Source of the DNA: a virus
Direction: 5' to 3' (one strand)
IMG/VR virus record: IMGVR_UViG_3300024319_000003
Location: 103,697-167,696 of that record
DNA: 64,000 bases
Shown: positions 1 through 64,000 of the stretch, piece by piece
Position numbering within the stretch: position 1 is the first letter of the stretch
How the letters are laid out: every line of letters begins with the position of its first letter
Notes under the pieces: generated by a model
What the model was told of the DNA's origin: nothing
Database searches by the model: none
What the model saw: only the letters and a program-made list of their open reading frames with translations
Program-made: the position numbers and the translations under genes

Positions 1-2
1 GT

Positions 3-3000
3 AAAAATATACAACTATCAGGTTCTTTCACATTCCTACCACAATCCCAAACCGGTAGTATACGAACAACTTCAAACCAGCCATTAGAACTAGTACCTAA
101 CGGAACAGGAACAGTAAATATAGGGTCTGCTGCTAATGGGACAATTCTATACCATTACTCTCAAGAAGACGATGGAGTACATACATATAGAACTCACGGA
201 GCACATTACTCTTCAACATACACTACTGCTGCATCAGGTTCTAGATTCTTTCAAGACCTTACAAGTAACGGTAATATATATGCTCGTGGCTTTGCTGGAG
301 TAAATATAGGACAGGGGAGTAATAGTAATAGGTATGGACTTTGGGGTTACCCACACGGAGCAGGATCAGGTGATGGAAACCTTTACATGGCACCTAGAAA
401 TATAAATTCTTCAAACGGGTCATTTATAAAACTAGGACAAAGAGACTCAGACACAGCAGCAGACAAAGGAACAGTCGTAATAACAGCTGGAGATCCAACC
501 TACCATAGTATGACAGGTGATATAGTATTCAACTATAGTTCATCTAGAGTAATGAAATTAGAAGGAGATTCTGGATTCGTTGGTATGGGCGTTCAAGCAC
601 CTTTAGCACCTCTACACATATCAGGTGGTGCAGAATGGAGAACGCTTTACTTAGAAGCTCAAAACCCAGCTGTATACTTCAAAGATCAAGGAAATACAGA
701 AGGGTACCATATTGGATTAAATAGTGACCATCTATATGTACTTAGAGATAGCGACGGTAACGGAGATTATAATAACATACTAGCCCACTTTAATTCAACT
801 GAATTTAAAGTATACGGAAATCAGACAGTAGCAGGAAACTTAACAGTGGATGGCACCGTAACAGCACAGGAATTCCACACTGAATTTGTATCTTCTAGTA
901 TAATATACGAATCAGGTTCAACTAAGTTTGGAGATACATCAGATGATAATCACGACTTTACAGGTAGTGTTGGAATTGATGGAGATGTAAGATTAAAAAA
1001 TAGCGGTAAGATTTACCTTTGGAAAGATAATAGCAGTAATTATATAAATTATAATAACTGGATATCTTCCACAGGAGCAACACAAACTATTCAAAATACA
1101 GGTGCTGGCGGTATAACATTTAAGACTCTAACAAGTGCTAGAATGTTTATTTCTAGCTCAGGTAACGTCGGGATCGGAACGGATAGTCCTAGTGAAAAAC
1201 TTCATGTAGCTGGAAATATAAGTGCAAGTGGGGATATTAGAGCCGAAGGAGATTTAGAAGTAGGATATAATAACACCAATTACGACCAACGATTGGCACT
1301 AAATAATGGTGCTAATAAAAATTATATTTACACATCCAATTCAGCATCAATACAAAATGCTCAATTAACAATTAAAGGAGGTAATTATACCCATGTAGTC
1401 AATTTTAAAGACAGTTACAATGGCGTTGGTCAAAACTTTGATGATTTAAACTACGCAACACTGTCAGGTGGGTATACTAATGATTCTAGATTAATACTAT
1501 TTAACTCTTCTTCCCAATTAACAACAACAATAAGTACAGCAACTTCATCACTTAACCATACAGATGTATATGGGAATATAAGACTTACTGGCACCACTGC
1601 TAATACTATAAACTCTATAGTAAATTTAACATTAAATGCAGACAGTGATTCAAACAGTGGAGACGGGTATAGAAATATAATATTTAAAAATAGAGGAACA
1701 GAGACAGCTAGAATAGATCAAGATGGTCAATTAGGACTAGGAACAGATAGCCCAGAAGCTAAGTTAGAAATTGTAGATACTACACCTACATTAATACTAA
1801 GAGATAAACGTAACTTAAATGTTGGAGAATGGGACGATGTAACAGTAAGTAGAATACAGTTCAGCACATCAGATACTACATCACCAGGAGCAAGAGCTTT
1901 AACAGAGATTGAAACATACAGTGGGACTGGAGCAGCATCAGGCCCTGAAGGAGAACTGAGATTTAAGACTTCTGAAAATACTGATGCAACTCCTCAAACT
2001 AGAATGACTATTTCTGCAGAAGGTTATGTAGGTATAGGTACTACTTCCCCTTACACAGGTCTTACAGTAGCCGGAAATATAACTACCTCTGCTAACTCGT
2101 ACATTATATCAACAAGGAAAATATCTGCTAGAGATGGAAACGGACTTGAGGTTGTAAATGATGGAGGAGAGGGTATTAGCGTAAATGATAATAACAGTAT
2201 AACACTTACAGACTACGGATCAGGTACGCACACAGGCACATTAGCAAAATCATTAGGAGTTGATTCTTCAGGTAAGGTTATAGAGGTAGTACCTACTGCT
2301 GCCGGTATAGACGGATCAGGTATATCTCAATCACTAGCAATATGGTCAGATACAGATACTGTAACGGCAACTAGTAACCTTAAGTACTTTAGTAACAAGG
2401 TAAGACTTAGTAATGCCGGATACGATACATTAGAATTAATAAGCTCGGTAGCAGAACATAGTTCCATGAAATTCCTTTCTGGCTCTGTAGGCTTAGGTAG
2501 AATTGGATGGCACAACTCAGGATACCATTTCCCAGGATCAAATTCACAAGCGTTGATGCTATTGGGTAACAAAGGTATTAACTTCGGTATACCGTCAACA
2601 GGGTCTATTTCAATAATGTCAGGATCAGCTGATGTTATTATGGCATTAAGCTCTAGTGTAGGAATAGGAAAAACACCTAGCCATAAATTAGATGTTAACG
2701 GCATAATAAGATCAGGAGATACATCTACAACATCAAACTATGTTTTAGTTGAAGGTGCAGCAGATAATGATACATACAAAGTATTTCATGGTAAACGTAA
2801 GTACCCAAGAATAGATCTTACAGATACTTACAGCGGAGTACATAACACCTTCCAGATTTGGAACCTAGGTAATCAATTAAGGTTCGGACAATCAGCAGGA
2901 GGATCAAATACTGCCGCTTTCTTTATTAACGGAAGTGGAGCAGCACCCGTTACATTTAATACATCTGTAGGGATAGGTCATCACAGTTTAACTGGCACAA

Positions 3001-5309
3001 GCTACAAACTACACCTATCATCTTCTACTGCTAATCATATAAGATTAGAAAGAGAGAACCACGATTCATATAGAATAGCATTATCTCATAGCGCAGGTTT
3101 AGGTTTCTATAACTTAACTGATAGTAGAGATGAATTAAGATTTAGAGGAAATGGAGATGTACTAATACCTAGTGGAGCATTAGGAATTGGCACTACCACA
3201 CCAACACATAAATTACATATAATAGACGGATCAGACAGCTTTAAATATGGGGCAGATATAGGTAACGGTTTTGACGGAATAAAACTTACCGGAGGAGCTC
3301 CAGGAATAGAGTTTGTAGGAAACGGAGATGATTTTATAATAGGTAAAATAACTGCAGGTCTAGCATTTTTTAATAGCACTGATTCTAACTATAAAATGAT
3401 TCTTGATGATGATGGTAATCTTGGTATTGGTACAGGAACATCTGCTATTTCTGAAAAACTAGAAGTTACCGGTAACGTTAAAGCAACTAGGGTAATATCA
3501 GATACTATAAGAGATACTAATAATAATGGACACCTGGTTACTACTGTTACGAATGCTTCTAACACTACAACAATTGTAGGTAATGTAGCTACAGCAAACA
3601 CATTAACTTTAGGTGTAAAAGACTCAGGTATTGTAACTACACAAGGAAGCGTAGGTATTGGAATAAGTACACCAACTTCACCACTACATATATACAAAGA
3701 ATCAAACACTTCAACAAGTTCTACCGGTACAACTTTACTAAATTTAGAGAATAATGTAGGATCCGATTTACAGCAACAAAAGAGTTTTATTGACTTTATC
3801 TTAAGAGATGCTAATGACAATGAAACACCACAAGTAAGAATTGGAGCAGAAGTAGGAAGAAACGCCAATGCTGATAGTCAAGAAAAAGAAGGCTCTGGTG
3901 CTTTTGTAGTATATACAAACAACGCCGCCACAGTCAGTGGTTCAACACCTACTACACTTGCTGAAAAATTTAGAGTAGACTACCAAGGTAATGTAGGTAT
4001 AGGGACAACAACTCCAGATAGTTTATTACAGTTGTATAAAGCAACAGGTAATACGACATTAAAAATTACATCAAATACTGATAACGCTTTTCTTTACATT
4101 GACTCTAATCAAGACGGAGCCGGAGGAGAAGAAAGTGGTATAATTCTTGCAGACAATGGTACTGCAAAATGGGAACTATTTAAAACAAGTGGTAACGATT
4201 ATTCAATACATGATTATACACGTGGTGCTTCTTCATTTAAGATACAAGATAATGGAAATATGTTCCTTATGGCCAACGGAGGAAATGTTGGTATAGGAAC
4301 AGAAACATTAAGCACTGTTGGAGGTACTGCTAAACTAACTATAAGTGCTGGAAACAGTCCTGTTTCAATAGTTAACGGTACCAATGATGGAATGTACCTT
4401 AGAAGATTTGACGATCAAGATGGGCATTATCAATTACAAACAACCGTAGGTAGTGGTAATTCAGGAACATTATCATTACAGACTTACGGAGGAGATTTAG
4501 GAGTTGGAACAAGAACACCATCTAGTAAATTTCAAATATCTGGAGGTAATACAAGCACCGCAGCAGATGCATTATTCTCGATTCAAAAGAACGAAGAGGG
4601 TTATGGTTTATTTGCTGGTATTTTAGGATCCGGAAACTCATGGCTTCAATCTTCTACAAAAACACAATCTGCATACTATGGATTAACATTACAACCTAAT
4701 GGAGGAAATGTAGGAGTTGGAACTACTTTAACCCCTCAAAAATTAACAGTTCAAGGAAACATTCAATTAAACCATACATCTGGAAACTCTCAGTCAAGCT
4801 ACGATTTACGATTTAACGCAACTAATTCATCTGGACAGAGTCAAATAAAAGCAGCAATGTATGCTGCACCATATGGTAATAATACTAACGGAGGAAACTT
4901 TGTACTAAAAACAGCAAATACAGGTAATACGTTAATTGAAAGATTTAGTATCAATGCTCTTGGAGCAGCAAGATTTAACCAGTACGGATCAGGAACACAT
5001 ACAGGAACAGCTACTAAAACTCTTCAAGTTGATACTAACGGAAATGTAGTAGAAAGTAATATAGTAAAATTTGCACCAAAAGTTGAGTATTCCGCATTAG
5101 CTGCTGATTTAGCAGAAAACGCCGTTGTAACATTACCAAACTCGCTAACATACACAATATCATCAGGAGGATATGAATACCTAGAAATCTTCTTAGATGG
5201 AATTAGACTAAATAGAACAATAGACTTTGAAGAAGTAACAACAACTACTATCAGAGTATTGATGAATATCCCACAAGGATCAGTTTTAACTTATAAATCT
5301 TTATCATAA
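3..5309 (+). CDS. Large tail fibre-like protein with GNVGIGT repeats (5' end lies outside the window)
   Basis: The frame is open from position 3 (KNIQLSGSF...) into the 387 ATG, so the gene starts upstream of the window. Many G(N/Y)VGIGT(T/D)(S/T)P...L(H/E)(V/I) repeats typical of phage fibres. Confidence 0.8.
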   Translation, partial: KNIQLSGSFTFLPQSQTGSIRTTSNQPLELVPNGTGTVNIGSAANGTILYHYSQEDDGVHTYRTHGAHYSSTYTTAASGSRFFQDLTSNGNIYARGFAGVNIGQGSNSNRYGLWGYPHGAGSGDGNLYMAPRNINSSNGSFIKLGQRDSDTAADKGTVVITAGDPTYHSMTGDIVFNYSSSRVMKLEGDSGFVGMGVQAPLAPLHISGGAEWRTLYLEAQNPAVYFKDQGNTEGYHIGLNSDHLYVLRDSDGNGDYNNILAHFNSTEFKVYGNQTVAGNLTVDGTVTAQEFHTEFVSSSIIYESGSTKFGDTSDDNHDFTGSVGIDGDVRLKNSGKIYLWKDNSSNYINYNNWISSTGATQTIQNTGAGGITFKTLTSARMFISSSGNVGIGTDSPSEKLHVAGNISASGDIRAEGDLEVGYNNTNYDQRLALNNGANKNYIYTSNSASIQNAQLTIKGGNYTHVVNFKDSYNGVGQNFDDLNYATLSGGYTNDSRLILFNSSSQLTTTISTATSSLNHTDVYGNIRLTGTTANTINSIVNLTLNADSDSNSGDGYRNIIFKNRGTETARIDQDGQLGLGTDSPEAKLEIVDTTPTLILRDKRNLNVGEWDDVTVSRIQFSTSDTTSPGARALTEIETYSGTGAASGPEGELRFKTSENTDATPQTRMTISAEGYVGIGTTSPYTGLTVAGNITTSANSYIISTRKISARDGNGLEVVNDGGEGISVNDNNSITLTDYGSGTHTGTLAKSLGVDSSGKVIEVVPTAAGIDGSGISQSLAIWSDTDTVTATSNLKYFSNKVRLSNAGYDTLELISSVAEHSSMKFLSGSVGLGRIGWHNSGYHFPGSNSQALMLLGNKGINFGIPSTGSISIMSGSADVIMALSSSVGIGKTPSHKLDVNGIIRSGDTSTTSNYVLVEGAADNDTYKVFHGKRKYPRIDLTDTYSGVHNTFQIWNLGNQLRFGQSAGGSNTAAFFINGSGAAPVTFNTSVGIGHHSLTGTSYKLHLSSSTANHIRLERENHDSYRIALSHSAGLGFYNLTDSRDELRFRGNGDVLIPSGALGIGTTTPTHKLHIIDGSDSFKYGADIGNGFDGIKLTGGAPGIEFVGNGDDFIIGKITAGLAFFNSTDSNYKMILDDDGNLGIGTGTSAISEKLEVTGNVKATRVISDTIRDTNNNGHLVTTVTNASNTTTIVGNVATANTLTLGVKDSGIVTTQGSVGIGISTPTSPLHIYKESNTSTSSTGTTLLNLENNVGSDLQQQKSFIDFILRDANDNETPQVRIGAEVGRNANADSQEKEGSGAFVVYTNNAATVSGSTPTTLAEKFRVDYQGNVGIGTTTPDSLLQLYKATGNTTLKITSNTDNAFLYIDSNQDGAGGEESGIILADNGTAKWELFKTSGNDYSIHDYTRGASSFKIQDNGNMFLMANGGNVGIGTETLSTVGGTAKLTISAGNSPVSIVNGTNDGMYLRRFDDQDGHYQLQTTVGSGNSGTLSLQTYGGDLGVGTRTPSSKFQISGGNTSTAADALFSIQKNEEGYGLFAGILGSGNSWLQSSTKTQSAYYGLTLQPNGGNVGVGTTLTPQKLTVQGNIQLNHTSGNSQSSYDLRFNATNSSGQSQIKAAMYAAPYGNNTNGGNFVLKTANTGNTLIERFSINALGAARFNQYGSGTHTGTATKTLQVDTNGNVVESNIVKFAPKVEYSALAADLAENAVVTLPNSLTYTISSGGYEYLEIFLDGIRLNRTIDFEEVTTTTIRVLMNIPQGSVLTYKSLS

Positions 5310-5587
5310 TGATTAAATATATCTCAGAAAAACAACAAGCACTTCAAATTATAATGGATAACTACAGTAGCTATACCATTGATTCAGTTAATAAGAACGT
5401 AACACTTAATGTAACAATAGCTTATGATATAGGTGATATAGAAGAAAAAATAACTATGATAGAGACGGAATTAAATATACTAGAAGGTGAAGTCGAAAGG
5501 GAAAACGAGGAACTAAGTATTAATCAAATCCAAGATTTAAATGACTCTTTAGAGCTTTTAAAAAACCTGTTAATAAAATTAAACTAA
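5309..5587 (+). CDS. Small acidic coiled-coil protein, possibly a fibre accessory or chaperone
   Basis: 92 aa ORF coupled to the upstream gene by a TAATG overlap; heptad-like C-terminal half. Confidence 0.6.
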   Translation: MIKYISEKQQALQIIMDNYSSYTIDSVNKNVTLNVTIAYDIGDIEEKITMIETELNILEGEVERENEELSINQIQDLNDSLELLKNLLIKLN

Positions 5588-5596
5588 GTAAACTTA

Positions 5597-8500
5597 ATGG
5601 CAACAATACTTACAGTAAAAAACGCTGGAATAAAACACTGGGATGATCCTACTGCTTGGGTAGGAGGAGTTGTACCCGGCAAAACCGATAGAGCGTATAT
5701 AGAGTCCAGTTTTACCCAAATTAATTTTGGAAACGGATATCTCCCATGGGAAGGTACCAAGTCGGAAATAAGAGTAGATACAACCTCAGGATTCCCGGCT
5801 ACTTCTGGTTCATTTTATACGTACACTTATTTATCTCAAAACATAATTAAAGTAGATTATGATACAATTAATGGAGATGACTACTTTAACTCATGCTCTA
5901 TAGACCACAGCTTTAGAGAATGGTCTACTTCTGAATCAGGAAGTGTTGACGACGATAAAGCATATGGCTACTTAAAAAATGATGCCCCAGTATTTAGAAT
6001 GGACCATACACATATTTATGTTTCTGGTTCCAGTACCTGGCATGTAGGTAGAGTTTATCTTAGAGACCACGCAAAATTTACCGTAAAAGATACTGCAACT
6101 TTAGCATTAGATTCTGATCCAGAAGATGCTTTTGTAGGAATAGCAGATGCATGTTTTGAAATGTTTGATCAATCAAATGCTATATTAACAGGTTCAACAG
6201 AAAGAAACAGTAGTTTAATACACTTAGAAGACGACGTATACTGCTCAATTAATATATCAGGATCTTCGGACCTTAGAACAAGAACTACAGTTTCTACATC
6301 AGTTAATACAGGAAGCGGAATTATACCAGTAGCAAACGGAAGTAATTTTGAACCAGGAGATTATATATCAATATACGGCAAACATGATGTAGAAGTTCAA
6401 GGCACACACGGTATTAACACCAACTCAGATTATGAACCATACTACTACACTACAACAGGATCAATTTACCCGTACTTTCATAATAACGTAGTCAAAGATG
6501 AAGACGAAACTTTTGAAGTTTGTGCAGTAAATGGAAATAATTTAATAGTTAAAAAGAAGTTTACTCCCGTAGGAACTGTAACACATACTCAAGGAGCAAT
6601 TACAAGAAGAGTTTATCAAAAAGACCACGGTAGATCAAAAAGTAGATTTACAGGAAATAAAACATCAATAAGTGTAAGATCTGAAAATAACCAATACAAA
6701 GCAGGTGATAGGGTAGCTATTGGCAATAGTGTATACACGGTACTAGAGGTAGCAGATAAATTAATACCATTTAAAACAGTAGACTTTGTAAATGGTGATA
6801 ATCTAGACGATTTCTGGGTTGATGAATTTATTGGTTCAGGATCTACTAACGAAATAAAATGCAACTCAGGATTTATAACAGGTTCTACAGGGCTTCAGAT
6901 GTCTGGAAGTTTAGTAGGCACAAGTAACTATTATAAATCACTTTTCATGAAAGATATGAAATTGAGAGACTTAAAAGTTACATTAACATGTAGTCAAGTC
7001 GACGACAGTGGAAATTGGAATGGTGATAGGATGGCAGGAGTAAGTATTTGTGAGGAGCCCTACAATAGGGATAGAGTACTTTCATTCTATAATAGATACA
7101 CTTACGCAAAAGCATCTTATATAGGGATATACTCAGATGATGTTTACTATGGATCTAGAGTAGATCACTGGTCTAGATTAGACGGAGACGATTTAATTAA
7201 TACCCCTAATATTAGTAGCGGTATGAGAGAAGGAGAAGTAACTGTAGAGATAAATGCTTTACGTGAGAATGTAGACTTTACATACCAAGGTCAATATTTA
7301 AACTCATCTGTAATTAATAGAAAAGCAGGCTCAGTAGCAATACACCTACGAAGAGAAGGCTCCAGTATAAAAAAACTAATTGTTGAAGAATATGTTCAAG
7401 AGCTGGTATTAGATACAACAGATTCTATAAGTGTAGGCTCTAAAGTACATCTAACAGGAACTGAGGTACTTCACCCAAGTGGGCAAGAAGTAGTAAAAAT
7501 AGCATCAACGATAACAGATATGAGAGGGTATGAAAATATCCCATCTAAATTTGCTAAAGGAAAAGACTTAACAGATTGTGTTGTCCCGGTACTCTGGTCT
7601 AATAACGGTAACCAAAATAGATATAGAACTAGTAGCACATCTTCGGATAGAGCTAGACTAGACAGTTTATTTTCAGACCTTAACCACTATGATTATTACT
7701 TAAGACTAGACTCATCAAACCAGTCTTTTATAGATCTGAACCTAGGGAAAGAAGTGGATATAGACGCTGTTGGTTTAGCACATTTCTATAATCTACCAAG
7801 TCACTATCCTGCTACATATCCCAAAGGTGTTGGAATAGAATACTCAACAGATGGACATACCTGGAGTGTAGCAAGAGCACAGGCAGACGATACAAGATTA
7901 AGTAACCAAGGAGCAGACTACCGAATATATCAATTTTCAGAAATAACTGCAAGATTTTTAAGAATTAGACTTAATGGAGCAAGTAATACCTCTAATAATA
8001 GGATTGTTGCTATGGGGTTCTATAAATTTGATGGAAGAGGAAGCAGTATAGAACTAAACAATACATCAGATTTAGCAGTTGGGGATACTATTACATTTAT
8101 GAATCCGCAAGGAATAAGAGCTGGAGGATACATAGCATCACATCATAGAAATAATTACCGATCAGCAGTTCTTGCAGGTACGAAAACCGCAAGTGATTAC
8201 CCGGGAGGAATTACATTACACTACACCATCACAGCTAAAACAGGAAATGTTATTACATTAGATAGGCTTATAGAGGGGTATGAAATACATCCTGATACCT
8301 TAGTAGTAAAATTAGATAGAGGGATAACAGTAAAAAGTCAAGCAGGCATAAGCAACTGTATACCTTTTGGAGGATTTTACTCTGATAGTACTAGTAACCC
8401 CTGCTATATTAATATTGAAAATGCTTCATTCTTATCCCTAGGTTCAAATTCTAGAGAGAGAATGTATTTTTACAGACACCCTTACGTAGGTAAGTATAAT

Positions 8501-9706
8501 GTTTCTAACAATGCTTTCCACTACATAGAACCAGGCTCACCATACTTCAACAACTCAGGGATGGTTCGTAAAAATAACGCATGGATAAACGCTAGTTCTT
8601 TTAGTAATAGAGGTTCTAGAATGCACAGTGACCATAAAACACATGGTGAAATTTCCACTAGTTATAATTACCAATTTAAAAACGTACACGCAACAAGTGA
8701 TTACTATTCAGGTAATATAATTGATGCAGGAAGGTATATGTACATTAATAGCCACTCAACACCGTATGAAGGAGGTAGCAATAGGTTAACTATAAGAAAT
8801 AACTATTTTACATTTCAAGATTATGTAAATTTCCAATTAGGAGCTGATCACGGTAGAGAAACAGCACCTAAGAATAATACAAATATATACGATAATGTTG
8901 AAAGGCAAGGATCAGGGTATAGAAGAACATACAATGACCACTACGGTGTACATTCTAATCCAAATAATAGAATAGAAAGTACTAAATACTACCCCTTTAC
9001 TTACCCAAATGGATTTAGATGGTATTCAGAAGCAAATATACTGGACTACCAATCTATGGGTACCGATTATCATGAGATGAGCCCAATTATAGGTAAGGAT
9101 TACGTTTCTAATAGAAACCTTCTGGTAGACAACGGAAGAAGACTTATTATACAGAATAAAGACAAAAAGAACCAGTATGACATGGTTAACATATCTCTAA
9201 ACAGAGCAGCACCAATGATAATGTCAGCTAACTTTTCAGTATATGAGGAACAAGAAATCAGGGTACAGCAAAAAATGACATATAAAACACCATTTGGACA
9301 GTACTATGATAATTACTTAGGTTCAACAACAAGTACTAATAAAGATATAAAAGGAGTACTGCTGTATCAAGATAGAACAGTAACTATACAAGCAGCCCCG
9401 ATATCATTAACTTTTACTGATTTTACCTTCGATTATTCATTTACAGCCAAACCAGGTAACTATTTATATATGTTATTAAATAGAAATAGAGCATATTGCC
9501 AAACACTATTTACTTTCAAAGATATGAGCTTTAACGTAACAGGTACTATACCAAACAAGGTTTTTATATCTCAGAATCTATTTAAAGAACACAAAGTATT
9601 GCGTAGACCAGATAAAATAGCATTAGCAGATTATTCAGGTAAACAGAAAGTACCTAAAAAACTAGGTTCAAGAACAACAGTTAAATTAAGAAAATTTAAG
9701 TTTTAA
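5597..9706 (+). CDS. Large virion protein with G8-like N-terminus and an F5/8 type C (discoidin)-like carbohydrate-binding domain
   Basis: N-terminal WDDPTAWVGGVVP..DRAYI resembles the start of G8 domains. IDLNLGKEVDID...IEYSTDGHTW...ARFLRIRL is the discoidin pattern. Confidence 0.65.
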   Translation: MATILTVKNAGIKHWDDPTAWVGGVVPGKTDRAYIESSFTQINFGNGYLPWEGTKSEIRVDTTSGFPATSGSFYTYTYLSQNIIKVDYDTINGDDYFNSCSIDHSFREWSTSESGSVDDDKAYGYLKNDAPVFRMDHTHIYVSGSSTWHVGRVYLRDHAKFTVKDTATLALDSDPEDAFVGIADACFEMFDQSNAILTGSTERNSSLIHLEDDVYCSINISGSSDLRTRTTVSTSVNTGSGIIPVANGSNFEPGDYISIYGKHDVEVQGTHGINTNSDYEPYYYTTTGSIYPYFHNNVVKDEDETFEVCAVNGNNLIVKKKFTPVGTVTHTQGAITRRVYQKDHGRSKSRFTGNKTSISVRSENNQYKAGDRVAIGNSVYTVLEVADKLIPFKTVDFVNGDNLDDFWVDEFIGSGSTNEIKCNSGFITGSTGLQMSGSLVGTSNYYKSLFMKDMKLRDLKVTLTCSQVDDSGNWNGDRMAGVSICEEPYNRDRVLSFYNRYTYAKASYIGIYSDDVYYGSRVDHWSRLDGDDLINTPNISSGMREGEVTVEINALRENVDFTYQGQYLNSSVINRKAGSVAIHLRREGSSIKKLIVEEYVQELVLDTTDSISVGSKVHLTGTEVLHPSGQEVVKIASTITDMRGYENIPSKFAKGKDLTDCVVPVLWSNNGNQNRYRTSSTSSDRARLDSLFSDLNHYDYYLRLDSSNQSFIDLNLGKEVDIDAVGLAHFYNLPSHYPATYPKGVGIEYSTDGHTWSVARAQADDTRLSNQGADYRIYQFSEITARFLRIRLNGASNTSNNRIVAMGFYKFDGRGSSIELNNTSDLAVGDTITFMNPQGIRAGGYIASHHRNNYRSAVLAGTKTASDYPGGITLHYTITAKTGNVITLDRLIEGYEIHPDTLVVKLDRGITVKSQAGISNCIPFGGFYSDSTSNPCYINIENASFLSLGSNSRERMYFYRHPYVGKYNVSNNAFHYIEPGSPYFNNSGMVRKNNAWINASSFSNRGSRMHSDHKTHGEISTSYNYQFKNVHATSDYYSGNIIDAGRYMYINSHSTPYEGGSNRLTIRNNYFTFQDYVNFQLGADHGRETAPKNNTNIYDNVERQGSGYRRTYNDHYGVHSNPNNRIESTKYYPFTYPNGFRWYSEANILDYQSMGTDYHEMSPIIGKDYVSNRNLLVDNGRRLIIQNKDKKNQYDMVNISLNRAAPMIMSANFSVYEEQEIRVQQKMTYKTPFGQYYDNYLGSTTSTNKDIKGVLLYQDRTVTIQAAPISLTFTDFTFDYSFTAKPGNYLYMLLNRNRAYCQTLFTFKDMSFNVTGTIPNKVFISQNLFKEHKVLRRPDKIALADYSGKQKVPKKLGSRTTVKLRKFKF

Positions 9707-9708
9707 AT

Positions 9709-12700
9709 ATGAAACAAAGAATCTACAACGGACATCCATTAGAATTTTATGATGATTCTAATAATAAAAAAGCAGAAATTAAAGTATCTGGATCTGATCT
9801 TATCCTTAACCCAGTAGATTCTTCAGGGACTGTTATAATTGGAGAAGACGGAGCAATTAATGATATTGAAGTAGGTGCTGTAGGTACTGCAGTAGACTTT
9901 ACTTTTTTAGGTGGAGGAACAATTACGCCAAACGGTAGTACACTTGTATTAGGAGAAGTCGGAGACACTATAGATTTATCGAACGCAACTATAGGAGCAA
10001 TTACAGCATCAGCATTTGTAGGTACATTTATTGGTGACGGTACAGATATTACAAACATCCCAATGGACTTAGAATCCTATACAGGTGATGTAGGGGTAAC
10101 AGGTTCATTAGTAGTAACTGGAACCATAACCGCACAAGAATTTAATACAGAAATTGTATCAGCTAGTATTTTGTACGAATCAGGCTCAACTAAGTTTGGA
10201 GATACATTAGACGATACTCACTCTTTTACAGGTAGTCTACAAGTAAGCGGTGGACTAACCTTACCAGATGGAGTACTTTCAGATTTAGCACTAAACTTTT
10301 CATCTTCTGCTAATACAGGTATATACCTTGGCGATTACAATAGCAGCACAAAGCAGTTTAATATTGTAGTTGATGGAGGAATAAAAGGAGCATTTAATTC
10401 CGCAGGTATTACTTCAACCTCTAACTTATACACAAGCGCTGCAGGTTCGTTTAGAAACTATTCCGGTGTTTGGAAAGCAACCACAGGTCAAGCAGGAGGT
10501 GATGCACAGTTTATCTTAAATGGTAAAACCATTATGCATCTTGATGAAGCTGATGAGAGAGTAGGGATTGGGACAACATCACCAACAGTAGCACTACATG
10601 TTAGTAAATCAACAGGATTTAATATTAAAACAGAGAGAGCAATAGAAGATGGAGGAAGAAACGGACATAGTCATTTCTATACCGCAGGAGGAGCTCATAT
10701 ATTTGGACGACCTTTAATACTGGAAAGTTCATTTAGATTAGCCCCTACTACTCCTTCAAATACTACAAAGCACTATAGAATAACGAATGACTCAGAAATT
10801 CTTAAAGTAGCTTTAGAGGTAGGAGGTTCGACAACTACAAATAATATACTTACAGTATCAGGTTCAAAGGTAGGTATTGGAACAGCAACACCTGACGAAT
10901 TATTTGATATTGCAGGTACAGCTAGATTTGAAACAGGTATAGCTGAAGGAACTATATATGTTGGAAATGATATTCAACATTGGGGAGACGGAGGCACTGG
11001 AATGTTTTTTGGCACTGACACAGTAGCTCTTAAAAATAATTCAGGTGAGACAAGACTTTTTATTAAGTCTGGCGGTAACGTAGGTCTAGGAACTACTAAT
11101 CCAAATCACAAATTAGATATATACTCTAACGAAACCATTCCATTAAGAGTTCATAGACCTAGTAATGCTAACTTAAATTCCACAGGATCTTGGGGTATTG
11201 GATTTTCTACAAGAGGAGATGCAGTTAATAGTACATCAGATACTAGAGCTGGTATATTCAGTTACTATAACGGTAACTTATTCCTAGCTGCTAACAACAC
11301 TAGTATTGCTTCTGATCCTTTTACATATGCTAGGGTAACTATTCAGTCTGCAGGTAACGTAGGTATTGGAACAACTAGTCCTGCTGAAAAGTTAGAGGTA
11401 GTTGGTTATGCAAAAGCTACTACAGGTTTTAAAGCAGGTAGTTACACTTTGCTTAACGAGTCCGGAAATGAAACTTCGCTAAGTAACTCTGCTTATTACC
11501 CTATGTTCTTTAAAACAAACAACTCTACGAGGATGACAATATCCAACGCGGGTAACGTAGGTATTGGGACTACTAGCCCTAGTTCTAAGCTAGAGGTCTA
11601 TGATTCTCAAAATCCAACATCAGGAGATATTACAACTAGTAAGATCTACAGTAACGGTAACGTCGCAGCAAACGGCAATACTCGAACTGGATTAGATGTA
11701 GAAACAATCAGAGGCGGGTGGTACAACTCAGATACTACAGCTGGTAATTTTAAAGTTTCCAACGCCAATAGGATAGGAAATTCCGACCTTATAGGTGTTA
11801 AATCACTTGCTACAATTGATGTTGATAACGTTTACAGCGGAGTTGCTGCTGGTGGTTCCTTAACAGCTCTTCACGGTAAAGTAACTACAACATTCACAGC
11901 AGGTTCAGGCCCGGTTGCTAAAGGATACGGTTTAAGAATTGATGCACCAGAGGTAGCTACAAGTTCAGAAATAGCAACCTACTACGGCGCTTACATAGAC
12001 GGAGCTTCTGTATCAGGAACCTTAACCAATAAGTACGCTCTTGTAACTGAAGCTGCTGCAGGTAACGTAGGAATCGGGACCGATAGCCCTAACACAAGAC
12101 TACATCTAAGAGACGTAGACAGCCCTTATCAAATAAGATTACAAAGCACAGGAACAGAAACTTGGAATCTAGGTATAGGTAAAACAAGTTACTACGATAA
12201 CACACTATTATTCCAGTATGGAGGAGATGGTGATAAAATGGCTTTAACAAGCACTGGTAAATTAGGTGTAGGAGATCTCAATCCTACAGCGAGATTAGTG
12301 GTAGTTGATAATACTCAATTTGCCTCAGGACAAGCTTCTGTAGAGGTATTAAGATTACAAAGAAAAAATACCGGTGGGGATATAAAAGCCACAACAGAAG
12401 GACATATTTCAATGTGGGCTACTGATTCTAATACCAATACAGAATGGGGTAGGATTTCTTGGGTAAATGACAACGCAGGAGATGGTGGACTTGAAACTGA
12501 AGGTGCAATGTCTTTCTGGACTAGTAAAGAAGGAGATCTTACTAGAGCGATGTACATTGATCACGACCAGCAAGTCGGTATCGGAACAACAGCACCAGAC
12601 GCTACATTAAAAATTGTTGATGCTTCAAACTCATCAACTACATCTCTCAGTCTTAATAATAGAATCCTATTTAGAGGCGACGGGGTTATGTCATGGGGAT

Positions 12701-13227
12701 CTGCTGCAGGACATGGACAGTTAAATTGGAGTGGAAACTACGCTTTAATAACAGGACTATCTGGGAAAGGATTAAAGTTTAATGTAGGAGGCTCATCTCT
12801 TGCTTTAACTTTAGATACTAACTTAGCTGCAACATTTACAGGAAATGTAATCACACTAGGAGGTTTGACAGTTGGAGACTCAACCGCAGATACAGCTCAA
12901 ATAGGACTTAAACATCTACTAGGATACTGTGAAAATACAGATGTTGATACAGGAACTGAAGACATTAAATCTCTAGCACTATCAACATACCAAGCAGTCT
13001 TTTTTGACTATGTAATAAAGAACGGTACAAACTTAAGAGCCGGTACATTAACAGCTGCTCACGACGGAACAAATATTAAATTTAATGAAGTATCAACCGT
13101 AGATTTAGGTAACACGACAGACGTTAAGTTAAAGGTAGTGATAGATGGAAGTAATATGAAATTACAAGCTACAACATTAACAGATAACTGGACAATAAAA
13201 GCAAATATTAGAGGTATAAAAGTTTAA
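9709..13227 (+). CDS. Tail fibre-like protein with GNVGIGT repeats
   Basis: Repeated GNVGIGTTSP motifs; shares the AQEF...YESGSTKFGD module with the first ORF. Confidence 0.8.
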   Translation: MKQRIYNGHPLEFYDDSNNKKAEIKVSGSDLILNPVDSSGTVIIGEDGAINDIEVGAVGTAVDFTFLGGGTITPNGSTLVLGEVGDTIDLSNATIGAITASAFVGTFIGDGTDITNIPMDLESYTGDVGVTGSLVVTGTITAQEFNTEIVSASILYESGSTKFGDTLDDTHSFTGSLQVSGGLTLPDGVLSDLALNFSSSANTGIYLGDYNSSTKQFNIVVDGGIKGAFNSAGITSTSNLYTSAAGSFRNYSGVWKATTGQAGGDAQFILNGKTIMHLDEADERVGIGTTSPTVALHVSKSTGFNIKTERAIEDGGRNGHSHFYTAGGAHIFGRPLILESSFRLAPTTPSNTTKHYRITNDSEILKVALEVGGSTTTNNILTVSGSKVGIGTATPDELFDIAGTARFETGIAEGTIYVGNDIQHWGDGGTGMFFGTDTVALKNNSGETRLFIKSGGNVGLGTTNPNHKLDIYSNETIPLRVHRPSNANLNSTGSWGIGFSTRGDAVNSTSDTRAGIFSYYNGNLFLAANNTSIASDPFTYARVTIQSAGNVGIGTTSPAEKLEVVGYAKATTGFKAGSYTLLNESGNETSLSNSAYYPMFFKTNNSTRMTISNAGNVGIGTTSPSSKLEVYDSQNPTSGDITTSKIYSNGNVAANGNTRTGLDVETIRGGWYNSDTTAGNFKVSNANRIGNSDLIGVKSLATIDVDNVYSGVAAGGSLTALHGKVTTTFTAGSGPVAKGYGLRIDAPEVATSSEIATYYGAYIDGASVSGTLTNKYALVTEAAAGNVGIGTDSPNTRLHLRDVDSPYQIRLQSTGTETWNLGIGKTSYYDNTLLFQYGGDGDKMALTSTGKLGVGDLNPTARLVVVDNTQFASGQASVEVLRLQRKNTGGDIKATTEGHISMWATDSNTNTEWGRISWVNDNAGDGGLETEGAMSFWTSKEGDLTRAMYIDHDQQVGIGTTAPDATLKIVDASNSSTTSLSLNNRILFRGDGVMSWGSAAGHGQLNWSGNYALITGLSGKGLKFNVGGSSLALTLDTNLAATFTGNVITLGGLTVGDSTADTAQIGLKHLLGYCENTDVDTGTEDIKSLALSTYQAVFFDYVIKNGTNLRAGTLTAAHDGTNIKFNEVSTVDLGNTTDVKLKVVIDGSNMKLQATTLTDNWTIKANIRGIKV

Positions 13228-13237
13228 AACATATTAA

Positions 13238-13993
13238 ATGGCGTTTTCAAGAGGACCAACAGTTATAAAAGATGGTATTGTATTCAGTATTGATCCAGCA
13301 AGTTCAAAAAGCTATCCAGGATCAACAAATGTTTATGAACTAACACGCTACGGCGGCACTACAACAGCAACATTTCCACCCTCTGGGCAACTATCAGGAG
13401 GTACAACAGTAACTGTACCTACGACAGGGTCGACAACTAAAGTATTCGGTTTCGACGGAACTAACGACAGTCTACTTTTTGCAAATAATAGCGCTACAGC
13501 ACCTCTACCTGTTAACTTTACATCTTCAGCATTCTCGATAGAATCTTGGGTAAAACTTCAACAAACAGGTTCAAATACTATAGCAGTTATAGTCACTAGA
13601 GGAAATCCATTATGTGATGGCTGTGACGGTGGATTTAACACTATGTTTACCAATAGTTCTACAATATCAGTAAGATTTGACGCAACAGGGGGAAGTAATA
13701 TAGCAAGTGTTTCTTATAACTCTTCTTCATATGATTTTAGAGATGATAAATTCCACCACATTGTAGGGTTAAGAGATGGAACAAACATTAAACTTTATCT
13801 AGACGGGGTAGAAGTAGCTACAAATAATAATGACAATAATGTAAACGTTAACATAGAAGACCATCTATACATATCAGGATGGAGTTCATATAGAGGAGAA
13901 ATGGAAGTAGGTCCAGTAAGAATATATAATAAAGCACTATCGGCTACTGAAGTAAGCATTAACTATAACGCTCAAAAACATAGATTTATATAA
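13238..13993 (+). CDS. LamG/ConA-like lectin domain protein (array member 1)
   Basis: FDGTND...FSIESWVK...HHIVG...LYLDG...VRIYNKALS pattern of Laminin_G_3-type domains. Confidence 0.8.
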   Translation: MAFSRGPTVIKDGIVFSIDPASSKSYPGSTNVYELTRYGGTTTATFPPSGQLSGGTTVTVPTTGSTTKVFGFDGTNDSLLFANNSATAPLPVNFTSSAFSIESWVKLQQTGSNTIAVIVTRGNPLCDGCDGGFNTMFTNSSTISVRFDATGGSNIASVSYNSSSYDFRDDKFHHIVGLRDGTNIKLYLDGVEVATNNNDNNVNVNIEDHLYISGWSSYRGEMEVGPVRIYNKALSATEVSINYNAQKHRFI

Positions 13994-15174
13994 TGAATAC
14001 AGGACCAAAAATAGATACAGACGCTCTACTGTTTGGGTATGATACTGGTTACCCATTAATTACTACAAGTAATGATTCATATAAATTTAACTTAGGTGAA
14101 CCAACTACCAATAAACTAAACAACAATATACTAGGTCAAGGAAACGGTGCAAGCCTTGACTCAGATGATTTTGGTACCTATATACAATTAGCAGATATAA
14201 CTTCCAGCTATTCTAGATTTCAACTACCAAGTATAACGGTTGTATCCAATGAAGTATACACCTGGTCATTTGAATTATATTCAACAGAGACGATAACACA
14301 GAGTGGAAATAAGTATTACTTTGATACAAATGAATATTCTGATCAATTCCCAACTAGTAACGATTTATCAAGAGTAGGATTTACAAACATAAGGCCATCT
14401 TCTATACCGGCAAATGAGTGGACTAAGTTTAGTTTAACAGTTACTATGAAAGCTAATTTAACTGGAGCTTATACCTATGACTTTTTTAATATGGTATATC
14501 CTCATTTTCAAAATAAAAAAATATATTATAGAAATATGCAGTTTGAAACTAAACCGCATAATACACCTTACGCAGGGCAAGGTAATACAAGGTCTGTAGA
14601 AAACTCATTAATTGATTTAAAAAGAAATACAACAATAAACATATCAGATGTATCTTTTGATACTGATGCACAAATGTTTTTTGACGGAACCGATGACCAT
14701 ATAACAATAAATAATCCCGGTATATCAAATGATAGATTTACTATTGAGATGGTACTTAAACCAGATAGTTATTCAAATAGCCCTATGTTAATTAATCCAA
14801 ACAGTACAGGAATTGATCAATATATAAGAATTTGGAGTAATGGTCAAATAGGAGGAGTTTTTGTGGCAGCAGCAGATACCACAGGAGATACATGTAAAAG
14901 CACAACTCAATTAAGTACAGCAGAATACACACACTTTGTTATATCAAAAACACAAAGTGCAATAAAGGTATACATAAACGGTGAATTAGAAACAACCGTT
15001 ACACCAACAGTATCAGCAGCACCCTGGACAGGTAATTGGGACATAGGACAAAGAGCAAATAATACATTCAACTACGATGGTGAACTTCCTATACTAAAAG
15101 TGTATAAAAACGAGATGTCAGCATCAACAGTAAAAAGTAATTTTAAAGGACTTAGGAGTAGGTTTAATATTTAG
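13993..15174 (+). CDS. LamG/ConA-like protein with variable central insert (array member 2)
   Basis: GYDTGYP N-motif; C-terminal FDGTDD...YING...RFNI LamG. Confidence 0.8.
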   Translation: MNTGPKIDTDALLFGYDTGYPLITTSNDSYKFNLGEPTTNKLNNNILGQGNGASLDSDDFGTYIQLADITSSYSRFQLPSITVVSNEVYTWSFELYSTETITQSGNKYYFDTNEYSDQFPTSNDLSRVGFTNIRPSSIPANEWTKFSLTVTMKANLTGAYTYDFFNMVYPHFQNKKIYYRNMQFETKPHNTPYAGQGNTRSVENSLIDLKRNTTINISDVSFDTDAQMFFDGTDDHITINNPGISNDRFTIEMVLKPDSYSNSPMLINPNSTGIDQYIRIWSNGQIGGVFVAAADTTGDTCKSTTQLSTAEYTHFVISKTQSAIKVYINGELETTVTPTVSAAPWTGNWDIGQRANNTFNYDGELPILKVYKNEMSASTVKSNFKGLRSRFNI

Positions 15175-15187
15175 ATATTTATATTAA

Positions 15188-16372
15188 ATGGGAATAAATA
15201 GAGGAGCAAATATAGTTAGAGAAGGTCTTGTATACGGATATGATACAGGCTATCCCATAGTGTCGTCTAGTTTTGATTTTTATAGATTTAATTTAGGTGA
15301 ACCTACAACTAATATAGCAAACACAGATACAAAGAGAACAATAGTTGGACACAATGTAGGTGGTTACGGTCATGTAGTAGAGGTATCATCCGCACCTGAA
15401 AAAGGAGATGGGTGGAAAAAGATAAATATTACAACACATGGAACTAATTACAGAATTGCACAATTCCCATATATTACTCATGTAGCTAATACAACAAATA
15501 CATATAGTGTTGAATATGATTTTAATGAACTATCAGGATACTACTGGAAATTAGACGGTTCAACCGGTACTCTTGGAAGTAATATTAAAGATACCGGGTA
15601 TATACATTCGTTAACACATACAAGGTCAAGTAACGGGAGTCAAGCTTTATTTTTAATGAATAATAATGTGAATAGAGCATCAATAGATGATACTATATAC
15701 TTTAAAAATTATCAAATTGAAACTAACCCACATAATTCACCATTTACAGAAACTACAAGATCCTCAACAGGTTCATTAATAGATATAACAAGAACAACGG
15801 ATATAGATTTATCCAATGTAACATTTGATAATAATGCACAAATTACTTTTGATGGTTCGGATGACTTTATAGAATTAGATCTAAACTTATCTGACCTTGT
15901 AGGAACAAATCCTACAGGAATAACTTTTGAATTTGTAGCAAAAGCAGATAACCTAACAAACCCAATAGGAATTAGCGGAGATTATACAGGCCCAGCAGGA
16001 ACAGGATTTGGTATCAAAAGATCTTCTTCTAATAATAAACTAGAATTCAGAGTTTACGCTACTGGTGGTATTCCAAGATCAACAACAGATATACCTATAG
16101 ACAGGTACTTTTATGGAGTATGCATTTGGGATGGTACCGGCACTGGAGAACTTAGGATTTACTTTAACGGAATACTAGAAACAACCTCATCCACAGGTAC
16201 AACTTGGAATCATGGAAATGGTGATTTAAGAATAGGAGATATTTACGGAAGCATGGGCGCCCCTGGTGAATGGCAAGGAGAAATACCGGTATTTAGAATT
16301 TACGATAGAGCACTTTCATCATCAGAAGTAACACAGAACTTTAACACCTTAAAGGATAGATTTAATATATAA
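15188..16372 (+). CDS. LamG/ConA-like protein (array member 3)
   Basis: GYDTGYP N-motif; FDGSDD...IYFNG...RIYDRALS...RFNI. Confidence 0.8.
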   Translation: MGINRGANIVREGLVYGYDTGYPIVSSSFDFYRFNLGEPTTNIANTDTKRTIVGHNVGGYGHVVEVSSAPEKGDGWKKINITTHGTNYRIAQFPYITHVANTTNTYSVEYDFNELSGYYWKLDGSTGTLGSNIKDTGYIHSLTHTRSSNGSQALFLMNNNVNRASIDDTIYFKNYQIETNPHNSPFTETTRSSTGSLIDITRTTDIDLSNVTFDNNAQITFDGSDDFIELDLNLSDLVGTNPTGITFEFVAKADNLTNPIGISGDYTGPAGTGFGIKRSSSNNKLEFRVYATGGIPRSTTDIPIDRYFYGVCIWDGTGTGELRIYFNGILETTSSTGTTWNHGNGDLRIGDIYGSMGAPGEWQGEIPVFRIYDRALSSSEVTQNFNTLKDRFNI

Positions 16373-18117
16373 TGGCAACAGGAGGAGGACCAAATAACAT
16401 ATCTAAAGGATTAGTAGCAGGATACGATACAGGGTATCCAGCATCTACTGGTTCTACTCATGAAACTAAGTATTACAAAGGACAGTTTCTACATGAAAAC
16501 GTAATACCCGATACAACAACATTATCCAGATATAACAACCCAGGTTTTTCCGGAACAAACACAAACACAGGTAGATTACATCCAATACATAAAACACCGA
16601 TTTGGAAATTAACACACATAGCTGATTCAGGAAAAGAGTCAAGATTATCAAGCGGGGAAGGATTTGGCTGTTACCATAGTTCTGTAACTCAATACGATGC
16701 AACATCGAAGTACATAGCTTCAATTTCATTTAAAGCAGATTCATCAAGCCCGGTAATTACCGGTAGTTTTAATAACGGGTACTCTAATATTGGTGGATGG
16801 AACTCACACGGTACATCAAAAACAATGGTACCTGAAGGAGATGGTTGGTATAGACTTTATACATTCTTCACCAACTCAACAACTTCATACTCAGCAGACG
16901 GCACTACCCTTTTATCGGGTAGATATGCAGGTAATACCTATACCACAATTGATCTACCCTCTGGAATAAGTACAGTAACACATTCGGTTGATACTGCTCA
17001 ATACCTTGGCGGAGACGCTAATTATAGAGGCACTTACCAATTAACCAATACAGTACAAAACGATTATGATAATGTAGGCGCATCTATTTTAGATTATGGA
17101 TTAGATGCTTCATATACAAAACCAGTATTTAACCCAGTATGGAACTTCCCAACCAGTAGTGCTAGTGATATAAACCAAACAATATACTTAAGAGTAAACA
17201 TGCCTTCAGCAGGTTCAATAAGACTTAGATCATACGTATATTCAGCTACCCCTTATTTAACGGATAGCAAATACTGGAAAATATACTTTGATTCCGCAGG
17301 AGTATCAACGGGTAAAGAAATGACTACATACTGGAGCGCACCAATGAAATCACGAATAGTCACCACAGATGCTGCAAATGGTAATAATAAAAACTATAAG
17401 TTTAAAAAATACGGAACAGGTAACAGAGGGCATACCGATTTATTAGCTAATCTACCCGATAATGCTTTCAGCTCATCTTACAATGCTATTACATACAGAG
17501 GAGCAAAAACACAGTTTGTCAGTATGGACAGTAACAGACTCCCATATTTTGACGGTACGAATGATCGTATTGAACTCAATAAAGTATATCCTCCAGAGGA
17601 TTCGATACAATTTAGTAGCGATAACAACCACATAACTTTTATTGCGTGGGTTAGGTCCGATGGTCCATCAAACGAAAGAAGAGGTATCTTCAGTTCTTAT
17701 GCTCATCCAGAATTTGATCATGGTGGGATAAACCTATACGGTACGAGCACTGGAGCAATACAAGTTCAGACAATAGATACAGCTCTTGAAAGTCGCCAAG
17801 TTTCATCATCTAACTTTAGTATATACGATGGAGACTGGAAATGTGTAGGATTCAGATTATCAACACAAGCAATAACAGTGTTCTACTTTGACAGTAATGA
17901 TGACTTAGTAACATCTTCTTTATTAGAAGACGGTACACGAACAGTTAATAGTTCCGGGTACAATGTCATGAAAGACTTGACAATAGGAGCTGAATTTGAG
18001 GGCTCAAATACATACTGGGAGGGTAGTATAGATGGAGTAAGGTATTTTGAAAAAGTAGAAAAGACAGACAAAGATTTAATTGCGTATTATAACTCAACTA
18101 AAAAAAGATTCATATAA
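16372..18117 (+). CDS. LamG/ConA-like protein with long insert (array member 4)
   Basis: GYDTGYP N-motif; FDGTND...FIAWVR...RFI. Confidence 0.75.
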   Translation: MATGGGPNNISKGLVAGYDTGYPASTGSTHETKYYKGQFLHENVIPDTTTLSRYNNPGFSGTNTNTGRLHPIHKTPIWKLTHIADSGKESRLSSGEGFGCYHSSVTQYDATSKYIASISFKADSSSPVITGSFNNGYSNIGGWNSHGTSKTMVPEGDGWYRLYTFFTNSTTSYSADGTTLLSGRYAGNTYTTIDLPSGISTVTHSVDTAQYLGGDANYRGTYQLTNTVQNDYDNVGASILDYGLDASYTKPVFNPVWNFPTSSASDINQTIYLRVNMPSAGSIRLRSYVYSATPYLTDSKYWKIYFDSAGVSTGKEMTTYWSAPMKSRIVTTDAANGNNKNYKFKKYGTGNRGHTDLLANLPDNAFSSSYNAITYRGAKTQFVSMDSNRLPYFDGTNDRIELNKVYPPEDSIQFSSDNNHITFIAWVRSDGPSNERRGIFSSYAHPEFDHGGINLYGTSTGAIQVQTIDTALESRQVSSSNFSIYDGDWKCVGFRLSTQAITVFYFDSNDDLVTSSLLEDGTRTVNSSGYNVMKDLTIGAEFEGSNTYWEGSIDGVRYFEKVEKTDKDLIAYYNSTKKRFI

Positions 18118-19463
18118 TGTTTATAGGTCCAAACACAAACGCAAGCAAAGTTAGCTGGGGATACGACACAGGATATCCAGTAGTTGAATCAAACTTAGAT
18201 AGTTACAGATTTAATGCTGGGGAACCAACTTATAACTATGTTTCAGATAATAATAACCCATTCGGTTCAGTATCAGATTGGACAGAACATGGATGGCCTG
18301 GAGATGTAGAATGGAGTCAAGCAGAAAATGCAATCGAGTTAACAGCAACAAATGGATGGCATAGCATATATTACGAATTAGGAAACGGTGTAATATCGGA
18401 AAATATGTACGTATCATTTGAATATAAACTTAAATCACAACAAACCTCAGGAATATGGGGATTCGTACTTAACGGAACTTCGTTAGGTAATTACAACGTA
18501 AGTTTAGGTAATTTTACATCACCATCTCTTACAGAATGGAAAACCTACACAGGATCGTTTACCGGTGTTAATAGTACAAATGGAACTAGAATATGCATAG
18601 GATTGCGAGGCACAGACAACGGAGGTCTTACAGATACAATTTATATTAGGAGACTACAGGTGGAAAAAAATACCCACCACACACCCTTTGCAGGCTTAGC
18701 TTTTGCATATCCACCTAATGGACATGGATCTAGAGTAGCATATACAGGAAGTCAAGGTAGTAACTCAGGTCAATTTCTACCGACTTCACTAAAAAACATT
18801 GTACAGCCATATACATACCCTGCTTTTTCTGGAACAGGATTCCCAACAATGGTTAGTAGTGCTGACCAGTTATTAAAGTGGAAGATAAACGTAGAAGATG
18901 TAACATTTAATTCAAATGCACAGATGGAATTTGATGGTACTGATGATAAGATGAAAGAGAGCTGGCCTGCATCATTAAATATTGATAATACAGACAAGCC
19001 AAGGACTTGGGAAGTAGTATTTAAAACAGATACACTTACTGGAGTGCATTGTATATTCGGACATAAATCAGGCGATGGTTGCTCTCACTACTGTAATGGA
19101 GGTATTCGACAAAGTAGTAATAAAGTACAGTTTGTATGGTATGATAATTCTAACTATCAATTTCTACAAGGAACAACAACACTTACAACAACATCTTATT
19201 ACCATGTAGTAGCAGTATGGGATGAATCAACATTATACCCTAGCCTTTATGTAAACGGAGAACAAGTAGGATCTTGGGGTTCTGCTTCTACTCTAAACTA
19301 TTCATCAGGTATGCAACAATACAATATAGGGTTTAACTCTAAATCAGGAGGAAAGGAATACTTTGATGGAGTTATTCCGATAGTTAAATTTTATAGTAAT
19401 AGATTAACAGAAACAGAAATAAAACAAAACTTTAAAGGAATTAAAAAAAGATTTAATATTTGA
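18117..19463 (+). CDS. LamG/ConA-like protein (array member 5)
   Basis: GYDTGYP N-motif; FDGTDD...YHVVAVWD...LYVNG...RFNI. Confidence 0.8.
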   Translation: MFIGPNTNASKVSWGYDTGYPVVESNLDSYRFNAGEPTYNYVSDNNNPFGSVSDWTEHGWPGDVEWSQAENAIELTATNGWHSIYYELGNGVISENMYVSFEYKLKSQQTSGIWGFVLNGTSLGNYNVSLGNFTSPSLTEWKTYTGSFTGVNSTNGTRICIGLRGTDNGGLTDTIYIRRLQVEKNTHHTPFAGLAFAYPPNGHGSRVAYTGSQGSNSGQFLPTSLKNIVQPYTYPAFSGTGFPTMVSSADQLLKWKINVEDVTFNSNAQMEFDGTDDKMKESWPASLNIDNTDKPRTWEVVFKTDTLTGVHCIFGHKSGDGCSHYCNGGIRQSSNKVQFVWYDNSNYQFLQGTTTLTTTSYYHVVAVWDESTLYPSLYVNGEQVGSWGSASTLNYSSGMQQYNIGFNSKSGGKEYFDGVIPIVKFYSNRLTETEIKQNFKGIKKRFNI

Positions 19464-19488
19464 TATTTATAATTAAAACATAATAACA

Positions 19489-19833
19489 ATGAGTAGATTT
19501 CCAAACAGACGCTGGTTAGTAGTACCAGCAACAGACGTAGAAACTATAGATTTTAATCAGGTTTTAGAACATTCAGCGGAAGGTCTAAGATACTCTATAG
19601 ATAACACAAAAACCTTCGTAAAGTACGAAGTTAATGAAATAACCGCATCATACTCAACAATAGGTATGGATGCTGAAACAGGAGAAGAAATTTCAATTTT
19701 ACACGAAGCAGGTGTATATGGTAGACCGTCTTTTTATTTAGATAGTTACTCTGAATATACACATAGTGAAATACTAGCTTTACTAGCAACAGATGAATGG
19801 ACTGATCAAGATGTATTAGATTCACCATCATAA
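19489..19833 (+). CDS. Small acidic hypothetical protein inside the LamG array
   Basis: 114 aa ORF with phage-like codon usage, preceded by a TATTTATA motif. Confidence 0.7.
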   Translation: MSRFPNRRWLVVPATDVETIDFNQVLEHSAEGLRYSIDNTKTFVKYEVNEITASYSTIGMDAETGEEISILHEAGVYGRPSFYLDSYSEYTHSEILALLATDEWTDQDVLDSPS

Positions 19834-19842
19834 ACTTAGTAT

Positions 19843-20985
19843 ATGGCTTCTCATTTAGGACCAAATATAATTGAAGAAGGGTTAGTAGTTGGATATGATA
19901 CCGGCTACCCGTTAGTGGGTACTTCTAGAGATGTCTTTAAATTTAATAAAGGTAAACCAACAACAAATTTACTTACACAAACAGGAGCACAATCTTTAGA
20001 TGTCCGTACAGATATATACAACAATACAACAAAGACTGATCTTGGAGGCGGTAAATTTAAATTCGTTAATGACGGAACAGGTGGATCAACCATTAGACTA
20101 TACACAAACGTTAATGATCTAACTGATAATGCAATTTACGGATGTAGTGTTAATTATGAAAACTTTAACCCTGGAGTAGGAACTGCCGTTATTTTAGATT
20201 GGTGTGATGTAAACAACACAGCATTTTCAGTAGCAAACTTTGGTTCTTCTAATAGGGTGTTTATGTCAGGTTCTAGATCTGAGTATAACTCTACATATCG
20301 GTTTCTAGATATATCAGTACCAGTAAGTTCATCTATTACGTTATTTAATGCACAAGTAGAATTAGGGGTACCTTCACCATTCACAGATGATATAAGATCA
20401 GTATCTGGATCGTTGATAGATTTAAAAAGATCAAAAGATATAAACGTAAGTAATGTAAGTTTTAACAGTAATGCACAAATAGCTTTTGATGGAACAAACG
20501 ATTCTATAGAAATAGCTGATTCAAACGATTTAGATTTAACATCAAACCTATCTTTTGAATTTATAGTAAAAGCAGATTCATCTCAAAGTAACCCTTACCC
20601 GAGATTACTAGATAAAAGTGTTTACTTAGTACACCTTAGTGTGTCATCACCATTTTCTATCGCACAAAATATATCAACATCAGATGGTCTGAGGCAGGTA
20701 AATGTAGGGAGTGCGTTTCCATCAGATAAATGGACTCATATAATTACATCATACGACGGACAAAACGGTAGGATATATGTTAATGGAAGTTTAGTAGCAA
20801 CAAATAGCTGGAGTACAACATTGCCCTGTAACACAAACAGTGCTACATTAAAAATAGGAGGAGATGGAGGAACAAATAGACCGCTTAATGGAGAGTTACC
20901 CATAGCTAAGATTTATAACAAAGTATTAACTGCAGAAGAAGTATTAAATAGTTTTAATAGTTTACGACATAGATTTGAATTGTAA
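19843..20985 (+). CDS. LamG/ConA-like protein (array member 6)
   Basis: GYDTGYP N-motif; FDGTND...WTHIITSYDG...IYVNG...KIYNKVLT. Confidence 0.8.
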   Translation: MASHLGPNIIEEGLVVGYDTGYPLVGTSRDVFKFNKGKPTTNLLTQTGAQSLDVRTDIYNNTTKTDLGGGKFKFVNDGTGGSTIRLYTNVNDLTDNAIYGCSVNYENFNPGVGTAVILDWCDVNNTAFSVANFGSSNRVFMSGSRSEYNSTYRFLDISVPVSSSITLFNAQVELGVPSPFTDDIRSVSGSLIDLKRSKDINVSNVSFNSNAQIAFDGTNDSIEIADSNDLDLTSNLSFEFIVKADSSQSNPYPRLLDKSVYLVHLSVSSPFSIAQNISTSDGLRQVNVGSAFPSDKWTHIITSYDGQNGRIYVNGSLVATNSWSTTLPCNTNSATLKIGGDGGTNRPLNGELPIAKIYNKVLTAEEVLNSFNSLRHRFEL

Positions 20986-21041
20986 GTATTAATGTAACTA
21001 TTTATTATAGACCTTTTGGAAAATGAAAAAAGGATATTATT

Positions 21042-24000
21042 ATGGCAAACGAATTTAAAGTAAAAAAAGGACTGATCGTTGATGGATCAGGCTCAGTAGT
21101 ATTAGATGTCCGTGGTTCTCATGGACAATTATTTTCTGTAACAGACTCTCTTTCAGGATCGTTATTCGGTATATCAGATATATCCGGTATTCCTATCTTT
21201 GAAGTCTTTTCTGATGACACTATTAAAATGGGTACTCATGGAGCAGAAGCTATAATAATATCCGGTAGTACAGCTACCATATCTAACGGAATTCTTTCTG
21301 GTTCATTTTCTGGTTCTTTTGTAGGAGATGCATCAGGATTGACAGGTCTTTCATCAGGAGCAGTTACTGCAATTAATAATGCGACTGCTAATGAATTAGT
21401 AACCGTTGGGTCTACCACAACAGAATTAGATGCTGAAGCAAATCTTACTTTTAACGGAACACTATTAGATGTAACCGGTAATATAGCTTCATCAGGAACT
21501 GGTTCATTTGAAAAATTAAATATAGGAGCTACGCAAGGTTCTTACTTATTAAATGTAGGAGGTTACACAAGAGCAGGAGGCGTAGACTTACTAAATGGAG
21601 TTGTATACACAAACGCTGCTAGGATAACTAGTATAGAGGATAAAGTAAATAATACCTATTCCTCAATATCATTTGCAGGAGCAACAAGAAGTATAACTTT
21701 CATGACAAGTGGAAGTAATAGAATGGTAATAAACTCCGATGGTGATGTTAATGTATTGGGCGGTGCTTTATCCATATCTGGTGACGGTAGCAACGCGGTA
21801 ACATTTACAGAAAGTAGTGCTGGAATTATGACCATTGCAGCTCCAGACGATATAATATTAGATGCTGGAGGCGATATAGCTTTTGACGCGGCTGGTAACG
21901 ATATTAGATTAAAAGCAGCAGGAACAAATTTCGGTACGTTTACAAAAAGTGGAAATCATTTTTTAATAACTTCTAATGTTACAGATGGTGATATAAAGTT
22001 TTATGGAAATGATGATGGAACATCTGTAAACGCGCTTACTCTTGATATGTCAGACGGTGGTTCTGCTTTATTTAGCCACAACATAGGTCTTCCTTCTGGT
22101 GGTGAGCTTGATTTTGCTGCAGGCGATGTTAAATTTGTACATAGTAGTAATAAATTAACCTTAAATGGAGGAGAGTTAATGGTTAACTCAACACTCGGGG
22201 TTAATACAACATCAGTTAATTCTGCGAATAAGCTAGAGGTTCACGGACAAGCCAGAATAGACGGAAAGATGATGATTGGCGATAGCACCCTAAGTAATGC
22301 TGTTAACGCTGCTGTACAATTACAGATTAAAAACGCTGGTCAAGCAGGTATCAGGTTAGAAGACTCAGACAGTAATAATTTAGCGTTTGACCTTATTGTA
22401 GACGAGGGCGTAGGGTTTTTAATAAAAGAAACTGTAGGTGGAGATGCTGGAGATGATATTAGACTTACAATAGCTGAATCTACCGGGGATGCAACTTTTT
22501 CCGGTAAGATAAGCGGTACAGAATTAGAAGGTACTAGCTTAGATATAAACGGTAATGCTGATATAGGAGGCAATTTGACATTATCATCAGGGGGTAATAT
22601 TTTCGGTAGCACTGGTGATTTTATAATACAAAATAATGCTGGCGCTCAATTTGATCTTAAATCAAATCAAGGTATAAGATTATTTATTGATGCAAATAAT
22701 GACGACAACACCCGTAAATTTGAAATACTTTCTAATACAGGTAGTTATAATTCTGCTAACGTAGTTGCTAGTGTTAATCAAAGTGGTAATGCAATTTTTG
22801 AAGGAACCATAGATGGAGGAGCTATAACATCGACCGGTAAGATAAGCGGTACGGAATTAGAAGGTACAAGTTTAGACATTAACGGTAATGGTAATTTATC
22901 AGGAACACTTACAATACCTGGTGGTTTTGCAACTACTATACTAGACGGTGATAATGTTGTTGTTAAAAAACCTGACTACTCAAGTGGTGGTTGGGCAAGA
23001 GCATTGATGAATTTTAAAGAACACGATAACACATCTTTATATGCGATAGGAGCTTACGGAAGTAATAATACATTTAGCTATGGGTATATAGGTACCGCTT
23101 ACAACGACACTACTATGAGATGGGCAGCTGATAAAACTGTTACTTTTGGAGGTAACGTTACGGCTGGTAGCAACTCTTTAACGGCTGGTGCTTTAGACAT
23201 AAACGGTGATGCCGATATATCTGGAACGCTGACATTGGGAACTGCTTTAGCAGTTGCTGAAGGAGGAACTGGAGCAACAGCAAGTACATTGTGGTTAAAC
23301 TCAAATGCTTTTTCTAATTTTGCAGTATCAACAGCTGATTATGATACCATTACAACTAGAGGTCTTTATAGATTTCAAGGAACCACAAACGGACCTTTCG
23401 GCACTTCCCATACTACAGGACTAACACTTACAGAAGGTAGTGGTAATTACGGATGGCAGATGACTTCTAACAGTAGTGCTAATAATGGAGAGGGGTTAGC
23501 ATATAGGTATAGAGGTACGAGTTGGGGACCATGGCAAACACTAGTTACTAAAACATTTGGAGATGGCAGGTATGCAACACTAGCTTCAGGAAGTTTAGCA
23601 GGAACAGCAGTACAGCCGAATACTTCTCCAACATTTGACGACTTAACAGTAACCGGTAACCTTGTAATTACAGGAACAGTAGACACTTATAACGTAAATA
23701 ATTTAAATGTAGTTGATAAACTTATTATCCTTGGAGCAGGACAAACAGAAGCAAACTCAGGAGGTTCAGGTATATTTGTATCTGGTTCAAGTGCTAGTAT
23801 ACTATGGGATGAAACTAATAATACCTGGGACTTTAATAAAAGCTTAGACATAATCGGTAATCTGACCACTTCAGGAAACATTACAGGAGGGGGATTAACA
23901 CTTAATGGAAGTTTATCTAGAGGAACTTATGTTGCCTCATCTAACTACCATACAGGATCAGATAACATTGTATTAAAAGGAAACTCTGTAGGGATAAGCG

Positions 24001-27000
24001 GTATATTCTTCGAATCAGAAAAAGATGGTACTAACATTAACCATAGTACTGATTTTGGATTTATACAATACCATGCCTACGGTACAGGGACATCTGGAGA
24101 AAATGCTGAATTAATAGTAGGTGTTTCAAACGACAGTACAGATCACGTAATACTTAACGCTCCACACGCAGAAGGATTCAGGGTAAGAGTTGGTGCTAGT
24201 GAAACAGACTATAAGATCTTCCACGAAGGACATAAACCAGTCTATAGTGAAATATCAGGAACAGTTCCAACTTGGAATCAAGATACAACAGGAACTGCAG
24301 ATAATGCTACTTCAGCATCACATGCATTAACAGCAGATACAGCTACTACTGCTGCATCAGCTACTGCTGCTGATACTGCTAATACTGCTACTTCTGCTAC
24401 TTCAGCATCACATGCATTAACAGCAAATAGTGCTACTACTGCTACTTCTGCTACTTCAGCTACTTCAGCTACTTCAGCATCACATGCATTAATAGCAGAT
24501 ACAGTAACTACAAATGCTAATTTAACTGGACATATTACATCAGTAGGAAATGCAACATCGCTAGGATCATTTACAACAGCACAATTAAATACTGCTATTT
24601 CGGATGGTACAGTTCTAACTGCAGAAGCAGATACTTTAGATACTGTTGCCGATAGAGGTTCTAGTACAAATCAAACTATTAAATCTACAAATGGATTAGG
24701 TTTTAAAGTTGATTCATCAGCATCTGCTAGAATAGAAATAGAAAATGGAGGAAGTAATTGGGCATATTTAAGACTTAGAGACGACAGTACGGTATCATGG
24801 GATATCGCATCCTACAATGGTGGTAATCTAGAATGGAGACCTGCAGGTAGTGCTACTAATAGAATGACATATTCTTCTGCAGGGTTACTATCGGTACCTT
24901 CTATTACTACAACAGGAAATATACACCTAGACAACGATTCAGCTCAACTTCAGTTAGGAGATGACAATGATATGCAAATATTCCATAACGGAGCAAATGG
25001 TGAAATAAATAACTCAACGGGTAACTTTACTATCGACTCTGCAGGAGATATAATTTTAGATGCAGCAGGAGATTCTATACAACTTACTGATAACGGTACG
25101 CTTATTGGTAAAGTTAATATGACTTCACAGAACCTTACATTTATCTCCTCAGTTAGTAACAAGGATATGATATTTAGAGGTAATGACGGCGGTACATTTT
25201 TTACGGCTTTATCGTTAGATATGTCAAATGCAGGAACAGCTGCATTTGCAAGTGACATTGTTGTCAATGGTGACCAAATAAGATTTATAAATGACGCAGC
25301 AGCAGCATACCTAAGCGCAGCAGATGCTTTAATAATACAGTCTGATTATAATACCGGAGAAAACAAACCGATATACCTACAGCCTTCAGCAGTTACTGAG
25401 TTAACAGTAGCAACAGGTAAATCTACCTTTGTTGGTAATGTGGGGATAGGAACAGATACCCCAGCATCTAAATTGCATGTTTCTGGTACAACAGATCTAG
25501 TTACTATAGAAGGATCAGGAAGTGTACTATTTGACGTACAGGGATCCCAAGGTCAGTTATTCTCAATAACAGATTCTTTAGAAGGTACATTATTCTCTGT
25601 TAGTGACGTAGCTGGTATTCCAATCTTAGAAGTAGATTCTTCTGATAAGGTTACAATGGGTTCATTTGGAGCTAACACGCTTGTAGTTACAGGTTCTTAC
25701 ACACTCTTTGGTACAAGCTCTCCTAATACAACATTTGCAAGCACAGTTCAAATACATGAGAGAGCGTTATTACTAGACCATACAGACCATACACAACCTA
25801 TATTAATTGTAGGAGGAGGCGCATCAGCAGGAGTAACCGGATCTTTAACTTTTTACACTTCAAATACAACAGGTCAGCATCAAATGATCATTGAATCTGG
25901 ACACTCCTCAGGAGAAGTAAGATTTATTAATAATAGACTTATACTAGACGGGAAGTTAAATATAGGTAGTGTAGCAGGTACTACCACAGATACAGATAAA
26001 TTCTTAGTACTGGACGGAGCAGTTGTTAAATATGTTTCTGGATCTCAATTACTAAACCAAATAGGAGGAATCGGTCCTTCCGGAGCAACATTAGACAGTG
26101 TAACTGATAATGGATCTACAACAACTAATGATCTTGCAACAGGTGCTTTAAATGTTAGCGGAGCAATTCGCTTAGAGACAGCTGCAGAGTCTGATATATA
26201 CACCCAAGGTGATGAAATACACCTACTAGCAGGAGGTCCTGGCGGATCGGGATTACATGTAAACGACGCAACTGGACAAGTTAAAACCGATGGTGATTTC
26301 GCAGTAGGAACTATTGGTGCAATAAATCACAACTTCCATGTTTCAGGAAATGCAAATATAACTTCAACTCTGTTAGTTACCGGAAGCGCAAATTTCAAAA
26401 GTAACGTAGATATTAATGGATATATAGACGTAGTTCAAAATTCTGTCTTTAATAATGACTTAGAAGTCGGAGGAGATCTAGATACAGCAAGATTGTATGC
26501 AGATGAACAAATTACTGTTGGAGTAGATAACGGTGTTGATGGTAAACTATACATTAAACAAAACGATTCCACAATCAACAGCGGTATTATTATAAATCAA
26601 CAAGGAGCAGGAGATGCTAGATTAGCGTTCCAAAAAGGAACAGGTACATTTGCAATGGGTATTGATGGAACTGATGGTAAGTTTAAAATGGCAGGTTCAA
26701 ACCTCAGCGCAGGGACACCAAGCCTAACATTAACTTCAGGAAATGTTATTGTTAACGGAGATACAGCTCATGTAAGTACAGGGGAAACATCAAAATTATC
26801 TGTAAACGGTAGAATAAGCGGTCGCATCAGAAGAACACCAGATGCTACTTCAAATCATTCAGCAGTTGCAGGACAACAAAACTACTGGACAAAATTAGCG
26901 AAGTTTTCAATAACAAGTGCTGCTAATGAAATAAGAGCTACATACACACTGATGATGGAAGAGATATCTCAAGCAGGGTATATGAGATTTGCAGTTGAAC

Positions 27001-27737
27001 TAAGATCTAATAGTTCAGGTACTACACCTCAAGTAGCTGATATTAGAATACTTGAAATGGCAAGTGGAGCAGATAGTTTTGAAGCAAGATCAGGAACCGG
27101 TGCTGGATCAGCATATCAAGCAGATAGTTTAAAATTAGTAGTAAACTCGAATACAGATATACAGCTGTGGGTACAAAAGAAACAACAATACGGAGTAGCA
27201 GCATTATTTGAAGATACAATAGTTTACGACAACTTCTTTAATAGTACTGATAATGCAGCAGTAACTTACTATAATAATTCATCATGGCAATCTAACGAAC
27301 CTTTATCAGCAGCAGGAGGTAATGTTAGAACTAGAATGCCATCAATGGTGACACAGCATCAATATGCTTTCTTTTCAAACACAACATCATTAAGGTATAT
27401 ACCAAATTATGCTTCTTTTCTTGGTAGCTCATTAAATTATACATCACGTTTCTTAATACCTAAAGGCGCAACATTGGTAGGGGTAGGTATTACCACTCAA
27501 TCCACCTTACTTGGTAATAATAAATTAAGGTTATATGATGCAGACGTAGTTGCATTACCATCACTATTAGACACGCAAACTTTCACAGTTACTGCAAACC
27601 GACAAACGTGGATACAGTTTAATAAGCAAATTAATATGAATGGAACAGCTGGTAATCAAAACGCAATAGCATTTGGGATTGAGGCAGCAACTAGCAGTAA
27701 CCACTATTGGAATATGGTAGCTGTATGGAATATTTAA
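21042..27737 (+). CDS. Giant (2231 aa) tail fibre-like protein
   Basis: G/S/T/N-rich modular protein with internal duplications, a GNVGIGT motif and an ATSA-repeat stalk. Confidence 0.75.
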   Translation: MANEFKVKKGLIVDGSGSVVLDVRGSHGQLFSVTDSLSGSLFGISDISGIPIFEVFSDDTIKMGTHGAEAIIISGSTATISNGILSGSFSGSFVGDASGLTGLSSGAVTAINNATANELVTVGSTTTELDAEANLTFNGTLLDVTGNIASSGTGSFEKLNIGATQGSYLLNVGGYTRAGGVDLLNGVVYTNAARITSIEDKVNNTYSSISFAGATRSITFMTSGSNRMVINSDGDVNVLGGALSISGDGSNAVTFTESSAGIMTIAAPDDIILDAGGDIAFDAAGNDIRLKAAGTNFGTFTKSGNHFLITSNVTDGDIKFYGNDDGTSVNALTLDMSDGGSALFSHNIGLPSGGELDFAAGDVKFVHSSNKLTLNGGELMVNSTLGVNTTSVNSANKLEVHGQARIDGKMMIGDSTLSNAVNAAVQLQIKNAGQAGIRLEDSDSNNLAFDLIVDEGVGFLIKETVGGDAGDDIRLTIAESTGDATFSGKISGTELEGTSLDINGNADIGGNLTLSSGGNIFGSTGDFIIQNNAGAQFDLKSNQGIRLFIDANNDDNTRKFEILSNTGSYNSANVVASVNQSGNAIFEGTIDGGAITSTGKISGTELEGTSLDINGNGNLSGTLTIPGGFATTILDGDNVVVKKPDYSSGGWARALMNFKEHDNTSLYAIGAYGSNNTFSYGYIGTAYNDTTMRWAADKTVTFGGNVTAGSNSLTAGALDINGDADISGTLTLGTALAVAEGGTGATASTLWLNSNAFSNFAVSTADYDTITTRGLYRFQGTTNGPFGTSHTTGLTLTEGSGNYGWQMTSNSSANNGEGLAYRYRGTSWGPWQTLVTKTFGDGRYATLASGSLAGTAVQPNTSPTFDDLTVTGNLVITGTVDTYNVNNLNVVDKLIILGAGQTEANSGGSGIFVSGSSASILWDETNNTWDFNKSLDIIGNLTTSGNITGGGLTLNGSLSRGTYVASSNYHTGSDNIVLKGNSVGISGIFFESEKDGTNINHSTDFGFIQYHAYGTGTSGENAELIVGVSNDSTDHVILNAPHAEGFRVRVGASETDYKIFHEGHKPVYSEISGTVPTWNQDTTGTADNATSASHALTADTATTAASATAADTANTATSATSASHALTANSATTATSATSATSATSASHALIADTVTTNANLTGHITSVGNATSLGSFTTAQLNTAISDGTVLTAEADTLDTVADRGSSTNQTIKSTNGLGFKVDSSASARIEIENGGSNWAYLRLRDDSTVSWDIASYNGGNLEWRPAGSATNRMTYSSAGLLSVPSITTTGNIHLDNDSAQLQLGDDNDMQIFHNGANGEINNSTGNFTIDSAGDIILDAAGDSIQLTDNGTLIGKVNMTSQNLTFISSVSNKDMIFRGNDGGTFFTALSLDMSNAGTAAFASDIVVNGDQIRFINDAAAAYLSAADALIIQSDYNTGENKPIYLQPSAVTELTVATGKSTFVGNVGIGTDTPASKLHVSGTTDLVTIEGSGSVLFDVQGSQGQLFSITDSLEGTLFSVSDVAGIPILEVDSSDKVTMGSFGANTLVVTGSYTLFGTSSPNTTFASTVQIHERALLLDHTDHTQPILIVGGGASAGVTGSLTFYTSNTTGQHQMIIESGHSSGEVRFINNRLILDGKLNIGSVAGTTTDTDKFLVLDGAVVKYVSGSQLLNQIGGIGPSGATLDSVTDNGSTTTNDLATGALNVSGAIRLETAAESDIYTQGDEIHLLAGGPGGSGLHVNDATGQVKTDGDFAVGTIGAINHNFHVSGNANITSTLLVTGSANFKSNVDINGYIDVVQNSVFNNDLEVGGDLDTARLYADEQITVGVDNGVDGKLYIKQNDSTINSGIIINQQGAGDARLAFQKGTGTFAMGIDGTDGKFKMAGSNLSAGTPSLTLTSGNVIVNGDTAHVSTGETSKLSVNGRISGRIRRTPDATSNHSAVAGQQNYWTKLAKFSITSAANEIRATYTLMMEEISQAGYMRFAVELRSNSSGTTPQVADIRILEMASGADSFEARSGTGAGSAYQADSLKLVVNSNTDIQLWVQKKQQYGVAALFEDTIVYDNFFNSTDNAAVTYYNNSSWQSNEPLSAAGGNVRTRMPSMVTQHQYAFFSNTTSLRYIPNYASFLGSSLNYTSRFLIPKGATLVGVGITTQSTLLGNNKLRLYDADVVALPSLLDTQTFTVTANRQTWIQFNKQINMNGTAGNQNAIAFGIEAATSSNHYWNMVAVWNI
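22501..22890 (+). repeat. 57-bp direct repeat (22501-22557 and 22834-22890) encoding GKISGTELEGTSLDINGN
   Basis: The two copies differ only at synonymous third positions. Confidence 0.85.
24290..24504 (+). repeat. Tandem repeat encoding the ATSA/SHALTA stalk
   Basis: GCTACTTCAGCATCACATGCATTAA at 24306, 24396 and 24468, plus 9-bp GCTACTTCW units. Confidence 0.9.
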
Positions 27738-27757
27738 AAAATAAAAGGTAATAAGAT

Positions 27758-29881
27758 ATGGCAAGAATAAACGACAATATTAGAAGTAAGAGATTAAAGA
27801 AACAAGCTAGTTCTGCGGAATTAACAGAGATGGCTAAGAAAAGCAGAAAAGCGGAAATGAATACTTCCGGTGAATTAATTATGACATCTGAGATTAAAGA
27901 AGCAATCGAACAAGCATCAGATCCTTCAGTATTAATTAATGACCCTGCTTTATTTAATCAAGCTAAATTCTACCTTAAACAATTAGAAGACTTAAGAGAA
28001 GAAATAGAAGAAATACATGCATACATTGTAGATGCTTTTGGTAAAGATTCAACAGCAGCAGCAAGTGTAGGAGGAAAAGGTGATAAAGGTGATAAAGGAG
28101 ACCCTGGTACTAATGGTGCAGACGGAACAGCAGGTGCTAAAGGAGACAAGGGTAACCCTGGTACAGACGGAACAAATGGTTCTAAGGGCGATAAAGGAGA
28201 TAAAGGAAACCCTGGTACAAACGGTACAAACGGAACAAATGGAGCAAAAGGAGATAAAGGAAACCCTGGTACAAATGGCACTGATGGTACAAACGGTTCT
28301 AAGGGCGATAAAGGTGACAAAGGAGATAAAGGTGACAAAGGAGATAAAGGTAATACTGGAGATACTTTAGCAGTATCTAATAACAGTAACGATCGAATTA
28401 TAACTGCAACCGGAGGATCAAGCGTTAATGCAGAATCTACATTAACATATAACGGCTCTAGATTAAGAACACCAGAAGTAACTTCAAATAGATACTTTCA
28501 AAATCCATCAGGAATACCGACAAATAACCTTGGAGATCCAACGGTAACCGAAATGGCTTTATTTGAATCTCAATTTTCCAATAAAACCGGGTTAAATAAT
28601 AGTTATGATGATTTAAAATATTTATTGTTCTACATACAAGCTAACGAAGAATCTGAATGGAAAGAAGTAGAAGTTTCAGATGATCAAAAAAGAAGATTCT
28701 TAAGAACAAACAATTCAAATGTAGCAATACCAACAGGAACTTATAAATTTAGAGTTGAATTTAAAGGAAGATACTATACTTTTGCAAACGCAATGTACTG
28801 TTACTGGTCAAGTCAATCACATAATAGTACGGTACATGTTTGGAAAAAAAGATGTTCTGACCAAAAATGGATACAGCACACAAGTTCCACAAGTAGAGTA
28901 TCATCTTGGCCAGGTCATTTATACCTACCTTTTAGCACAATACCTTGGCATGAAACAAATACAACATCTACAGGGCATTATACCCACGTAAGAATAGAAT
29001 TTACACCTAATTACAGTACTGGAAATTACCAAGAAAGACCCCTTGCTCTGTACGGTATGCAAATATGGGGAGGATATCCAGCTGGAAGAAAAACACAACA
29101 TTATTATGACCATAACGGTAGACTAAATATTACTAAAGAAGCAGATGTAAAAGGAATTTTACTATCTAATGGGAATAAGGTAATAGAAAACGGCAATTGG
29201 GTAGGAAACAACTCAGGACTAGTAGGACCAAAAGGAGACAAAGGTGATACTGGCGCAGCTGGTTCAAATGGTACAAACGGAGCAAAAGGAGACAAAGGGG
29301 ATGCCGGTGCTGCTGGTACAAATGGATCAAATGGATCAAATGGAGCAAAAGGTGACAAAGGTGATACAGGATCAGCTGGAGCTAGAGGTCCTGCAGGAAC
29401 AGACGGTGCTGCTGGTGCTAAAGGAGATAAAGGTGATGCAGGTGCAAGAGGTACAGCAGGCACAGATGGATCTGATGGAGCAAGAGGACCAGCTGGGACA
29501 GACGGTTCAGATGGAGCAAGAGGACCCGCTGGAGCAGCTGGGTCAGATGGGTCAGATGGTGCACGTGGCCCTGCAGGTGCTAAAGGGGATGCCGGTGCTG
29601 CTGGTGCAAGAGGACCTGCTGGTTCTGCAGGAGCAAAGGGAGACACAGGTGCAGCTGGATTAACTGGAGCTAGAGGCCCTGCCGGAGCTAATGGTACAAA
29701 TGGTGCTGCCGGAGCAGCTGGAGCTAGAGGTCCTGCCGGAGCTAAAGGAGATACAGGAGCTAGAGGTCCTGCAGGTAATGATGCAAAGCTAGATGGTACA
29801 TCTCAAGAAATAACTGTATCAACCGGTAAAGCGACAATTAACCTAGTCTTTGAAAACGGTCTACTTATATCTGCAAAATAA
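27758..29881 (+). CDS. Collagen-like (Gly-X-Y) fibre protein with central globular domain
   Basis: Two long G-X-Y tracts (about 28070-28366 and 29216-29782; GDKGDK, GARGPA) flank a Trp/His/Tyr-rich domain. Confidence 0.9.
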   Translation: MARINDNIRSKRLKKQASSAELTEMAKKSRKAEMNTSGELIMTSEIKEAIEQASDPSVLINDPALFNQAKFYLKQLEDLREEIEEIHAYIVDAFGKDSTAAASVGGKGDKGDKGDPGTNGADGTAGAKGDKGNPGTDGTNGSKGDKGDKGNPGTNGTNGTNGAKGDKGNPGTNGTDGTNGSKGDKGDKGDKGDKGDKGNTGDTLAVSNNSNDRIITATGGSSVNAESTLTYNGSRLRTPEVTSNRYFQNPSGIPTNNLGDPTVTEMALFESQFSNKTGLNNSYDDLKYLLFYIQANEESEWKEVEVSDDQKRRFLRTNNSNVAIPTGTYKFRVEFKGRYYTFANAMYCYWSSQSHNSTVHVWKKRCSDQKWIQHTSSTSRVSSWPGHLYLPFSTIPWHETNTTSTGHYTHVRIEFTPNYSTGNYQERPLALYGMQIWGGYPAGRKTQHYYDHNGRLNITKEADVKGILLSNGNKVIENGNWVGNNSGLVGPKGDKGDTGAAGSNGTNGAKGDKGDAGAAGTNGSNGSNGAKGDKGDTGSAGARGPAGTDGAAGAKGDKGDAGARGTAGTDGSDGARGPAGTDGSDGARGPAGAAGSDGSDGARGPAGAKGDAGAAGARGPAGSAGAKGDTGAAGLTGARGPAGANGTNGAAGAAGARGPAGAKGDTGARGPAGNDAKLDGTSQEITVSTGKATINLVFENGLLISAK

Positions 29882-29896
29882 AAAAAACATAAATAA

Positions 29897-29926
29897 GTTG
29901 GATAGTAATATATTTATTCTTATATT
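29897..29926 (+). promoter_or_regulatory. Bacteroidetes-type promoter GTTG-N20-TATATT
   Basis: Same motif and 20-nt spacing recur about 10 times upstream of genes. Confidence 0.7.
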
Positions 29927-29964
29927 ATAATAATATTAATCGATTAAATAAAAGTTTTACAATT

Positions 29965-30243
29965 ATGTCAAAAACAAAATTAACTGAAGAAGAAGTAAAG
30001 AGCTTAAACGAACTTCAACAAAAGAACGCAGCTTTAGTAAATGAACTAGGAACAATTAGCTTAGCAGAGATTAGCTTAGTAGATCGTTCTAATGCAGCTA
30101 AATCATTTTTAGAAGAACTTAGATCTGAAGAAAGAGAATTAGCAAAAAGCTTAGAGGAGAAATACGGAGCAGGTCAAATTGATCTTAAATCCGGTGAATT
30201 CATCGCAGCAACTAAAGAAGAAGAAGTAGTATCAGCAGAGTAA
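29965..30243 (+). CDS. Small coiled-coil hypothetical protein
   Basis: 92 aa ORF, E/K-rich helical sequence ending ...EKYGAGQIDLKSGEF. Confidence 0.75.
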   Translation: MSKTKLTEEEVKSLNELQQKNAALVNELGTISLAEISLVDRSNAAKSFLEELRSEERELAKSLEEKYGAGQIDLKSGEFIAATKEEEVVSAE

Positions 30244-30273
30244 TCAGCAAATATACATACTTATTTATAGGTT

Positions 30274-30293
30274 GGAGGGTTTTTACATCCTCC
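30274..30293 (+). other. Intergenic hairpin GGAGGGT/ATCCTCC upstream of the sheath gene
   Basis: Inverted repeat visible; flanked by TATTTATA at 30262 and 30299. Confidence 0.45.
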
Positions 30294-30357
30294 TTCCCTA
30301 TTTATATAAGAGAAATAAAAACATTTATATACTAGACTGTTTTACATTCCTAAACGA

Positions 30358-30365
30358 TATTTATA
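30358..30365 (+). promoter_or_regulatory. TATTTATA putative late promoter (also at 15176, 19464, 30262, 30299, 32161, 32751, 33796, 36237, 43747, 48624, 52875, 63891)
   Basis: Octamer recurs in short intergenic gaps upstream of mainly structural genes. Confidence 0.65.
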
Positions 30366-30392
30366 TTAAACAATTAATAAACTAGACCAGAC

Positions 30393-32147
30393 ATGGCAGA
30401 AAAAATTATTTCCCCAGGTGTTTTTACAAGAGAAAACGATATTTCATTTGTAACGCCAGCACCAGTCGATGCGAGTTCAGCATTTATAGGACCGACGGTA
30501 AAAGGACCAGTAGAGCAACCAACTATAGTAACTTCATTTAATGAATATAAAGCTATATTCGGCGATATCTTTGTATCAGCATCTGTTAATAAAGAGTTCT
30601 TAACATCATTAGCTATTAAAAACTTCTTCCAACAAGGAGGTAATTCAGCTTTAGTAACAAGAGTCGTTAGTGCATCAGGAACTTGGACAAGTGCAAAATC
30701 AGGAGCAGTTACTGCATCTGCAGCAGCAGAAGTACCATTTGAACTTAAAACGCACGGTCAAGGAGTTATATATAATAACGGTACAGGCGCTGTAGATCAT
30801 GGAGCAGAAATTGCTAATAGCGGCGGTACAATGAAATCTGGATCAGCTGACAACATAAGATGGGAAGTATCAGCTAAAGATAATGAAGCTGGAACATTTA
30901 CTTTATCGATAAGACGAGGAAATGATAACCACTCTAATAAAGTAATTTTAGAGCAGTATAATAATGTATCATTAGATCCTAATAGTGATAACTACATTGA
31001 AAAAAGAATTGGAAATCAAGTAACAACTGTTGTTACAGATGGTACACAGAAATACGTACAATCTTCTGGTAACTATGTAAATAAATCTAGATATGTTTAT
31101 GTTTCTGCAGTAGCAGGAGCAACTATCAATTATTTAGCAGCAGATGGCTTCACAGTTAACTCGAAAGGAACAACTTCATATTCAGCATCTTTACCACTAG
31201 AAACATCAGGATCGTTTTATAACGGTGCTGGAAACATCGTTAAAGCAGCTATGACATTTAACGAAGCAATATCCAATACTGATACACAGGGATTAGTAGC
31301 AGCAGATTACGAAACTGCGATAAACGTATTACAAAATAGAGACGAATACGTAATTAACGTATTATCAGCACCCGGTTTACTATATCAAAATGCAACTCAT
31401 GCTACAGTGTTAGATTCACTTATGTCAGCAGCACAATTTAGAAGTGATTGTATAGCGATAGTAGATTTAGCTAATCACGGCTCAACTACAGCAAATTTAG
31501 TAACTCAAGCTAAAAAAGTAAACAGTTCATATTCAGCAGCATACTGGCCATGGGTACAGTTAAGCGGAGGAGCAGGATTGCAATGGGCACCAGCTTCTTG
31601 TACAGTACCTGGAGTTTATGCTTTTAATGATAGCGCAGCAGCACCTTGGTTTGCCCCAGCAGGTTTAGTAAGAGGTGGTATAACAGGAGTAATACAAGCA
31701 GAACAAAAACTAAGCAGAAATCAGAGAGATATATTATATGCTGCAAAAGTAAATCCAATCGCTACTTTCCCTGGACAAGGTATAGCAGTATTTGGACAAA
31801 AAACTTTACAGACAAAAGCTTCAGCATTAGACAGAGTAAATGTTAGAAGATTATTAATAGCTCTTAAGAAGTTCTTAGGAGATCAAGCAACAAACTTAGT
31901 ATTTGAACAAAATACGATTGCAACAAGAAATAAATTCTTAGCAAACGTTAATCCTTACTTAGAATCAGTGGTACAGAGACAAGGTCTTTATGCTTACAGA
32001 GTAGTAATGGATGAATCAAATAACACAGCAGATGTAGTAGATAGAAATCAATTAATAGGTCAAGTATTTATTCAGCCAGCAAAAACAGCAGAATTTATAG
32101 TACTAGACTTTACAATTGAGCCAACTGGAGCAACATTTGTACAATAA
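30393..32147 (+). CDS. Contractile tail sheath protein (T4 gp18-like)
   Basis: SPGVFTREND N-terminus; PWFAPAG, NPI, GQKTL, RVNVRRL, FEQN and PAKTAEFI motifs. Confidence 0.97.
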   Translation: MAEKIISPGVFTRENDISFVTPAPVDASSAFIGPTVKGPVEQPTIVTSFNEYKAIFGDIFVSASVNKEFLTSLAIKNFFQQGGNSALVTRVVSASGTWTSAKSGAVTASAAAEVPFELKTHGQGVIYNNGTGAVDHGAEIANSGGTMKSGSADNIRWEVSAKDNEAGTFTLSIRRGNDNHSNKVILEQYNNVSLDPNSDNYIEKRIGNQVTTVVTDGTQKYVQSSGNYVNKSRYVYVSAVAGATINYLAADGFTVNSKGTTSYSASLPLETSGSFYNGAGNIVKAAMTFNEAISNTDTQGLVAADYETAINVLQNRDEYVINVLSAPGLLYQNATHATVLDSLMSAAQFRSDCIAIVDLANHGSTTANLVTQAKKVNSSYSAAYWPWVQLSGGAGLQWAPASCTVPGVYAFNDSAAAPWFAPAGLVRGGITGVIQAEQKLSRNQRDILYAAKVNPIATFPGQGIAVFGQKTLQTKASALDRVNVRRLLIALKKFLGDQATNLVFEQNTIATRNKFLANVNPYLESVVQRQGLYAYRVVMDESNNTADVVDRNQLIGQVFIQPAKTAEFIVLDFTIEPTGATFVQ

Positions 32148-32184
32148 TTAAAAATAACCATATTTATAATAAAGTAAATACAAC

Positions 32185-32670
32185 ATGGCAGTATTAGACA
32201 CATCAGAAGTAATGTTTAAAGCCTTTGAACCAAAGGTACAAAACAGATTTGTAATGTATATCGATAACATTCCATCTTTCATGGTAAAGAATGTTAAAGC
32301 ACCTACCTTTACGGATAACATTATAAAACTAGACCACATTAACTCTTATAGAAAGATTAGAGGAAAAAGAGAATGGGAAGACATGACCTTCACATTATAC
32401 GATCCAGTAACACCTTCTGGAGCTCAAGCTGTAATGGAGTGGGCAAGATTAGGATACGAATCAGTAACCGGTAGAGCAGGTTATTCTGATATGTATAAAA
32501 AGGATTTGACTTTAAATATTCTAGGTCCTGTAGGAGACGTAGTTGGAGAGTGGATCATCAAAGGAGCTATTTTAACAAATGGAGACTTTGGACAGTATGA
32601 TTGGTCATCTGATGAACCAGTTGAAGTACAGATAACAGTAGCAATGGATTACTGCGTACTAAACTACTAG
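32185..32670 (+). CDS. Tail tube protein (T4 gp19-like)
   Basis: Follows the sheath gene; FEPK..NRF, G..EWEDMTFTLYD, YKKDL, W.IKGA pattern. Confidence 0.93.
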   Translation: MAVLDTSEVMFKAFEPKVQNRFVMYIDNIPSFMVKNVKAPTFTDNIIKLDHINSYRKIRGKREWEDMTFTLYDPVTPSGAQAVMEWARLGYESVTGRAGYSDMYKKDLTLNILGPVGDVVGEWIIKGAILTNGDFGQYDWSSDEPVEVQITVAMDYCVLNY

Positions 32671-32700
32671 AAATTAACTTACATAGAGATTAAAAGAAAG

Positions 32701-32724
32701 ACCCGGAACTTATCCGGGTTTTTT
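32701..32724 (+). terminator. Rho-independent terminator after the tube gene
   Basis: ACCCGGA-ACTTA-TCCGGGT followed by a T run. Confidence 0.85.
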
Positions 32725-32758
32725 GTTGCCTACTAAATTTTTATTTCGTATATTTATA
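32725..32758 (+). promoter_or_regulatory. Composite promoter: GTTG-N20-TATATT overlapping TATTTATA
   Basis: Both recurrent motifs are superimposed directly after the terminator. Confidence 0.65.
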
Positions 32759-32788
32759 TATAGAATAAGTTATAACTAAATAAAATTT

Positions 32789-33535
32789 ATGGAATCAAAG
32801 TTTTCAATCCCAACAGAAGAGATCGAATTACCCTCAAAAGGTCTTTTATACTCACAAGACTCACCACTAGCTTCAGGTAAGTTAGAAATGAAGTACATGA
32901 CTGCTAAAGAAGAAGATATTCTTACAAACAGAAATCTAATTAATAACGGTACAGTAATAGATAAGTTACTTAAATCTCTCATAGTTAATAAAGAAGTAAA
33001 CTATAACGATTTACTTATAGGAGATAAAAATGCTGTAATGATAGCAGCAAGAATACTCTCTTACGGTAAAGACTACGATATTACATATAATGGAGAGAAA
33101 ATCACAGTAGACTTAACAACATTACAGAATATAGAAATTGATGATAAGAAATACTCACAAGGTTCTAATTCTTTCTCATTTGATCTTCCTTCAACAGGTA
33201 ATGCAGTAACATATAAACTTCTAACTCATGGAGATGAAAAATTACTAGAAAGAGAAATAGAAGGACTTAAAAAAATTACTAAAAACTCTTCACCAGAAGT
33301 ATCTACAAGAATGAAATATATCATTACATCTGTAAACGGTATGACAGAGAAAAAAGATATAAGAGATTTTGTAGATAATTACTTACTAGCTAAAGATGCA
33401 AGAGCATTAAGAGCGGATTACGCTAAGAACCAACCCAACGTTAAGATGACATTCTTATACACAGACGAAGACGGCATGCAGGAGGATGTCGATTTGCCCA
33501 TTGGGCTTAGCTTTTTTTGGCCTGACGCAGGCTGA
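32789..33535 (+). CDS. T4 gp26-like baseplate hub/tail assembly chaperone
   Basis: IELPSKG..Y, MTAKEEDIL, LLIGD...AARILSYG pattern; located between tube and tape measure genes. Confidence 0.75.
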   Translation: MESKFSIPTEEIELPSKGLLYSQDSPLASGKLEMKYMTAKEEDILTNRNLINNGTVIDKLLKSLIVNKEVNYNDLLIGDKNAVMIAARILSYGKDYDITYNGEKITVDLTTLQNIEIDDKKYSQGSNSFSFDLPSTGNAVTYKLLTHGDEKLLEREIEGLKKITKNSSPEVSTRMKYIITSVNGMTEKKDIRDFVDNYLLAKDARALRADYAKNQPNVKMTFLYTDEDGMQEDVDLPIGLSFFWPDAG

Positions 33536-33782
33536 TCGTCTAAATATATTCTCACTTCTTCATGAAATAGTTTTCCACGGTAAAGGTGGTTATACCTGGA
33601 ATGAAGTATATAATATGCCAATATGGTTAAGAAAGTTTACTTTTAATAAAATTAAAGAGTTTTATACTAAGGAAAACGAAGAGAATCAAAAGCAGTACGA
33701 TAAAGCAAAAAACCGACAAGTTGCTAAACCTAACATAAAAACTAGATCAAAGCCAACTTATAGTACAAAGGCTTCTAGATAA
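33486..33782 (+). CDS. gp51-like assembly segment, probably reached by frameshift from the upstream gene
   Basis: Overlaps the upstream ORF in the +1 frame across a T7 run. HEIVFHG..GYTWNEVYNMPIWLR resembles gp51/GT-type chaperone extensions. Confidence 0.6.
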   Translation: MSICPLGLAFFGLTQADRLNIFSLLHEIVFHGKGGYTWNEVYNMPIWLRKFTFNKIKEFYTKENEENQKQYDKAKNRQVAKPNIKTRSKPTYSTKASR

Positions 33783-33792
33783 TAGAGGCCTT
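33768..33792 (+). other. Stem-loop over the stop codon before the tape measure gene
   Basis: AAGGCTTCTA-GATAA-TAGAGGCCTT, a 10-bp stem with one G-U pair. Confidence 0.6.
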
Positions 33793-33820
33793 AACTATTT
33801 ATATTATATAACAATACACA

Positions 33821-36223
33821 ATGGCTGACGATAAGAACTTAGACCCGAAAAAAGCAGAAGAGGTAAAGAAAGAAACCGCTGCTGCCGTATCCCAGATTGA
33901 AAGATTTTCAAAAGAAGCAGAAAGAGCAAATCAAGCTTTAGTTGGAATAGCAGGTATGATGCGTAAAACAGCATCTGCCTCTGTAGACTTTGGAGCAGAA
34001 TTAAAAGGAGCAGGCAACTTAACTAAACAGGTAGCAAGTCAAGCAGAAGCATTATCTAAATTTACGAAAGAAGATTTAAAAGATAAGACGAAGACCTCTG
34101 CAATACTAAAAAAACAGAAATTAGTAAAGGGTCAAATACAGGCTATAGAATCTAAAATTGCAGTTCTAAACGAAAAAGCAGCAAACGCAACAGAATCAGA
34201 ATCTAAATTAATATTTAAAATAGTTGAAGGTTTAAATAGTGCAGCCGTAGAAGCAGAAAGTGTTTTAGGTACATTTCAAGAAATAGAAGATATTAATGAT
34301 GATCTAAACAGTAAAACTAGTTGGATAGAATCTATAGCAGAAGTAGCAGGCGATATACCGGTAATTGGTAAATTTTTTAAAGAGTTTGACTCAGCAGCAA
34401 AAGAAGCTAGGAAAGCAGGAGCAGAAGGCGGTAGTGCACTGACAGCAGGAATGGGTGCAGTAGGTAAAGCTGCAGGTAAAATGGCATTAGCGTTTTCTGG
34501 TGCTATCTTTACTAAAGGTATATTTAAAACAAATCAAGATATAACAGACCTTTCTCGTAACTTAAACATAAGTAGAGAAGCTGCTACAGGTTTAGACAAA
34601 AAGTTTCGTGATGCAGGAATATCAATAAAAGGACTATCAGGTGATAACCTAAGAGAAGCTACAATGGCTGTCTCAAACCAATTAGGGATATCAGCAGACT
34701 TAAGTATAGAAACAGCAGCAGCAGCAGGAACAATGGTAAAGAAGTTTGGACTATCTGCGGAACAAGCAGCTAACCTAACTACATTTACTGCAGCAACTGG
34801 AAAGAATTTAAAGCAATTTAATGACAACCTTATAGGTACAGTAACTCTTCAAAATGCTGCAAACGGTACAGCTATTAGATACCAAGATGTAATGAAAGAT
34901 ATATCAGAAGCATCAGCAGCAACAACATTATCAACTTCTAAAATGCCAGGGGGACTAGCAAGAGCAGCAGTTGAAGCAAGAAAACTTGGTTTATCCTTTA
35001 GTAAAATGGAAGGTATAGCAGATAGCTTACTGGACTACGAAAGTTCCATAGCTAATGAGATGGAAGCAGAGTTACTAACTGGCCAACAGTTAAATCTGGA
35101 CGGCGCAAGACAAGCAGCGCTTAGGAATGATTTAGTTGGTATGAGCCAAGAGTTAGCTAAAAACGGTATTACTCAAGCTAAATTCAGCAGTATGAACCGA
35201 ATACAGCAAACTGCAATTGCCAAAGCAATGGGAATGTCCAGAGAAGAAATGGCAGAATCACTGATAAAACAGGAAGCAATTAAAAATTTAAGTTTCGATA
35301 CATCCAAATCTCTTGATGAGAATATCAAAAAGGAAATGGAAGCTATTAAAACTTTAAGAGAGCAAGGAAAAATAAAAGAAGCAAATGCAAGACAACAGAA
35401 ACTTCAAAACGAATTAGGAGAAACAGAAACTTATAGACAGTTAGAAAATAAATCTGCAGCAGAAGCACAAAAAGAAGCAATGCAAGATATGACAGCAGCA
35501 GTTGGAGATCTAGCAAGAGTGTTACAACCAGTAACTGCTATGTTCAGCAGTATATCAACAGTAGCTGGAGAAACATTTGTTTTCATAACTAAGATGGGTT
35601 CAAAAATGAAAGCACTTGGAGTAGTAATGATGGATGCTTTTAAACCTCTGAGTCAGTTAAAAACAATTCCTGAAACGGCAATGAAACTTTTTGGAAGACT
35701 TGGAAAATTTTTAGGAGGATCTTTTATTAAAGCAGGTGCAAAAGGAGGATTTAAATCACTTCTTAAAAAAATACCTGTTTTAGGAGCTTTAGTAGGTCTT
35801 GGATTCGCTGCAAAAAGATTTGCAAACGGAGACTATTTAGGAGCAGGTATGGAATTCTTATCAGGAGTAGCATCTATATTCCCAGGAATAGGAACTGCTG
35901 TTTCTGCCGGTTTAGATGTAGGGTTGATGGCAATGGATGCAGGAGGCGTAACAGGTAATAAGTCTACTAAAGCTAAAAATTCAAGAAGCACATCCCCTTC
36001 TGCTAATAATACTTCAGATGATGGTATTTATATGGATGACTTTACTATTCACGCTAATCCTAAGGACACTATTACAATGGCAGGCGGAACTAAATTAGGA
36101 GGTAATGTAGAAGCACTACTTGAAACATTAATTATGGAAGTTAGAAAAGGCGGAACTATTAATATGGATGGATATAAAGTAGGAGAAGTAATGGGTCTAT
36201 CTGCAAGAGTAGGATTAGAGTAA
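33821..36223 (+). CDS. Tape measure protein
   Basis: Long Ala/Glu/Lys-rich helical protein with Gly-rich hydrophobic C-terminal segment (KKIPVLGALVG); canonical position after the chaperones. Confidence 0.8.
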   Translation: MADDKNLDPKKAEEVKKETAAAVSQIERFSKEAERANQALVGIAGMMRKTASASVDFGAELKGAGNLTKQVASQAEALSKFTKEDLKDKTKTSAILKKQKLVKGQIQAIESKIAVLNEKAANATESESKLIFKIVEGLNSAAVEAESVLGTFQEIEDINDDLNSKTSWIESIAEVAGDIPVIGKFFKEFDSAAKEARKAGAEGGSALTAGMGAVGKAAGKMALAFSGAIFTKGIFKTNQDITDLSRNLNISREAATGLDKKFRDAGISIKGLSGDNLREATMAVSNQLGISADLSIETAAAAGTMVKKFGLSAEQAANLTTFTAATGKNLKQFNDNLIGTVTLQNAANGTAIRYQDVMKDISEASAATTLSTSKMPGGLARAAVEARKLGLSFSKMEGIADSLLDYESSIANEMEAELLTGQQLNLDGARQAALRNDLVGMSQELAKNGITQAKFSSMNRIQQTAIAKAMGMSREEMAESLIKQEAIKNLSFDTSKSLDENIKKEMEAIKTLREQGKIKEANARQQKLQNELGETETYRQLENKSAAEAQKEAMQDMTAAVGDLARVLQPVTAMFSSISTVAGETFVFITKMGSKMKALGVVMMDAFKPLSQLKTIPETAMKLFGRLGKFLGGSFIKAGAKGGFKSLLKKIPVLGALVGLGFAAKRFANGDYLGAGMEFLSGVASIFPGIGTAVSAGLDVGLMAMDAGGVTGNKSTKAKNSRSTSPSANNTSDDGIYMDDFTIHANPKDTITMAGGTKLGGNVEALLETLIMEVRKGGTINMDGYKVGEVMGLSARVGLE

Positions 36224-36259
36224 AGTAAAAAATAACTATTTATAAATAAATAAACAACT

Positions 36260-36469
36260 ATGTCAATCAAAAACACAATTCAAAACTCTCCCCTTGGATT
36301 AGGAGGAGCAGACTTAAGAGCAAACCACACTACGCAGAAATTGCAAGATTTGCTAAATACACCGTACAGCTTAAAAGGTAAAAAACCTGCACAAACATAC
36401 ACAGATGTATTAAAAAGCGCAGACATTGATACTTCTGTAGCAACTGATAATACAGGCAAAAACATTTAA
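36260..36469 (+). CDS. Small hypothetical protein
   Basis: 69 aa ORF preceded by TATTTATA and an A-rich leader. Confidence 0.6.
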   Translation: MSIKNTIQNSPLGLGGADLRANHTTQKLQDLLNTPYSLKGKKPAQTYTDVLKSADIDTSVATDNTGKNI

Positions 36470-36484
36470 TAGAAACCAGATACA

Positions 36485-37912
36485 ATGCCTTTAATTAATT
36501 TACAGACTAATCTTAAGAGTTTAACTTATGGTGAATTTGGTTCAGAATCTCCTTTTATTACTAAGGATATTAATAACCCACCTAATAGGAAAGGACTTAC
36601 TTTAGAAACTGGAGCACGTATAGACGACCTTGCTAGATTTTCAAAATTTTTAATTTCTGGAAAAGGTGTAGCATGGGCGAGTAAACTAGGTGGATTAAAT
36701 GTAATCGAAGAAGGTATAAAAAATAGCGATAGAGGTCTAGGCGGTAGATTGCTCGGCGGTGGCTGGTCTACTATAAAGCAAATTGCTTCTACAACTGCTC
36801 AAATACCTGTTAATGGTACTGGAACACACTTTATTGAAGGCTTTGGGGGTAAAAGAGGATACCTAAAAGGTATACAAGGGCATAAAGTATCAAGAACCCA
36901 AGGTACAATTGACGGTTCTAATAGAGATGTGAGAGATCTTAAACAGTACCTTCCGTTTAATGATAATGCAGATACAGTATTAATAGGGTCTAAAATATTA
37001 AAAAAATACGTTAAGAGAGATAGGTTCGGAAATACACAGAAGTACATGGTCGATCAGTTAAGACCAATGGACATTAATAAACCAGAAACCGATCCTAGGG
37101 GTATAAAGAATGAATTTATTTCAAATACATTTGAACCTGGATTAAACGAATATTCTGCACAGTCAATAGCAATGGGTTCACATACAAGGAATCAAGAAGC
37201 AGCAGCAGTAAATAATAGAAGTGGACAAGGTTTTCATACTTCAACAGCAGAAGATGAACCTTTCAGAGGAGATGCAATAAATATGCGTAGTCCATTTACG
37301 TCCTCAATGGGAGACTTTGTAGAAAATTATAGTAATAATAAGGAAAAGAAGAAATACAAAGGGTACGATTTAATAAAATTCTGTATAGATACAGTAACAC
37401 CTATTAGTGAAGGACCAGATGGACCGCTTATAACAAGACTAGATTTTCGAGCATATTTAGATAGCTTTACAGATAATTTTAATAGTAGTTGGAACGGCAC
37501 ACAGTATATAGGTAGAGCAGAAGAAATGTACAGTTACGGTGGGTTTAGTAGAGATATTAGTTTTGGATTTAAGCTAGTAGCATCAAGTGGTCAAGAGTTA
37601 ATACCGATGTATAAAAAACTCAACGCATTAGTAGGATCAACAGCACCTACATATTTAGGGCAGAACTTTATGCGAGGCACATTTAGCAGAGTAACAATTG
37701 GAGATTACATGAATAATTTACCTGGTTTTATAAAATCAGTAAACCTAACATGGAATACAGATTACACATTTGCATCTCGAGCGGACGACGGTGGGCAACA
37801 ACTACCCACAATCTTAGATGTGCAAATACAGTACCAACCTATACACTCCCAAGCTCCTACCAATGGAAATATCTTCATAGGTAGCAAAAAACTGTTAAAA
37901 CCAGAAGAGTAG
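36485..37912 (+). CDS. Putative baseplate/tube initiator protein (gp48/gp54-like C-terminal domain)
   Basis: FRAYLDSFTDNF...W...YIGRAE..YSY.GFSR.ISFGF pattern; position after the tape measure gene. Confidence 0.6.
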   Translation: MPLINLQTNLKSLTYGEFGSESPFITKDINNPPNRKGLTLETGARIDDLARFSKFLISGKGVAWASKLGGLNVIEEGIKNSDRGLGGRLLGGGWSTIKQIASTTAQIPVNGTGTHFIEGFGGKRGYLKGIQGHKVSRTQGTIDGSNRDVRDLKQYLPFNDNADTVLIGSKILKKYVKRDRFGNTQKYMVDQLRPMDINKPETDPRGIKNEFISNTFEPGLNEYSAQSIAMGSHTRNQEAAAVNNRSGQGFHTSTAEDEPFRGDAINMRSPFTSSMGDFVENYSNNKEKKKYKGYDLIKFCIDTVTPISEGPDGPLITRLDFRAYLDSFTDNFNSSWNGTQYIGRAEEMYSYGGFSRDISFGFKLVASSGQELIPMYKKLNALVGSTAPTYLGQNFMRGTFSRVTIGDYMNNLPGFIKSVNLTWNTDYTFASRADDGGQQLPTILDVQIQYQPIHSQAPTNGNIFIGSKKLLKPEE

Positions 37913-37930
37913 ACAAAAAATTATATAATT

Positions 37931-38233
37931 ATGAATAGATACAAAGGCATTTATGTAGCACCGTCAAACTCTGGAGTAAACTATAGAGTAAATACAATAT
38001 TTCCGACAATAGAACCTCAACAAGATGATTTGTATGTTATTACTACAGGAGGAGATAGATACGATACTTTAGCATCAACATACTATAAGAATTCATCACT
38101 ATGGTGGATAATAGCATCAGCAAACAATAGCAAGAAAGATTCATTAAATGTATTACCCGGTGTACAGATAAGAATACCAATGGATACAACCAATATAATA
38201 CAGCAGTATAAAGAGTTAAACAAAAATAGGTAA
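37931..38233 (+). CDS. LysM-like baseplate protein (gp53/P2 gpX-like)
   Basis: GDRYDTLASTYY....WWIIASAN......G.QIRIP motif. Confidence 0.85.
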   Translation: MNRYKGIYVAPSNSGVNYRVNTIFPTIEPQQDDLYVITTGGDRYDTLASTYYKNSSLWWIIASANNSKKDSLNVLPGVQIRIPMDTTNIIQQYKELNKNR

Positions 38234-41200
38234 TGGCAGATAACTTAAAAGGTAAGCTCCATGGAGTCCCTCTAAACACAGGAGTTCTAAAACAACTTAA
38301 GTATAGAGAGGAATTGCTGAAAAAAACAGAAAAAAATGTAGATGAACTTATGCTCGGTAATAATAGAGGAGCATGGGTGACTTTAACTTCCGGAGTATCT
38401 ATTTTAAGCGACCTTCAACAAGAGAAACAAGAATATATACAACGTTTAAAAAGCAAAGGCTCTCCAGATGATTACAGGTATGCGGAATGGCATGCTCTAG
38501 CAGCAGAAATGGAAGCAGAAATACAGAAAGATGTTGCAGGTTACGGAAATGAGTTTGCCCGTGCAAATGTTCTTTCAGGTGGAGTGCTGTATGGTAGTTT
38601 AGGAGATACAGAAGACCCAAACAAAAAAACCCTTAATTACCAACGTAGGACAGGTATACACTTTAATGCACCTTACAGCCCGTATGGTGTACAGACATCT
38701 TACGAAGACTCTGAAATACTAGGGCTAAGACCAATGCCCGGTATAGTGGATTTTAAATTGGTATCACAGTCAACCTTTGGTACTTTAAGAAAAGCTACTA
38801 TTCAGATAAAAGCCCACTCACCAGAACAGCTCAGTATGTTAGAGCAGTTATACTTTAGACCGGGGTTTACAATGTTACTAGAGTGGGGGAATACTTCTTA
38901 TATAGATAAAGATGGGGATTTATCTAATGGTAGATACTCAGCATCAAAGAAATTTGTACTTGGTAAATATGTAGAAACTGAAGTAAACGATGGAACTGAA
39001 GAAGACCCTGAAATGGTTACGAAAGCTCCTATGCAAATGTTAAAAAGAGACATTAAAGAGCATAGAGAAGAGTCTGGAGGTAATTACGACGGTATGGTAG
39101 GTAAAGTTGTTAACTTTTCTTGGAGTTTAGATAAAGATTTATCATATACAGCAAATTTAACAGTACTTTCAGAAGGAGAAACCATTGATGCAGTTAAAAC
39201 TACATTTGTAGCCCCAAAGGAGGTAGTAGATGCAACAAATTCTTCAGCAAACGAGGATTACTTAGTATCGGTACTTGATTTCTTACGTCGACCAGATAAA
39301 GAAGATGGGCAAACAGTACAAGAATTTTGTGATGAAAAATTCGGTAAAGATGAAGTATATAGACTAGCTAGTACGTTTACAGTAAAACAATCAGGAGAGT
39401 CTACAAAAACTAGACGTAAAAGAAGAAGTTATATATCGCTCTGCGAATTCTTAAAAATATTTAATAAGATAATTTTAGAAGAACAAGACACGGGTAATGT
39501 AGCTGTAAAATTTGATACTAAATTTGATCAAGTGATGTCAACATTTCCAGGACATATAACTAATGATCCAGCAATAGCAATAATGCCATTCAGGGCCGGA
39601 AAACCTTTTAGTACTTCATTTCCTAATGCTGAAGAGTGGAACCTTTATGGTTTTGCTCAGGATAAATTCGGCACCGCTTTTCATAAACCTGTAATCAGTC
39701 CTGAGAATAGAGATAGAATTAGAAGAAAATCTGTAGGTGAACTAGTAACACCAGGCAACAAAGCAGCCCCGTGGGCAACAACAGCAGCAGCAAAACATAC
39801 ACTACCTAGATTATTAAAAATCTCAGGAGAAGATTCAGCAGAAGAATCCCCGTTAAAGATAATGATATCAATCAGTCATTTAATTAGAATACAGAAATCT
39901 TTTGTAGAAAATAGGAATAAAGACTTAGAGATTAAAGCAGTAGTATCACAGTTTTTTAGTAGATTACTGAGTGATTTAAATGCTACTCTAGGCGGTATAA
40001 ATAGACTGGCCCTATACTTTAACGATGATCAATCATCCTGGCACATAGTAGATCAGAACAACTTTGATTTAGGTACACAGAACTTAGATGCCGGTACAAC
40101 AGCAATGCCACCTAAGTTAAACATAGTAGGACTCAAAACAGAAGTATCCAGTCTAAAAATAGAAAGTAAAATATCAAACGAAATGTTCAACATGATGTCT
40201 TCAGCTGCAGCAGCAGGAGGATACAGCACAGACGAATCGATCGAAGGATTTTTACAGTATAATAAGAACCTACGTGATAGGTACTCTCCATACGCCCCTA
40301 CAGCACCAGAGACAAATGTACCTTCGATAAGAGATAATTACTTTGCTTCATGTACAGAAGAAACCTTTAAGTCTTTATCAAAACCTTGGCATAACTTAGT
40401 TGTTAATGGTATATATAGTAAAGAAGACTATGAAGATAATAAAGAGCTACACAGAAAGTATATGGTAGCAATGTTTGCAATGAAGGAACAAAAACTACGA
40501 GAAGAACAAGTACCACGTCCTTTTGGTGGAGCATTGCCTATTTCATTAAGTCTAACAATGAGAGGTGTAGCGGGAATGAAAGTTGGAGAAGCATTCACAA
40601 TAAATGAAGAAATACTTCCATCGCGTAACAGAGGAAGAATAGCCTTTACAATTGTAGGTATAGACCACAGTATAAATTTAGATAATAACTGGGTAACAAG
40701 CTTAAACACATTAATGTACAACCTACCCGGTGTTGCAGACCCTATACCAGAAGAAGATAACTACGAAGGAGATAAAGTAGAAGAGGGAGATCCAGCAGAA
40801 CCAGTACCAACCAAAGATACTCCTAATGCAAACAGACTTAGAGCAGCTTTAGCAGATTTAGGTTATTTAGAAAAACAAATACCAGAATACTCTGTAGGAG
40901 AACTTACAAGTGCTATTGATCGAGAAAAACTAAAAGATGGATCACCAGGACCAGACATTTCGTCGGATATGGCAGATGCAGCAATATCACTATTTAATAC
41001 GTTAAAATCTGAACTACCATCGCTTTCTATAAACACAACAGGAGGAAACGATCACTATCATCATAGCGACGCATTAGACTATACAAGTAGACATGTTATG
41101 GGTAACGCAATTGATTTTAAATTTACTCCCTACACTGTAAAAAACTATCACAAAGTTAGAGATATACTTTACGGGTATGCCCTTGGTACCGATGGAGAAG

Positions 41201-41358
41201 TTAAATTTAAAGATGAGTATGCGAGGCTTTCTGGAGCAGCAACCGGTGCCCATATGCACGTAGTGTTTGGTAAAGGTGGCAGAGACGGAGCATCTGAATT
41301 AAGAGTAGCAAGAAGAAGATTAAAAGACAACCCAGAATTTAAAACTTTTACAGTATAA
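38233..41358 (+). CDS. Baseplate hub protein with C-terminal M15-like zinc peptidase domain
   Basis: Follows the LysM gene; C-terminus has SRHVMGNAIDF (H-x6-D) and GAHMHV (HxH). Confidence 0.65.
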   Translation: MADNLKGKLHGVPLNTGVLKQLKYREELLKKTEKNVDELMLGNNRGAWVTLTSGVSILSDLQQEKQEYIQRLKSKGSPDDYRYAEWHALAAEMEAEIQKDVAGYGNEFARANVLSGGVLYGSLGDTEDPNKKTLNYQRRTGIHFNAPYSPYGVQTSYEDSEILGLRPMPGIVDFKLVSQSTFGTLRKATIQIKAHSPEQLSMLEQLYFRPGFTMLLEWGNTSYIDKDGDLSNGRYSASKKFVLGKYVETEVNDGTEEDPEMVTKAPMQMLKRDIKEHREESGGNYDGMVGKVVNFSWSLDKDLSYTANLTVLSEGETIDAVKTTFVAPKEVVDATNSSANEDYLVSVLDFLRRPDKEDGQTVQEFCDEKFGKDEVYRLASTFTVKQSGESTKTRRKRRSYISLCEFLKIFNKIILEEQDTGNVAVKFDTKFDQVMSTFPGHITNDPAIAIMPFRAGKPFSTSFPNAEEWNLYGFAQDKFGTAFHKPVISPENRDRIRRKSVGELVTPGNKAAPWATTAAAKHTLPRLLKISGEDSAEESPLKIMISISHLIRIQKSFVENRNKDLEIKAVVSQFFSRLLSDLNATLGGINRLALYFNDDQSSWHIVDQNNFDLGTQNLDAGTTAMPPKLNIVGLKTEVSSLKIESKISNEMFNMMSSAAAAGGYSTDESIEGFLQYNKNLRDRYSPYAPTAPETNVPSIRDNYFASCTEETFKSLSKPWHNLVVNGIYSKEDYEDNKELHRKYMVAMFAMKEQKLREEQVPRPFGGALPISLSLTMRGVAGMKVGEAFTINEEILPSRNRGRIAFTIVGIDHSINLDNNWVTSLNTLMYNLPGVADPIPEEDNYEGDKVEEGDPAEPVPTKDTPNANRLRAALADLGYLEKQIPEYSVGELTSAIDREKLKDGSPGPDISSDMADAAISLFNTLKSELPSLSINTTGGNDHYHHSDALDYTSRHVMGNAIDFKFTPYTVKNYHKVRDILYGYALGTDGEVKFKDEYARLSGAATGAHMHVVFGKGGRDGASELRVARRRLKDNPEFKTFTV

Positions 41359-41361
41359 ACT

Positions 41362-42357
41362 ATGTGGACACCTCCATTTCATATTATCAAAGGACTATTT
41401 GCACTACTAGGGCAATTTACTAAACCTGATGGCTCTAGCTATGAAGGACCAATACATGAATCAATAGACGGAAATACGTACACTGGAGAGTCACCATCTG
41501 AAGACTCAATACCACTTACACCGGAATTAGAACTAGCAGCAGAAAACGATAGGTTTTTAGAGTACGAAGGAGAAGTATCTGAAATAGAAGCAGATTTAGT
41601 TTACCCAACCCCGGAAGATTACAAAAGAGAATATTTTCTTAGATACTTTTTACTTGATACACGTAACAACTTAGTAAGAGAGGTAGATTTACAGGCTTAT
41701 GAAAGGTATACTAAAGAGCTTTTTATTAAAGGAACAGAAGTGAAGTGGGTTTTAGAGAAGCCCGTCAAAGATATATTTTCAAGCGGTTACCTCTACAAAG
41801 GAGCAGCTACTAGAAATAGAGAAAATATACTTAAAGCATCTTTAACTATACCACCAGTAACAGAATATATAACAGATTACGGTCAATTTGCAGATATAGA
41901 ATCAGATATTGAAGGTTATAAATTTTTAGAGTTACCTAGAAAAGAACAAAAAAGGATTATAAAAAGTGTTAGAAGCAACTTACAGGAAGTACCGTTAATT
42001 AAATCTAAAGGAAGATTTAAAGCAAGGAATTCAAAAGAAACCAATAAAGAGAATCTATACACACCAGGAGGAAGGTATAAAGTAAAATCAACAAATATGG
42101 ATTATATAGGATTTTACCACATCCATCCAACAAAAGGTGCGATGGTAGGTAAAACTCACTCAACAACTCCGCACGACCTACTTATTCCAATGTACTCAAT
42201 AAACAACGAGCAATCATTGCAAGAAACAGATAATTTAAACACAATCGCAACTCCATCAACAGTATCACTGGGTAATGCAGGAGCAATACCATCTTCTGGC
42301 GGTTCCTCAAGCGGTGGAGGTTCATCGAGCAGCGGTGGTGGAGGCAGCTACTATTAA
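41362..42357 (+). CDS. Hypothetical virion-associated protein with Gly/Ser tail
   Basis: 331 aa; two Y.G..H-type segments; C-terminal SSGGSSSGGG...YY. Confidence 0.65.
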   Translation: MWTPPFHIIKGLFALLGQFTKPDGSSYEGPIHESIDGNTYTGESPSEDSIPLTPELELAAENDRFLEYEGEVSEIEADLVYPTPEDYKREYFLRYFLLDTRNNLVREVDLQAYERYTKELFIKGTEVKWVLEKPVKDIFSSGYLYKGAATRNRENILKASLTIPPVTEYITDYGQFADIESDIEGYKFLELPRKEQKRIIKSVRSNLQEVPLIKSKGRFKARNSKETNKENLYTPGGRYKVKSTNMDYIGFYHIHPTKGAMVGKTHSTTPHDLLIPMYSINNEQSLQETDNLNTIATPSTVSLGNAGAIPSSGGSSSGGGSSSSGGGGSYY

Positions 42358-42374
42358 CATTTCAGTAAAGATAG

Positions 42375-42403
42375 TTTGAAAATAGATTTTTTTTTACTAT
42401 ATT
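42375..42403 (+). promoter_or_regulatory. TTTG-N19-TATATT promoter; near-leaderless start of the short polymerase gene
   Basis: Motif ends 6 nt before the ATG at 42410. Confidence 0.55.
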
Positions 42404-42409
42404 GTATAT

Positions 42410-43735
42410 ATGTTTTATATAGTAGAGAAAGAATCAAAATTAGAAAACTTAGAAAAACTAGTTAAGCTAGGATGTTATGTAGATGTAATTTCATCAGACT
42501 ATAACTTTCATCCAAAATTAACTTCTACAGTTGCTGTATACCTAAGACTGTTAAATAGTCAACATGGGTACATAATTCCTATAGAACATAGTGAAGGTTT
42601 AAATATAGATAAAACACGTGTCTCTACTCTTTTAAACAAAGCATCTAAACTATATACATTAAATAAGAAAGAATTGCTCTACCATTTTAATGTACCCTCT
42701 GCAATAGATCTTTCATTGGTACACTCAATGACAAACTACAGTAGATTAGAGTATTCTAAGTTTACTAGAAGTATTACTCCTTTTTATAATAGATTTAGAG
42801 AACATAATAATATAAACCAACTTATACCCATATCTAAATTGTATGAATCTTGCGAAGAATTATACAACAAAGTAAAAGAGTTAATCGATATAGAAATACC
42901 CGATGGATTTGATTTTTATAATAATACAGCTACATCAGTATTTTACTTACTAGAGCAACAAGGATTAGGTATACATAGAGATGACTTTATTAGTAACTTT
43001 AAACCAAGAGAACCTAGGTATAATATAGAAAAAAATACAGTATACACTTCATATAATTTATATAATGCTACATCTAGACCCACTAATGCTTATAACAGTA
43101 TTAATTTCGCTGCTATTCCTCACACGGAAGATTATAGAAAGACCTTCACACCGCAAAATGATTACTTTGTGGAGTTTGATTTTGATGGTTATCACCTTAG
43201 GTTACTTTGTAATCAAATTGACTATTATTTATCAGATGAATCTGCCCATAAGCAACTTGCAAAACACTACTTCGGCACTGATGACATAACAGAAGAGCAG
43301 TATAAAGAAGCAAAACAGATTAACTTTCATGCTATATACGGCAAAATACCAGAAAAGCATAAAGACTTAAAAATATTTAAAGAAATACAGGAATATATTG
43401 ATGCTATGTGGGATAGTTTCAAAAAAACAGGTTGTGTCTGGAATCCACAATCAGGTAAAGCCTTTTCAAACAAGCTAAAAGACATGCATCCAGCAAAATT
43501 AATGAATTATATGATGCAATCGTTGGAAACCTCAAATAATATTCTTATATTAAAAGAAGTACTAAGGTATTTACAGGATAAAAAGACTAAAGTCGTGTTA
43601 TACACATATGATGCACTGCTTTTTGACTTTTCTAAAGAAGACGGAAAAGAAGTCTTATTTGGTATACAGAATATACTAGAAAAGGATAATTCTTACCCGG
43701 TAAAATTTAAATTCAGTAAAGACTTAGTTTTATAG
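42410..43735 (+). CDS. Short atypical family A DNA polymerase-like protein
   Basis: TSRP...INFAAIP (motif 2), DFDGYHLR (motif A), KQINFHAIYG (motif B), NYMMQS, YDA (motif C). Confidence 0.8.
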   Translation: MFYIVEKESKLENLEKLVKLGCYVDVISSDYNFHPKLTSTVAVYLRLLNSQHGYIIPIEHSEGLNIDKTRVSTLLNKASKLYTLNKKELLYHFNVPSAIDLSLVHSMTNYSRLEYSKFTRSITPFYNRFREHNNINQLIPISKLYESCEELYNKVKELIDIEIPDGFDFYNNTATSVFYLLEQQGLGIHRDDFISNFKPREPRYNIEKNTVYTSYNLYNATSRPTNAYNSINFAAIPHTEDYRKTFTPQNDYFVEFDFDGYHLRLLCNQIDYYLSDESAHKQLAKHYFGTDDITEEQYKEAKQINFHAIYGKIPEKHKDLKIFKEIQEYIDAMWDSFKKTGCVWNPQSGKAFSNKLKDMHPAKLMNYMMQSLETSNNILILKEVLRYLQDKKTKVVLYTYDALLFDFSKEDGKEVLFGIQNILEKDNSYPVKFKFSKDLVL

Positions 43736-43758
43736 AAACAGTTTAATATTTATATAAA

Positions 43759-44208
43759 ATGCAAACAGTTACAGATTTTTCGTTGAGCTATGATCTCAAT
43801 GAAGTTTATTTAAACGAAGATATGAGCAACAAGCTGTTTTGTACGTTCTCTACTGAAGAAACATTAGACGACGTACTTACATCCATAAGAGAAAAATATC
43901 GCATAGTGTATAATAAAATATTCGTACTTTACTCAAAAAGTCAAAACGAATATATTTGTACATATAATGTTGATTTTGGTAATGTATCTACTTTCTTAGA
44001 TAATACCATACTAGTACATAGAAAAAAAGAGACTAACACACTATACACTATCAATGCTTTAAACACATTAATAAAGCAACTAAACGACGGTAAGTTAGAT
44101 AACTCTTTCAAAGTAAACTGGTCAGACTATAGAAACTGTATACTACTTACAAAAGGACCAGAACTTAAAAGAATTAACACAAAACTTTTTAATATTATTG
44201 AGCTTTAA
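43759..44208 (+). CDS. Hypothetical protein
   Basis: 149 aa ORF preceded by TATTTATA; a second possible start at MSNKLFCTF. Confidence 0.75.
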   Translation: MQTVTDFSLSYDLNEVYLNEDMSNKLFCTFSTEETLDDVLTSIREKYRIVYNKIFVLYSKSQNEYICTYNVDFGNVSTFLDNTILVHRKKETNTLYTINALNTLIKQLNDGKLDNSFKVNWSDYRNCILLTKGPELKRINTKLFNIIEL

Positions 44209-44209
44209 A

Positions 44210-44239
44210 GTTGCTTCGTTAATTATTTTTTCGTATATT
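44210..44239 (+). promoter_or_regulatory. GTTG-N20-TATATT promoter
   Basis: Recurrent motif with exact 20-nt spacing. Confidence 0.72.
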
Positions 44240-44272
44240 AATAGTAGGTTATAATTAAAAATAAAATGTTAT

Positions 44273-45067
44273 ATGGATTTAAATGCTATTAAGGCTAAAC
44301 TCGATGCCTTAAACAACAACGGACAGGACAGAGAAAAGACAGACTATTCAAAGATTTTTTGGAAACCTGAACTAGGTAAACAAACTCTTAGAATTGTTCC
44401 ATCTGCTCTAGACCCTGCATTTCCTTTTAAGGAATTAAAATTTCACTATGGAATAGGGAAGTACCCTATGATTGCCTTATCAAATTTTGGTAAGCAAGAT
44501 CCTATCGAAGAATTTGTGAAAGAACTACGAAAAACCAATGACAAAGACAACTGGTCTTTATCAGGTAAGATTAACCCAAAAACTAGAGTCTTTGCTCCTG
44601 TAGTAGTAAGAGGAGAAGAAGATAAAGGTGTTAGGTTATGGGGTTTCGGAGTTACTATTTATAAAGCTCTTTTAGCTCTTGCTGAAGATGAAGATGTAGG
44701 TGACTTTACAGACGTAATTAACGGTTGGGACTTAATTGTTGAACAACAACAAGGTAACCCATACCCTACTACAACGGTAAGAATTAAACCAAAACAAACA
44801 CCATTATCAGATAATAATGATTTAGTAGACCTTTGGTTAAAAGAACAACCAAACCCTGTAGAATCGTTTACTCAATATGATTACGATTTTGTTAAAAAGC
44901 AATTGCAAAATTACTTAAACCCCGGTTCAGTAGAGGAAGATCAACCTGCTGCATTACCAGGAGGTACAGATAATACAACCCCTGCAAAAACAGACTTTAC
45001 TTTAGATAAAGCTGCAACTGGGAATAAAGACACTGTTAGTAAATTTGATGACTTATTTAACGAATAA
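44273..45067 (+). CDS. Single-stranded DNA-binding protein (T4 gp32-like)
   Basis: FWKP...LRIVP, DPIEE, VVVRGEE..GV.LW.FG, D..NG.DL; acidic tail KFDDLFNE. Confidence 0.85.
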   Translation: MDLNAIKAKLDALNNNGQDREKTDYSKIFWKPELGKQTLRIVPSALDPAFPFKELKFHYGIGKYPMIALSNFGKQDPIEEFVKELRKTNDKDNWSLSGKINPKTRVFAPVVVRGEEDKGVRLWGFGVTIYKALLALAEDEDVGDFTDVINGWDLIVEQQQGNPYPTTTVRIKPKQTPLSDNNDLVDLWLKEQPNPVESFTQYDYDFVKKQLQNYLNPGSVEEDQPAALPGGTDNTTPAKTDFTLDKAATGNKDTVSKFDDLFNE

Positions 45068-45069
45068 AC

Positions 45070-46143
45070 ATGGCGAAAAAGAAAGAACAAACACAAGTAC
45101 GTGCAGCAGCGTCTGTACAAAAATCATTCAACTTAGGAAACTTTAAGAAGAAGAAAGGGTATTCCTCCTCATCTGTAAAGTTTAAAGAGCAAGGATGGAT
45201 ACCTCTTTCTAAAGCTTTTGTAGATATTACTTCCTTACCGGGAATCCCAACAGGACATATTACACTACTTAGAGGGCATAGTGATACCGGCAAAACAACA
45301 GCTTTACTAGAAGCAGCTGTTAACGCTCAAAAGATGGGGATACTACCAGTCTTTGTAATCTCAGAGATGAAATGGTCATGGGAACATGCTAAGGAAATGG
45401 GATTAAAGTTTAATGAAGTAAAAGATGAGAATGGAAATGTAGTAGACTATGAAGGTCACTTCCTTTATGCTGATAGAGGTTCATTAAATACTATTGAAGA
45501 AGTAGCAGTATATATGGCTGATTTAATGGATGAACAAGCTAAAGGGAACCTACCTTACGATATGTGTTTCTTTTGGGACTCTATTGGATCTATACCTTGT
45601 GACTTATCAGTACGTTCTAATAAGAACAACAATGAATGGAATGCAGGAGCAATGTCTACTCAATTTGGAAATAACTTGAATCAAAAGATTCTGTTATCTA
45701 GAAAAGAGAACTCACCTTATACCAATACATTGGTAGCTATTAATAAGGTATGGACTATGAAACCAGAGCATCCAATGGGGCAACCTAAGTTGCAGAATAA
45801 AGGAGGAATGTCTATGTGGTATGATGCTACATTAGTAGTCACCTTTGGTAATATTACTAACCCAGGTACTTCTAAAATTAAAGCTGTAAAAAACGGTCTT
45901 CAAGTAGAGTTTGCTAAAAGAACGAATATACAGATTGAAAAGAACCACATTGGAGGAGTACAGTCAAGAGGAAGAGTAGTTATGACATCTCACGGATTTA
46001 TCGAAGATGATAAAAAAGCAATTGATAAGTATAGAGATGCTCATAAAGAACACTGGTTAAAACTAGTAGGTTCGGTAGACTTTGATCTAATCGAAGAAGG
46101 AGATTTAGAAGAAACACCAATATCTCCAAACCTACTAGACTAA
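45070..46143 (+). CDS. uvsX: RecA/UvsX-like recombinase
   Basis: GIPTGHIT.LRGHSDTGKTT Walker A; WDSIG Walker B; KGG and EKNH motifs. Confidence 0.9.
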   Translation: MAKKKEQTQVRAAASVQKSFNLGNFKKKKGYSSSSVKFKEQGWIPLSKAFVDITSLPGIPTGHITLLRGHSDTGKTTALLEAAVNAQKMGILPVFVISEMKWSWEHAKEMGLKFNEVKDENGNVVDYEGHFLYADRGSLNTIEEVAVYMADLMDEQAKGNLPYDMCFFWDSIGSIPCDLSVRSNKNNNEWNAGAMSTQFGNNLNQKILLSRKENSPYTNTLVAINKVWTMKPEHPMGQPKLQNKGGMSMWYDATLVVTFGNITNPGTSKIKAVKNGLQVEFAKRTNIQIEKNHIGGVQSRGRVVMTSHGFIEDDKKAIDKYRDAHKEHWLKLVGSVDFDLIEEGDLEETPISPNLLD

Positions 46144-47177
46144 TGGCGTACGAAAACATACTCAATAATTTAAAAGAAACCCCACCCCGTGAGTTAAACG
46201 ACCATATCTTGGTCGTAGATGCTATGAATATGTTAATTCGTAGTTTCTCTCTACTCAAAGCGATGAACCCATCAGGCTCCCATGTAGGCGGCTTGGTGGG
46301 CTTCCTTCGCTCATTGGGATACGTAACGAGGATTTTTGATCCTACTAGGGTGTTAATAGTATGGGACGGTAAAGGAGGATCTGCTAATAGGAAAAATGTA
46401 GATCCAAACTATAAAGCTCAAAGAGCAACAAGTAGAATAACCCACTGGGGATTATATGATACTAAGGAACAAGAGATGGAAGCCCTTATAGGGCAATTAC
46501 ATAGAGTTCAGGATTATTTAGAGTGTCTACCTATGCAATCTATGATGTTAGAGAAATTAGAAGCAGATGATATAATAGCGTACATGGCTAAATTAGCTTC
46601 TTCCTCAAACGTTAAGAAATGCACAATTATATCTTCAGATAAAGATTTTTTACAGTTAGTAGATGATACAGTAGAAGTTTACGCACCGGTTAAAAAGAAA
46701 ACCTTTACACAAGATAATATAAATGCAGAATTGCAAGTAATCCCTGAAAACTATAATGTAGTAAAAGCGCTCCTAGGAGATAATTCCGATAACTTAGCAG
46801 GAGTAAAAGGGTTAGGGATAAAAACTATATTATCTGAATTTCCGGACTTAATTGATAAGCCTGGAACTACTTTACAGTATGTTTACGATATATGTGAAGC
46901 AAAGTTAGACGAAAAGAAAGTAAAGAAAATCTTTCCAAAGATAATTACAGAATGGGATAGAGTAGAAACAAACTTTCAATTAATGGATCTACATGTAACA
47001 AGCTTAGATGATAGTGAAAAGCAATACGTAAGAGACGTAATTAAGACACCAGTAAATGATTTACAGACAGGCGCTTTTTTACGAATGTTAGAACTGGACG
47101 GCATCGAAGGTATTACCAAAAATACTGAAGCATGGCTAGAGAATTTTAGAGGTTTAACTACCTACAAAAAGAAGTAA
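46143..47177 (+). CDS. 5'-3' exonuclease/flap endonuclease (PolI 5' nuclease / T4 RNase H family)
   Basis: VDAMN, WDG, YKAQR, EADD, SSDKD and GDNSDN motifs. Confidence 0.93.
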   Translation: MAYENILNNLKETPPRELNDHILVVDAMNMLIRSFSLLKAMNPSGSHVGGLVGFLRSLGYVTRIFDPTRVLIVWDGKGGSANRKNVDPNYKAQRATSRITHWGLYDTKEQEMEALIGQLHRVQDYLECLPMQSMMLEKLEADDIIAYMAKLASSSNVKKCTIISSDKDFLQLVDDTVEVYAPVKKKTFTQDNINAELQVIPENYNVVKALLGDNSDNLAGVKGLGIKTILSEFPDLIDKPGTTLQYVYDICEAKLDEKKVKKIFPKIITEWDRVETNFQLMDLHVTSLDDSEKQYVRDVIKTPVNDLQTGAFLRMLELDGIEGITKNTEAWLENFRGLTTYKKK

Positions 47178-47205
47178 AAAAAACGTGAAGATAAAGCATC
47201 TTTTA

Positions 47206-47235
47206 GTTGCTTTTCATGTTGATTTTCATTATATT
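47206..47235 (+). promoter_or_regulatory. GTTG-N20-TATATT promoter
   Basis: Recurrent motif. Confidence 0.7.
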
Positions 47236-47256
47236 TAAATAAATAAAGGTTACAAT

Positions 47257-48618
47257 ATGACACTAAAGAGTTTACAAGCATACGGAAAAAGTTTTCAACT
47301 GAAAGTATTAGGTTCCCTGCTAACAGATAAAATATTTTTACTAAACGTACGAGATGTATTACAAGAAGCATACTTTGATGCTGATTCACATAAGTGGATA
47401 ATTACAGAAATATGTAATTACTTTGATAAATACCATACTACAGTAACAATGGATGTTCTTAAAGTAGAGCTACAGAAATTAGAGAACGAAGTACTACAAG
47501 TAGCATTAAAAGAGGAATTACGTAATTCTTATCAAGCATCTCAAGATGATTTAGAGTATGTTCAAGAAGAGTTTCTAGGTTTTTGTAAAAATCAAGAGAT
47601 GAAACAAGCTATACTTAATTCTGCAGACTTACTCAAACAAGGTGATTTTGATGGTATTAGAAATACTGTTGAAAGAGCAATGAAAGCAGGAATGGATAAA
47701 AATATTGGACATGAATATAATAAAGACGTTGAAAGCAGGTATAGGGAAAATTACAGGCCTACTATACCTTCTCCTTGGCCTATTCTTAACGATGGCTTAC
47801 AAGGTGGTTTTGGTCCTGGTGATCTTGGTATTATCTTTGGTAGCCCTGGTGGTGGTAAGTCTTGGACTATGGTTGCAATTGCTGCTAATGCTGTTAAATT
47901 GGGTCATAAAGTTAACTACTATACTCTCGAACTCGGAGAAGACTATGTGGGTAAAAGATTCGATTGCTACTTTACAGGTTACTCTATCGATGAAGTTAAC
48001 AAACATCGTAAAGAAGTTCAAACACATGTAGATAACTTAAAGGGTAAGTTGATAGTAAAGGAGTACGCACCTAAACAAGCAAGCGTTAATACTATCAAAT
48101 CACATATACAGAAATGTATTGATATGGACCATAAACCCGACATAGTAATAATTGATTACGTTGATTACTTAAAAGCACCCTCTAAAGGTAACCAGTCTGA
48201 AAGGAAACATGAAGTAGATGATGTATTTATTGCTACAAAAGGATTAGCAAAAGATTTAAAAATACCAATACTAACACCATCACAGGTTAACAGAATGGGT
48301 GCAAAAGATAGTATAATTGAAGGAGATAAAGCAGCAGGTTCGTATGATAAAATGATGATTGCTGATGTATGTTTATCACTTTCAAGACAAAAAGAAGATA
48401 AGGTATTAGGAACAGGACGTGTTCACGTAATGAAAAACAGATACGGAATGGATGGGATGACTTACCACGTTAAAATGGATACTAATAACGGACATATAAC
48501 CTTCGAAGGAGAAGCTGATATGGACGACTTAAATAGTACCAATGATAACGGTGTTACCCCGACACATAGAGAATTAGCTAAGAAGTTTTTCAGTATAGAA
48601 CAACAAAATAACTCCTAA
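47257..48618 (+). CDS. Replicative DNA helicase (DnaB/T4 gp41-like)
   Basis: GSPGGGKS Walker A, IIDYVD Walker B, SQVNR, KNRYG. Confidence 0.95.
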   Translation: MTLKSLQAYGKSFQLKVLGSLLTDKIFLLNVRDVLQEAYFDADSHKWIITEICNYFDKYHTTVTMDVLKVELQKLENEVLQVALKEELRNSYQASQDDLEYVQEEFLGFCKNQEMKQAILNSADLLKQGDFDGIRNTVERAMKAGMDKNIGHEYNKDVESRYRENYRPTIPSPWPILNDGLQGGFGPGDLGIIFGSPGGGKSWTMVAIAANAVKLGHKVNYYTLELGEDYVGKRFDCYFTGYSIDEVNKHRKEVQTHVDNLKGKLIVKEYAPKQASVNTIKSHIQKCIDMDHKPDIVIIDYVDYLKAPSKGNQSERKHEVDDVFIATKGLAKDLKIPILTPSQVNRMGAKDSIIEGDKAAGSYDKMMIADVCLSLSRQKEDKVLGTGRVHVMKNRYGMDGMTYHVKMDTNNGHITFEGEADMDDLNSTNDNGVTPTHRELAKKFFSIEQQNNS

Positions 48619-48636
48619 CACCATATTTATATAAGC

Positions 48637-48678
48637 GTCCTCAAGAGATTTTTATCTACAGTTTCTTGGGGACATTTT
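48637..48678 (+). terminator. Long hairpin between helicase and RNR genes (terminator or leader structure)
   Basis: GTCCTCAAGAGAT...GTTTCTTGGGGAC followed by ATTTT. Confidence 0.55.
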
Positions 48679-48709
48679 ATCTACTAACATTAATAATATA
48701 TACAGATAT

Positions 48710-49687
48710 ATGAGTCTACAAACAGAAAGAATAGTATACAAACCATTTGAATACCCACAAGCATTCGACTATTGGTTAAAACAACAACAAGCACATTGGT
48801 TACATACAGAAGTACCTATGGCACAGGACGTAACAGATTGGAAGTCTAATTTAAAGCCGCATGAAAAGAACTTAATAGGGGGAATACTAAAAGGTTTTGC
48901 TCAAACCGAAACTGTAGTAAACGATTACTGGACTAATTTAGTTACCAGTTGGTTCCGGAAACCAGAAGTTATAATGATGGGTGTAACCTTTGGTGCATTT
49001 GAAACAATACATGCTGAAGCTTACTCTTTACTAAACGAAGAATTAGGATTAGATGATTTTGCTGAATTCTTAGAAGATGAAGCTACATTAGCTAAAATTG
49101 ACAACCTAATGAAAGTCAGAGACGCACATGATGGTACTCCAGATTGGCATTCTAGAGCTGTATCATTAGCTATATTTTCAGCATTTACTGAAGGAGTTAA
49201 TCTTTTTAGTTCTTTTGCAGTACTATTATCCTTTAAGATGAGAAACCTACTTAAAGGTGTAGGTCAAATAGTAGAATGGTCAGTAAGAGATGAATCTTTA
49301 CATAGTAACGCAGGCTGTTGGCTCTTCAGGACACTTATGGAAGAGCATCCAGAATTAAAAACTGATAAACTAGAAGCAGATATAAGAGAAGCAGCACGAG
49401 CAGCAATTAATTTAGAATTTGGCTTTATAGATAAGGTTTTTGAGCAAGGAGATTTAGAGAATTTATCTAAAGAAGACTTAAAAAACTTTATACGTCATAG
49501 AGTCAATACTAAAATGGGAGATTTAGGACTTGCACCATTAATTCCTTCTGAGGATATAGATAAAGGCGCATTAAAGACTATGAAATGGTTTGATGCAGTT
49601 ATAGCAGGAAAACAACAGACTGATTTCTTTGCAAATAGAGTTACAAATTACAGTAAAGGCACAATGGACTGGTCCACAGCATTTTAA
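48710..49687 (+). CDS. nrdB: Class I ribonucleotide reductase beta subunit
   Basis: YKPFEYP, ETIHAEAY, EG..LFSSF, RDESLH and DFF motifs. Confidence 0.95.
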   Translation: MSLQTERIVYKPFEYPQAFDYWLKQQQAHWLHTEVPMAQDVTDWKSNLKPHEKNLIGGILKGFAQTETVVNDYWTNLVTSWFRKPEVIMMGVTFGAFETIHAEAYSLLNEELGLDDFAEFLEDEATLAKIDNLMKVRDAHDGTPDWHSRAVSLAIFSAFTEGVNLFSSFAVLLSFKMRNLLKGVGQIVEWSVRDESLHSNAGCWLFRTLMEEHPELKTDKLEADIREAARAAINLEFGFIDKVFEQGDLENLSKEDLKNFIRHRVNTKMGDLGLAPLIPSEDIDKGALKTMKWFDAVIAGKQQTDFFANRVTNYSKGTMDWSTAF

Positions 49688-49705
49688 AAAATAATAATAA
49701 GACAT

Positions 49706-51421
49706 ATGAGCATAACAGTAGATACCTCGGCGTGGGAAGCAGGCAAGGATTATCCAGAATGGATGAACGAAATTTCAATAGCAACAATATCAAAAGGTTA
49801 CTTACTACCTGACGAAACACCAAAAAAAGCCTATAGGCGGGTTGCTTCAACAGTAGCTAGTAGATTAGATAGACCTGATTTAGAAAATAAATTTTTTAGG
49901 TACATGTGGAAAGGTTGGTTAAATCTTGCTTCACCGGTACTTTCTAATACGGGAACAGATAAAGGGTTACCTATATCTTGCTTTGGAATAGATACACCAG
50001 ATTCTATTAGAGGTATTGGACTCACAAATGCTGAACTGATGAGATTAACATCACTTGGAGGAGGAGTTGGAATTGGACTTTCGAAAGTAAGAGGAAGAGG
50101 AGAACAAATCGGAAGAGAAGGTATTGGACAATCAGAAGGAGTTGTACCATGGGCTAAGATTTACGATTCTACAATTATTGCGACTAACCAAGGAGCAGTA
50201 AGGAGAGGAGCAGCATCTGTAAACCTTGATATTAATCACCCAGATATTGAAGAATTTTTACAAATTAGAAGACCAAAAGGAGACCCTAATAGACAGTGTC
50301 TAAACCTTCATCAATGTGTTGTAGTGGATGATACATTTATGCAAAAATTAGAGCATAGAGACGTTGAAGCTATGGGTACGTGGGTAACTATATTGAAGTC
50401 TCGTATGGAAACAGGAGAACCTTATATAATGTTTAAGGATACTGTTAATAATGCTAATCCTCCCGCGTATAAGAGAAATAACTTAGATGTTTCAATGACT
50501 AATATATGTTCAGAAATTACATTACATACTGATGAAGAACATAGTTTTATTTGTTGCTTATCTTCTTTAAACTTAACAAAGTACCACGAATGGAAGAATA
50601 GTGATTTAGTAGAAACTGCTACTTACTTCTTAGATGGAGTATTGGAAGAGTTTTTAGCTAAGACTTCTGGAAGAGATTCACTAATTAGAGCTCATAGGTC
50701 AGCTAAAAAAGGAAGAGCATTAGGTTTAGGTGTACTAGGATGGCATACTTTCCTGCAGAACGAAAGAATACCTTTTGATTCAATAGCAGCAACGTCGTAT
50801 ACTCATCAAATATTTTCTGACATTAAACAAAAAGCAGAAAATGCTTCAAGAAAATTAGCAAATGAATATGGAGAACCAGTATGGTGTAAAGGTACAGGAA
50901 TGAGAAATAGTCACTTATTGGCTATAGCTCCAACAGTATCTAACTCTACAATCTCAGGAGGAGTTTCAGCAGGAATAGAACCAGTACCAGCAAACGTATA
51001 TACTTTTAACTCTGCTAAAGGTACATTTATTAGAAAGAACCCAGCATTAGAATCTTACTTAAGTGAAAAAGGTCATAACACAGAAGAAGTTTGGGATCAA
51101 ATTATGCTGGATAGAGGAAGTATTGCTAATTTACCTGAAGAAATAATGCCAGCAGAAGATAAGCCTATCTTTTTAACCTTTGCTGAAATAAATCAGTTAA
51201 AATTAGTAGAACAAGCAGCAGCAAGACAGAAATATATTGATCAAACCCAATCTCTTAATTTAGCATTTGATCCTACCGATAATCCTAAATTTATTAACGA
51301 AGTACATCAAACCGCATGGAGGTTAGGAGTAAAAACACTGTACTACCTAAGAACAGATTCAGTTATTAATGGAGATATTGGGAGTAGAACAGCAACAGAT
51401 TGCTTAAGTTGTGACGGATAA
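49706..51421 (+). CDS. nrdA: Class I ribonucleotide reductase alpha subunit (no ATP cone)
   Basis: ASPVL, PISCF, GGGVG, RRGA, TNICSEI, APT, KTLYY motifs and C-terminal CLSC. Confidence 0.95.
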   Translation: MSITVDTSAWEAGKDYPEWMNEISIATISKGYLLPDETPKKAYRRVASTVASRLDRPDLENKFFRYMWKGWLNLASPVLSNTGTDKGLPISCFGIDTPDSIRGIGLTNAELMRLTSLGGGVGIGLSKVRGRGEQIGREGIGQSEGVVPWAKIYDSTIIATNQGAVRRGAASVNLDINHPDIEEFLQIRRPKGDPNRQCLNLHQCVVVDDTFMQKLEHRDVEAMGTWVTILKSRMETGEPYIMFKDTVNNANPPAYKRNNLDVSMTNICSEITLHTDEEHSFICCLSSLNLTKYHEWKNSDLVETATYFLDGVLEEFLAKTSGRDSLIRAHRSAKKGRALGLGVLGWHTFLQNERIPFDSIAATSYTHQIFSDIKQKAENASRKLANEYGEPVWCKGTGMRNSHLLAIAPTVSNSTISGGVSAGIEPVPANVYTFNSAKGTFIRKNPALESYLSEKGHNTEEVWDQIMLDRGSIANLPEEIMPAEDKPIFLTFAEINQLKLVEQAAARQKYIDQTQSLNLAFDPTDNPKFINEVHQTAWRLGVKTLYYLRTDSVINGDIGSRTATDCLSCDG

Positions 51422-51422
51422 A

Positions 51423-51452
51423 GTTGCTACTTAGATTAAATTTTCGTATATT
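51423..51452 (+). promoter_or_regulatory. GTTG-N20-TATATT promoter
   Basis: Recurrent motif. Confidence 0.72.
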
Positions 51453-51470
51453 AATATAAAGATTATAAGA

Positions 51471-51731
51471 ATGACAAAAGCTATTAAATTTTATGCAGAC
51501 TGGTGTGGACCATGTAAAGCGTATTCAAGAATATGGAATAAAGTCGAGGAAGACTTCAAACATACAGATGTAGAGTTTACCGAAATTAACATAGATAAAG
51601 ACACTTCAGGACTTGCAGCAGAATACAGAGTTAGATCAATACCCTTTACAGTAATTATCAAAGACGAAGAGGTACGTAAACAGGTAGGTGTGTTAGACGA
51701 AGATGTATTAAAAGAGTTATTAATAAATTAA
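51471..51731 (+). CDS. trxA: Thioredoxin
   Basis: FYADWCGPCK active site and the cis-Pro motif SIP. Confidence 0.95.
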   Translation: MTKAIKFYADWCGPCKAYSRIWNKVEEDFKHTDVEFTEINIDKDTSGLAAEYRVRSIPFTVIIKDEEVRKQVGVLDEDVLKELLIN

Positions 51732-51740
51732 ATAAAAAAA

Positions 51741-52040
51741 ATGTTACGACAACCAGATTCAATACCCGCTAGTGATACTGTAATAACAGATCCAGCATTA
51801 GAACCTTTCTTTATTACTAGATCTCAAACAGGAGGTTTTACATTATATGAAAGAGTAGTAAAAGGAGTGAACGACACAGAGTATATTAAAACAATATGCT
51901 ACCCATCAAACTTTAATTTTGCAATCAAAAAAGCAGCAGAAGAATTATTAAATGCAAATAGATCTTTTGATAGCATAAAAGAATACGTTAAAGAGTATAG
52001 AATTATTCAGGAAAAATTATCTTCCTTTTTAGACAACTAA
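51741..52040 (+). CDS. Hypothetical protein
   Basis: 99 aa ORF in the operon. Confidence 0.7.
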   Translation: MLRQPDSIPASDTVITDPALEPFFITRSQTGGFTLYERVVKGVNDTEYIKTICYPSNFNFAIKKAAEELLNANRSFDSIKEYVKEYRIIQEKLSSFLDN

Positions 52041-52046
52041 TAGTAA

Positions 52047-52074
52047 GCGTTAGCCTATACGCGAAATACCTGGC
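52047..52074 (+). promoter_or_regulatory. Candidate pseudoknotted RNA leader upstream of queC
   Basis: GCGT/ACGC stem; loop GCC can pair with downstream GGC; a GC-rich island in an AT-rich gap. Confidence 0.35.
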
Positions 52075-52094
52075 AAATATTAAATAAGTAAATT

Positions 52095-52883
52095 ATGGCA
52101 CATTGTGTAGTAAGTTTAAGTGGTGGAATGGATAGTAGCACCCTATTGTTAAGAGCTATCGAAAAGTATGATACTGTAACAGGTATATCATTTGACTACG
52201 GTCAAAAACACAGAGTTGAACTTGAAAGAGCTCAATCGTTAATTGATTATCTAGCAGATAAAGGTCACAAAGTAAATTATCGTCAAATTAAATTAGATGG
52301 ATTAGTAGACTTACTAGATTCAGCTTTAACTGAAGGAGGTAAAGATGTACCAGAAGGTCATTACGAGCAAGAGAATATGAAAGAAACTGTTGTTCCTAAT
52401 AGAAACAAAATGTTCGCTTCTATAACTCAAGCAGTAGCTTTATCAGTAGCAAATAAAACAGGAGAACCTTGTGATATCGCTTTAGGTATTCATGCTGGTG
52501 ATCATGCAGTTTATCCTGATTGTAGACAAGAATTTAGAGATGCAGATGATAAGGCATTTAGAATGGGAAATTGGGATGCAGATAGAGTAGGTTATTTCAC
52601 ACCTTATTTAGATACTGATAAATTTGGTATCTTACAAGATGGATTAAATTTATGTGAGGTTCTAGATTTAGATTTTGATGAAGTTTATAGAAGAACAAAC
52701 ACATCATATAAACCTTACCCGTCAGGAAATAGTGATTATAAGTCAGCATCTTCAGTAGAACGTATTGAAGCATTTATTGCATTAGGAAGACCTGATCCAG
52801 TACAGTATGAAGATGAAACAGGAGAAGTTGGTTATGAAGTTGCAAGAAGACACGTTGAAAACGTTTTATCATCATATTTATAA
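52095..52883 (+). CDS. queC: 7-cyano-7-deazaguanine (preQ0) synthase
   Basis: SGGMDS, FDYGQKH, VPNRN and YPDCR motifs. Confidence 0.95.
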   Translation: MAHCVVSLSGGMDSSTLLLRAIEKYDTVTGISFDYGQKHRVELERAQSLIDYLADKGHKVNYRQIKLDGLVDLLDSALTEGGKDVPEGHYEQENMKETVVPNRNKMFASITQAVALSVANKTGEPCDIALGIHAGDHAVYPDCRQEFRDADDKAFRMGNWDADRVGYFTPYLDTDKFGILQDGLNLCEVLDLDFDEVYRRTNTSYKPYPSGNSDYKSASSVERIEAFIALGRPDPVQYEDETGEVGYEVARRHVENVLSSYL

Positions 52884-52906
52884 TCTTGAATTTAAATAAT
52901 TAAGAT

Positions 52907-53053
52907 ATGAGCACTCAAAGTAACCAAACAAACGGTAACACTCAGCTTAATTCTGAAAGAAATAAACTCAACAGTAGAGTAGATAAACTCAGAATGCTTA
53001 GTCAAACCAAAAAAGTACAGTGGGATGGTATGCGAAGACATCGCACCATCTAA
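52907..53053 (+). CDS. Small basic ORF (48 aa), absent from the supplied track
   Basis: MSTQSNQTNG...WDGMRRHRTI*, preceded by TATTTATA at 52875. Confidence 0.5.
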   Translation: MSTQSNQTNGNTQLNSERNKLNSRVDKLRMLSQTKKVQWDGMRRHRTI

Positions 53054-53058
53054 AGGTA

Positions 53059-53132
<74 letters not shown>

Positions 53133-53150
53133 CAACAAATATGAATAAAA

Positions 53151-53180
53151 GTTGTTTTATAAGTTTATTATTCATATATT
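53151..53180 (+). promoter_or_regulatory. GTTG-N20-TATATT promoter driving the queD/queE unit
   Basis: Recurrent motif, directly upstream of aptamer 1. Confidence 0.72.
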
Positions 53181-53194
53181 AGTTATAAGACAAT

Positions 53195-53222
53195 AGTGTC
53201 GTAGCACCACTTTAAAAACACG
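53195..53222 (+). ncRNA. preQ1-I-like riboswitch aptamer 1
   Basis: AGUG-UCGUAGCAC-CACU-UUAAAAACACG: P1 stem, UCGYAG..C loop and A-rich tail, ending 3 nt before the ATG. Confidence 0.7.
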
Positions 53223-53225
53223 AAT

Positions 53226-53429
53226 ATGAATAAAGTAGTAAAAGAAAACTTCCAAGGAATTAAGATCAACGATCATAAAATTCCAGATCCAAAATTACAT
53301 CAATTAGTAAGTTTTATAAAATCCGGTATAAGAATACTGGGGTATATTTGCATACCCTTTAGTCTGGTATGGGCTACAATCTTTTTAGTTTTAAGTGAGG
53401 TAGTAGGAATAATAGAAGAATTAGTTTAA
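53226..53429 (+). CDS. Small membrane protein
   Basis: 67 aa with hydrophobic C-terminal half (KSGIRILG...LVLSEVVGIIEELV). Confidence 0.75.
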   Translation: MNKVVKENFQGIKINDHKIPDPKLHQLVSFIKSGIRILGYICIPFSLVWATIFLVLSEVVGIIEELV

Positions 53430-53438
53430 ATAAAAATT

Positions 53439-53903
53439 ATGGGAAAATTTCAATCAAGTAAAGTTTTTGACGGATTTAGTACAGTGTTTCGTCAACATTC
53501 AGCAGAAAACACACACTGTAGATTCCTACACGGGTACGGTATATCATTTAAAGTATATTTTGAAGGAGATTTAGATGAAAGAAACTGGGTCTGGGATTTT
53601 GGAGGTATGAAAAGAGCTAAAACCTTAATAGACGGCAAATCACCGAAAGAGTGGATGGATTTTATGTTTGACCACACCTTTATAGTAGCAGCAGATGATC
53701 CATTCTTAGAATCTTTTAAGAGGATGGCAGAAGCAGGAGTTGCACAGGTAAGAGTAATACCAGCTACAGGAGCAGAGAAATTTGCAGAGTATATCTTTAA
53801 CAAACTAAATGAATTTGTTAGTAAAGAAACAGAAGGTAGAGTTAAAGTTATTAAAGTAAAATTTATGGAACACGGTAAAAACGCAGCGTATTATGTTGGA
53901 TAA
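53439..53903 (+). CDS. queD: 6-carboxy-5,6,7,8-tetrahydropterin synthase
   Basis: C.FLHGY, WVWDFG, FDH and T.AE motifs of the PTPS/QueD fold. Confidence 0.92.
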   Translation: MGKFQSSKVFDGFSTVFRQHSAENTHCRFLHGYGISFKVYFEGDLDERNWVWDFGGMKRAKTLIDGKSPKEWMDFMFDHTFIVAADDPFLESFKRMAEAGVAQVRVIPATGAEKFAEYIFNKLNEFVSKETEGRVKVIKVKFMEHGKNAAYYVG

Positions 53904-54681
53904 GAAGTTAAAAAGAATAGAGGATTACGATAAGAACCTACCTATTGTAGAGATATATACTGCAGTACAATCTGAAGGTTCAAGAGCAGGGTACCCAACA
54001 GTAGTAATTAGAACTACAGGGTGTACACACAGATGTTACTTCGGTGAAGGAGGATGGTGTGATAGTTGGTATACAAGTATTCATCCGGAAAAAGGGCATT
54101 TTAATTTCAAAGATATTATTAAAGCATATGAAGATAATCCTCATATAAAAGAAATGATGTTGACTGGTGGTTCACCAACAATGCATCCAGCCTTAGTAAA
54201 CGAACTAACACACTTTGCACATGAAAACAACATATTCATTACTATTGAAACTGAGGGATCTCATTTTCTTCCTACCGATTATCCTATTAATTTGCTTAGC
54301 ATTAGTCCTAAGTTTAGTAATAGTGTCCCCGTTGTTGGTGTTACAACTCCTCAGGGATCCATTACCGACGAAAGAATGGTAAAACGTCATAATAAGTTTA
54401 GACTTAATTATGAAGCAATAAGACAATCAATTGATTACCATTCTGATTACCATATTAAACCTGTATGGGACGGTAAAGATGAAGGAGCATTATCAGAGAT
54501 TATGGAATGTATCGATATCTTAGAAGTACCTCAACATAAAGTTTGGTTTATGCCTGCTGGAGATTCAAGAGAAGCACTGTTTAAATCTTACCCGGTATTA
54601 TTTGATTGGGTTAGAGATAATGGTTATAGAATGACTTGGAGACCGCACATTATTGCTTTCGAAGATCAAAGAGAGGTATAA
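53893..54681 (+). CDS. queE: 7-carboxy-7-deazaguanine synthase (radical SAM)
   Basis: E.YTAVQSEG..G.P, GCTHRCYFGEGGWCDS (extended Cys motif), TGGSP, ETEG, ISPK. Confidence 0.93.
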   Translation: MLDKKLKRIEDYDKNLPIVEIYTAVQSEGSRAGYPTVVIRTTGCTHRCYFGEGGWCDSWYTSIHPEKGHFNFKDIIKAYEDNPHIKEMMLTGGSPTMHPALVNELTHFAHENNIFITIETEGSHFLPTDYPINLLSISPKFSNSVPVVGVTTPQGSITDERMVKRHNKFRLNYEAIRQSIDYHSDYHIKPVWDGKDEGALSEIMECIDILEVPQHKVWFMPAGDSREALFKSYPVLFDWVRDNGYRMTWRPHIIAFEDQREV

Positions 54682-54815
54682 TGACTAAAGATGAAGCTTT
54701 AGAGGTATTAGAAGAAGTAGCAGAAAATATAAATACTTGTTGTGCTATAACAATGGAACCAGACGAAGTATTAGTATTAATAGATAAATTAAAAAGTTAT
54801 ATAGAAAATGAATGA
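54681..54815 (+). CDS. Small acidic ORF (44 aa), absent from the track
   Basis: MTKDEALEVLEEVAENINTCCAIT...; TAATG-coupled to queE. Confidence 0.55.
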   Translation: MTKDEALEVLEEVAENINTCCAITMEPDEVLVLIDKLKSYIENE

Positions 54816-54981
54816 ATCACAATTTATAGAATGGTTACGAGGATTTGCAGAAGGAGTGCATCATTATAATATTACTCCTAAACAATGGGACCATTTAAAA
54901 GAGAAGCTACAATCAGTAGGTAGTAAATCTATAGCAAATTACTCTACTGGTAACTGGAAAATGAATCATACATGGGAGTAA
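54808..54981 (+). CDS. Small ORF (57 aa), absent from the track
   Basis: MNESQFIEWLRGFAEG...TPKQWDHLKEKL; overlaps both neighbours as in a coupled operon. Confidence 0.6.
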   Translation: MNESQFIEWLRGFAEGVHHYNITPKQWDHLKEKLQSVGSKSIANYSTGNWKMNHTWE

Positions 54982-55376
54982 AAAAAGTTTATTACGACTG
55001 GGACGATATAAATAAACTACTGGATAAAGTATATGACCAGTGTAAAGGAGATATATCACTAGTAACAGGTGTACCAAGAGGAGGTACAATATTAGCAATA
55101 CTGTTTTCACATAGATTTGATATTCAGTATACTCCTTATATGAGTAACCATTACCCTAGTATGCTTATACTAGATGATATAGCAGATTCAGGAAAAACAT
55201 TTAAAGACTTAGAAGAAGACTTTCCTAACCCTAAATATGGAGCTTTACACTACAAAACAACATCTGTATTTAAACCAGATTACTATGGTGAAGAAATAGA
55301 CGATGATTTTGGCTGGGTAGTATACCCTTGGGAAAAAGAAAATTCAAAACCTATTCAAGATTATTTGGATAATTAA
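54972..55376 (+). CDS. Type I purine phosphoribosyltransferase (Gpt-like)
   Basis: GVPRGG, PRPP loop LILDDIADSGKT, KPDYY and W..YPWE. Confidence 0.88.
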   Translation: MGVKKVYYDWDDINKLLDKVYDQCKGDISLVTGVPRGGTILAILFSHRFDIQYTPYMSNHYPSMLILDDIADSGKTFKDLEEDFPNPKYGALHYKTTSVFKPDYYGEEIDDDFGWVVYPWEKENSKPIQDYLDN

Positions 55377-55393
55377 ATTAAAAATCGTATATT
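55364..55393 (+). promoter_or_regulatory. TTTG-N20-TATATT promoter driving the folE unit
   Basis: Recurrent motif, directly upstream of aptamer 2. Confidence 0.72.
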
Positions 55394-55404
55394 GTATTAA
55401 TAAA

Positions 55405-55431
55405 TGAGTCGTAGAACCTCAATAAAACAAA
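55405..55431 (+). ncRNA. preQ1-I-like riboswitch aptamer 2
   Basis: UGAG-UCGUAGAAC-CUCA-AUAAAACAAA; near-identical loop to aptamer 1 with a different, compensated stem; 9 nt before the folE ATG. Confidence 0.7.
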
Positions 55432-55440
55432 TTAAATATT

Positions 55441-56154
55441 ATGCCTAAAAAATTTATAGACGGAACAGAATTAGTAAAAGCAGGATATGCAAATGGTATA
55501 TCAAGTCAATTAGCTGCAAAACAAGAATTAGAAGGACCTGAAGCAAGGTTAACTGAACATGAGAAAAAAGTAATTATAGAAAGAGCAGCAAATGCTTACG
55601 CAGACTTTTTAACTGCATTAGGATGTGATTATAAAGAAGATCCTAACTCATCAGATACTCCATTTAGAGTAGCTAAAGCATATGTTAATGACTTATGGGC
55701 CGGAAGGTATAACCCTCTAGATAGGATAACAGCATTCCCATCAGACGGATACGACGGAATCGTACAGGAGAGTAATATACCTGTAACCTCTATGTGTTCA
55801 CATCACCACCAAGCTATTAGCGGTACAGTTAGTATTGCTTATATAGCCTCTGAAGACGGTAAAGTAGTAGGGTTATCTAAGTTAAATAGAATAGTAGAAC
55901 AATTCGGTAGAAGAGGAGCTATCCAAGAACAATTAACTGTAGCTATTCATAATGCAGTAGATAAGATCTGTGAAGGTAATTTAGGAGTAGCAGTTCAAAT
56001 AAACGCAACTCATGCATGTGTATCATGTAGAGGAGTAAAACATAGAGGAGCTTCAATGCAAACAGCAAAATTAACAGGAGCATTTTTAAATGAAGATTCT
56101 GCAAAAGCAGAGTTTTATAAGAATATAGAATTAGCATCAATTTGTAAACATTAA
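55441..56154 (+). CDS. folE: GTP cyclohydrolase I
   Basis: TP.RVAK, SMCSHH, GLSKLNR, QEQLT and HACVSCRG motifs. Confidence 0.96.
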   Translation: MPKKFIDGTELVKAGYANGISSQLAAKQELEGPEARLTEHEKKVIIERAANAYADFLTALGCDYKEDPNSSDTPFRVAKAYVNDLWAGRYNPLDRITAFPSDGYDGIVQESNIPVTSMCSHHHQAISGTVSIAYIASEDGKVVGLSKLNRIVEQFGRRGAIQEQLTVAIHNAVDKICEGNLGVAVQINATHACVSCRGVKHRGASMQTAKLTGAFLNEDSAKAEFYKNIELASICKH

Positions 56155-56158
56155 TATT

Positions 56159-56686
56159 ATGGGAAAACAACTATCACTATTTAACGAAGATAATAACGAA
56201 GTATTTTATGCTCCTTCAGTACCATTTGTGGATGAAGTAGAAATATTCAATGATACTTTCGGTAAACCTAACAACTATGTACCTAATATACCTGAGAAAA
56301 AAGATTGGCAATTTGTATATGATTTCATCCTTGAAGAGCTTGAAGAATACAAAGCTGCCTGTGAAGCAGGTGATATTGTTGAGGTTCTTGATGCTTTATG
56401 TGACATTGCCTATGTTTCGTTGGGTAACGGAACTATGCTACATGGGCTTAAAGATAAAATATGGCCAGCGTATCAAGAAGTACAAGGGTCGAATATGTCA
56501 AAGGCTTGTTCAAGCGAAAAGGAAGCACAGAAAACAGTGGAAATTAGAGCAGTTGAGCAAAAGGAACCGTGTCACTACGAAAGGGTTGGTGCTTCTTATG
56601 TTGTCTATAGAACACGTGATAAAAAAGTAATGAAAAGCATAAATTACTATAGACCTAACTTAAAACAATTTTTCAATGAGCAATAA
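56159..56686 (+). CDS. MazG-like (all-alpha) NTP pyrophosphohydrolase
   Basis: EELEEY...EVLDALCDIAYV...SNMSK motif. Confidence 0.85.
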   Translation: MGKQLSLFNEDNNEVFYAPSVPFVDEVEIFNDTFGKPNNYVPNIPEKKDWQFVYDFILEELEEYKAACEAGDIVEVLDALCDIAYVSLGNGTMLHGLKDKIWPAYQEVQGSNMSKACSSEKEAQKTVEIRAVEQKEPCHYERVGASYVVYRTRDKKVMKSINYYRPNLKQFFNEQ

Positions 56687-56906
56687 AATTAATTTAGAAG
56701 ACCATAAAGTTTATATTGAAACACATAAAATGGAAATGGTACCTTTTTCAACAGCAGTTAAAGCAGTCCAAGAAGCATACGAAGATGATTCACAGGAACT
56801 ACTAGACGCTTTAGATATAGCAATAAGCAACTTATCAGTAGAGTTAACGAGTTTAAACCCAACACTAGAAGAATTAAATGATAAAAATAGCACACGAAAG
56901 TCCTAA
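56676..56906 (+). CDS. Hypothetical protein
   Basis: 76 aa ORF overlapping both neighbours. Confidence 0.6.
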   Translation: MSNKINLEDHKVYIETHKMEMVPFSTAVKAVQEAYEDDSQELLDALDIAISNLSVELTSLNPTLEELNDKNSTRKS

Positions 56907-57675
56907 AAGTATTTTTAACGAAGTACAGAGGCACACAGATTACGATTACGCATTAGTTCATCTTTTTGAAGAAGATAAAGAGTATCTTGAACAATTTAAA
57001 ACTGCAATTAAAAACGGTCGAGAAGTAATATTAGATAACTCTATATTTGAACTAGAAGAAGCATTTGATGCTGAAAAGTTTGCATACTGGATCAACGAGC
57101 TAAGACCAACCTGGTATATAGTACCTGACGCATTAGAGGATACTAAGAAAACTATGAGTCAGATGGCAAGCTGGAATATGAATTACTCAAAATCAGTATA
57201 TGGTAAAAAGATAGGAGTAGTACAAGGTAAGACATACAAGCAGATAGTAGCATGTTACGAATATATGGATAAAATTGCTGATGTAGACATGATCGCAATA
57301 TCTTTTGACTATTCGTATTATACCCATTCTATAACTCATCCTAACAAGTACGTTAGTTGGATGCTAGGACGTATTAAGCTACTTGGAGATTTGGTAAGAG
57401 ATGGTATTATAAATGAAAATAAACCTCATCATCTATTAGGTTGCGGACTACCTCAAGAATTTGCATTCTATAAAAACTCAAATTACGATTGGATATATTC
57501 GTTAGATACATCAAATCCAGTAGTTCACGGTATTTTAAATATTAGATACGAAACAGACGGATTATGGGATAAACAAAGACAGAAGCTATTTGAATTAATT
57601 AACTATAAGGTAGAAGATAGTAATTTAATTTTAAATAATATTCAAAAATTTAAATGGTTTACTAATGGTAACTAA
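56878..57675 (+). CDS. dpdA: TGT-fold 7-deazaguanine transglycosylase (phage DpdA family)
   Basis: ILDNS, IVPD, VVQG, HLLG and SLDTS match TGT/DpdA catalytic motifs; no Zn-finger; located inside a que cluster. Confidence 0.8.
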   Translation: MIKIAHESPKSIFNEVQRHTDYDYALVHLFEEDKEYLEQFKTAIKNGREVILDNSIFELEEAFDAEKFAYWINELRPTWYIVPDALEDTKKTMSQMASWNMNYSKSVYGKKIGVVQGKTYKQIVACYEYMDKIADVDMIAISFDYSYYTHSITHPNKYVSWMLGRIKLLGDLVRDGIINENKPHHLLGCGLPQEFAFYKNSNYDWIYSLDTSNPVVHGILNIRYETDGLWDKQRQKLFELINYKVEDSNLILNNIQKFKWFTNGN

Positions 57676-58207
57676 GCCCTGGATAGTATTCTTTAGTCAA
57701 ACTGGTGGAGAAATAGCTGATTTAGCTAAGTCACTTGGTAAATGGCCTGATAGAATATATACTAACGAAAGACCTGAAAGTCTTAGAGAAATAGATCCTA
57801 GAATAGTGGAAAAAGGTTTTTTTACCCTACCTAATAAACCTACTTTAGAAGATTATGAAGAAGTATTAGTATATTTTCCGGAAGCAATAATTACATTACA
57901 CGGTTGGTTACGTATTATGCCGAAAGAAGTATGTGAAAGATTTTCCATCTTTAACGGACATCCAGGCCTAATAACTGAATACCCGGAACTTAAAGGTAAG
58001 GATCCACAGATTAGAGCATTTGAAGGTAAATACCCAGTTATGGGATGTGTTCTTCATAAAGTTGATGCAGGGGTAGATGAAGGTAAAATACTAGCAGAGG
58101 AAAGATTCAATGCTTTTAAGATTACAGAAGAAGAAATGTGGGGTATATTTAGAGATAGATCATTATATATGTGGTCTATATTTTTAAAGAAAATATTTGG
58201 TTTATAA
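57665..58207 (+). CDS. PurN-like formyltransferase (DpdN-like preQ1 formyltransferase)
   Basis: FSQTG, L.GWLRI.P, N.HPGL..YP..KG and G..LH.VDAGVDEG.I match the GAR-transformylase fold; overlaps dpdA. Confidence 0.82.
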   Translation: MVTKPWIVFFSQTGGEIADLAKSLGKWPDRIYTNERPESLREIDPRIVEKGFFTLPNKPTLEDYEEVLVYFPEAIITLHGWLRIMPKEVCERFSIFNGHPGLITEYPELKGKDPQIRAFEGKYPVMGCVLHKVDAGVDEGKILAEERFNAFKITEEEMWGIFRDRSLYMWSIFLKKIFGL

Positions 58208-58225
58208 CATTTTTTTTCTTATATT
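58196..58225 (+). promoter_or_regulatory. TTTG-N20-TATATT promoter
   Basis: Recurrent motif. Confidence 0.7.
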
Positions 58226-58240
58226 AAATAAAAGGTTTTT

Positions 58241-58762
58241 ATGATAAAAAGAATAGCATTAGTAGGAGCAAGTAGTACAGGTAAGACTACTGTATATGAA
58301 TTATTAAAAAATAAATTACCTAAATATGAATTCGTAAACGAATCTACTAGAACTGTAGGTAGTTACGGATTTCCTATCAACGAGGAAGGTACTTGTGCTA
58401 CTCAGTTAGCTATTAGTAGTTTTCATTTAGAAGCTTTACTCCAACCTTATAACTTAGTACTAGATAGATGTTATATGGATGTTGTAGTTTATACTAAATT
58501 TATGAAAGGGGTAACTTCACATACGTACAGTTATATAGAAGATACTTGGAATAGGGTTAAAAATGAATATACTCATTATATTTACTTCCCTATTGAATTC
58601 GATTCAGTAGATGATGGAGTAAGGAGTATAAGTGAAGAGTGGAGAAAAGAAGTAGATGATGAATTTAAAGCAGTACTAGACGGAGTACGTCAACCTTACT
58701 TAACTATAACTGGTTCTCCTATGCAAAGAGTAGAACAAATAATGAAATTTATAAATGTATAA
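58241..58762 (+). CDS. P-loop nucleotide kinase-like protein (NadR/AAA_28 or dNMP kinase-like)
   Basis: GASSTGKTT, VLDR..D and DDGVR motifs. Confidence 0.8.
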   Translation: MIKRIALVGASSTGKTTVYELLKNKLPKYEFVNESTRTVGSYGFPINEEGTCATQLAISSFHLEALLQPYNLVLDRCYMDVVVYTKFMKGVTSHTYSYIEDTWNRVKNEYTHYIYFPIEFDSVDDGVRSISEEWRKEVDDEFKAVLDGVRQPYLTITGSPMQRVEQIMKFINV

Positions 58763-59120
58763 ATACGGAGCTAAATTAATTAGAGTAGTCGACGGAGATA
58801 CCGCAGATGTAATGATCGATTTGGGTTTTGATACTTGGGTTAAAGCAAGGTTAAGATTTAAAGGGGTTGACACTTGGGAAAAGAGAACAAGAGATTTACA
58901 AGAAAAAGCTAAAGGCTTAGAAGCCTCAGCATTTACAAAAAAGTATCTAGAGATGAATGATGGTAATTTTATCATTCAGTCGTACGGGAAAGGTAAGTAC
59001 GGTAGGATATTAGCTGAAATTTTCATAAAAGGAGAAGAAACCTCTTTAAATAAACTACTAATCGAAAACGGCCACGCTTACATATACGAGGGTGGTAAAA
59101 AACAAACATTTAAAAATTAA
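58755..59120 (+). CDS. Thermonuclease (SNase-like)
   Basis: RVVDGDT, R..GVDT.E, KYGRILA, N..L...G.A. Confidence 0.88.
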   Translation: MYKYGAKLIRVVDGDTADVMIDLGFDTWVKARLRFKGVDTWEKRTRDLQEKAKGLEASAFTKKYLEMNDGNFIIQSYGKGKYGRILAEIFIKGEETSLNKLLIENGHAYIYEGGKKQTFKN

Positions 59121-59123
59121 ATT

Positions 59124-60035
59124 ATGGCAGACGTAAAAAATTATCAAGAAGTAGTAGAAATAGCATCAAAGCATTTAGGTAAAGTTGGTGGTGATGGGTA
59201 TAAAGACACCTACTCACCTGAACTACTGGTCAAAGTACCAAGGTATTTGAATAGAGAAGGATACGGGTTAACCGATAAAAGCTTCGTAGGAGTAGATACT
59301 TGGAACTGTTACGAAGTCTCAGCAATTACAACTAAAGGTCAACCTGTAGCAGGTATGCTAAAAATTGTATGCCCTTCAGACTCAGAATATCACGTAGAAT
59401 CTAAATCTATTAAACTGTATTTAAATTCTTTTAATATGACCAGACTAGGAGATTGTTCAGCAGATTGTATGGCTGTGATAGAAGCTAGGGTAAAAGAAGA
59501 TTTAGACAAATTACTGGAAACAAATACAACAGTAAGTTTTTATAGTGATTTAGAGGACGGAAAAGCACTATCTTTTGAAGGTTATACAGATTTAGGTGAG
59601 ATAGTAGATTTAGATCAAATAGACTTTACAGCTTTTCAATCTGATGCTTCTCAGCTACTTATAGAAGATACTTCAGATACTCCAAAAGAAATAAAATTAA
59701 GATCTAACTTATTAAGATCTAACTGTAGAGTAACGAATCAACCAGATTGGGGTGATGTATTTATTAGAATGAATGGTAAAAATTTACCAGCAGTAGATTC
59801 GTTAGCTAAGTATATTGTATCTCATAGAACGGTAAGTCATTTTCATGAAGAAATATGTGAAATGGTATTTAAGCATTTAATGGATGCGTATAAACCAGAC
59901 GATTTAATGGTATCATGTCTATACACTAGACGAGGTGGTTTAGATATTAACCCTATTAGAGCTACGCATTCAAGATTTATACCAGACTTTTTTACACACA
60001 CAGATTATAGAATTGAAAAAACCTTAAGACAGTAA
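59124..60035 (+). CDS. queF: preQ0 reductase, bimodular type
   Basis: D.W..YE.S, VESKSIKLYLNSFN, SNCRVTNQPDWG, FHE and YTRRGGLDINP motifs. Confidence 0.95.
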   Translation: MADVKNYQEVVEIASKHLGKVGGDGYKDTYSPELLVKVPRYLNREGYGLTDKSFVGVDTWNCYEVSAITTKGQPVAGMLKIVCPSDSEYHVESKSIKLYLNSFNMTRLGDCSADCMAVIEARVKEDLDKLLETNTTVSFYSDLEDGKALSFEGYTDLGEIVDLDQIDFTAFQSDASQLLIEDTSDTPKEIKLRSNLLRSNCRVTNQPDWGDVFIRMNGKNLPAVDSLAKYIVSHRTVSHFHEEICEMVFKHLMDAYKPDDLMVSCLYTRRGGLDINPIRATHSRFIPDFFTHTDYRIEKTLRQ

Positions 60036-60036
60036 T

Positions 60037-60297
60037 ATGGAAAATACAAAACTACAAGAAGAACTCGCTAGTTTAAAATTTAACGGAAAATCAGCACTAG
60101 ATGCAACATATTCACTTTTTGATTACCTAGGACAGAAAGCAGGTCCAGAATTAGGAAGGGATGTATATAAGACAGCATTAAGAGAGAAAGAACCAGTTGG
60201 AGTAAGAGATGTAAGCAATAGAGCTTACACAGGTAAGGTAATGCTATATAGAAAAGAATTCTTAAAAGAATATTTTGATGCAAAAAGAAATAGTTGA
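60037..60297 (+). CDS. Hypothetical protein
   Basis: 86 aa ORF in the operon. Confidence 0.7.
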   Translation: MENTKLQEELASLKFNGKSALDATYSLFDYLGQKAGPELGRDVYKTALREKEPVGVRDVSNRAYTGKVMLYRKEFLKEYFDAKRNS

Positions 60298-60535
60298 GAA
60301 TAACGAACTTATAGCAAAACGGGTACCACCTGGAGATAAATGGGAACTAGTCATTGATAAGGAAAACCTTATTGATGGCTTAGTACCTACCCTCACACAG
60401 TATATGCGTAAAACTAAATTTAAAGGTCACTATAGATTAGAACCTTTGAATGGCAAATTATTCGCTATAAAGACTGAAGAGGTTACTATAGAAGAACCGG
60501 AACCAGAAAAGTTTGATCTTTACGGAGAATATTAG
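60275..60535 (+). CDS. Hypothetical protein
   Basis: 86 aa ORF in the operon. Confidence 0.7.
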   Translation: MMQKEIVENNELIAKRVPPGDKWELVIDKENLIDGLVPTLTQYMRKTKFKGHYRLEPLNGKLFAIKTEEVTIEEPEPEKFDLYGEY

Positions 60536-60542
60536 GGAAAAA

Positions 60543-60572
60543 GTTGTTTCCTATTGTTTATTTTCTTATATT
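60543..60572 (+). promoter_or_regulatory. GTTG-N20-TATATT promoter
   Basis: Recurrent motif. Confidence 0.72.
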
Positions 60573-60605
60573 TAGATATATTAATAGTTTAAAACAATAA
60601 AGGTT

Positions 60606-60827
60606 ATGACAGTATTACAAAGTTTAGATAGATTAGAAATATCTTACATCAAGCACATGGAAAAGTACAATGGGTATAAAGATGCTGGTTATGTGTGGTG
60701 GGATAGAATTAAAGATTGCCAGAAATGGTGTAACAAAGAAAAGACTTACGTACCTATGAGCGATACTCAGACATTGATGATAATGAGAAAATGGGTAAAA
60801 AGAGAGAAATCTTTTAACATAATATAA
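60606..60827 (+). CDS. Hypothetical protein
   Basis: 73 aa ORF after the promoter. Confidence 0.6.
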   Translation: MTVLQSLDRLEISYIKHMEKYNGYKDAGYVWWDRIKDCQKWCNKEKTYVPMSDTQTLMIMRKWVKREKSFNII

Positions 60828-60828
60828 T

Positions 60829-60969
60829 ATGAAACACCCAGGATACTCAAAAGCAAAAAATGAATATGCTCAAAGAACAGAGACCTCTTTATCATCTTCA
60901 GGAAAAAAAGCATTGAAAGCAGAATTAAAAAGGTTTAATGATAGGCTAAAAAAACTTATAAAGGAATGA
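60829..60969 (+). CDS. Small basic ORF (46 aa), absent from the track
   Basis: MKHPGYSKAK...RLKKLIKE*; ATGA overlap with the next gene. Confidence 0.5.
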   Translation: MKHPGYSKAKNEYAQRTETSLSSSGKKALKAELKRFNDRLKKLIKE

Positions 60970-61511
60970 TACCAAAAAATTTCAAGTATTTAGATTCATT
61001 TGTACTCCCAAGAGAGGTAGAACAGAGCACAAGAGCTTTAACAGAACATATCACAGAAGCAAATAGGTATAAGTACTTTTTAAAATTAAAAGTCAGAAGA
61101 GATACAAAAGACCATGTCACTATGGTACCAGAAGACTTCCCAATGCAAAGGTTAATATACCTTATTGTGTATAAAGCACCTTCCGGAACCCAACAGTTCT
61201 TTAAAGTAGGATGCTCACAGAAATGCTATCAGAGAATAGGAAGAAACTATCTACAAGGATCTGGAGCAAATACAGGGTGGTTATCACCAGCAATGCATGA
61301 GTTCTTAAAAGAGTTTAAAGGAGAGTTTGAAATCTATGCTAGAGCATTTGATGAAAAAATTACTCAAATGGATGATGATATAGAAGTAGATTATACTCCA
61401 AGACTAGATACCATAGAAAAAATGTATCAAGATAAATTAAACATTAAAGACGGAAAGAAAGCTGTTCAAGAGTTTTTTACTCTGAATAATTTTTCGTATA
61501 TTATTAAATAA
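60966..61511 (+). CDS. GIY-YIG family nuclease, T4 endonuclease II (DenA)-like
   Basis: LIYLI...FKVG...QRI..Y, S..MH..LKE....EIYAR and D..E......N resemble the EndoII layout. Confidence 0.6.
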   Translation: MIPKNFKYLDSFVLPREVEQSTRALTEHITEANRYKYFLKLKVRRDTKDHVTMVPEDFPMQRLIYLIVYKAPSGTQQFFKVGCSQKCYQRIGRNYLQGSGANTGWLSPAMHEFLKEFKGEFEIYARAFDEKITQMDDDIEVDYTPRLDTIEKMYQDKLNIKDGKKAVQEFFTLNNFSYIIK

Positions 61512-61526
61512 ATAAAACGGTTATAT

Positions 61527-63875
61527 ATGCAATTAGAAAAAAAGTACTATACGGTTCAAGATGAAGAGACCTTAAAATTACTTCATCAACATATCTTAGA
61601 CTCAGATGTAATAGCAGTCGATACGGAGACTACCGGACTTAACCCTCGTAAGAATAAAATTATTGGTTGGTCTGTTTCTGGAGACGAAGGAGTAGGTTTT
61701 TACTTACCTACTTTAGTCTTTGATTATGAGAAAGATGAGCTGGTATTACAAGAAATAAACGGTAAATCTACTGAGGTTATATCTAGAAACTTACTAAAAT
61801 TACTTATAGGTAAAAAATTAGTATTTCATAATGCTTCTTTTGATGTTCAGTTTATAAAGAACTATTTTGGAGTTGATTTACTACCTAGTGTTTATGTAGA
61901 TACTGGACTATTAGTGCATACTGTATACGAAGAAGGAGCCTTTGGCTATGGTAATCCTTTTGGGTTAAAGTCTATTGCTATAATGAATCAAAAAGAGCTT
62001 GGTTTAGATGTAGAAGAAGCAGCTAATAAGGAACAAATAGAACTTAAAGAATCAATAAAAAATAATGGAGGATCAACTACTAAAGCGTTATATGAAATAT
62101 TTAAAGCTGATTTGGATATTCTTAGTAAATATGCTTCTGCTGATACCGACCTTACTTTACGTATATGTAATTTATACCTTGGAAAACTTAAAGAAGAAGG
62201 ACTAGAGAAGTTTTTCTTTGAAGATGAGGTGATGCCTATCTACCGTGAAGTAACTGTACCTATGGAAGCTTGTGGAGTAGATTTAGATATAGACCTGATT
62301 GAAAAAGTTCATGGTGAGATCATAGAAGATCAAAAAAATAATAAGGAGATAGTAATGAAATCTTTATTAGAGATACCTGAAGTTAAAGAATGGATTATGG
62401 ATACAGCTTTTAAAGAATATCCTCCGTCTCATAAAGGTAACTGGGCTCAAAGATTAGCTGAAAGGTATTCATTAAATTTACCTAAATCTGAGAAGACAGG
62501 TAAGTATTCTATAACTCAAAAAAATATAGAAGCTTTAGAGGAATCACCAGCAAAAAAATACCTATTAACAGGTGATATAGAAATACTAGATGAAATTGAA
62601 GTAGCTAGAATTTCTATGACTATGTGGAAGGAATCGAATGATGGTGACTATATTAATATTCAATCTAAGAAACAGCTAGGCGAGATCGTATTTAAGTATA
62701 TGGGCATAACTCCTAAAGTAGCAGGATCCAATACTAAATCTGGTAGAGCAAAGTTCGATATGGATATGATTAAAGATTTATCTAAAGACTACCCTTGGGC
62801 AGAAAATTTAAGAGTATATAATAGACTACTTAAAATAAAGTCTACCTATGTAGATAGATTTAGAGATCGTCAGGAAGATGGTAGATACTATTTTTACTTT
62901 AAGCAGAACGGTACTGTATCTGGTCGTTATGGATCTGATGCTCAACAACTACCAAAACCTCTTGAAGAAGGAGAAGAAGCTCCTATCATCATGAAATATG
63001 TAAATGTAGTAAGAAAGTTTCTTATTGCCGGAAATGGTAGAAAGGTTATTGATGCCGATTACGAATCTTTAGAACCTCACTGCTTTGCCTCAGTAACAGG
63101 AGATAAAGCTTTACAGGAAATCTTTAATAAGAACTGGGATTTTTATTCTACTGTTGCTATTAAAACTGAAAAGCTAAACGAAGATACTAGTAGATTTCCT
63201 AACGGAGTCTCAGCTGATAAAAGTGCTCCTAATTATTTAAAGAAATTAGATGCTCCAGCTCGTAATAAAGCTAAAGCTTATTCATTAGGTATTGCATACG
63301 GTATGGAAGCTTATGCGTTAAAAATGACTTTAGGAGTAGATCAGAAAACTGCTGAACGTTTAGTACAGGGTTATCTAGATGGATTCCCTCAACTAAAGGA
63401 ATGGAGAGAAAATTCTAGACTTCAAGTCAAAGCTCATGGTTATATTAAGAACTATGTAGGACGGGTTAGACATTTACCTAAAGTTCAAAAGACTTATATC
63501 AAGTTTCAAGATAAGATGATGGATTGGAGATTTAGAAAAGAACTAGAAAAAACCTACGGTAAAGATATAGTTTTAAAAGCGTATAGAGATTATAGAAATG
63601 GACTTAATAACTGTCTTAACTTCCAATTGCAGTCGTTGGCAGCAGCAGTAGTGAATAGAGCAGCGTTGAAGATTAATCAAAAAGCTAAAGAGTTAAACAT
63701 CGATGCTATATGTCAAGCACAAGTGCATGATCAATTGATAGTTAATATAGCTGAAAAAGATGCAGTAATGTTTGCTCCTTACGTTCAAGAGATTATGGAG
63801 AATACTACTAAACTACCCGGAGTAACTTTAAAAGCACCACCAGAAATTGCTAATAATTGGGCAGAAGGGCATTAA
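61527..63875 (+). CDS. polA: Family A DNA polymerase with 3'-5' exonuclease
   Basis: Exo I DTETTG, Exo II HNASFD, Exo III YASAD; motif A ADYESLE, motif B R..AK...LG..YG, motif C VHDQ. Confidence 0.96.
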   Translation: MQLEKKYYTVQDEETLKLLHQHILDSDVIAVDTETTGLNPRKNKIIGWSVSGDEGVGFYLPTLVFDYEKDELVLQEINGKSTEVISRNLLKLLIGKKLVFHNASFDVQFIKNYFGVDLLPSVYVDTGLLVHTVYEEGAFGYGNPFGLKSIAIMNQKELGLDVEEAANKEQIELKESIKNNGGSTTKALYEIFKADLDILSKYASADTDLTLRICNLYLGKLKEEGLEKFFFEDEVMPIYREVTVPMEACGVDLDIDLIEKVHGEIIEDQKNNKEIVMKSLLEIPEVKEWIMDTAFKEYPPSHKGNWAQRLAERYSLNLPKSEKTGKYSITQKNIEALEESPAKKYLLTGDIEILDEIEVARISMTMWKESNDGDYINIQSKKQLGEIVFKYMGITPKVAGSNTKSGRAKFDMDMIKDLSKDYPWAENLRVYNRLLKIKSTYVDRFRDRQEDGRYYFYFKQNGTVSGRYGSDAQQLPKPLEEGEEAPIIMKYVNVVRKFLIAGNGRKVIDADYESLEPHCFASVTGDKALQEIFNKNWDFYSTVAIKTEKLNEDTSRFPNGVSADKSAPNYLKKLDAPARNKAKAYSLGIAYGMEAYALKMTLGVDQKTAERLVQGYLDGFPQLKEWRENSRLQVKAHGYIKNYVGRVRHLPKVQKTYIKFQDKMMDWRFRKELEKTYGKDIVLKAYRDYRNGLNNCLNFQLQSLAAAVVNRAALKINQKAKELNIDAICQAQVHDQLIVNIAEKDAVMFAPYVQEIMENTTKLPGVTLKAPPEIANNWAEGH

Positions 63876-63976
63876 AACGAATTTAACCTATATTTATATA
63901 AGATGAAAGATCAACTTGAGAGCGATTTTTTATTACATTAACCGACGATCTTAGGACGTCATAAACTTAAAATGAT

Positions 63977-64000
63977 ATGAGTACATTAGAATTATTAAAC
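63977..64000 (+). CDS. Probable start of the next gene (MSTLELLN...), truncated by the window end
   Basis: ATG after an A-rich leader and TATTTATA at 63891; only 8 codons visible. Confidence 0.35.

Follow-up and report, generated by a model that had tools for sequence, protein, structure and literature searches.

A miniaturised preQ1-I-like element, so far phage-only and predicted to bind ligand, in the leaders of 7-deazaguanine genes of a virus related to Flavobacterium phages

Do the short leaders inside a phage 7-deazaguanine gene cluster hold a metabolite-sensing RNA, and if they do, what would it sense? The window, the whole 64,000-nucleotide stretch of DNA analysed here, is the terminal 64 kb of a 167,696-bp IMG/VR virus record. 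A spacer of 92 nt separates its tRNA-Ala gene from a 67-aa ORF (orf67), and an original prediction, made from the letters of this DNA, had placed a preQ1-I-like riboswitch in this spacer, as the leader of queD and queE. We followed up that prediction by comparing viral loci, models of the RNA and published preQ1-I structures. The features discussed are collected in Table 1.

Table 1. Features of the window, in window coordinates.
Feature	Position	Strand	Evidence or detail
queC	52095-52883		ATG at 52095
tRNA-Ala	53059-53133		
TATATT box, putative -10-like element of class 1 leader	53175-53180	+	conserved in relatives
Class 1 aptamer candidate, 28 nt	53195-53222	+	AGUG-UCGUAGCAC-CACU-UUAAAAA-CACG; sequence
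Class 1 P1	53195-53198 with 53208-53211		4 bp; AGTG and CACT in the DNA
Class 1 loop	53199-53207		TCGTAGCAC in the DNA
Class 1 U5	53199		
Class 1 P2, 5' strand	53201-53204		G7 U8 A9 G10
Class 1 L2	53205-53207		C13 = C53207
Class 1 tail	53212-53222		TTAAAAACACG in the DNA, UUAAAAACACG as RNA; then AAU, then AUG (53226)
Class 1 L3	53212-53218		
Class 1 P2, 3' strand	53219-53222		C25 A26 C27 G28
orf67, small hydrophobic 67-aa protein, first gene under class 1 aptamer candidate	53226-53429	+	ORF list
queD, 6-carboxytetrahydropterin synthase, PTPS family	53439-53903	+	Pfam PF01242, E 1.3e-14
queE, radical SAM 7-carboxy-7-deazaguanine synthase	53893-54681	+	Pfam PF04055
Phosphoribosyltransferase-like gene	between queE and folE		
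TATATT box upstream of class 2 aptamer candidate	55388-55393	+	
Class 2 aptamer candidate, 27 nt	55405-55431	+	UGAG-UCGUAGAAC-CUCA-AUAAAA-CAAA; sequence, model R2
Class 2 P1	55405-55408 with 55418-55421		specificity C = C55417
folE, GTP cyclohydrolase I, first gene under class 2 aptamer candidate	55441-56154	+	Pfam PF01227, E 3e-42
queF, preQ0 reductase	59124-60035	+	Pfam QueF_N E 3.5e-28, QueF E 2.9e-17

The nearest cultured relatives of this virus are the Flavobacterium phages vB_FspM_immuto, with 75% DNA identity from queD to folE; the annotated immuto queE likewise shares 75% DNA identity with the queE of the window. Synteny with the annotated immuto cluster places a MazG-like gene, then a DpdA-like gene, then a PurN-like/DpdN-like formyltransferase gene 3' of folE, the DpdA-like gene being syntenic with the annotated DpdA of immuto. 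Two further genes sit inside the modification cluster, between the formyltransferase gene and queF (58241-59120); they encode a P-loop kinase-like protein (AAA_28, with a weak thymidylate-kinase match) and a staphylococcal-nuclease-like protein. The presence of queF shows that the phage can make preQ1 itself. In immuto, DpdA and a DpdN formyltransferase put formyl-preQ1 in place of every G of the DNA (bioRxiv 10.1101/2023.04.13.536721).

The original prediction took queD for the first gene after the element; the first gene is in fact orf67, with queD and queE next. The orf67 product has no Pfam or PHROG family match, its protein clusters are exclusively viral, and its homologues occur in 59 viral loci, adjoining queD and queE. 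Since it stays beside queD in deazaguanine clusters whether or not they have the aptamer, orf67 is probably part of the 7-deazaguanine pathway.

The layout of the leader element was described correctly: an AGUG/CACU stem-loop and its tail end 3 nt before the ATG of orf67, and the letters match the claim exactly. The 59 viral loci were fetched via the 67-aa protein, independently of the RNA, and the same 28 nt stand directly before the ATG in 13 of them. Across these 13 protein-ascertained loci the 28-nt motif is 94.5% identical pairwise, against 41-50% for the 40-nt flanks on either side. Model R1 scored 60.7 bits (E 3e-13) at this site, its sole strong match in the phage genome. The element is more than a chance arrangement of letters.

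A second form of the element, which we call class 2, lies 9 nt before the folE ATG. Its stem differs from that of class 1 yet is complementary (UGAG/CUCA), and model R2 scored 44.2 bits (E 1.3e-6) at the site. A two-class family model gave exactly two matches in the 168-kb phage genome, at 54.2 and 44.2 bits (E 1e-8 and 1e-6). Pattern scans of IMG/VR, together with the loci from the protein search, yielded at least 94 instances in distinct contexts: at least 61 of class 1, in viral contigs, and at least 33 of class 2, with the stems UGAG/CUCA, GGAG/CUCC or UGUG/CACA. Among the matches listed, orf67, queD, queE or folE starts within 45 nt in 85 of 94 distinct instances, and folE follows class 2 directly in 28 of 33. 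The remaining instances are cut loci or precede a 197-aa ORF that is followed by orf67-queD-queE. The leader is tied to three different first genes, all linked to the preQ1 pathway, and in this window and one other contig two copies precede different pathway genes. The 197-aa ORF (L197:9090-9683 on the minus strand, also in L182, L200 and L269) comes first after a class 1 variant with G8-C28; its product has a signal-peptide-like N-terminus and no clear family.

The association between stem and gene context is also seen with a loose pattern that specifies loop and tail. Among its listed matches, those with a UCNNAG loop in a que-gene context have all four stem pairs in 85 of 87 cases, and those outside a que context in about 2%. 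We rejected 17 que-context matches with fewer pairs as motif instances; they lie within protein-coding genes, almost always towards the 3' end of queD. Matches of the class 2 query in Enterococcus phages also fall inside coding sequence and were set aside as chance AT-rich hits.

We then considered how widely the element is distributed. In one genome from each of 185,579 prokaryote species the class 1 pattern had two matches: a chance match, which was discarded, and a 5.9-kb phage-like MAG contig with both aptamers and que genes. Among GenBank phages, class 2 occurs only in the immuto phages (before folE in the cultured Flavobacterium phage immuto, L005, MW353176.1) and class 1 was not found. 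Neither RF00522 nor the phage model had a match in 121-151 bacterial genomes of the class of one MAG, a search in which few candidates were scored. The motif is absent from the locus read in Cellulophaga phage phiST, despite its queD-queE-folE genes. A queE at least 85% identical to that of the window occurs in 80 viral loci; within the fetched stretch, 19 of these have class 1, 16 of them together with class 2, and the other 61 have a run-on DpdA-queC-orf67-o86-queD-queE-folE order without either aptamer. Control by the aptamer must be dispensable, because about three quarters of the close queE relatives do without both. We note separately an unrelated, highly conserved stretch with conserved flanks, TCTCAGCACCAGTTTTAAAAAC, in viral contigs of 4-14 kb from IMG/VR (L068, L070, L071 and about 40 others).

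We compared 72 distinct sequences of both classes, among the matches listed, for evidence of base pairing. In P1, 99.3% of cells are paired, a level reached by none of 500 shuffles. The outer pair is A-U in 46 sequences, U-A in 14 and G-C in 10, and the third pair is U-A in 52 and A-U in 20; pairs 2 and 4 are invariant G-C, the top pair next to the ligand site being G4-C14. P1 is 4 bp long in every instance, and the flanking bases are unable to lengthen it. Varying stem arms around a fixed, asymmetric loop point to pairing in RNA and against a protein operator on DNA.

The second helix was drawn differently in the original prediction, which paired CGU of the loop with ACG of the tail. The alignment contradicts this register: only 64% of cells are paired, and changes always disrupt a pair, without any compensation. 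A register like that of the Thermoanaerobacter tengcongensis (Tte) aptamer, with G10-C25 plus N8-N28, fits, with 95% of cells paired and four pair types. G10-C25 is invariant. Among the class 1 instances listed, pair 8-28 is U-A in 26, U-G in 13, C-G in 11 and G-C in 3, with a mismatch in 8 of 61; C8 always occurs with G28 and G8 always with C28. In class 2 the same pair is mismatched in 15 of the 33 instances listed (14 U-U, one U-C). Few of these covariation events are independent, because most variants form clades. L3 is 6-8 nt long, and its last four to seven bases are A in every instance listed. Thermodynamic folding gave no signal (z -0.07 to -0.9), the method being uninformative for a pseudoknot so small. 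The minimum-free-energy fold of class 1 favours a competing hairpin, GUGU/GCAC, which on this model could be the structure of the apo state; the hairpin is not kept in class 2.

How closely does this fold resemble a known preQ1 aptamer? The original prediction gave the sequence of the Tte aptamer correctly; it reads CUGGG-UC-GCAG-UAAC-CCCAG-UUAACAAAA-CAAG (PMC10639078). Its pocket consists of G5, U6, G11, C15, C16 and A29, the ligand stacks on G5-C16 and G11, and P2 is formed by G11-C30 and C9-G33 around the non-canonical pairs G8-A31 and A10-A32 (PMC8612554). The phage RNA aligns to it position by position as AGUG-UC-GUAG-CAC-CACU-UUAAAAA-CACG, so that Tte U6, C15, A29, G11-C30 and G5-C16 correspond to phage U5, C13, A24, G10-C25 and G4-C14. 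The six pocket counterparts are invariant in the 72 distinct sequences of both classes, an invariance that the search patterns partly impose and that is seen also in the 13 protein-ascertained loci. A26 is nearly invariant, and the class 2 tail, CAAA or CAAG, is Tte-like.

Membership in the Rfam family PreQ1 (RF00522), proposed earlier as a check, was not borne out. The family model, which detected the B. subtilis riboswitch as a positive control, gave nothing at its gathering score (39 bits) at the class 1 site. At E<=10 it had no match there on 161 nt or on 47 nt, none at these sites in a genome-wide search, and none to class 2 or the immuto copy on 47-66 nt. The element is therefore better described as a preQ1-I variant than as belonging to that Rfam family. 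Of the Rfam models, DUF805 RNA (RF03081) came closest at the class 1 site, with 16.2 bits against a cut-off of 51.1 (E 0.88). The likeness consists of a first hairpin GUG..CAC followed by UUAAAAAC; the phage element is without the second hairpin of that family, and real members (L287, L288) have the loop AGACCAG.. The sub-threshold, partial match and the different loop of true members rule out DUF805 membership.

Upstream of the element, a promoter had been expected directly before the stem. A simple sigma-70 scan calls none there; a conserved TATATT box is present instead. In all 13 protein-ascertained loci the box lies 12-21 nt upstream of the stem, despite differing surroundings, and in most class 2 instances listed it lies 8-12 nt upstream, so that the distance over both classes is 8-21 nt in nearly all instances listed. 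The box resembles a promoter element of the phage. The region is contained in metatranscriptome assemblies of four seawater studies; such contigs cannot show RNA starts, levels or that RNA is made. Every exact contig starts within the loop, at 53205, and we rejected this position as a transcription start. It is an assembly-graph break, because the 32 nt at 53203-53234 are common to a co-occurring L009-type strain and the first strain-unique 31-mer begins there. The co-occurring sister strain carries a UCACAG loop variant, and the shared stretch indicates that these samples contain several strains of the phage group side by side.

The central claim of the original prediction was that a phage 7-deazaguanine operon has a preQ1-I-like aptamer in its leader. 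This claim is supported by the conservation of the motif, by covariation, by the strict association with genes and by the six pocket counterparts. We put at roughly 70% the probability that the two elements (53195-53222 and 55405-55431) are miniaturised, so far phage-only preQ1-I-like translational OFF switches, with ligand binding predicted from the match to the known pocket. Free preQ1 or preQ0 would be the natural signal, since the phage makes preQ1 (folE, queD, queE, queC, queF) and the G of immuto DNA is entirely formyl-preQ1. Free preQ1 (or preQ0) in surplus over its use by the DNA transglycosylase would bind between G4-C14 and G10, pairing with C13 and contacting U5 and A24. The A-rich tail would then dock into the P1 groove while C25..N28 pair with the loop, and the ligand-bound fold would bury the unpaired, A-rich bases immediately before the AUG.

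The position of the element relative to the start codon bears on the direction of control. L3 and C25..N28 reach to within 2-4 nt of the AUG in class 1 and to within 5-9 nt in class 2, and the aptamer leaders are without a Shine-Dalgarno sequence. Translation initiation in Bacteroidota relies on an open A-rich leader and not on a Shine-Dalgarno sequence. With an A-rich leader that becomes buried, no Shine-Dalgarno sequence and initiation of the Bacteroidota type, ligand should repress translation of the early enzymes: synthesis from orf67-queD-queE (class 1) and from folE and later genes (class 2) would drop. The outcome would be a rapid feedback on the pathway that replaces all guanines in progeny DNA, and the phage would probably use the element to throttle its 7-deazaguanine pathway when the modified base accumulates.

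We weighed three other explanations. The one that survives best keeps the fold and changes the ligand (preQ0, 7-carboxy-7-deazaguanine, free formyl-preQ1 or guanine) or the direction of control to ON; we regard it as unlikely, and several observations lend it weight. The lengths of P1, L2 and L3 are unlike those of all typed preQ1-I RNAs, and RF00522 finds no match. The two classes differ at L2 position 11 (C/U in class 1, A in class 2) and at tail position 27 (C and A, respectively), which could tune specificity, and the known preQ1-I types vary widely in how they discriminate preQ1 from preQ0 (17-fold for Tte, about 135-fold for E. coli; PMC10622847). A change of ligand has to be set against the retention of all six nucleotides with which Tte reads preQ1, including the stacking G-C and G and the pairing C. 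The competing apo hairpin of class 1 also speaks for this explanation. Against an ON switch, the start codon lies 2-9 nt away, too near for a separate anti-sequestor, and with the start codon so near, folding can hardly expose the initiation region.

An operator for an RNA-binding protein of phage or host (a RegA-type or autogenous repressor), or a processing site, would involve no metabolite sensing, and we give it only a slim chance. Extreme sequence conservation with few independent covariation events, a place adjoining the start codon and the lack of this control in many related phages are what such a site could show. It would leave unexplained the point-by-point agreement with preQ1-I in pocket and P2 register, the exclusive link to the preQ1 pathway at three first genes, and a stem that changes freely around an invariant loop. 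A DNA-level element, serving as an inverted-repeat operator or belonging to a phage promoter, is hardly credible: the P1 arms do form an inverted repeat in DNA with a conserved TATATT box nearby, but the half-sites vary (AGTG, GGTG, TGAG, GGAG, TGTG) while an asymmetric 9-nt spacer and a one-sided A-rich tail are invariant, loop-tail covariation would be meaningless in DNA, and the distance to the box varies over 8-21 nt while that to the ATG is tight.

A different H-type pseudoknot candidate precedes queC at 52047-52074 (GCGU-UA-GCC-UAU-ACGC-GAAAUACCU-GGC). Among 58 distinct viral variants its stem covaries in three of four pairs (GC/AU, CG/GC, GC/AU), with 98.5% of cells paired, which none of 500 shuffles matched. 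Its GCC/GGC pairing never changes except in L182, where GCUAC/GUAGC takes its place; AAUACCUGGCA hardly varies in this leader, and no Rfam family matched the pseudoknot at E<=10. In a sister phage lineage without either preQ1-like aptamer, the queC pseudoknot is the sole leader RNA of the three and precedes the queC-orf67-o86-queD-queE-folE portion of the gene run. Class 1, class 2 (before folE-dpdA-dpdN) and the queC pseudoknot might together form a three-part RNA regulon on guanine replacement, with a specificity that may be shifted toward the phage-made base; we offer this extension tentatively and think it rather doubtful. If the regulon reading were true, the 27-28 nt aptamers would be the smallest natural metabolite sensors.

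We know of no regulator of the pathways that hypermodify phage DNA. We found no paper describing a phage preQ1-like riboswitch, nor, among the papers searched, one joining 'riboswitch' with 'DpdA'. If the RNA binds preQ1, these phages would use metabolite feedback to keep GTP consumption in step with the need to replace every guanine. The preQ1-I fold would then be shrinkable to a 4-bp stem and 27-28 nt overall, less than the present record for natural aptamers; and since current covariance models would be missing such variants, counts of riboswitches in phages may be too low. A direct test of the idea is possible, as class 2 is available in a cultured pair with known DNA chemistry, vB_FspM_immuto and Flavobacterium sp. 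LMO8. The paper on the immuto modification is silent on regulation (bioRxiv 10.1101/2023.04.13.536721).

A survey of phages in 2017 reported only c-di-GMP-I and glutamine riboswitches and judged phages to be rare users of such RNAs (PMC5473149). The c-di-GMP-I riboswitches of C. difficile prophages and the glutamine riboswitches of cyanophages resemble the element proposed here in being metabolite-sensing RNAs in phage genomes, but neither controls a DNA-modification pathway. Among preQ1-I RNAs, the type III form in the E. coli yhhQ leader also has a very compact loop, with an L2 of 3 nt and one site for the ligand (PMC10622847). An engineered 30-mer of it, in which the outermost P1 pair does not close in the crystal and P1 is effectively 4 bp, binds preQ1 at about 52 nM (PMC10622847). 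That binding, together with the 3-nt L2, makes the small size of the phage RNA physically plausible. Type III differs in its pyrimidine-rich loop, single-nucleotide L1 and long variable linker before the poly-A, whereas the phage RNA has a Tte-like loop (UCGUAG) and a short linker. Its own P2 uses GGA of the Shine-Dalgarno sequence, it is nearly restricted to gamma-proteobacteria, and it controls a transporter gene.

The fuller comparison is with preQ1-I type II (Tte, Bacillus subtilis queC; RF00522). The phage RNA is smaller throughout, with a P1 of 4 bp versus 5, an L2 of 3 nt versus 4-6, an L3 of 6-8 nt versus 8-9 and an aptamer of 27-28 nt versus 33-34. It would work without Shine-Dalgarno involvement in the mechanism proposed, and among the matches listed it occurs in viral contigs only. 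Much else is alike. The H-type pseudoknot order P1-L1-P2-L2-P1'-L3-P2' of type II is the one proposed for the phage RNA, and both have a loop that starts UC-G(Y)AG, a C directly 5' of the P1 3' strand, and an A-rich L3 that ends in A and is followed by a C-A-N-G/A tail. Both are also associated with genes of the preQ1 pathway, which type II RNAs control, in the Tte form at the level of translation (PMC10639078, PMC8612554).

Follow-up and report, generated by a model that had tools for sequence, protein, structure and literature searches.

Whether a phage that replaces all G of its DNA with a 7-deazaguanine does so before or after replication is debated: a 2019 paper on Campylobacter phages suggested a route through a modified dGTP (PMC6884629), whereas the authors who defined DpdA3 argued in 2023 for a post-replicative exchange (PMC10516641). 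The question is raised again by a locus on a viral stretch of 64,000 nucleotides (here called the window), which belongs to a complete phage genome of 167.7 kb. What the gene cluster encodes is the fdPreQ1 pathway of a phage resembling immuto, a further instance of a known system, and the pool-level idea, too, has previously been raised for the Campylobacter phages. In related phages, DpdA3 is repeatedly accompanied by a small kinase, often together with a dNTP hydrolase, which suggests that the groundwork for the replacement is done among free nucleotides and not solely on completed DNA, and this opens the timing to a decision by concrete and cheap assays.

The gene cluster and its transglycosylase

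The closest named relative of the phage is Flavobacterium phage immuto_2-6A, in which G is fully replaced by fdPreQ1, and full replacement has been found also in phiST and CP220 (PMC10516641). In the marine-type phage studied here, every G is probably replaced by a formylated 7-deazaguanine. The core of the locus, from the PRTase to the kinase (54972-58762), lies on the plus strand only, and the genes in and around it are the following.

48710-51731, plus strand: class I ribonucleotide reductase (RNR) small and large subunits and thioredoxin (Pfam Ribonuc_red_sm 2e-64, Ribonuc_red_lgC 3e-101, Thioredoxin 2e-15)
52095-52883, plus strand: QueC (Pfam QueC 3e-37)
53439-54681, plus strand: QueD (53439-53903, Pfam PTPS 1.3e-14) and QueE (53893-54681, Radical_SAM 4.6e-7)
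54972-55376, plus strand: Gpt-like type I purine phosphoribosyltransferase (PRTase), 134 aa (PHROG 8995 "phosphoribosyl transferase", 2.9e-15)
55441-56154, plus strand: FolE, GTP cyclohydrolase I, step 1 of preQ0 synthesis (Pfam 3.3e-42)
56159-56686, plus strand: all-alpha NTP pyrophosphohydrolase of the PRA-PH/MazG superfamily, 175 aa (Pfam PRA-PH 2.3e-8, PHROG 671 3e-26)
56676-56906, plus strand: conserved 76-aa ORF overlapping both neighbours, homologues of which occupy this position in many IMG/VR loci
56878-57675, plus strand: DpdA3, compact TGT-fold guanine transglycosylase (homology to immuto DpdA and CP220 gp056, TGT-like model)
57665-58207, plus strand: DpdN, PurN-like formyltransferase, overlapping dpdA3 by 11 nt (Pfam Formyl_trans_N 1.4e-9)
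58241-58762, plus strand: P-loop (deoxy)nucleoside or nucleotide kinase, AAA_28 family (Pfam AAA_28 8e-18)
58755-59120, plus strand: staphylococcal-nuclease-like nuclease (Pfam SNase 1e-10, PHROG 452 4.5e-40)
59124-60035, plus strand: QueF, preQ0 to preQ1 (QueF_N 3.5e-28, QueF 2.9e-17)
61527-63875, plus strand: family A DNA polymerase with 3'-5' exonuclease (DNA_pol_A 7e-56, DNA_pol_A_exo1 6e-13)

An earlier note on this DNA had described the PRTase, the pyrophosphatase and the kinase as interleaved with folE, dpdA and the formyltransferase; every gene that it named was found where it had placed it, on the plus strand, and the interleaved order is indeed common to immuto and dozens of IMG/VR loci. 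The order of QueD and QueE matches that of the annotated genes of immuto, the SNase-like gene occurs in a subset of related loci only, and a Pfam search with the 76-aa ORF gave only a sub-threshold match to CcdB.

Within the TGT/DpdA superfamily, the sequence of the transglycosylase assigns it to the DpdA3 subfamily: over 97-100% of its length, it shares 78% identity with the DpdA of immuto and 44% with CP220 gp056, and PHROG 19058 matches it with 1.9e-55. No Pfam family, PF01702 included, was found at E<=0.01, a PDB sequence search gave no match at E<=10, and a direct alignment to a DpdA1 was weak and covered only the region around D53 (hhalign E 0.059). In the AF2 model (pLDDT 97.6), a TIM-barrel fold of the TGT type spans the whole length (VIA Z 17.7, rmsd 3.1 A and 231 residues aligned with TGT; Foldseek E 4e-8). 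Three Asp, D53 (LDNSxFE), D84 (IIPD) and D210 (SxDTSNP), are each at least 90% conserved among 64 sequences; their motif positions appear to resemble those of DpdA and TGT, and in bDpdA the catalytic or recognition Asp are D95, D130 and D256 (PMC10164549). Not one Cys is invariant or nearly so in the alignment, where the Cys3His zinc site of tRNA-guanine transglycosylase was likewise not found; DpdA3 is a compact barrel of 265 aa without a conserved Cys cluster. The family is very large, with 3722 matches in a protein collection clustered at 90%, and in a separate library at 50% identity it matches 1428 representative clusters.

Partners of DpdA3 and partners of FolE

In the published post-replicative model, replication of the DNA uses dGTP, after which DpdA3 puts preQ1 in the place of every G of the duplex and DpdN formylates it, or, as a variant, DpdA3 inserts formyl-preQ1 directly. 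The three additional enzymes would then have supporting or housekeeping functions, the PRTase and the kinase returning released guanine to GTP for FolE, and the pyrophosphatase being a house-cleaning enzyme or a dUTPase. DpdA3 has the full-length TGT fold and the three near-invariant Asp, and to our knowledge all TGT-family members act on polynucleotides, so that this model has a substantial chance, if somewhat below even odds, of being correct. It has also been proposed by the DpdA3 authors themselves (PMC10516641).

The distribution of the kinase does not fit this model well. The protein is a P-loop nucleoside or nucleotide kinase of the AAA_28 family (65.6 bits, cut-off 27) with the dNK/TMPK fold and an invariant Walker A motif (GxxxxGKT), and its model (pLDDT 91.8) is closest to the RNK domain of NadR (TM 0.8), followed by dGK (TM 0.75), dAK and dCK, and then TMPK. 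Since it most resembles nucleoside kinases, the substrate dPreQ1-MP suggested for it earlier may be one phosphate off. The fold comparison itself does not separate nucleoside kinases from NMP kinases in this case, a point against the pool route. The name thymidylate kinase, which is used in phage annotation, was rejected (PF02223 21.4 bits versus 27, TIGR00041 25.1 versus 83), as was the guanylate kinase family, the Pfam assignment being AAA_28, and a position outside that family speaks against the published model. When five kinase families were searched for in the complete genome, this was the only kinase found; NDK, Gmk, TMPK and DNMK were looked for and not found, nor was there any match to PF02223, and this result speaks for a pool-level route.

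Among the three additional enzymes, it is the kinase that is the tight partner of DpdA3. It lies at most 3.5 kb downstream of DpdA3 in 38 of 40 non-identical IMG/VR viral loci, an ortholog directly adjoins DpdA3 in the Campylobacter phages CP220 (gp057, 29% identical, E 6e-19) and CC_R7, a small P-loop kinase is near DpdA3 in five of six informative diverse metagenomic loci (L095, L096, L099, L100 and L101), and in phiST and Chryseobacterium phage MA9V-3 a non-orthologous AAA_18 P-loop protein adjoins it. As the pairing recurs across all these loci, the kinase follows DpdA3 and not FolE or the PRTase. It does so even where biosynthesis genes are not nearby, as in CP220 and in L096, where a Vut_1/YhhQ transporter is found instead of que genes, and this argues against the published model. 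Also against the published model, the two DpdA1 clusters inspected, of phage 9g and a Stenotrophomonas phage, have no annotated or detected kinase or NTP pyrophosphatase, although guanine is released there too, and among 50,697 phage records, matches to the kinase and to DpdA1/2 share a genus only in Rhizobium and Rhodococcus. On the other hand, about 89 records of Streptomyces phages contain the kinase family too, DpdA genes were not found beside it in Samisti12, the one Streptomyces phage region inspected, and the DpdA3 cluster of L102 has no kinase, all of which counts against a pool-level route.

The second enzyme, which its sequence places among the all-alpha NTP pyrophosphohydrolases (PRA-PH 34.8 bits, cut-off 21.3; acidic metal motif EELEE...EVLDALCD; a score of 0.98 from viral PRA-PH clusters in Atlas), is a candidate for the hydrolysis of dGTP to dGMP. 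It gave no match to the N-terminal domain of MazZ (PF18909), and no relationship to MazZ was detectable. Its type is found within 3 kb of DpdA3 in all 26 loci of the subgroup with at least 62% identity. Against a pool route, it occurs near DpdA3 in none of 10 loci of the subgroup with 50-61% identity, and CP220 yielded neither a MazG nor a PRA-PH gene. A MazG is near DpdA3 also in phiST and in L095, the latter with a separate trimeric dUTPase, L078 has a PRA-PH gene inside the cluster, and L102 carries a MazG and a PF18909 "dATP/dGTP diphosphohydrolase" domain (5e-14) that overlaps the start of DpdA3. As judged from such domain matches, dNTPases of non-orthologous types recur beside DpdA3, including a MazZ-like dGTP diphosphohydrolase domain, and a dGTP-directed hydrolase as in L102 would oppose the dGTP-dependent replication of the published model. 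That model, in turn, is favoured by the wide occurrence of the family: 303 phage records contain enzymes of the window kind, and the majority belong to phage groups where searches for DpdA3 or DpdA1/2 found no DpdA, which is also an argument against a pool route. A trimeric dUTPase was searched for in the complete genome and not found, and the pyrophosphatase could therefore simply be the dUTPase.

The PRTase appears to be a divergent, short member of the type I 6-oxopurine PRTases. It scores below the cut-offs of Pfam Pribosyltran (18.3 bits versus 26.3) and NCBIfam XPRT (1e-7, 31.7 versus 138), among solved structures it is closest to the archaeal purine PRTases 4trb (2.4e-6) and 1vdm (5.9e-6), followed by E. 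coli XGPRT, and besides a C-terminal WVVYPWE it has the PRPP-binding motif LILDDIADSGKT and the PPi loop GVPRGG, both of which align to 1vdm and 4trb. The gene adjoins FolE in the window, in immuto, in the phiST-like loci L086-L089 and in a Brevundimonas phage; the adjacency is known also from DpdA1 phages, where FolE carries a PRT-like N-terminal extension, and this agrees with the supporting role that the published model would give to the enzyme. At that position beside DpdA3, it was found in none of 18 loci of the 50-61% identity subgroup, and it had no matches in Campylobacter phages. The PRTase thus tracks FolE and not DpdA3, and the earlier idea of the PRTase as a core part of a nucleotide-level route has to be given up in favour of the alternative raised with it, the recycling of released guanine, which is the better reading as the gene travels with FolE and is missing beside DpdA3 in that subgroup. 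We propose that it returns this guanine to GMP for FolE. The same distribution makes a route driven by the PRTase highly improbable, in which the Gpt-like enzyme would couple PRPP with preQ1 or formyl-preQ1, the kinase would form the diphosphate, and the polymerase would incorporate what the phage RNR makes of it by reduction; this would be classical salvage chemistry, and the genes for PRTase, kinase, RNR and thioredoxin all lie within 10 kb, but the universally conserved DpdA3 would be left without a role.

A proposed route through the nucleotide pool

Because the kinase is tightly paired with DpdA3, dNTPases recur and the PRTase is tied to FolE, we favour, at a probability of about 45%, a nucleotide-pool pathway for fdPreQ1 that consists of the PRA-PH/MazG enzyme, DpdA3, DpdN and the kinase, with recycling by the PRTase. 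The pyrophosphatase would hydrolyse dGTP, thereby removing the canonical precursor and supplying dGMP, DpdA3 would act on a free deoxynucleoside or deoxynucleotide and put preQ1 or formyl-preQ1 in the place of guanine, and DpdN would formylate the aminomethyl group of the resulting small molecule. The AAA_28 kinase would re-phosphorylate the product, which the host guanylate kinase may refuse, and host NDK and the phage polymerase would complete the incorporation. The PRTase would not make the analogue, and released guanine would pass through GMP and GTP to FolE. Gene identities, folds, synteny and fusions are observed in this scheme, whereas the substrates, above all a free nucleotide for DpdA3, are what we infer from them. 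For DpdN, the best solved relatives are PurN and sugar-nucleotide formyltransferases, whose substrates are nucleotide-linked small molecules or tRNA and in no case DNA, and DpdN is fused to DpdA3 in two proteins (P0175 and P0217). In addition, the ADG nucleoside has been detected in the cytoplasm of infected cells (PMC10516641).

Of the earlier proposal that kinase and dNTP hydrolase serve a nucleotide-level route, the linkage to DpdA3 is thus borne out by a tight, repeated and partly non-orthologous pairing with the kinase and by the recurrent dNTPases, whereas the published view of DpdA3 as a post-replicative enzyme (PMC10516641) stands against it. Both sides could be reconciled if most of the analogue entered the DNA as a dNTP made in the pool and DpdA3 also cleaned up residual G on the DNA, which would fit the TGT ancestry of DpdA3 as well as the linkage to kinase and dNTPase and would account for the undetectable dG (PMC10516641). 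Such a mixed route is improbable, as it is the least parsimonious option and needs a further enzyme for the first modified nucleotide if DpdA3 is not its maker.

Taken further, the pool pathway would make DpdA3 a TGT-fold deoxyribosyl transferase for free dG, dGMP or dGTP and not a DNA-modifying enzyme, and together with the dedicated kinase and the dGTP hydrolase it would constitute a third pre-replicative base-replacement pathway beside hmC and dZ, widespread in marine and gut phages; this we put forward only tentatively, as a claim with clearly more chances against it than for it. We know of no TGT-family enzyme that acts on a free nucleotide, which is a further argument against the pool route. 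If the route is real, a TGT-fold enzyme does work on free nucleotides, and the pathway would provide enzymes for the synthesis of 7-substituted 7-deaza-dGTPs.

Comparison with known systems

The known pre-replicative modules consist of gp42, the dNMP kinase gp1 and the dCTPase gp56 for the hmC of T4, and of PurZ, MazZ and DatZ for the dZ of S-2L and phiVC8. The logic of three parts, a maker of the modified nucleotide, a kinase and a hydrolase of the canonical dNTP, would be the same in the window, where the enzymes are candidates by linkage, and the DpdA3 locus L102 even carries the N-terminal Pfam domain of MazZ. Unlike in the dZ phages, the pyrophosphatase of the window is not a detectable MazZ relative, and unlike in both modules, the putative maker is a TGT-fold transglycosylase.

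The DpdA1 system of phage 9g and the bDpdA of the Salmonella Dpd system (PMC10164549) share with the window the precursor pathway and the transglycosylase superfamily, and a double-displacement chemistry can be expected in all of them. In contrast to the window phage, the replacement is partial there, a kinase and an NTP pyrophosphatase were neither annotated nor detected in the clusters of 9g and the Stenotrophomonas phage, and insertions form a DNA-binding surface in bDpdA, where DpdA3 is a bare barrel.

The phage of the window is distinct from immuto, there being no match at the nucleotide level in the phage collection, and it differs in the extra SNase-like gene after the kinase and in the absence of a small ORF that immuto has between DpdA3 and DpdN. 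The immuto paper leaves PRTase, hydrolase and kinase without an assigned role (PMC10516641). Nevertheless, the two phages share the gene set and the order QueD, QueE, PRTase, FolE, hydrolase, small ORF, DpdA3, DpdN, kinase, QueF and PolA, with identities of 78% for DpdA3, 71% for the pyrophosphatase, 65.5% for the kinase and 38% for the PRTase.

The gene block and its relation to the known fdPreQ1 system

The record (167,696 bp) has a CheckV completeness of 100%, and the window is its final 64 kb. From 47 to 64 kb runs a single plus-strand block of replication and nucleotide-metabolism genes, and the set of genes that the earlier note had seen there was found again:

Start of the 47-64 kb block, plus strand: DnaB, class I RNR small and large subunits, thioredoxin
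After thioredoxin, plus strand: QueC, a tRNA-Ala gene, QueD, QueE
After QueE, plus strand: PRTase (134 aa), FolE, PRA-PH/MazG-type NTP pyrophosphatase (175 aa), a 76-aa ORF
After the 76-aa ORF, plus strand: a 265-aa protein without Pfam match (DpdA3, 56878-57675), PurN-like formyltransferase, AAA_28 P-loop kinase (173 aa, 58241-58762)
After the kinase, plus strand: SNase-like nuclease, QueF, several small ORFs, family A polymerase

The same gene order, including the genes annotated as "phosphoribosyl transferase", "hydrolase" and "thymidylate kinase", is found in Flavobacterium phage immuto_2-6A (immuto), in whose DNA dG is undetectable and fdPreQ1 is present instead (Cui et al. 2023, PMC10516641). 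The locus adds a new member to the fdPreQ1 system known from immuto, and the region has no megablast match in the phage collection. Cui et al. 2023 (PMC10516641) coined the names DpdA3 for the transglycosylase subfamily and DpdN for the formyltransferase, reported complete replacement in the DpdA3 phages immuto, phiST and CP220, and proposed that insertion is post-replicative; the kinase and the PRTase are nowhere mentioned there, and MazG only in passing for phiST.

The AlphaFold model of DpdA3 (pLDDT 97.6) matches tRNA-guanine transglycosylases over its full length (Foldseek E 4e-8; Z 17.7, rmsd 3.1 Å, 231 residues), and a search against the sequences of solved structures gave nothing. Net charge and pI as a proxy for DNA binding were not discriminating (median pI 5.5 for 136 DpdA3 sequences versus 5.8 for one DpdA1 of the DNA-acting type), and the hhalign match between the DpdA3 profile and a single DpdA1 sequence was too weak for mapping the active site (E 0.059). 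The dpdA3 and dpdN genes of the window overlap by 11 nt (57665-57675), and in two representative clusters (metagenomic proteins P0175, P0217) both are one fused protein of 447 aa. Among proteins of solved structure, DpdN is related to GAR transformylases, sugar-nucleotide N-formyltransferases and Met-tRNA formyltransferase, enzymes that do not act on DNA. Some DpdA3 genes carry long additional N- or C-terminal segments (L095:8001-9761, representative P0124; P0127). No informative family emerged for the further fusions P0124, P0127 and P0235: P0124 and P0235 are without any Pfam family, and P0127 shows a NUMOD3 motif. GIY-YIG genes are found near such extended genes, and the extra segments of P0124 and P0127 are probably homing-endonuclease fusions or insertions.

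Some smaller features of the block and the genome can be added. Within the deazaguanine cluster, queC and queD are separated by the tRNA-Ala (TGC) gene at 53059-53133 (Rfam 66.9 bits; ARAGORN). No preQ1 riboswitch was matched by Rfam before queD (53151-53228) or folE (55364-55443), even at E 10 with slices of 130-140 bases; visual inspection shows a small hairpin (UGAG...CUCA) in the folE leader, with an A-rich tail after it. The 76-aa ORF (56676-56906) overlaps the pyrophosphatase and DpdA3 genes and is conserved at this place across many related loci, without family assignment. The sole HD-domain protein of the genome (G000:C1:46455-47186, 243 aa, HD 9e-5) is encoded outside the window among genes of unknown function and could be another nucleotide hydrolase.

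The kinase as a partner of DpdA3

IMG/VR was searched with an alignment of 64 DpdA3 sequences, and iterated profiles built from the window proteins were run on the 80 loci kept. They comprise 64 non-identical loci, and each count includes only those with enough flanking sequence; L097 and L098 are too short for neighbours to show.

Neighbours of DpdA3 in the surveyed loci (all; subgroup of at least 62% identity; subgroup of 50-61% identity)
Kinase, up to 3.5 kb downstream: 38/40; 29/29; 9/11
QueF, up to 5 kb downstream: 36/36; 28/28; 8/8
DpdN, up to 2.5 kb downstream: 36/44; 23/30; 13/14
Window-type pyrophosphatase, within 3 kb: 26/36; 26/26; 0/10
PRTase, up to 4 kb upstream: 33/53; 33/35; 0/18

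Of the three enzymes, the kinase is the true partner of DpdA3. Also beyond the clade of the window, a small P-loop kinase stands next to DpdA3 or at most one or two genes away, in many different arrangements. In CP220, the gene after DpdA3 encodes a kinase that shares 29% identity with that of the window (E 6e-19), and Campylobacter phage CC_R7 has the order QueC, DpdA3 (27% identical), AAA_28 kinase, DNA polymerase. In locus L096 an AAA_28 kinase overlaps the DpdA3 start, with a Vut_1/YhhQ-type transporter near and que genes absent nearby, and kinases also stand beside DpdA3 in L095, L099 (two kinases), L100 and L101, the last with an additional match to the dNK family. The exception is L102, with no kinase in its cluster. 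In phiST (CGPG_00066, L005:6382-6861) and Chryseobacterium phage MA9V-3 (L107:4474-4944), an AAA_18 P-loop protein directly adjoins DpdA3; as it has only the Walker A motif in common with the window kinase, it is an analogue that was recruited independently, so that a small kinase has been recruited to DpdA3 at least twice. The two phages are unrelated Bacteroidota phages, and the literature describes the phiST gene as lacking a homologue in other deazaguanine phages. The MazG and the AAA_18 protein of phiST had been considered as orthologues of the window enzymes, but no relationship was detectable and they are analogues only.

Neither of the two DpdA1 clusters inspected, that of phage 9g and that of a Stenotrophomonas phage, has an annotated kinase or NTP pyrophosphatase, and none was detected in them. 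Among 50,697 phage records, the kinase family occurs in 120 and DpdA1/2 in 235, and only Rhizobium and Rhodococcus are genera common to both. The family is not exclusive to DpdA3, being present in about 89 Streptomyces phage records; in the one Streptomyces phage region inspected, that of Samisti12, no Dpd genes stand beside it.

The nearest fold to the kinase model (pLDDT 91.8) is the ribosylnicotinamide kinase domain of NadR (TM 0.77-0.80), followed by deoxynucleoside kinases (human dGK, Mycoplasma and Giardia dAKs, dCK, Dm-dNK) and then thymidylate kinases; against the sequences of solved structures there was nothing significant. As the protein scores under the thymidylate kinase cut-offs, the usual annotation as "thymidylate kinase" is unsupported. 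The modelled fold would be compatible with a nucleoside or a monophosphate alike and does not tell which is the substrate. Among the kinase families searched for in the complete genome, this kinase was the only member found; the searches for NDK, guanylate kinase, TMPK and T4-type DNMK gave nothing.

A Vut_1/YhhQ-type queuosine-precursor transporter adjoins DpdA3 at L096:3184-4086 and L102:4193-4879, with no que biosynthesis genes near, which suggests that these phages salvage preQ0 or preQ1 and do not synthesize it.

PRTase, pyrophosphatase and the stage of guanine replacement

The PRTase has the PPi loop, PRPP motif and C-terminal aromatic motif common to archaeal purine PRTases and XGPRT, and it is short and scores under curated cut-offs. 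It is conserved next to FolE and not next to DpdA3: the order is PRTase then FolE in the window, immuto and the close clade, the reverse in a Brevundimonas phage and the phiST-like loci L086-L089, and FolE carries a PRT-like N-terminal extension in DpdA1-type Stenotrophomonas and Pseudomonas phages. The extension of the 297-aa FolE of the Stenotrophomonas phage (L103:4902-5795) measures about 117 aa and matches the window PRTase (tblastn 9e-5) and the iterated PRT profile, though not a Pfam family; similar genes occur in Pseudomonas phages. In Campylobacter phages the PRTase was not found. The pattern fits recycling of released guanine into the GTP pool from which FolE draws, which the earlier note had offered as its alternative.

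The window pyrophosphatase belongs to the PRA-PH/MazG superfamily, has the acidic metal motif, and gave nothing significant against the sequences of solved structures. It has relatives in 303 phage records, the majority from phage groups without DpdA in the searches run, and the complete genome lacks both a trimeric dUTPase and ThyA, so that it may be a plain house-cleaning enzyme or a dUTPase. A specific role is indicated by unrelated dNTP hydrolases that turn up repeatedly next to DpdA3: phiST has a MazG there, L095 a MazG adjoining a separate dUTPase, L102 a MazG and a PF18909 "dATP/dGTP diphosphohydrolase, N-terminal" domain (5e-14), the gene of which overlaps the DpdA3 start, and L078 a PRA-PH gene within the cluster. 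In CP220 no MazG or PRA-PH gene was found, and its HD plus P-loop protein was downgraded as a dGTPase-kinase, the architecture being that of HD-Pnk (PMC6097658).

That Campylobacter phages make modified dGTP is an earlier proposal recorded in Hutinet et al. 2019 (PMC6884629), and next to the post-replicative proposal (PMC10516641) it means that the idea of replacement in the nucleotide pool revisits an existing question; no later paper settling pre- versus post-replicative deazaguanine insertion was found. The earlier note had tentatively assigned PRTase, pyrophosphatase and kinase together to the nucleotide pool. The recurrence of the kinase and of dNTP hydrolases at DpdA3 bears this out in part, whereas the PRTase tracks FolE instead. 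If DpdA3 exchanged G only in finished duplex DNA, the extra enzymes would have salvage or housekeeping roles, and MazG genes are indeed common in phages, but the kinase accompanies DpdA3 across many different gene orders, and dNTP hydrolases from several sources lie nearby. This comparative pattern is hard to explain with duplex DNA as the sole product of DpdA3. Nevertheless, no member of the TGT family is known to use free nucleotides, which counts against preparation of the analogue as a nucleotide. We give replacement at the pool level, for which we infer every substrate, a probability of roughly 45%; exchange after replication, with salvage or housekeeping roles for the extra enzymes, is only slightly less likely, and a mixed or PRTase-driven route takes the remaining weight. 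The pairing of DpdA3 with a kinase and dNTP hydrolases mirrors the logic of the hmC pathway of T4 and of the dZ pathways.

Follow-up and report, generated by a model that had tools for sequence, protein, structure and literature searches.

A conserved RNA motif that resembles preQ1-I aptamers in the folE leader of a virus with a 7-deazaguanine gene cluster

The stretch of DNA under study, in the following called the window, comprises the final 64 kb of a 167.7-kb IMG/VR virus record. It contains a cluster of 7-deazaguanine pathway genes, including folE, which encodes GTP cyclohydrolase I, and a downstream gene set that spans positions 56159-60035; queC, queD and queE of the cluster were also identified by Pfam. 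It had been proposed that the folE unit encodes FolE, a MazG-like protein, DpdA and a formyltransferase. Pfam indeed finds FolE, the MazG-like protein and Formyl_trans_N, and DpdA was verified by its identity to the enzyme of vB_FspM_immuto_2-6A (immuto), a cultured phage with a Flavobacterium host. Between the pathway genes lie a PRTase-like gene and genes for a MazG-like pyrophosphatase and a P-loop AAA_28 protein, all of which are conserved in relatives. A megablast search with the 8-kb cluster against the GenBank phages yielded no match. The features of the locus are listed below with their positions in the window.

53195-53225, plus strand: sister copy of the motif, AGUG-UCGUAGCAC-CACU-UUAAAAA-C-ACGAAU-AUG (53195-53222 up to ACG); best match of the covariance model R1 (see below) in the genome, 54.8 bits
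53199-53207, plus strand: loop of this copy (aptamer 1), UCGUAGCAC
54972-55376: PRTase-like gene
55365-55395, plus strand: promoter-like element, with TTG at 55365-55367, a gap of 20 nt, and TATATTGT at 55388-55395
55405-55408, plus strand: 5' arm of P1 of the folE-leader motif, UGAG, read from the sequence
55409-55417, plus strand: 9-nt loop of the folE-leader motif, UCGUAGAAC, read from the sequence
55418-55421, plus strand: 3' arm of P1 of the folE-leader motif, CUCA, read from the sequence
55422-55430, plus strand: A-rich L3 tail AUAAAA (55422-55427), C55428, then A's, read from the sequence
55431-55443, plus strand: AU-rich spacer and folE start codon (55441-55443), read from the sequence
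55441-56154, plus strand: folE, GTP cyclohydrolase I (Pfam PF01227, E 3e-42)
56159-56686, plus strand: MazG-like gene (PRA-PH/MazG-like, Pfam)
start at 56878, plus strand: dpdA (78% identity to the immuto DNA guanine transglycosylase)
start at 57665, plus strand: dpdN-like gene for a PurN-like formyltransferase (Pfam Formyl_trans_N)
58241-58762, plus strand: P-loop ATPase gene (AAA_28)
start at 58755, plus strand: nuclease gene
start at 59124, plus strand: queF (Pfam)

The motif before folE is situated in a gap of 64 nt between the stop codon of the PRTase-like gene (55374-55376) and the folE ATG at 55441. The order of elements is TTG, 20 nt, TATATTGT, 9 nt, and UGAG-UCGUAGAAC-CUCA-AUAAAA-C-AAAUUAAAUAUU-AUG, and the leader that contains the motif has a length of 37 bases up to the ATG. 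The letters and the position before folE are exactly those quoted in the original prediction, and the coordinates proved to be right. A Shine-Dalgarno sequence is absent between the motif and the folE ATG. An upstream open reading frame of 14 codons (55404-55448), which starts with an AUG inside P1 and has a TAA that overlaps the folE start, was considered and rejected; it is not conserved in leaders with GGAG, AGUG or GGUG stems, and its opening within P1 is probably incidental.

The sister copy is located 6 nt before an open reading frame of 67 amino acids, which is followed by queD and queE. It had been claimed that the folE copy is the second of a pair within one genome, and both copies, before folE and before the queD/queE unit, were confirmed. 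The statement that the two loops differ at a single position was likewise correct. The number of differing stem pairs has to be revised from three of four to two of four (A-U to U-A and U-A to A-U), and the two G-C pairs are unchanged.

Several further observations were made at the sister locus. The reading frame behind the sister copy (53226-53429) encodes a hydrophobic protein without a Pfam family. It is kept before queD in many relatives, and where it is absent the aptamer directly precedes queD or queE. The 5' arm of the queD-unit copy can also pair one register inward (53196-53207, GUGU with GCAC, -2.4 kcal/mol). This pairing competes with P1 and hides the specificity cytosine (see below), and it is possible only for loops that end with ...GCAC. 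A tRNA gene (53059-53132, Rfam tRNA, 66.9 bits) lies between queC and the promoter of the sister aptamer, and its anticodon loop was read as tRNA-Ala UGC.

The motif had been described as following directly after a promoter. A sigma-70 scan lists the TTG together with TATATT (55388-55393), yet the number of such sites is at background level (32 found versus 39 expected in shuffles). The element does recur in relatives: a TAnnTT box is present in the leaders of 65 of 68 distinct relatives, and in 54 of those 65 a TTG is found at the right spacing. The promoter-like element is of the Bacteroidota -33/-7 type, and the transcript would thus begin a few bases before P1.

Most properties of the isolated motif were inconspicuous when they were compared with chance expectation. 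The exact 9-mer of the loop alone is not beyond chance within the 64 kb, and with one mismatch allowed it occurs at chance level in the window, so it was discarded as evidence. The folE hairpin alone is weak (-1.5 kcal/mol), with a z-score that is not significant versus shuffles. The sequence AAAAC is present in 8 of the 41 leaders of the window, and thus the A-rich tail partly mirrors a general A-richness of leaders. A terminator-like site was not detected from the leader to folE, and thermodynamic folding of the leader did not reveal an alternative "anti" helix. As there is neither an alternative helix nor a significant z-score, an ON design or an attenuator receives no support. The motif is raised above chance by its conservation with compensatory changes and by its exclusive position before deazaguanine-pathway genes, which are described in the following.

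The conservation was analyzed with 80 viral contigs that encode close relatives of FolE, found by protein search, and with contigs that match a degenerate pattern of the motif. Most folE leaders of the fetched relatives carry the motif. A covariance model (R1) was built from the collected motif sequences; when applied to 780 kb of related phage DNA, it found 98 instances, of which 62 were distinct. Its E-values are rough, and R1 was built from the family itself. The four base pairs of P1 can form in 99.5% of cases in 52 distinct sequences and in 99.6% of cases in the 62 distinct ones. Three of the four pairs change on both sides and none changes on a single side, while the closing G-C pair never varies. 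The covariation of P1 scores above all 500 shuffles, a statistic that is inflated by related sequences, and it collapses when the register is slid. The stem types comprise UGAG/CUCA, UGUG/CACA, GGAG/CUCC, GGUG/CACC, AGUG/CACU and UAAG/CUUA. At least five stem types occur in interleaved FolE identity classes, which indicates that several independent compensatory events have occurred.

In the loop, U1, A5, G6 and C9 are invariant in the alignment A1 and in the additional variants, and positions 3, 4, 7 and 8 vary (variants include UUGAAG, UCGGAG, UCACAG and ...CCC). The penultimate A of the loop shows no exception in A1, and L035 and L072 are the only variants with a C in its place. Every instance has a tail with a run of four or more A, followed by C-A, and the distance from the tail C to the ATG is 4-13 nt in 68 distinct leaders. 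The loop G and the tail C, which could form a P2 pair, are both invariant, and hence this pair is without covariation. Additional P2 pairs were considered, namely between the CG of the loop and the CG of the tail in copy 1 and between a loop U and a tail A. They were rejected, because the tail shows no compensation for the loop variants UCACAG, UUGAAG and UCGGAG. Divergent copies were found before the small ORF-queD unit of several relatives (L029:1193-1231, L051:733-771, L021:1618-1656, L035:934-972). They have the loops UCACAGCAC or UCGUAGCCC and reveal which loop positions tolerate change.

Taken as a pattern, the arms vary and covary, the asymmetric loop and the one-sided tail are kept, and the motif invariably has one orientation to the gene, with its sequence on the sense strand. 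This argues for an RNA hairpin with a functional loop, and it upholds the claim that an RNA structure, and not a DNA operator, has been selected.

The distribution of the motif is narrow. In the whole genome of 167.7 kb, R1 has exactly two matches, at 54.8 and 47.5 bits, and the match ranked third has 15 bits. Both are leaders of deazaguanine-pathway genes, namely folE and the small ORF-queD-queE unit. Three other complete relatives have two, one and one matches, and the single match in vB_FspM_immuto_2-6A is the folE copy (32360-32398). Throughout the related phage DNA, instances in an AT-rich leader context are found exclusively before folE, small ORF-queD(-queE), queD or queE. Matches of the degenerate pattern elsewhere are chance matches in GC-rich coding sequence, and they are rejected by R1. 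The enrichment upstream of que and folE genes of relatives, which had been suggested as a check, was therefore found, with all copies confined to leaders of the deazaguanine pathway.

Not all relatives possess both copies. The folE copy is missing from several in which the pathway is complete, namely L029, L058, L072 and L031-33, the last of which retain the queD copy alone, so the element would serve to tune the pathway and would not be one of its obligatory parts. The clusters in which the motif is found also contain queF and the formyltransferase gene, and it is missing from more distant folE-dpdA loci at which these two genes are not close by. A correlation of the motif with queF holds for the distant loci but was not accepted, as it is confounded by relatedness and four queF-bearing relatives are without a folE copy.

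To cover the host side, 302 Bacteroidota genomes were reached via the phage GroEL, i.e., 151 Flavobacteriaceae and 151 further Bacteroidota. The phage motif was not detected in these 302 genomes, in which R1 yielded only three weak, non-homologous hairpins. The curated Rfam model of preQ1-I aptamers, RF00522, found one element above the cut-off in the 151 Flavobacteriaceae genomes (L298, 50 bits) and none above it in the 151 further Bacteroidota genomes. As far as the 302 sampled genomes show, the phage has not copied a riboswitch that is common among its probable hosts. The chromosomal L298 element comes from the probable host family and shares the general fold with the phage element, but it differs in having a P1 of 6 bp, a loop of 12 nt that ends with UC, as in type I, and a CUAAG tail.

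The original prediction had called the element preQ1-I-like, and the likeness was examined with two approaches. The curated model recognizes neither copy: RF00522 (consensus aGuGG-UUCGuAAaCcUC-CCaCu-AUAAAAAACUAAGg, with a P1 of 5 bp) gave no match to either window copy, neither at the gathering score (39 bits), nor with a limit of E<=10 when segments of 201 nt or of 45 nt were searched, nor with the whole genome. The model does give a correct alignment with a homologous folE leader, that of the relative L083 (21.8 bits, E 0.0054 on 66 nt), which has a P1 of 5 bp and the 10-nt loop UUCGAAGCAC; this was the only PreQ1 match in 40.7 kb.

The second approach was a comparison by position with the aptamer of T. 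tengcongensis (Tte), CUGGG-UCGCAGUAAC-CCCAG-UUAACAAAA-CAAGGG (PMC10639078), and every pocket position of Tte has a counterpart in the window. In the class I pocket, G5-C16 is the floor, U6 reads N9 of preQ1, and C7-G11-C30 is the ceiling (PMC11625349). An adenine of L3 reads the minor-groove edge of the ligand, and the specificity cytosine directly adjoins the 3' strand of P1 on its 5' side; the base ahead of this cytosine is A in types II and III but U in type I (PMC11625349). The corresponding positions are as follows.

Tte G5-C16 (floor): G55408-C55418 of the window
Tte U6: U55409 of the window
Tte C7: C55410 of the window
Tte G11: G55414 of the window
Tte A14 and C15: A55416 and C55417 of the window
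Tte A29: A55427 of the window
Tte C30: C55428 of the window

When UGGG-UCGCAGUAAC-CCCA...AAAAC-AA of Tte is set against UGAG-UCGUAG-AAC-CUCA...AAAAC-AA of the window, the sole difference in the stem is compensatory, and the window loop equals the Tte loop at eight of nine positions. The invariant U, G and C of the loop and the invariant closing G-C pair are the pattern that is expected if U6, G11, C15 and G5-C16 of the known pocket are constrained. With preQ1-I type II (Tte, the B. subtilis queC leader and RF00522) the phage element shares the H-type layout, the closing G-C pair, a loop that opens with U and then C, a loop G that is able to pair with a C at the end of an A-rich tail, and the bases AC directly ahead of the 3' strand of P1. 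Like preQ1-I elements, it is placed in leaders of preQ1-pathway genes.

The differences concern size and surroundings. In contrast to Tte, P1 of the phage element has 4 bp instead of 5, L2 is one base shorter and lacks the Tte U12, and L3 is shorter (6-8 nt). To our knowledge no solved aptamer combines a 4-bp P1 with such a shortened L2/L3 geometry. Unlike in preQ1-I type II, the 3' strand of P2 does not contain a Shine-Dalgarno sequence and there is no terminator platform, and the element is carried by a phage, where it precedes folE and queD/E for DNA modification and not for tRNA queuosine. Type III, represented by the E. coli leader (PMC10622847), belongs to the same class of small H-type pseudoknots that control translation, but its P1 is followed by UU and it sequesters an AAGG Shine-Dalgarno sequence, whereas the phage element has UC after P1 and no such sequence. 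Type I (C. antarcticum) has UC before the 3' strand of P1 and binds two ligands; the phage element has AC at this site. Judged from the letters, the pocket features of preQ1-I are thus present, while the usual expression platform is lacking; the sequence is compatible with P2 in every instance, with both partners invariant. The curated model does not include the element. Of the predicted likeness to preQ1-I, the match to the pocket therefore stands, and the membership in the curated family does not.

From these results, the folE leader is likely to be a miniature class I type II preQ1 aptamer that acts as a translational OFF switch, and the same would apply to the sister copy. We infer that the ligand is free preQ1 or its precursor preQ0, that the pseudoknot forms, and that control is exerted on translation in the OFF direction. 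The ligand would pair with C55417, U55409 and the final tail A would serve to read it, and it would be stacked on G55408-C55418 under a ceiling of G55414-C55428. The A-rich tail would be drawn into the groove of the 4-bp P1, yielding a compact H-type pseudoknot that ends 12 nt before the folE AUG. The folded positions would be -37 to -13 of the folE mRNA and -31 to -7 for the sister copy. The folded knot would lower the loading of 30S subunits and lead to less FolE, and the sister copy would act likewise on the small ORF-queD-queE unit. Together, both copies would match the supply of the 7-deazaguanine base to its insertion into the phage DNA by DpdA, and the motif thus probably lets the phage throttle the synthesis of the modified guanine for its DNA.

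The leader contains no terminator and no competing helix, and therefore the control would be at the level of translation initiation. The hosts are likely Flavobacteria, which rely on an A-rich initiation region that is free of structure. In F. johnsoniae translation occurs without the use of Shine-Dalgarno sequences, and the strength of initiation is adjusted by the structure of the mRNA and by adenines upstream of the start (PMC6847099). In such a host group a read-out other than Shine-Dalgarno masking is expected. One report describes a class I type I aptamer that lies apart from the ribosome-binding site and still regulates translation (PMC10018353).

It had also been assumed that both GTP-consuming entry steps of the pathway are under feedback control. 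This is incorrect, because GTP is the substrate of FolE alone and later pathway intermediates are the substrates of QueD and QueE (PMC10516641; also established pathway knowledge). The DNA of vB_FspM_immuto_2-6A has every guanine replaced by 7-(formylamino)methyl-7-deazaguanine (formyl-preQ1) (PMC10516641). If G is likewise replaced throughout, about 6x10^4 bases would be needed per genome copy, with one GTP each, and folE would control a very large flux.

Four other explanations were weighed against the preQ1 aptamer. An aptamer of the same fold might be tuned to another 7-deazaguanine of the phage, such as preQ0, CDG, or formyl-preQ1, provided that the DpdN-like enzyme modifies the free base. 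No characterized member has an L2 and a P1 as short as these and RF00522 fails, which would suit a different ligand, and class I preQ1 aptamers bind preQ0 too. In the closest cultured relative the modification of the DNA leads to formyl-preQ1, and formylation may come before or after insertion (PMC10516641). However, the positions that read the guanine-like face and the minor-groove edge are all canonical, and the sequence gives no hint of an additional contact by which a formyl or a carboxyl group would be recognized, so this explanation appears unlikely.

A translational operator that is bound by a phage or host RNA-binding protein, without a small-molecule ligand, is judged to be quite improbable. 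A conserved loop on a covarying stem near a start codon is also typical of operators that are bound by proteins, the hairpin by itself is too weak, and the cluster contains several small open reading frames without assigned function. On the other hand, the likeness to the preQ1-I pocket and the placement before preQ1-pathway genes would then be coincidence, and a candidate RNA-binding protein was not identified.

Next, the motif could be a conserved 5'-terminal structure without sensing, either an mRNA stabilizer or a promoter-proximal element of middle or late promoters. It is located at the probable 5' end of the transcript beside a conserved TATATT box, and some relatives do without it. But only two of the many promoters of the 167.7-kb genome have the motif, both in the deazaguanine pathway, and a mere stabilizing hairpin needs no invariant unpaired loop bases, which makes this explanation very improbable. 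The chance that the 4-bp inverted arms near a promoter are a DNA inverted-repeat operator for a dimeric repressor is practically negligible, because variable arms, a conserved asymmetric 9-nt spacer with a one-sided tail, and an always identical orientation to the gene are the reverse of what characterizes an operator.

The preQ1 aptamer thus remained the preferred explanation. A farther-reaching version of it would be a phage-specific preQ1-fold class of about 26 nt, the smallest natural metabolite sensor, which is free of a Shine-Dalgarno sequence, maybe tuned to formyl-preQ1 or preQ0, and part of a two-switch regulon that meters the replacement of G in the whole genome; we regard this version as rather unlikely.

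We know of no riboswitch that controls a DNA-hypermodification pathway. According to a survey from 2017, phage riboswitches are rare and were represented only by c-di-GMP-I elements in C. difficile prophages and glutamine aptamers in cyanophages (PMC5473149). These are likewise metabolite-sensing RNAs carried by phages, but their ligands do not include a 7-deazaguanine, and none of them acts in the control of DNA modification. The study of formyl-preQ1 in the DNA of immuto does not mention riboswitches or regulation (PMC10516641), and a full-text search for preQ1 riboswitches in phage genomes retrieved nothing relevant within a limited literature collection. If the explanation is true, the preQ1-I fold extends to a shorter form that is missed by the curated model, and the element would be a clean case of riboswitch control that is independent of Shine-Dalgarno sequences in hosts whose ribosomes ignore them. 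As the cultured phage vB_FspM_immuto_2-6A has a folE copy, the idea is directly testable.

A third leader of the cluster, that of queC (52044-52094), is also structured, with a different sequence (AGCGUUAGCCUAUACGCG...AAUACCUGGCAAA) and no Rfam match at E<=10. The hairpin, GCGU/ACGC in the window, occurs in 10 related leaders and is preserved there, where compensatory changes to GGAU/AUCC and ACGU/ACGU are seen. The loop sequence GCC can pair with a downstream GGC, which would form a pseudoknot.
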